DNA from: Octopus sinensis
Lineage: Eukaryota
Assembly (NCBI RefSeq): GCF_006345805.1
Contig: NW_021828721.1
Coordinates: 1-7,854, forward strand
Direction of reading: 5' to 3'
Length of the DNA stretch: 7,854 bases
Part shown: one piece after another, positions 1-7,854 of the stretch
Numbering within the stretch: the first letter of the stretch is position 1
How the letters are laid out: each line of letters begins with the position of its first letter
Notes under the pieces: generated by a model
What the model was told of the DNA's origin: nothing
Database searches by the model: none
What the model saw: the letters and a program-made list of their open reading frames with translations, nothing else
Position numbers and translations under genes: made by a program

Positions 1-169
1 CATATATACAACGGGTTTCTTTCAGTTTCCATCTACCAACTCCACTCACAAGGTTGGTTGGCCAAGGCTATAGTAGAAGACACGTGCCCAAGGTGCCACG
101 CAGTGGGAACTGAACCCGGAACTATGTTATTGGTAAGCAAGCTACTTACCACACAGCCACTCCTACGCC
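1..169 (-). mobile_element. tRNA-derived SINE family A (octopus OK/OR-type), 5' half, cut by window edge
   Basis: Reverse complement reads GGCGTAGGAGTGGCTGTGTGGTAAGTAGCTTGC...GGGTTCAGTTCCCACTGCGTGGCACCTTGGGC..., with Pol III A-box-like TGGCTGTGTGG and B-box-like GGTTCAGTTCC. It aligns by eye with the copies at 1221 and 2285. Confidence 0.9.
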
Positions 170-364
170 TGACGAAAAAGATTTTGTGTTTTATCTCATT
201 ATGCTTGGTGGCGCATAATGAAGGCCACATAAGTATTAAGACAATGTGTATGTTGAGAAATTGTAACTCAGTGTCGTCTGGGCGTACATTTTGTTGTCAC
301 AAGCTTCAATGTGAAAATAAATTGAAGTAGTCAACGCTAATGAGCTGGCCTAGACTTAAGCTTG

Positions 365-636
365 TCACGAGATTTAGGACTTGTAAGTCCAGAGCTCAAC
401 CCGGATTCTATGGCATATAAACGACCGGGGTCACAACTGTCTTACCCTCCTTGAAGGGGATGCTGGTCTGTTCCAGGGATAACTTCCCACTTATTGCTGG
501 AACCCATTTACAATGGAGCGGGCTGGAACAATGTGAGATGAAGTGTTATGTCCAAGAACACAAATCACCGTTCGGAATCGAAACCATGGTCTTACCATCG
601 TGAGTGCAACACGCTCCTTACTACGCCACGCATCTC
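365..636 (-). mobile_element. old, diverged tRNA-derived CORE-like SINE
   Basis: Minus strand shows A-box-like GTGGCGTAGTAAGG, B-box-like GGTTTCGATTCC and CORE-like TGTGTTCTTGGACATAACACTT...TGTAAATGGG. These are followed by CCCTGGAACAGACCAGCATCCC...GTCGTTTATATGCCATAGAATCCGGGTTGAGCTC, resembling invertebrate SINE 3' parts (from memory). Boundaries are approximate. Confidence 0.65.
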
Positions 637-1139
637 AACCTTATGAGCCCTAGCAAAAATTCTATTTCATCTGCAATAAGGCTCGTGGTAGAGATTCATG
701 GGAACGACAGATGTTTCTTGGGGCTTAACATAACAAGTTTATGAAGATATTTTATTTCAGACAATTCCACAGCACCATACCTTGTAACGGTTTAGCATGA
801 TATACAAATATGGCGATTTATTTTAATGTTATTTCAGTTGCGTAGAACGAATGGTTTTAAAATAATGTTTCTTTCATTGCCAGTTTTAAGACATAACCAC
901 CTCCATTTTGATAGGTTTCGATGAGCGATTTTTACAATTACACATTTCAGCTGGGGTCCCTTTCGTATATTCTTTCTCACTTGGCAAATTTATATTTCGC
1001 CATTTACTGCAATTTTCCAAAGAACTTTACTGCCAAGTCACTAATATTCTTTTCTGACTTAAATCCTAAATTCCTTTACTGTTTCATAATTATATCCCGC
1101 GTTTCAGCGTCCGGCGGATGATCTATATTCTTTTTCATT

Positions 1140-1194
1140 GGCAGTGCACCAGCATGGCCACAGTCTTAGGGCTGAAACGTGTAAAAAGATAAAA
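1140..1194 (+). mobile_element. isolated 3' tail of SINE family A (or of its partner LINE)
   Basis: GGCAGTGCACCAGCATGGCCACAGTC...CTGAAACGTGTAAAAAGATAAAA matches the 3' ends at ~2570-2623 and ~3170-3219. Confidence 0.8.
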
Positions 1195-1220
1195 TATTCC
1201 CTAGCATATTCTACTATATA

Positions 1221-1610
1221 GGCGCAGGTGTTGTTGTGTAATAAGAGACTTGCTGGTTCTGGGTTCAGTCCCGCTGCATGGCACCTTTGGGAAGTGTCTT
1301 CTTCTATAGCCTTAGGCCGACTAAAGGCTTGTGAGTGCTTTGGTGGACGGAAACTGAAGGAAACCTATGGTATTTATGTGTGCGTGCATTTTTGTGTCTG
1401 TCTCTGTTCCGAACACTGCTTAACAACCGGTGCTGGTTTGTTTACGTTCCCGTAACTTAGGGGTTTGCCCCCAAAAGCCCGTTAGAATAGGTACCAGGCT
1501 TTAAAAAAAATTAATACTGGGGTCGATTCATTCGAATAAAAGAATTCTTCTTTATGGTGGTGCTTCAGCGTAGCCGCAATCTAATGGCAAAAACAAGCGA
1601 AAGATAAAAA
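1221..1610 (+). mobile_element. SINE family A, near full length (~390 bp), diverged
   Basis: Contains the head GGCGCAGG..., B-box GGGTTCAGTCCC, central TG-rich segment, CGTAACTTAG, CTGGGGTCGATT module and the GGTGCTTCAGC...AAAGATAAAA tail. A possible degraded TSD is ATATTCTACTATATA (1206-1220) / ATATTCTGTATAT (1611-1623). Confidence 0.9.
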
Positions 1611-1868
1611 ATATTCTGTATATTTACTCTCAAGAAGCTTGGTCTTCGCCCCACGGTTGTTTCATTTGAATCCAAGCTTACACAGAATCGCGTGTCTGTC
1701 TGGCAAATTCTTCGTGAAAAAGCGAAGTTTGAACAAACGACAACATTAGTGGGAGTTGAGTCAGATAACTTAGACTGCATTTGCCGTTTGCCAGTCAGTT
1801 TTTAGTCATATTTTTTTTAAAACCCGCCTCCCCGTTAAAATTGTTCAAAGTTGTAATGTTTTTTCCAG

Positions 1869-1918
1869 ATTGTTGTACAATGCTGCAAATAAGACATTTT
1901 TCTATAGCAGGAAATATT
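1869..1918 (+). other. candidate 50-nt internal exon of an unidentified host gene
   Basis: Acceptor GTTTTTTCCAG ends at 1868 and donor GTGAGT lies at 1919-1924, in non-repetitive sequence. Two of three frames are open (LLYNAANKTFFYSRKY or CCTMLQIRHFSIAGNI). No homology recognised. Confidence 0.25.
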
Positions 1919-2172
1919 GTGAGTATCCCACAGGAAAAAGGAAAAGAAATTGAAATAATAACCATAATAACGGAGACACCAACAATTATAAAAACTTCTG
2001 TCTGACCTGGCACCCTGTTAGTTTAATCAGCAAAAGGCATTGTGAAAATTTCGTGTGGTTCTGTAGTCTATAACTAATATGTGTGCAATTAGCCTTTATT
2101 TACCGTTTCTTAAGAAATTCATTAGCAATATATTTTACACCCGTAATGATACCTTATACGGATGTAGATTTA

Positions 2173-2203
2173 ATATATATATATATTATATATATATATC
2201 TAC

Positions 2204-2242
<39 letters not shown>

Positions 2243-2277
2243 CATGCATACATACAATTGTGTGTGTATGTGTGTAT
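2173..2277. repeat. compound (AT)n/(ATAC)n/(GT)n microsatellite
   Basis: Directly visible dinucleotide and tetranucleotide runs. Confidence 0.95.
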
Positions 2278-2284
2278 GGGTGTA

Positions 2285-2623
2285 GGTGAAGGCGTGGCTG
2301 TGTGATAAGAAGCTTGCTTCCCAACCACATGGTTCCGGGTTCAGTCCCACTGCGTGGCACCTTGGGCGTCTTCTACTATAGCTTCGGGCCGACCAAGGCC
2401 TTGCGAGTGGATTTGGGAGACAGAAACTGAAAGAAGGTCTTTGTGTCTGCGTTTGTTTCATCAAAATCCCTTGACGAGCGATCGCGGTGTGCTTATGAGA
2501 CCGATAGAATAAGTACTTGGCCTATAAAGAATTCGTCATGGGGTCGATTTCTTCGGCTAAAACTATAAAGGCAGTGCTCCAGCATGGCCGTAGTCAAATG
2601 AATGAAGCGTGTAAGAGAATAAA
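2285..2623 (+). mobile_element. SINE family A with internal deletions
   Basis: Runs from GGCGTGGCTGTGTGATAAGAAGCTTGCTTCCCAACCACATGGTTCCGGGTTCAGTCCCACTGCGTGGCACCTTGGG to GGCAGTGCTCCAGCATGGCCGTAGTCAAATGAATGAAGCGTGTAAGAGAATAAA. It lacks the CGTAACTTAGCGG segment present in the 1221 and 2977 copies. Confidence 0.92.
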
Positions 2624-2780
2624 CTAATATGTATATTATATACTAGCTTTAAAGCTTCATCCCGTGCGGACATTTCTGATAGCTCCTGTGGAGGGCTAAT
2701 TGGGCCTAATAGCATAACTATGAGGTTAAACTGTAGGACTATGATATGTCTAAAATGTCAGCAGTTAAGGACGGATAATA

Positions 2781-2810
2781 GAATAATAGAATGCAAGCAT
2801 TCTATTATTC
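2781..2810. repeat. perfect inverted repeat, 14-bp arms
   Basis: GAATAATAGAATGC-AA-GCATTCTATTATTC. Confidence 0.9.
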
Positions 2811-2931
2811 CAATCCCAATTTGAATACCAACTGTTGGATAACTTGTCTCAAATTTTTATTACAACTTAAAATTAAGGAAGCGAATGCCATTTGTCTCCC
2901 CTTTGATCTCTAACGTCATCTGATAAACGCC

Positions 2932-2975
2932 AACCGAGATAGTACGAATGGGCCAAGCATTTGTACTATCTCGGT

Positions 2976-2976
<1 letters not shown>
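2932..2976. repeat. inverted repeat, 19-bp arms (one G:T), 7-nt loop
   Basis: AACCGAGATAGTACGAATG-GGCCAAG-CATTTGTACTATCTCGGTT. Confidence 0.9.
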
Positions 2977-3010
<34 letters not shown>

Positions 3011-3219
3011 ATACGTTTGTGTGTCTGTGTTTGTTCCCACCAACATCGCTTGAAACCGATGCTAGTGTGTTTACGTCCACGTAACTTAGCGGTTTGGCAA
3101 AAAGACCCCAATAGAATAAGTACTAGGCTTACAAAGAATAAGTCCTGGGGTCGATTTTCCTGACTAAATGCGGTGCTCCAGCACGGCCGCAGTAAATGAC
3201 TGAAACAAGTAAAAGAATA
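2977..3219 (+). mobile_element. SINE family A, 5'-truncated (starts in internal (GT)n)
   Basis: (GT)n at 2981-3009, then TTTGTGTGTCTGTGTTTG...CGTAACTTAGCGG...AGAATAAGTACTAGGCTT...CTGGGGTCGATT...GCGGTGCTCCAGCACGGCCGCAGTAAATGACTGAAACAAGTAAAAGAATA. Confidence 0.92.
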
Positions 3220-3260
3220 TATATATATATATATATATATATGCGACACACACACATATA
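3217..3260. repeat. (AT)n/(AC)n microsatellite
   Basis: Visible runs. Confidence 0.9.
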
Positions 3261-3291
3261 GATGTATATTGGCTAAGTTAAGACGAGTTGG

Positions 3292-3373
3292 TTTTGAACT
3301 CAGAATGCCAAGGGCCGGATGAAATGCGACAGAGGATTTTGTCCGGTGTGCTAACAGTTCTACCTGCTGACCG
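3292..3373 (-). mobile_element. SINE family B, degraded 5' (tRNA-like) fragment
   Basis: TTTGAACTCAGAATG...GAAATG...ATTTTGTCCGGTGTGCTAACAGTTCTACCTGCTGACCG matches the head regions at 4529-4609 and 4762-4841. Confidence 0.75.
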
Positions 3374-3378
3374 ACAAT

Positions 3379-3574
3379 TCTTTCTACTGTAGCCCCAGGA
3401 AAGCCGAAATCTCGTGGAAGGGGACTACTCTACGATATCGACCCCAGTGCTTCACTGGTACTTATTTTATCGACATACAAAGGATGAAAGTCAAAGTCTA
3501 CCTCGACGTGATTTGGGTTCAGTACGTAAAGAGTCGGAAGAAATGACACTAAGCATTTCATCCGACACGTTAAC
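3379..3574 (-). mobile_element. SINE family B, diverged
   Basis: TTTCTACTGTAG...ATCGACCCCAGTGCTTCACTGGTACTTATTTTATCGAC...AGGATGAAAGTCAAAGTC...GAAATGACACTAAGCATTTC. Confidence 0.85.
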
Positions 3575-3583
3575 AACAACAAC

Positions 3584-3649
<66 letters not shown>
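3572..3649. repeat. (AAC)4(AAT)22 trinucleotide microsatellite
   Basis: Perfect run. It is the (ATT)n tail of the minus-strand SINE starting at 3650. Confidence 0.97.
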
Positions 3650-3847
3650 CTTTTCTACTAAAGGCACAAGGCTTGAAACTTTTAGGGAGAGGACTAGTCG
3701 ATTACATCGACCCCAGTGTTCAACTGGTACTTAATGTATCGATCCCAGAAGGATGGAAGGCAAAGCCGACTTCGGTGGAATTTGAACTCACAACGCAGCG
3801 ACGAGTGAAATGTCGCTAAGCATTTCTTTCAGGGTGTTAACGATTCT
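3650..3847 (-). mobile_element. SINE family B
   Basis: CTTTTCTACTAAAGGCACAAGGCTTGAAA...AGTCGATTACATCGACCCCAGTG...GGAATTTGAACTC (B-box GAGTTCAAATTCC on the minus strand)...GCTAAGCATTTC...TAACGATTCT. Confidence 0.9.
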
Positions 3848-4609
3848 TTTTTACTTTAGGCACAAGTCCCGAAATTTTGGGGGATGGGGCCAGTCGATTA
3901 CATCGACCCCATTACGCAACTGGTACTTAATTTATCGACCCTGAAAAGATGAAACGCAAAGTCGACCTCGGTGGTTGCAAAGTCTACCTCAAAACGTAAA
4001 GCCGGACGAAATACCTATTTCTTTATTGCCCACAAGGGGCTAAACATAGAGGGGACAAACAAGTACAGACAAACGGATTGAGTCGATTACATCGAGCCCA
4101 GTGCGTCACTGGTACTTAATTTATCGACCCCGAAAGGATGAAAGGTAAAGTCAACCTCGGCGGAATTTGAACTCAGAACGTAACGGCAGACGAAATACCT
4201 ATTTCTTTACTACCCACAAGGGGCTAAACACGGAGGACAAACAAGGACAGACAAACGGATTAAGTCGATTACATGGACCCCAGTGCGTCACTGGTACTTA
4301 ATTTATCAACCCCGAAAGCATGAAAAGTAAAGTCAACCTCAGCGGAATTTGAACTCAGAACGTAACGGCAGACGAAATACCTATTTTCTTTACTACCCAC
4401 ACAAGGGCTAACACAAGGACAAACAAGGACAGACAAACGGATAAGTCGATTACATGGACCCCAGTGCGTCACTGGTACTTAATTTATCGACCCCGAAAGC
4501 ATGAAAAGTAAAGTCGACCTCGGCGGAATTTGAACTCAGAACGTAACGGCAGACGATATACCGCTAAGCATTTCGCCCGGGGTACTAATGATTCTGCTAG
4601 CTCGCCGCC
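3845..4609 (-). mobile_element. multimeric SINE family B: head (4609-4563) + three ~182-bp units + terminal unit with a different tail (4015-3845)
   Basis: There is a single tRNA-like head, GGCGGCGAGCTAGCAGAATCATTAG, and four B-box-region/body segments. They are joined at identical AAAGAAATA|GGTATTTCGTC junctions. Confidence 0.88.
4016..4562. repeat. tandem repeat of 3 units (4016-4199, 4200-4381, 4382-4562; 184/182/181 bp)
   Basis: Each unit runs TATTT(T)CTTTA...GGACAAACAAG.ACAGACAAACGGAT...CCAGTGCGTCACTGGTACTTAATTTATC...GAACTCAGAACGTAACGGCAGACGA.ATACC. Confidence 0.95.
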
Positions 4610-4612
4610 GTC

Positions 4613-4630
4613 AATAATAATAATAATAAT
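4613..4630. repeat. (AAT)6
   Basis: Perfect run, forming the tail of the SINE at 4631-4841. Confidence 0.9.
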
Positions 4631-4841
4631 CCTTTCTGCTATAGGCACAAGGCTTGAAATTTTAGGGGAGGGGACTAGTCAATTACATAGACCCCAGTGT
4701 TTAACTGGTACTTAATTTATCGATCCTGAGAAGATGAAACGCAAAGTCGACCTCGGCGGAATTTGAACTCAGAACGTAAAGGCAGACGAAACAGCGCTAA
4801 GTCTTTTGCTTGGCGTGCTGACGATACTGCCTGCTCGCCGC
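4631..4841 (-). mobile_element. SINE family B, full-length monomer (~210 bp)
   Basis: Minus strand reads head GCGGCGAGCAGGCAGTATCGTCAGC, B-box GAGTTCAAATTCC, body, and tail CCTTGTGCCTATAGCAGAAAGG followed by (ATT)n. Confidence 0.92.
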
Positions 4842-5299
4842 GTTGATAATAAAATTACGAATAATAGTAACAACAACAACAGCGATAATTCTTTTATTAT
4901 TTTATTAGCCACAAGGGCAACAATACCAATAATGGTAAGTCACATGTTAAGTAATATGAATTATTTTTTTGTATTATAGAATTCTGTGACAGAGCTCATA
5001 CCAAAATAAAAAAATTGTTTTACGTAAACAGCCAAAAATTTTAGTTTGGTAAGTCAAGGCCTCGTTGACTACAGAAAATATTTCGCTGCAAGGTATGTGC
5101 ACTAACAGCGTATGCTGACGTCACCAAATACCAAAAATAATGGTACGCATGTGTACTATTAATGCATGTGTGACAAACAATTGTGTTTTAAAGATGAACC
5201 AATAGTATTTGTGAACTGTTTGTATCTGAGACTGACGACTGCACAATGGAATGACAGAAGAATGGGAGGCGATGAGTTTGATATATCAATGTCTAGGTC

Positions 5300-5515
5300 T
5301 GTGTGTATGCGTGTGTATTTCCACGAATGTATGTTTATATGTCTGTGTGTGTGCATGCATGTATTTATGTATGTATGTATGTATGTGTATAGTGGTGTGT
5401 GTGTGTCTGTGCGTGTGTCTATATATATATATATATACATACACACACACACACACACATATATGTATATATGTATATATACATATACATACATACGTAC
5501 ATATATATACTTATG

Positions 5516-5583
<68 letters not shown>
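5300..5583. repeat. compound (GT)n/(GTAT)n/(AT)n/(AC)n microsatellite
   Basis: Visible low-complexity runs, the source of several spurious ORFs. Confidence 0.95.
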
Positions 5584-5660
5584 GCAATAATAATTCTCTA
5601 AATGAGATATAGACAGTAACTGCTCCATATCATAAGGGACTAAAGCCATCTGAATATGGC

Positions 5661-5693
5661 TATATATATATACATATATATATATATACATAT
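5661..5693. repeat. (AT)n microsatellite
   Basis: Visible run abutting the LINE fragment. Confidence 0.9.
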
Positions 5694-5694
5694 G

Positions 5695-6191
5695 TTATTC
5701 GCCTGGGAAGATTTTGGCATTTATAGGCAGTGACTAGGTGACTGGCTGGTTTCCTGAAGTTAGTATTGCAAATCATAAGGTCATTTACATCGCAGAACTC
5801 CAGCAGCCTGTTTCCCTCCTCATTGCGGGAACCAAAACCATAGCCTCTAAGTACGCCATGGAAGCCTCCTGCATGTTGCCCAATATGTCCATTGAAGGCA
5901 CCAGCCACAAAGAGTAGGTCCCTGTCATTCATCAACGAGGTAATCTGCAAGATGGTGTCATAAAATCGGTGTTTCTGTCCCTCAGGTAACCCCGGCTGAG
6001 CGGGATAGGCCGAGATAATGGTTGCTAACCCACGATGAAGCACTAATCTAATCTTAAGTATTCTGTCTCATACTCTGACTACCTCGATTACCTTATCAAC
6101 CCATTTCTTCGCAGTTCCCTGCCCAGAAAATCTTGTACCTGTGTTCTTTGCCTTTGAGAAACCTAGCGGAACCTTCTCTCCACCTTACTTG
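5695..6191 (-). pseudogene. decayed non-LTR retrotransposon (RTE-like) AP-endonuclease (EEP) domain fragment
   Basis: Minus-strand translation gives QVRWREGSARFLKGKEHRYKIFWAGN / AKKWVDKVIEVVRV*DRILKIRLVL...IISAYPAQ...FVAGAFNGHIG...GYGFGSRNEEGNRLLEFC...LMICNTNFRKPASHLVT / INAKIFPGE. These are typical RTE EN motifs (SAYAPQ, GDFNGH, RNxEGxRLLEFC). The copy has a TGA stop at 6068-6070, a D>A change in GDFN, and frameshifting deletions near 6113 and 5728. Confidence 0.9.
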
Positions 6192-6302
6192 TTATATTTC
6201 GGAATGGTCATATAGCCAGTTTAGCCAAGAAAAACACACGCACTATATATATTTCAACACACAACTTCACATAAAAAATCTTGCACAACAAATATTTAAA
6301 CG

Positions 6303-6406
6303 TATATATATATATATATATATACATATATACATACGTACATATATATGTACATGTATATATATGTGTATGTATGTATGTATGTATGTATGTATGTATG
6401 TATATA
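6303..6406. repeat. (AT)n/(ATAC)n/(GTAT)n microsatellite
   Basis: Visible runs. Provides the left TA target of the transposon. Confidence 0.95.
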
Positions 6407-6439
6407 CAAGGGTGAGACAAAATTTCAAACAAATTTATT

Positions 6440-7123
6440 TTGATATGGGGTAGGACTGCTTTGGCAGTAATTACAGCTTGAATTGTACGAGGTATGGACT
6501 CGTACAAAGTTTGAATTGTTTCCAAAGAAATTTTTGTCCATTCTTCAGCTAAAACAGTCTCCAGTTCTTGTAGTGATGATGGTGGAGGTTATCGACTCCT
6601 TACTTGTTTTTTTCTAAATGCACCATAAATGTTCAAGAATATTGCTATCTGTGGACTGTGGTTGCTAGATAAGATGTTCGACGTCACTAAAATGTTCCTC
6701 GTACGATTCAGTAACAACTTTAGCCGTGTGAAATGCTGGATTATCATACTGAAAGATTGCGTTTACCTCCGGAAACAGTTCCGCAACCATAGCATGAATT
6801 TGATCAGTTAAAATACTTAAATAGCCTTAACTATTAAATCTGCGATGAAGGGAAACCATTGGGCCGGCGGATTTGCAAGATATAGTCCCCCTCCTCCGCC
6901 CCAGATCATCATAGATCGTCCACCATGTTTAAGAGTTGGAAGAAGGCAGTCTGGGTCAAATGCTTCTTTTGTCTGTCTCCGCATATATACTCAGCCGGTG
7001 GTTGGAAAAAAGGTAAACGGATGACTCGTCCGAGAAAATAACATTCCATCACTGCTGTGGGGTTTTACCCAACTCTTGTTTTTTCTTTTCGTTTTCCCGT
7101 GTTTCGTCAAATTAAGCTGCAGA

Positions 7124-7166
<43 letters not shown>

Positions 7167-7541
7167 CGTCAATTCCTTTGAAACGATTGTTTTTAAAATA
7201 GTGGTTTTCTGATAGCAGCTCTCCCGTGAAATCCGGCTTTGTGCAGCTCCCGGCGAACAGCTTTTGCGGAAACTAGGTTCTTGAGGTGTACTTGGGAGCT
7301 GTACTTTCGTGATACTTTCTAACAATTCGCTTAAGGTTCCGACGGTCCCTATCTGAAAGTTTTGGTTTTCTTCCGGAGTTTTGTTTCGACGAGGAGGATT
7401 TTTTACCCTCTTTCTCAAAAGATATTACTTTCGAGACAGTACTTCTTGATGCACCAAACATTTCGGCTGTTTTCGTTACGCTAGCGCCTGCCATACGAGC
7501 ACCAACAACTTGACCTCTTTGAAGTTCGATAGATCTGTCAT
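6440..7541 (-). pseudogene. Tc1-like transposase pseudogene
   Basis: ATG at 7541 (MTDLS...RGQVVGARMAGASVTKTAEMFGASRSTVSKV, HTH), then SGRKPKLSDRDRR and TVRRELHKAGFHGRAAIRKP. Catalytic motifs are VIFSDES (D at 7028-7030), FQYDN (D at 6743-6745) and QSTDSNILEHLW (E at 6632-6634), with KHGG between the two aspartates. The C-terminus reads LYESIPRTIQAVITAK. There are multiple stops and frameshifts, and a minus-strand AATAAA at 6434-6439. Confidence 0.92.
7091..7166 (-). pseudogene. 76-nt 18S rRNA fragment inserted in the transposase
   Basis: Minus strand reads GAAACTTAAAGGAATTGACGGAAGGGCACCACCAGGAGTGGAGTCTGCAGCTTAATTTGACGAAACACGGGAAAAC. The conserved eukaryotic 18S is GAAACTTAAAGGAATTGACGGAAGGGCACCACCAGGAGTGGAGCCTGCGGCTTAATTTGACTCAACACGGGAAAAC, giving 4 differences. 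Confidence 0.93.
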
Positions 7542-7728
7542 TTTAATGAATTTTAACTACCTTTTTGTGATATCTGAAAAGAAACAGTAATTTTAGTAAG
7601 ACTTATTCAGCAGCACTAATAATAAATTTAAAAAAACATAAAAATAAACAAGTTTTGACGGTTTTACAGATATTTCAGAATTACGATGCTATAATGCTAG
7701 GAGTTTCCAGTATTTCGTCCGACCGCTG

Positions 7729-7854
7729 TATATATGTGTGTGTATATATATATATGCATGTATGTATATATAAATGTATGTATATGTGTGTTTATAGTAT
7801 GTATATATATATATGATATATATACATATATACATATATATATAATATATAATA
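7729..7854. repeat. (AT)n-rich compound microsatellite
   Basis: Visible runs to the end of the window. Confidence 0.95.

Follow-up and report, generated by a model that had tools for sequence, protein, structure and literature searches.

A tandem SINE array with two tail types and a recurrent junction between the internal tail and the head hairpin loop

Tandem SINE arrays with the structure TSD1-(SINE)n-TSD1 occur in the bivalve Scapharca broughtonii (PMC11481361), and in squamates SINE-derived satellites (sSat) consist of units of 70-290 nt, each a partial SINE, and have extended terminal units, boundaries fixed throughout the family, few variants per genome and an uncommon form carrying both SINE termini (PMC10702118). 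Tandems are also formed by SINEU-3 of crocodilians, of which 313 of 347 copies flank Mariner-N4 and which multiplies in tandem by sequential insertion (PMC4494074). In animal non-LTR retrozymes, for which rolling reverse transcription has been proposed, the tandemly arranged repeats measure 150-300 bp, every one of them carries a type I hammerhead, and the circles produced are abundant and highly self-paired (PMC7761336; bioRxiv 10.64898/2026.07.22.740005). In the following we describe a SINE array in a window of 7,854 nt, the window being the whole stretch of DNA that was analysed, and compare it with these systems.

The array and its SINE family

Alignment identified seven copies of one SINE family within positions 3376-4845, all in one orientation, read on the minus strand and following each other in the order E, B1, B2, B3, A4, C and D. 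This chain includes a tandem with a period of 182 (3892-4562; 3.7 copies, 90% matches), and it extends beyond positions 3845-4609, to which the preliminary description referred. Complete heads are present in E and B1. The upstream monomer E (4613-4845) is A-tailed with an (ATT)n end and adjoins the multimer head, the 5' part of which (4563-4612) was judged by eye to be tRNA-like, with an A-box-like stretch at about 4599-4588, and is the sole full head in the multimer. Unit B1 (4382-4562) comprises the 3' part of the head with the B-box-like GAGTTCAAATTCC (about 4537-4525), the core and a B tail, and is followed by B2 (4200-4381, 182 nt), its sister duplicate, and B3 (4016-4199, 184 nt), both with B tails as well. 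The next unit, A4 (3845-4015), has an A tail, is more diverged and is rearranged in its B-box region. B2, B3 and A4 all begin at the last base of the head loop, and GGTAT(A/T)TCGTC borders every unit. Downstream, copy C (3573-3847) is A-tailed, 5'-truncated at AGAATC, which corresponds to 4595 in the head, and ends in (ATT)n(GTT)n, and copy D (3376-3572), the most decayed of the seven, starts a few bases deeper in the head, its 5' truncation lying at GTT of the A-box region.

The B tail of B1-B3 is GT-rich and ends in AAAGAAATA without a simple repeat; the A tail is found in A4, E and C, with an (ATT)n end in E and C. Core identity is 95-97% within B1-B3, 82-84% between the B units and A4, and 69-87% for the remaining pairs. 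Measured against B1, which is a member of the array and not a consensus, and over a small number of copies, core identity along the chain is 97% for B2, 95% for B3, 83% for A4, 77% for C and 74% for D. Of the arrangement first described, one head followed by four bodies, the single full head of the multimer was confirmed, and the bodies are three B-tailed units and one A-tailed unit with a more diverged core. No TSD around the multimer could be resolved inside (ATT)n.

Several further details were observed in the more decayed part of the chain. Short tail-to-head overlaps in the A-box region mark the A4/C and C/D joins (AGAAT and GTT, respectively), and decay rises toward D. The B-box stretch of A4 (3975-3995) is swapped for a short local rearrangement like the downstream GAGGTCGACTTT, and a similar word, GAGGTAGACTTT, is present in copy D. 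In addition, TTTGCGTTTCATCTT is common to A4 and E (3876-4011 and 4677-4795), and B3, C and D differ there; judged by these letters, A4 and E may either belong to the same sub-subfamily or derive from an older local duplication.

With a monomer of about 230 nt, seven copies in the window and 135,634-209,274 matching contigs per DNA run, the repeat is a SINE in the SINEBase sense of a short (<1 kb) interspersed repeat with at least 100 copies. For a tRNA head, SINEBase asks for at least 60% identity to a tRNA plus A and B boxes; here, A- and B-box-like stretches were seen in the head by eye only, ARAGORN returned 0 tRNA matches, Rfam returned 0 matches on 3840-4620 at E<=10, and a strict B-box pattern search did not pick up the B-box-like stretch of B1. 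From these box-like stretches we read the head as putatively tRNA-derived. Of the LINE-related 3' region and simple-repeat tail that SINEBase also lists, the (ATT)n end belongs to the A tail, and a hairpin with covariation is common to both tails. Over the whole window, Rfam at E<=1 gave 72 matches; almost all of these fell on microsatellites, and 3845-4609 had none. Between 4557 and 4612, 5-7 of the 56 positions are unlike the read majority (among the rows listed). The head is also dimorphic at 4591 (AGAATC/AGAAAC), the letter other than that of the multimer head making up 65% in the RNA run and 29-34% in the DNA runs, and this dimorphism may mark A versus B subfamilies.

No likeness was seen by eye to the cited portion of the bivalve MetaSINE alignments, in which a 66-bp Meta domain directly follows the head, and, with regard to the superfamilies defined by a conserved central domain (CORE, Deu, V and Ceph), motif searches in the supplements of two other papers gave 0 matches. 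In exact-pattern scans, contigs from metagenomes and prokaryote genomes contained 0 matches to the junction motif, and contigs from metagenomes, viruses and genomes contained 0 to core motifs; blastn found no matches among plasmids and phages. Full-text motif and topic searches of the literature, with Repbase, Dfam and the SINEBase supplement outside their scope, found no description of the junction or of such a use of two tails, and the SINE family may well have been named already in Repbase or Dfam. The repeat landscape of the window is presumably that of an octopus genome, and tRNA-derived octopus SINEs, OK, OR1 and OR2, were reportedly described by Ohshima and Okada in 1994.

Other repeats are found elsewhere in the window. 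One or two other SINE-like repeats, one of which may resemble a CORE-type SINE, occupy 2285-2630 (plus strand), 17-164 (minus strand), 1140-1196, 1254-1541 and 3010-3219 (plus strand); they are 74-85% alike, and several end at (TA)n or (TG)n microsatellites. A stretch at about 6407-7727 is likely a decayed Tc1/mariner DNA transposon: its ends are flanked by TA, and a frame on the minus strand (6668-6826) contains FQYDNPAFHTAKVV, which resembles a DDE catalytic stretch; Pfam identified 0 families in this candidate at E<=0.1. A further repeat-like stretch at 380-650 has no second copy within the window.

Junctions, hairpins and tails

The head contains a stem-loop on the minus strand (4552-4577), with the stem 4577-4568/4561-4552 and the loop TTAGCG (4567-4562), the last G of which (4562) is the junction site. 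The preliminary description had placed a stem-loop of about 10 bp here, and this was confirmed, 9 of 10 pairs having probabilities of 0.93-1.0 in the monomer fold and 10 consensus pairs being present over four aligned heads. Likewise, all three junctions were found to join a tail of the form ...AAAGAAA(A)TA to this last loop G, and the palindromes reported for them are present at 4374-4388 (B1/B2, with an extra base and an arm of 5), 4192-4205 (B2/B3, GAAATA-CC-TATTTC, arm of 6) and 4008-4021 (B3/A4, arm of 6). A 6-bp arm would result at 3 of the 147 possible join positions (about 2%), a chance that counts as about one event and not three because the junction is family-wide. GAAAT occurs as a direct repeat in the tail and in the 5' stem strand (4574-4570), so that a microhomology join in which the loop is lost would account for the palindrome.

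The folding energies were unfavourable to invasion of the head stem by the RNA 3' end, as proposed earlier. The duplex between the tail and the 3' strand reaches -3.6 kcal/mol as compared to -11.1 kcal/mol for the native stem, and the pairing of the tail end with the 3' strand has a summed probability of 0.0 in the monomer; 3'-end strand invasion of the intact stem was rejected on these two grounds. The bare palindrome folds with 0 to -1.4 kcal/mol, a second 5-bp helix brings the B2/B3 junction to -8.9 kcal/mol locally, and the junction stem has a probability of about 0.5 in the circular fold. Neither the folds of whole units (z -0.12 and +1.04) nor the circular folds (z +1.3 and -0.8; 200 shuffles each) surpassed those of shuffled sequences.

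Four of 24 sequencing runs were placed on window positions 4378-4685, namely the DNA runs X1 (organism A), X3 (organism B) and X13 (organism F) and the RNA run X23 (organism F), X1 and X3 representing differently labelled organisms and two studies, either of which could be the source of the window itself; four metatranscriptome entries with shares of 0.07-0.09 were left aside. A loose end behind 4562 that continues into the B tail was present in at least 887 of 209,274 contigs of X1 and at least 663 of 208,711 contigs of X3. It is among the best six of X1 and of X3 and not among the best six of X13 or X23; the joints and loose ends listed for the runs are the best supported, and a further 854 joints and 1,658 loose ends lie beyond them. 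The tail-to-head-loop junction is thus likely to be a family-wide, inherited trait of the SINE. Given its recurrence throughout the family, three independent origins of the local junctions were rejected.

The best-supported joint of the RNA run X23 links the B-tail end to position 4595 of the head (318+377 = 695 of 55,209 reads, 132 starts) and was found in 1 contig of X1 and in 0 contigs of X13 and X3; its reads may come from few loci. This joint has no palindrome, only the short direct repeat AGAA, and its position is that of the 5' start of copy C. Junction positions are therefore heterogeneous, a result that the preliminary description had itself named as speaking against a circular or structure-guided origin. 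Joins of the A tail at 4546 are rare, with 3-14 contigs per row among the rows listed. With joints at 4562, 4595 and, rarely, 4546, the junctions are few and recurrent, yet more than one exists. On the plus strand, both B-tail junction sites have the context CY^GCYAR, which was noticed post hoc.

Both tails end in a hairpin with a CUUGU loop (N4-CUUGU-N4), seen as GCCC-CTTGT-GGGT at 4212-4224 on the minus strand, with equivalents at 4028-4040 (B3), 3858-3870 (A4), 4643-4655 (E) and 3662-3674 (C), and with a stem that changes from A(A/G)GC/GCCU to GCCC/GGG(C/U). In a covariation test on five anchored, related tails, in which B1 and D were left out and the structure was chosen by us, 17 of 20 cells were paired (85%), double changes occurred at 3 of 4 pairs, and 2 of 500 shuffles scored as high. 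By analogy with the UnaL2 stem-loop, the CUUGU hairpin is likely a LINE-recognition signal in both tails, and with the B tail read as a LINE-recognition tail, the junction sits where reverse transcription of B RNA would start. In the passages cited, UnaL2/UnaSINE likewise have a hairpin with a 5-nt loop just upstream of the 3' end that is common to related tails; they differ in a GGAUA loop as opposed to CUUGU, and the B tail described here is without a visible terminal repeat (PMC1636434).

The depth of B relative to A tails was 0.38 in the RNA run X23 and 0.025 in the DNA run X13, both of organism F, and 0.26 in X1 and 0.38 in X3. The comparison of RNA with DNA is unreliable, since it sets 150-nt reads beside short contigs and the reference tail is divergent. 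In organism F, RNA exceeds DNA about 15-fold in the relative depth of B tails, an excess that is possibly technical or derived from few highly expressed loci. The RNA run covered the repeat about equally on both strands (49.6% of depth on plus).

Comparison with the runs also revealed letters shared between units of the array. At 4456, 4500 and 4507, B1 and B2 have the same letter, which is absent from 70-89% of run depth, and B3 has the majority letter. One minority letter common to B1 and B2 creates TTTT on the minus strand (4504-4507 and 4323-4326), a potential Pol III terminator. A Pol III transcript would be expected to end at TTTT and thus short of the tail, so that the B1/B2 pair most likely results from DNA duplication after insertion. 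The tail of B3 matches the consensus at the RNA 4595 joint at CTATG, GCAAT and GGGG, and the tail ends of B1 and B2 match the loose-end consensus of X1 and X3, so that two B subfamilies are combined in the array as a mosaic. All three B cores have minority letters in common at 4470 and 4509 (majority elsewhere 72-92% and 75-82%, respectively), so that local or master-level kinship is favoured. At the first letters that tell the two types apart, 12 nt past the junction, A4 agrees with the A-type consensus of the reads. A difference in age between head and core was not significant (Fisher p 0.11-0.30, hand-counted among the rows listed). A single rolling pass over one circle does not fit these data, since identical units would be expected and nested and mosaic units were found; one pass of rolling reverse transcription making the whole array was hence rejected, the differences among B1-B3 being nested and the B3 tail different.

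Origin of the array

We propose that a LINE reverse transcriptase created the junction in one or a few events, and that it was then inherited in read-through multimers, carried by homology into a more decayed A-tailed copy and expanded there by DNA duplication, an explanation that fits better than the others and for which we see as much to believe as to doubt. From the anatomy, the two junctions, the nested and mosaic units and the tail hairpin we infer the following enzymatic steps. Both A and B tails would be recognised by a LINE reverse transcriptase, with reverse transcription starting at the B-tail end, and B-tailed cDNA would be primed at, or jump from, the head hairpin of another copy, where a GAAAT microhomology join with loop loss would leave the palindrome as a by-product. 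Since the B tails are without T4, Pol III could start at the single head and read through them, and the resulting multimers would be copied as a block or into homologous copies of the family. The head and A4 would then represent a more decayed, A-tailed host copy that was entered by B units via homology, and the last unit would have been added in DNA by unequal exchange or slippage, as suggested by the B1/B2 letters missing in B3.

This explanation is consistent with the recurrence of the 4562 loose end in X1 and X3, with the minority letters shared by B1 and B2, one of which gives TTTT, with the mosaic of B tails, with a second junction that has no palindrome, with the covarying tail hairpin, and with the same layout in the cited descriptions of bivalve (PMC11481361) and squamate (PMC10702118) arrays. 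It corresponds to what the preliminary description had offered as its alternative, a single ancestral junction later amplified at the DNA level, which of the earlier proposals fits best with the family-wide junction and the B1/B2 nesting. However, a multimer master copied as a block predicts a last unit as young as the others, and A4 is more diverged; moreover, A4 is A-type from 12 nt past the junction, so that a single stretch of 11 nt may hold both breakpoints, and insertion at a preferred site fits better on that point. Neither a master element nor a partner LINE was found. The non-significant age difference between head and core, the disparity in B/A tail depth between RNA and DNA of organism F, a hairpin covariation drawn from five related sequences and the TSD that could not be resolved also weigh against it.

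Insertion at a preferred site would make the B unit a headless parasite of its own SINE family, homing into the anticodon-arm hairpin (and the A-box loop) by homology-primed reverse transcription, which we consider rather unlikely. In this case, B-tailed RNA would be transcribed together with the downstream stem strand and take its primer from a nick at the tip of the hairpin in any resident family copy, with resolution through annealing to the identical sequence upstream. One headless unit within the common borders would be gained per event, and the B unit would borrow the promoter of its host, including the A box, regenerate its target at each insertion and grow polarised arrays. The A-type letters of A4 immediately past the junction agree with this, as do the AGAATC minority form that the multimer head has in common with copy C, a B3 tail from another subfamily, the drop in core identity to B1 along the chain, the start of C at the second RNA junction with D a few bases further in, the context common to both junction sites, even if noticed post hoc, and the precedent of SINEU-3 for a SINE that inserts at a preferred site inside another repeat (PMC4494074). 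In contrast, the minority letters at 4470 and 4509 in all B cores and the three more in B1 and B2 would be rare among independent draws from the family pool, the rare A-tail joins at 4546 lie at other positions, and the identity gradient is small in number and relative to B1 instead of a consensus. A minority version with circular B RNA as the template appears highly improbable.

It also seems improbable that the array is purely a product of DNA-level events, in which a GAAAT microhomology duplication with loss of the hairpin tip seeded a SINE-derived minisatellite that spread by ectopic recombination or gene conversion via the core, with no RNA step. The B1/B2 nesting and the tail mosaicism are as expected from DNA exchange, and squamate SINE-derived satellites with similar unit lengths and terminal extensions are ascribed to unequal recombination in the passages cited (PMC10702118). 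On the other hand, both known junctions of the B tail coincide exactly with its end, 12 nt beyond the hairpin likely to be recognised by reverse transcriptase, the internal tail is a different sequence and not a truncated A tail, and ectopic exchange would scatter crossovers along the core.

The preliminary description had raised, next to structure-guided template jumping, a circle of about 182 nt copied by rolling reverse transcription. Under this model an RNA would be cut in the head loop, joined to its tail end by a host ligase and copied repeatedly by a LINE reverse transcriptase. The position of the junction at a loop base where 5-6 bp are regenerated, together with the second helix at B2/B3, the B tail without a simple-repeat end, the relatively richer, confounded B-tail signal in RNA of organism F and a unit size within the range of animal retrozymes (PMC7761336, passages cited) would be compatible with such a circle. 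Upon entering the head, depth drops by 13% in X23, the smallest drop of the four runs, and by 21-41% in the three DNA runs. X23 showed no piled ends, and the 4562 junction was not among its listed joints or loose ends, a weak test for a circle, as this is ordinary cDNA of which about 6% was read, with nearly balanced strands and from organism F, where the 4562 junction seems minor, and as a junction read fits a circle or a genomic tandem alike. With no ribozyme (Rfam 0 at E<=10; hammerhead core motif absent on both strands), circular folds no better than shuffles, an invading duplex far weaker than the native stem, a second junction without a stem, units that are nested and mosaic instead of clonal, and no sign of a circle in the RNA run, we regard this origin as very unlikely.

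Comparison with known systems

Retrozymes are like the array in unit size, tandem repetition and a proposed rolling reverse transcription (PMC7761336; bioRxiv 10.64898/2026.07.22.740005), and their hallmarks were not found here: Rfam and the core motif revealed no hammerhead (3840-4620), the circular folds were not unusually self-paired, and membership was rejected on both counts. In SINEU-3 the target belongs to another family and the head is U2-derived, whereas the candidate target here is the head of the family itself (PMC4494074). If B units did home in this way, the targeting of its own family's promoter hairpin by a SINE would be an uncommon form of selfishness, and LINE insertion primed by homology would have an example in nature. 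More surprising still would be a retrotransposing circle without a ribozyme, from which the evidence here points away.

The closest resemblance is to the bivalve and squamate arrays. As in the bivalve, a full head is followed by truncated repeats and a final full tail; the internal tails of the bivalve arrays are truncated, whereas here they are of a second, complete-looking type with its own hairpin, the last unit here is more diverged, and no TSD was resolved (PMC11481361). The tandem partial-SINE units, extended terminal units and shared boundaries of sSat are found here, as are unit lengths in the same range; sSat are further characterised by subtelomeric enrichment and long homogenised arrays. 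In the passages cited, sSat are counted from four middle monomers, and with three repeated units, two of them middle units, the locus stays below this threshold; it also differs from sSat in that the junction coincides with the tail end and a hairpin loop (PMC10702118). In conclusion, the array works like the SINE arrays of bivalves and squamates, and within our searches neither its junction nor such a use of two tails had been described. If our preferred explanation is true, SINE-derived tandem arrays extend to another lineage, with the twist of two alternative LINE-type tails of which one is used inside arrays at fixed head junctions, a feature of modest interest, mainly for those who annotate repeats.

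What the first reader, a model, noticed from the sequence alone, without database searches (positions are those of the whole stretch)
7101..7110. Mismatches at the m1acp3-pseudouridine site: possible fossil RT-misincorporation signature of mature rRNA
Seen: canonical TTTGACTCAAC reads TTTGACGAAAC here, with adjacent transversions at 7105 (T>G) and 7104 (C>A). The other two differences (7118, a CpG site, and 7123) are ordinary transitions. Established: the U in GACUCAAC is the hypermodified m1acp3-pseudouridine (yeast 1191, human 1248), which causes RT misincorporation and stalling. Inference: the insert was copied from mature modified 18S RNA rather than rDNA, so the genome records an RNA modification. 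With one copy this could be chance.
Basis: partly seen in the sequence, partly recalled or inferred. Interest (0 to 1): 0.85.

Follow-up and report, generated by a model that had tools for sequence, protein, structure and literature searches.

The report
Genome records ribosomal RNA base modifications
A 76-base scrap of 18S ribosomal RNA pasted into a dead transposon has a double change at a base that is chemically modified in other animals, and scattered 28S scraps in the same genome are changed far above background at another such base, so these changes are likely copying errors made when modified ribosomal RNA was reverse-transcribed into the chromosomes.

Summary
A 76-nt host-type 18S piece (7091-7166, minus strand) sits in a decayed Tc1 transposon. 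It differs from host rDNA at four positions, including T>G at the m1acp3-pseudouridine position (7105) and C>A beside it (7104).

At this site alone the enrichment test is weak: 4 of 38 copies are changed, or 2 of 15 short fragments without the window (P 0.22 for any change, 0.04-0.05 for transversions).

A test fixed in advance at the 28S m3U base is strong. 11 of 27 fragments ending inside mature 28S are changed there (A7, G2, C2; 1.26 expected; P 6e-9), against 0 of 23 copies running into the spacer. One TSD-flanked copy starts exactly one base after m3U.

Against: the 28S m1A site shows nothing (1 of 27), one ITS1-bearing copy has G at the 18S site, and no read-level check was obtained.

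Likely mechanism: fragments of mature modified rRNA were reverse-transcribed as patches into DNA breaks. Odds are about 0.9 for the class and 0.7 for this copy. The scan earlier noted 18S retro-chimeras in other genomes, but not this signature. Eight paper searches showed no description of it.

The parts
6419..7735 (-). Decayed Tc1/mariner DNA transposon that hosts the insert; transposase frame broken by stops and frameshifts
   Evidence: HTH_28/HTH_23 hits on 7276-7542. 3536 candidates, 40 scored. 90.7% and 88.8% identical to the majority of 28 paralogs, which are 85-93%.
7077..7090 (-). 14-nt stretch absent from Tc1 paralogs, 11 of 14 A in rRNA sense, directly 3' of the 18S piece: likely a decayed A-tail or untemplated addition
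   Evidence: The tail reading is inference.
7091..7166 (-). 76-nt fragment of the host's own 18S rRNA (L035 1504-1579)
   Evidence: (94.7% to host copies, 88.2% to the foreign 18S type).
7105..7105 (-). T>G at the position equivalent to m1acp3-psi (human 18S 1248)
   Evidence: Site identity from recalled context.
7104..7104 (-). C>A at the base 3' of the modified U, which a reverse transcriptase copies just before reaching it; it lengthens an A run
   Evidence: Slip-at-stall reading is inference.
7118..7118 (-). G>A at a CpG: ordinary decay after insertion
7123..7123 (-). C>T transition, not CpG
7164..7179 (.). 16-nt exact re-copy of 7144-7159 at the 5' junction of the 18S piece. Its last 4 nt (7176-7179) are shared with the resuming Tc1 sequence. 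About 5 nt of Tc1 are lost and there is no target-site duplication.
   Evidence: Duplication check; junction against paralogs.

Best explanation
The insert is a piece of the host's 18S rRNA that was likely reverse-transcribed from mature, modified RNA and used to patch a DNA break in an old Tc1 copy, with the enzyme likely slipping and misreading at m1acp3-pseudouridine, so that the error became fixed in the genome. Shown: the fragment, its four differences, its junctions (no TSD, about 5 nt lost, 4-nt microhomology, 16-nt re-copy, A-rich 3' end), and a large excess of three different wrong letters at the 28S m3U position in other short fragments of this genome. Inferred: an RNA template for this copy, that this animal's rRNA carries these modifications, and repair at a break. 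Not known: the enzyme (LINE reverse transcriptase without its endonuclease, or polymerase theta).
For: (1) m3U position: 11 of 27 fragments ending within mature 28S are changed (A7, G2, C2). Expected from each copy's own divergence: 1.26, P 5.8e-9. The next-highest of 182 neighbouring positions has 6 of 26 (a CpG) and the rest at most 4. 0 of 23 spacer-bearing copies are changed (Fisher 3.5e-4). On chromosome-scale contigs only: 9 of 24. (2) The nine marked copies tested have different breakpoints and unrelated flanks, apart from one shared 72% repeat; L102 has 0 other differences in 169 core bases. (3) L186 starts at +1 of m3U between 17-bp TSDs. L089 starts at +1 of the 18S site and has an internal inversion. 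RT stops at +1 of m3U in flies. (4) All four changes at the 18S site are transversions (G, G, A, A); with the window counted, no other T among 75 has as many transversions. (5) Genes matching the SPOUT1/Ptch and TSR3 families lie on chromosome-scale contigs. (6) m1acp3-psi and m3U give multi-letter RT mismatches in RNA and not in DNA (PMC8336963 section 6).
Against: The 18S site alone is not significant for any change once the window is removed: 2 of 15 short fragments, P 0.22 (transversions only 0.035-0.05). One ITS1-bearing, rearranged copy family (L047) has G at the 18S site, which mature RNA would not explain (0.33 expected by chance in 15 such copies). The 28S m1A site, equally RT-mutagenic in human RNA-seq, shows 1 of 27 and no cluster of starts at +1, although an RRP8-family gene is present. 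The m6,2A pair shows 0 and 1 of 39. None of the 11 marked 28S fragments has a TSD. The spacer-bearing controls are young (0.13 changes expected), so their 0 of 23 is weak by itself. The window is a whole 7.9-kb unplaced contig and its letters are unchecked against reads.
Confidence: 0.7

Rival explanations
1. Chance: the fragment (copied from RNA or from rDNA) came in with the normal letters, and a double mutation, or an error of repair synthesis, later hit 7104-7105.
For: One copy, picked because it looks striking. The 18S site is not significant for any change without it. L047 shows that an ITS1-bearing copy can carry G here. The junction (microhomology, re-copy) would also fit DNA-templated end joining.
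Against: Only 2 other differences in the 76 nt, both transitions. T positions in short 18S fragments change at 19 of 501 cells (10 transversions). The m3U result means at least 11 of 27 short 28S fragments carry a visible mark, so the prior for an RNA origin is high.
Confidence: 0.19
2. Assembly or consensus error on a short unplaced contig; the change can also be read as T>G plus a one-base slip in an A run.
For: The contig is 7854 bp and unplaced. No second haplotype copy was found.
Against: The Tc1 on this contig is no more diverged than chromosomal paralogs. The m3U excess persists on chromosome-scale contigs (9 of 24). The fragments keep CpG decay, which polishing with rRNA reads would be expected to erase (inference).
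Confidence: 0.08
3. The fragment comes from a symbiont, parasite or prey 18S that natively reads GACGAAAC.
For: The assembly does contain a second, foreign rDNA on unplaced contigs.
Against: All 8 foreign 18S loci have T at the site. The insert is 94.7% to host and 88.2% to foreign. A figure title in bioRxiv 10.1101/840132 calls the base absolutely conserved in Eukarya.
Confidence: 0.01
4. The 28S signal is a DNA mutation hotspot of the GGGTTT context or an old rDNA variant, not an RT signature, and the window is unrelated to it.
For: GG[T] cells change more often than other T cells (14 of 146 against 108 of 2270). Two of the 11 changes are to G and lengthen a G run; L187 also has an extra G.
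Against: 10 of those 14 GG[T] changes lie at two expansion-segment positions with mostly one shared letter. The same context on the other strand changes at 2 of 138. Even at the GG[T] rate P is 2e-4 for the 9 of 24 then counted. Three different letters occur, A most often. The U is described as universally conserved.
Confidence: 0.05

Closest known systems
Class 2 templated sequence insertions (TSI/TSIP): RNA-derived patches at double-strand breaks (Onozawa and Aplan, PMC5110952; passages read)
   Same: Short copy of a distant sequence, no TSD, microdeletion, microhomology and added bases at the junctions; proposed to arise by reverse transcription.
   Different: The passages seen do not mention rRNA (0 hits for 'rRNA' or 'ribosom') and infer the RNA origin from other evidence. 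Here the insert sequence itself carries a mark of an RNA template. The window insert also has an A-rich 3' end, which class 2 lacks.
Tailless retropseudogenes and 28S/LINE-1 chimeras (PMC5322556, PMC13174262; passages read)
   Same: Fragments of 18S or 28S rRNA copied into animal genomes by LINE machinery.
   Different: Those carry TSDs or a fused LINE part; the window insert and the 11 marked 28S fragments have no TSD. Word searches of these two main texts found no discussion of modified bases or misincorporation. Their supplements were not seen.
RT misincorporation signatures of m1acp3-psi 18S:1248, m3U 28S:4530 and m1A 28S:1322 in RNA-seq (bioRxiv 10.1101/840132, PMC8336963, PMC10245971, bioRxiv 10.1101/648345; passages)
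   Same: Same sites, several wrong letters per site, stops at +1.
   Different: Those are made in vitro by laboratory enzymes and are absent from DNA; here they appear fixed in genomic DNA. The m1A site gives no signal here.
Polymerase theta RNA-templated repair (PMC8195485; abstract only)
   Same: A repair enzyme able to copy RNA into a break; microhomology and local re-copying fit its recalled footprint.
   Different: No test here separates it from a LINE reverse transcriptase.

Membership tests
Class 2 templated sequence insertion | No target-site duplication | tested here: met
   Junctions against Tc1 paralogs.
Class 2 templated sequence insertion | Microdeletion, microhomology or added bases at the junctions | tested here: met
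   About 5 nt lost, 4 nt shared, 16-nt re-copy. The empty site is inferred from paralogs, not from an allele.
Class 2 templated sequence insertion | No poly(A) tract | tested here: inconclusive
   A 14-nt stretch, 11 of 14 A, lies 3' of the piece.
Class 2 templated sequence insertion | Inserted at a double-strand break | not testable with these tools
   Inferred from the junctions only.
LINE target-primed retrocopy (class 1 TSIP, tailless retropseudogene) | Target-site duplication | tested here: not met
   None at the window insert; 0 of 11 marked 28S fragments. Present at L186 and L067.
LINE target-primed retrocopy (class 1 TSIP, tailless retropseudogene) | 3' A-tail or internal priming at an A-rich stretch | tested here: inconclusive
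   A-rich 14 nt; L056 ends at the same 18S base with a similar A-rich run.
RT signature of a base-pair-disrupting modification | Several different wrong letters at one position | tested here: met
   m3U: A7, G2, C2. 18S site: G2, A2.
RT signature of a base-pair-disrupting modification | Position is an outlier against neighbours | tested here: inconclusive
   Met at m3U, weak at the 18S site, not met at m1A.
RT signature of a base-pair-disrupting modification | Absent from DNA-derived or precursor-derived copies | tested here: inconclusive
   0 of 23 at m3U with low power; 1 of 15 at the 18S site.
RT signature of a base-pair-disrupting modification | The base is modified in this organism's rRNA | not testable with these tools
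   Only family matches for the writer genes.
RT signature of a base-pair-disrupting modification | Spectrum matches RNA-seq errors at the site | not tested
   No reads were examined.
Dispersed rDNA-unit copy (orphon) | Continues into ETS, ITS or IGS | tested here: not met
   The insert is 76 nt inside mature 18S; true unit copies exist elsewhere in the genome.

The most novel reading that the evidence does not exclude
Animal genomes hold a readable fossil record of RNA base chemistry. Fragments of mature ribosomal RNA are copied into germline DNA breaks by an endogenous enzyme that misreads N3-blocked uridines (m3U, m1acp3-psi) but not m1A. Dispersed copies could then map and date RNA modifications from DNA alone, prove an RNA template for single insertions, and fingerprint the enzyme in vivo, possibly a repair polymerase rather than a retroviral-type RT.
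Probability: 0.6. Interest if true: 0.85.

Novelty: new variant of a known kind. Interest (0 to 1): 0.72.

Why it matters
Whether TSD-less insertions at breaks are copied from RNA or DNA is hard to prove for any single germline event. A modification-induced error is an internal tag that only a mature RNA template can give. The m3U result implies that at least 11 of 27 short 28S fragments here came from modified rRNA, and none of those 11 has a TSD. It makes three questions testable by computation on existing assemblies: how often RNA patches germline breaks, which lineages carry a given modification and since when, and which enzyme does the copying (the m3U-positive, m1A-negative pattern is a fingerprint to match in vitro). 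The window's own insert is almost certainly functionless.

Tried and rejected
Idea that the 'mismatches' are just transposon flank at the insertion boundary: rejected, because 13 more 18S bases follow and Tc1 paralogs lack them.

Whole-window Rfam scan: did not list the 18S piece, only microsatellite matches; the local scan found it. A 13-letter pattern search was too short, with matches at control level.

m1A and m6,2A tests: negative. TSD search: negative for marked fragments (its hit at L118 is a microsatellite).

First 28S reference (L141) had private differences that inflated the background; redone with L095.

Clustering of fragment 3' ends at the modified bases (L229 and L231 at -1 of m3U; L054, L078, L087, L088 within 3 nt of the 18S site): seen, but the numbers are small and the searches were anchored there, so it is not counted as evidence.

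Sequencing runs: no RNA holder listed. No read-level result was obtained, which leaves the assembly letters and the RNA error spectrum open. No second haplotype of the contig was found.

Papers: a recalled study of N1-methyladenine and N3-methylthymine mutagenicity in DNA was not held. One DOI fetched an unrelated paper.

Full report
Setting. The window is the whole of contig C5192 (7854 bp) of a 2.72-Gb genome in 13,516 contigs. It is repeat-rich. The SINEs and the long GC-rich 18S look octopus-like to me; that label is recalled and comes from no call. Bases 6419-7735 are a decayed Tc1/mariner element on the minus strand. It is 90.7% and 88.8% identical to the majority of 28 paralogs, which themselves range from 85 to 93%.

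The observation. A local Rfam scan finds eukaryotic SSU rRNA on the minus strand. The genome's own 18S was taken from L035, which runs on into ITS1, 5.8S and 28S. Window 7091-7166 equals L035 1504-1579 except at 7123 (C>T), 7118 (G>A, CpG), 7105 (T>G) and 7104 (C>A). The piece is host-type: 94.7% to host copies and 88.2% to a second, foreign 18S found on unplaced contigs. All 8 foreign loci keep T at the site.

Anatomy. The 29 paralog loci aligned (one, L030, is unrelated over this part) lack the insert. In rRNA sense the order is: Tc1; a 16-nt re-copy of the fragment's own 7144-7159, sharing 4 nt with the Tc1; the 76-nt 18S piece; 14 nt with 11 A; Tc1 again. About 5 nt of Tc1 are missing and there is no TSD. 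This resembles class 2 templated insertions, described as reverse-transcribed patches at breaks (PMC5110952, passages), except for the A-rich end.

Census at the 18S site. Five searches (the DNA searches scored 40 of 49, 67 and 44 candidates) gave the loci aligned. I dropped 8 foreign loci, 5 duplicates (L048, L072, L090, L091, L062), and copies that do not span the site by 6 nt or delete it. Of 38 left, 4 are changed: window G, L047 family G, L066 A, L083 A. Without the window it is 3 of 37: P 0.037 against other T cells, 0.007 for transversions, 0.14 when weighted by each copy's divergence. Among short fragments (under 700 nt) it is 2 of 15: P 0.22 for any change, 0.035-0.05 for transversions. 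The young subset gives 2 of 9, P 0.016, but that cut was made after seeing the data. L047 contains ITS1 sequence, so it counts against a mature template or is chance (1 of 15, 0.33 expected). This site is suggestive only.

Independent test. Human rRNA has three strongly RT-mutagenic bases: m1acp3-psi 18S:1248, m3U 28S:4530 and m1A 28S:1322 (PMC10245971 passages; PMC8336963 passages and section 6). I noted the prediction for m3U and m1A before searching. The m3U is the first U of GGGUU at the peptidyl transferase centre; it is present in fly, mouse, frog and human, absent in yeasts, and stops RT at +1 (bioRxiv 10.1101/2024.06.27.600882, passages). A 31-letter host pattern with the site inside gave 47 matches, 8 changed at the site, two of them duplicates of each other. 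Sorted by whether a copy runs into the 3' spacer, this was 7 of 19 against 0 of 22.

Completed m3U census. Flank-only patterns added copies, and a DNA search added none in its top 40 of 77 candidates. I dropped one duplicate (L108) and four foreign loci; three foreign-type hits were not fetched. The final count is 11 of 27 (A7, G2, C2) against 1.26 expected, P 5.8e-9, and 0 of 23 in spacer-bearing copies, Fisher P 3.5e-4. On chromosome-scale contigs it is 9 of 24. Of 182 neighbouring positions the next has 6 of 26 (a CpG) and the rest at most 4. L187 aligns with an extra G as well, so its call is less certain. Sequence context does not explain the excess, and the nine marked copies tested have unrelated flanks. 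L186 begins at +1 of m3U between 17-bp TSDs. L089 begins at +1 of the 18S site and is internally inverted.

Negative results. At 28S m1A (position assigned from recalled numbering) 1 of 27 copies starting inside 28S and 0 of 12 longer ones are changed, against 2.0 expected; the two neighbouring A's show no excess and starts do not cluster at +1. At the 18S m6,2A pair, 0 and 1 of 39 unsorted matches are changed. These also show that the centre of a search pattern is not enriched by artefact. Family matches for SPOUT1/Ptch, TSR3 and RRP8 all lie on chromosome-scale contigs, so a missing writer gene does not explain the m1A blank. Possible reasons, all untested: the enzyme reads m1A correctly, it stops there, or the base is unmodified. 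I recall that in DNA N3-methylthymine is read mostly as A while N1-methyladenine is bypassed accurately, which would match; that paper was not held. None of the 11 marked 28S fragments has a TSD. The spacer-bearing copies are young and partly related, so the within-fragment comparison carries the weight.

Mechanism. A broken piece of mature rRNA, perhaps with an A-tail, was likely annealed at a DNA break and copied 3' to 5'. In the window, the new strand has one extra T where G was due, just before the modified base, and then C opposite it; a stall with slippage is my reading. Copying went on for 61 nt, slipped back to re-copy, and joined the other end through 4 shared bases. Two transitions followed as ordinary decay. 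The enzyme could be a LINE RT without endonuclease or polymerase theta (PMC8195485, abstract); nothing here separates them.

Novelty. rRNA retro-fragments are known (PMC5322556, PMC13174262; passages), and so are RT signatures in RNA-seq (bioRxiv 10.1101/840132 and 10.1101/648345; passages). Eight searches of the held library (listings and abstract starts only) showed no paper reporting such signatures fixed in genomic copies. Subscription journals and supplements were not seen, so prior description cannot be excluded. Earlier scan notes list 18S retro-chimeras in other genomes but no modification signature.

Verdict. The class-level claim is well supported by m3U (about 0.9). The claim for this copy is likely (about 0.7) but rests on that prior and on letters not checked against reads.

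Noticed in passing
L058-L060, L074, L076, L079, L080, L085 (18S); L120, L121, L123, L124, L181 (28S): A second, compact rDNA type on unplaced contigs, about 80% identical to the host's; second TSR3- and RRP8-family hits also lie on unplaced contigs. Likely a co-assembled parasite or symbiont.
   Followed up: partly
L229 and L231 (28S); L054, L078, L087, L088 (18S): Several fragments end within 3 nt of the modified base. L229 and L231 both end at -1 of m3U and continue GT. Unexplained; may reflect RNA breakage at the modified base.
   Followed up: partly
L089 (G000:C4:88583637 region): 57-nt 18S piece starting at +1 of the m1acp3-psi position, first half in sense and second half inverted, between (TA)n runs; looks like twin priming.
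   Followed up: partly
L092:4872-9184: About 4.3 kb interrupts the 28S gene of a dispersed rDNA unit, and many copies align only from about 950 nt upstream of m3U; possibly an R2-type element.
   Followed up: no
L032-L051, L061-L065, L095, L129-L141: About 20 long, young rDNA-unit pieces are scattered over many chromosomes, several with internal deletions (L055, L061/L062, L063, L065).
   Followed up: partly
28S positions +77 to +144 from m3U: Older fragments share the same alternative letters in this expansion segment, so they probably preserve an earlier state of the host rDNA.
   Followed up: no
window 3892-4562: Tandem array of 3.7 units of 182 bp, 90% alike, related to dispersed repeats at 3380-4830.
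   Followed up: no
window 5660-6193: High-copy repeat (4301 candidates) with a 135-codon open frame on the minus strand that looks like a LINE endonuclease piece from recall; no Pfam match.
   Followed up: partly

Follow-up and report, generated by a model that had tools for sequence, protein, structure and literature searches.

A copy-specific 18S rRNA fragment inserted in a dead Tc1/mariner-type transposon of Octopus sinensis, with a target-site deletion and no target-site duplication

Introduction

The dispersal of rDNA and the retrocopying of rRNA are both in print (PMC5381670, PMC5322556, PMC4994717; review PMC10946416; here and below, as far as the accessible text of each source goes). 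Non-classical L1 insertions show target deletions at 18 of 21 loci, and co-opted cellular RNA fragments are reported among them, in the available sections of Sen et al. (2007, PMC1920257). Tailless retropseudogenes, which were selected for target-site duplications (TSDs) and 3' complementarity to the target, include two 5'-truncated 18S and ten 28S copies in the accessible part of Noll et al. (2015, PMC5322556). SINE28 and other tailed LSU fragments carry an rRNA piece with an A-rich 3' stretch and are sometimes nested in a transposon; SINE28 itself, in the portion of Longo et al. (2015, PMC4994717) that is available, derives from the 28S 3' end and is multi-copy, TSD-flanked and Pol III-transcribed. 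Dispersed rDNA pseudogenes, as described in the accessible text of Robicheau et al. (2017, PMC5381670), lie far from the arrays and decay neutrally; some of them are whole units that contain spacer and originated as DNA. The available portions of PMC5035012 and bioRxiv 10.1101/2025.02.02.635956 contain no 18S precedent.

The locus analysed here lies in a stretch of Octopus sinensis DNA, hereafter the window, which is an entire unplaced contig of 7854 nt (NW_021828721.1) in an assembly of 2.72 Gb and 13,516 contigs (GCF_006345805.1). It shares with non-classical L1 insertions the absence of a TSD, a target-site deletion, filler DNA and microhomology, and differs from them in that it carries nothing but rRNA and lacks LINE sequence, in an invertebrate genome and with a putative enzyme. 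Like the tailless retropseudogenes, it consists of an internal rRNA fragment with an A-rich end from what looks like a one-off retroposition; those copies are recognised by a TSD and 2-18 nt of complementarity at the RNA 3' end, whereas here a deletion is found and 15 nt of filler lie between the 18S sequence and the target. It differs from SINE28 in being a single internal 18S piece without a TSD, and from the whole dispersed rDNA units, with which it shares its rDNA-derived sequence, in comprising 76 nt with scars of synthesis at both ends.

Host element

The element that carries the insertion is represented in the window by the following features.

6407..7728, minus strand: dead copy of a Tc1/mariner-type DNA transposon, with TA on both sides and with frameshifts and stops
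6407..6418, minus strand: remnant of the 3' terminal inverted repeat (TIR), about 19 nt of which has been lost internally, by comparison with six sister copies

The N-terminal piece of this copy matches Pfam HTH_23 and HTH_28, with HTH_Tnp_Tc3_2 below the cut-off, and its own DDE pieces gave no match in the Pfam scan; in sister copies DDE_3 and HTH_Tnp_Tc3_2 are both above the cut-offs. The family is large, with 3536 candidates at the first search, of which 40 copies were scored. TA flanks, TIRs, and HTH and DDE domains (the DDE_3 match being on a sister copy) place it in the Tc1/mariner class, and the spacing from the second D to the E is 36 residues in the family majority. This spacing, together with TA flanks, short TIRs beginning with CAG and the two domains, resembles that of DD36E Tc1/mariner elements, a likeness drawn from these features rather than from a tree; the window copy is unlike them in being dead and damaged in its 3' TIR. 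Presumably, the family name Incomer applies to elements with this spacing. Because of the damaged TIR, the window copy is likely immobile. Its substitution from the family majority is 7.2%, within the 4.9-9.6% observed in 27 other copies.

Anatomy of the insertion

Of the 39 other scored copies, 29 were aligned across the insert site, and these paralogous copies were used to infer the empty, pre-insertion state. The site is essentially continuous in 28 of them, and one carries unrelated sequence. The window copy exhibits the following features.

7076..7175, minus strand: 100-nt insertion in place of 6 nt of the transposase gene, without a TSD (alignment with 29 other copies)
7176..7179, minus strand: 4-nt microhomology, AAAG, common to the Tc1 left flank and the 18S sequence (sequence comparison)
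7164..7179, minus strand: first copy of a 16-nt 18S stretch, the second being at 7159-7144 (sequence and comparison with host rDNA)
7091..7166, minus strand (sense): 76-nt 18S fragment, from the start of helix 28 through helix 31, 72/76 identical to host rDNA
7104..7105, minus strand: adjacent double transversion, 7105 being the sole U of the helix-31 loop (Rfam structure line)
7076..7090, minus strand: A-rich filler of 15 nt, 12 of them A, absent from the 29 other Tc1 copies

The 18S identity of the main piece, already proposed in the preliminary description, is borne out by a match to Rfam SSU_rRNA_eukarya (E 8.7e-14, scan of 7000-7250) as well as by the alignment to host rDNA, for which a long host-type rDNA copy served as reference; the SSU match is absent from the list of the Rfam E-value scan of the whole window. 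The name helix 28 for the start of the fragment is our own assignment. The fragment has no indels and four differences from host rDNA, at 7123, 7118 (a CpG), 7105 and 7104.

The 5' side of the insert is more complex than a simple junction. The two copies of the 16-nt stretch lie 20 nt apart, so that 9 nt of repeated 18S precede the 76-nt match; where the sequence jumps back to begin the main piece, the two parts overlap by 3 nt (GAA). The 18S piece had been described as following the transposase directly, which these 9 nt contradict. An insert at 7076..7179 had likewise been proposed; it stands as 7175-7076, the last four positions (7179-7176) being the AAAG that the Tc1 end and the 18S have in common. 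On the 3' side, Tc1 sequence continues in register after the A-rich stretch. No duplicated bases occur at either junction in the alignment to the 29 Tc1 copies, in agreement with the missing TSD reported before, and six bases present in other copies are gone, i.e. the target site has suffered a deletion. The earlier account of 18S sequence, A-rich stretch and missing TSD was thus correct, and it overlooked the deletion, the microhomology and the 5' repeat.

A target deletion without a TSD argues against canonical target-primed insertion by a LINE and for break repair, with which the AAAG microhomology, the 9-nt repeat and the 15-nt filler also agree. The preliminary description had left both routes open, and the second is preferred. 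We regard it as very improbable that an 18S decay product with an oligo(A) tail was retrocopied by the canonical LINE route and then lost its TSD through a small deletion. The A-rich stretch does lie 3' of the sense strand, tailed human 18S fragments are documented (11/55 18S ESTs heteropolymeric; PMC1474067, accessible text), and one 28S fragment of the same genome, L191, took this very route. Against these points, the junctions show a clean 6-nt loss with no duplicated bases, so that an extra deletion event is required, and in L191 itself the tail consists of A only and the TSD is perfect. In addition, the target offers no T-rich primer and at most 1 nt of pairing at the empty site, although the need for such a primer is a rule of L1 type that may not fit the LINEs of this animal. 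An R8-type by-product of 18S targeting finds no support, as no R2-clade sequence is joined to the fragment and both flanks are Tc1.

Copy specificity and authenticity

Neither 18S sequence nor the A-rich stretch is present at the site in any of the 29 other Tc1 copies, and among the 40 copies scored of 49 candidates, the window alone matches across both junctions. The exact gapped pattern of the right junction occurs once in the 2.72-Gb assembly. Since this junction is single and none of the 29 copies carries the insert, the 18S insert is copy-specific and has not been amplified by the transposon. An amplified Tc1-18S composite transposon was rejected on the same single junction and on the internal deletion of the 3' TIR. 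The nesting of an 18S fragment in a Tc1-type element is confirmed in the assembled sequence, and the alignment to other transposon copies suggested in the preliminary description has defined the breakpoints.

The insert differs from rDNA by 5.3%, and the host Tc1 copy from its family majority by 7.2%; judged by these distances, the insert is no older than its host. Conservation of the 18S segment is too strong for its sequence to prove that it came from the host. A second, divergent 18S type of the assembly is disfavoured as the source, with an 88% match compared with 95% for the host type.

We consider it improbable that the insert arose as an error of the reads or of the assembly on this short, unplaced contig. 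Such an origin would suit a window that makes up the whole contig and whose unique flank has no second copy. The best public run contains a share of 0.31 of the element's words, compared with 0.17-0.30 in runs of other organisms. For a repeat of such high copy number these shares say little, and since rare variants of a repeat are lost from run contigs, a low share is weak evidence for an artefact. The window copy also has the most indel events of 28 copies (20 vs 2-16, with L045 and L049 left out of the table), whereas its one-base indels (7.5 per kb; family 0.9-9.0) and its substitutions are within the family range. Moreover, similar short fragments are found on chromosomes of the same assembly, Tc1 resumes in register after the 6-nt loss, the 18S piece is free of indels, and its CpG-type change also occurs in other genomic copies. 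The in-register Tc1, the indel-free 18S and the change of CpG type speak for an insertion that is genuine and has aged.

The A-rich stretch

The preliminary description had regarded this stretch as an oligo(A) tail foreign to the transposon. It is indeed foreign, since its absence from 29/29 other copies rejects an origin within Tc1. Its status as a tail is less secure: the 15-mer begins with G, three of its 15 bases are not A, and it can also be read as a repetition of the last bases of the 18S fragment. If a pure tail had undergone simple decay, at least three changes would be expected with P 0.04-0.18, and A-tails mutate faster than average. Among 20,000 shuffles, 2.1% begin with GAAAA and contain it twice, a post hoc count. 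Templating of the filler from the left flank was rejected, as the 8 nt that match it fall short of significance (13% of shuffles; 303/1132 Tc1 positions).

In the accessible text of PMC1474067, tails of poly(A) or of poly(A)-rich sequence are described on fragments of human 18S, 11 of 55 18S ESTs being heteropolymeric. We lean slightly to slippage as the origin of the filler, because the 5' end of the insert clearly stutters; it has somewhat better than an even chance, and a true heteropolymeric tail somewhat less than one. In another 18S fragment, L026 (G000:C2:202448425 region), the last 18S base is the same as in the window and is followed by AAAC repeats.

Dispersed rDNA in the genome

The genome contains dozens of dispersed rDNA pieces. 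Among the matches listed, at least 40 for each query, 42 host-type 18S and 48 28S loci were examined around two test sites; these loci range from about 40 nt to many kb and have scattered ends. Some long loci reach ITS1, 28S or spacer-like subrepeats over 9 kb upstream, which indicates dispersal at the DNA level. Multi-kilobase pieces, some with spacer-like tandem subrepeats, are found on chromosomes C2, C3, C17, C18 and C19 (L092-L101).

Other loci bear the marks of retrotransposition. L191:545-704 (G000:C2, from 39006100) comprises a 28S fragment of about 117 nt, ten non-templated A and a 17-nt TSD, the start of which is repeated over 9 nt at the 5' side. By its sequence, it is a clean tailed rRNA retrocopy, and as such it shows that the route put forward in the preliminary description exists in this genome. 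L082 (G000:C28:10474610 region) and L090 (G000:C18:15939606 region) are 18S fragments of 189 and 147 nt with TSDs of 15 and 11 nt, respectively, and no tail; they resemble tailless retropseudogenes and fit that class better than the window insert does. On the evidence of the spacer-bearing long loci and the TSD-marked L082, L090 and L191, both DNA-level dispersal and retrotransposition operate in the genome.

No other one of the 42 host-type 18S loci among the matches listed has both ends of the window's 18S piece, L026 having the 3' end. An 18S-derived SINE family was rejected, since the fragment ends are scattered. A seeming cluster of 3' ends in ITS1 was discounted, as the Rfam end coordinate is early and the ends lie inside 18S.

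Six unplaced contigs (C8702, C8694, C1618, C8851, C8223 and C7755; L028-L030, L175-L177) carry the second, AT-rich 18S type, with a GC content of 43% vs 64% and 73-83% identity to the host type. This type probably stems from a parasite or from contamination of the assembly. The 5' boundary and the sequence upstream of it are the same in five 28S pieces (L107, L112, L121, L123 and L124), a pattern suggestive of a duplicated rearranged rDNA unit.

Template of the 18S fragment

The change at 7105 is a T>G at the position that we take to carry m1acp3-pseudouridine in this animal, and its neighbour at 7104 is a C>A. The corresponding helix-31 U is position 1248 of human 18S and is modified across eukaryotes, and reverse transcriptases (RTs) stall and misincorporate there, to an extent that depends on the enzyme (21% for TGIRT, over 50% for MarathonRT in Mn), according to the accessible text of bioRxiv 10.1101/840132, PMC8336963 and PMC10245971. 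With MMLV RT and Sanger reads, one study found no mismatch at the site (PMC8336963, available part). The misincorporation data in these sources leave the neighbouring C>A unexplained.

In the other host-type 18S copies (the window being left out), a transversion at the helix-31 U was found in 3/36 (L017, L088 and L170), compared with a background of 1.1-1.3% (P 0.007-0.011); sites that reach this level are 2/140 and 5/350. Among short 18S fragments the count is 2/16 (P 0.04). All three changed copies were retrieved by a query that begins downstream of the modified site. Duplicate hits, from the same place or from duplicated scaffolds, and the divergent 18S type were dropped before the counts, as were L080, which is on the same contig as L017 and also changed at this U, and L174, a host-type copy that keeps the T and would bring the count to 3/37. 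The chance that one of the insert's changes falls on the helix-31 U is estimated at about 5%, for a site picked after looking.

The 28S control gave no excess: at the position that we assign to m1A from its motif, 2/41 copies are changed, compared with 3.3% (P 0.39). Since RTs stop at modified bases, a pile-up of 5' ends just after them would be expected, and none was seen after the helix-31 U or the 28S m1A in the 42 18S and 48 28S loci among the matches listed. Some fragments end close to these bases, in small numbers that are subject to query-edge bias. The 3' ends of three 28S pieces (L178, L180 and L163) lie near m1A; two of them end exactly one base before it, and one piece has an A>T at m1A and extends 5 nt beyond it. 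In two pieces of 18S (L024 and L165), the 3' end is 0-3 nt past the helix-31 U.

The main alternative is that the fragment was copied from rDNA, i.e. from a DNA template, during microhomology-mediated end joining, in the manner of a nuclear insertion of organelle DNA. The end repeats would then be slippage and the double transversion ordinary decay or error. Polymerase-theta joining produces microhomology, deletion and repeated synthesis, all of which are present here, and a DNA template would account for each feature of the junctions just as well. Many dispersed copies in this genome run into ITS1 or bear spacer-like subrepeats, the T is kept in 33 of the 36 other 18S copies, and the 28S control is flat. 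DNA-level dispersal of rDNA is, moreover, documented (PMC5381670, accessible text). Against a DNA template, two of the four differences lie at and beside the segment's one pairing-blocking modification, with a modest excess of changes there in other copies, and the 8-nt flank match of the filler is not significant. Overall, we regard a DNA template as a serious minority possibility. The T>G at 7105 is the only RNA-specific clue, and with it the RNA origin proposed in the preliminary description gains some support, tempered by the 28S control. On these substitutions, we moderately favour an RNA template for the insert.

Other features of the window

Between 3380 and 4830 of the window, a SINE-like repeat of 150-215 nt is present six to seven times, dispersed or in tandem, with three copies at a spacing of 181-182 nt. 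Several further repeat copies, presumably of a tRNA-like SINE family, are located at 60-170, 1130-1620, 2290-2630 and 3010-3210, beside TA and TG microsatellites. A decayed reading frame on the minus strand at 5660-6200 appears, from its motifs, to resemble a LINE endonuclease domain; the part at 5663-6064 gave no Pfam match at E 0.1.

Mechanism and significance

The origin that we prefer for the insert, with confidence only a little above even, is an endonuclease-independent, microhomology-primed capture of reverse-transcribed 18S, the RNA being likely that of mature ribosomes. A break would have occurred in the transposase gene of an already dead Tc1 copy, with the loss of 6 nt. A poorly processive polymerase, either the RT of a LINE working independently of the LINE endonuclease or an enzyme like polymerase theta, would have begun at the 3' end of the 18S fragment and stuttered there, leaving the A-rich filler. 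It would have misread the m1acp3-pseudouridine 14 nt in and continued to the 5' end of the fragment. The other broken end could then have paired via AAAG and been extended by 12 nt, with a slip back to GAA before the join was closed; the 16-nt copy at 7164..7179 would be the trace of this first, abortive round. No function is apparent for the product.

The class of the insert is ordinary, because dozens of rDNA pieces are dispersed over the genome, some TSD-flanked and one an A-tailed 28S copy, and such pieces are already in print. As one rRNA-derived scrap in a dead transposon, the single locus matters little. It does provide a tidy invertebrate example of break-associated capture, in which both ends bear scars of synthesis.

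The useful lead lies in the substitutions at pairing-blocking rRNA modifications, which could mark the RNA or DNA origin of short rDNA pieces, a question that junction anatomy cannot settle. Our literature search, in which subscription journals were poorly covered, found no paper that uses such substitutions as a marker on genomic rRNA copies. It is conceivable, as a tentative proposal that we rate well below even, that the T>G here and the three other 18S transversions are germline RT errors at m1acp3-pseudouridine, so that the rRNA fragments dispersed in animal genomes would constitute a fossil record of RNA chemistry. If this is true, such changes would distinguish rDNA-like pieces derived from mature ribosomes from those derived from DNA, and rRNA modifications would be readable from genome assemblies alone.
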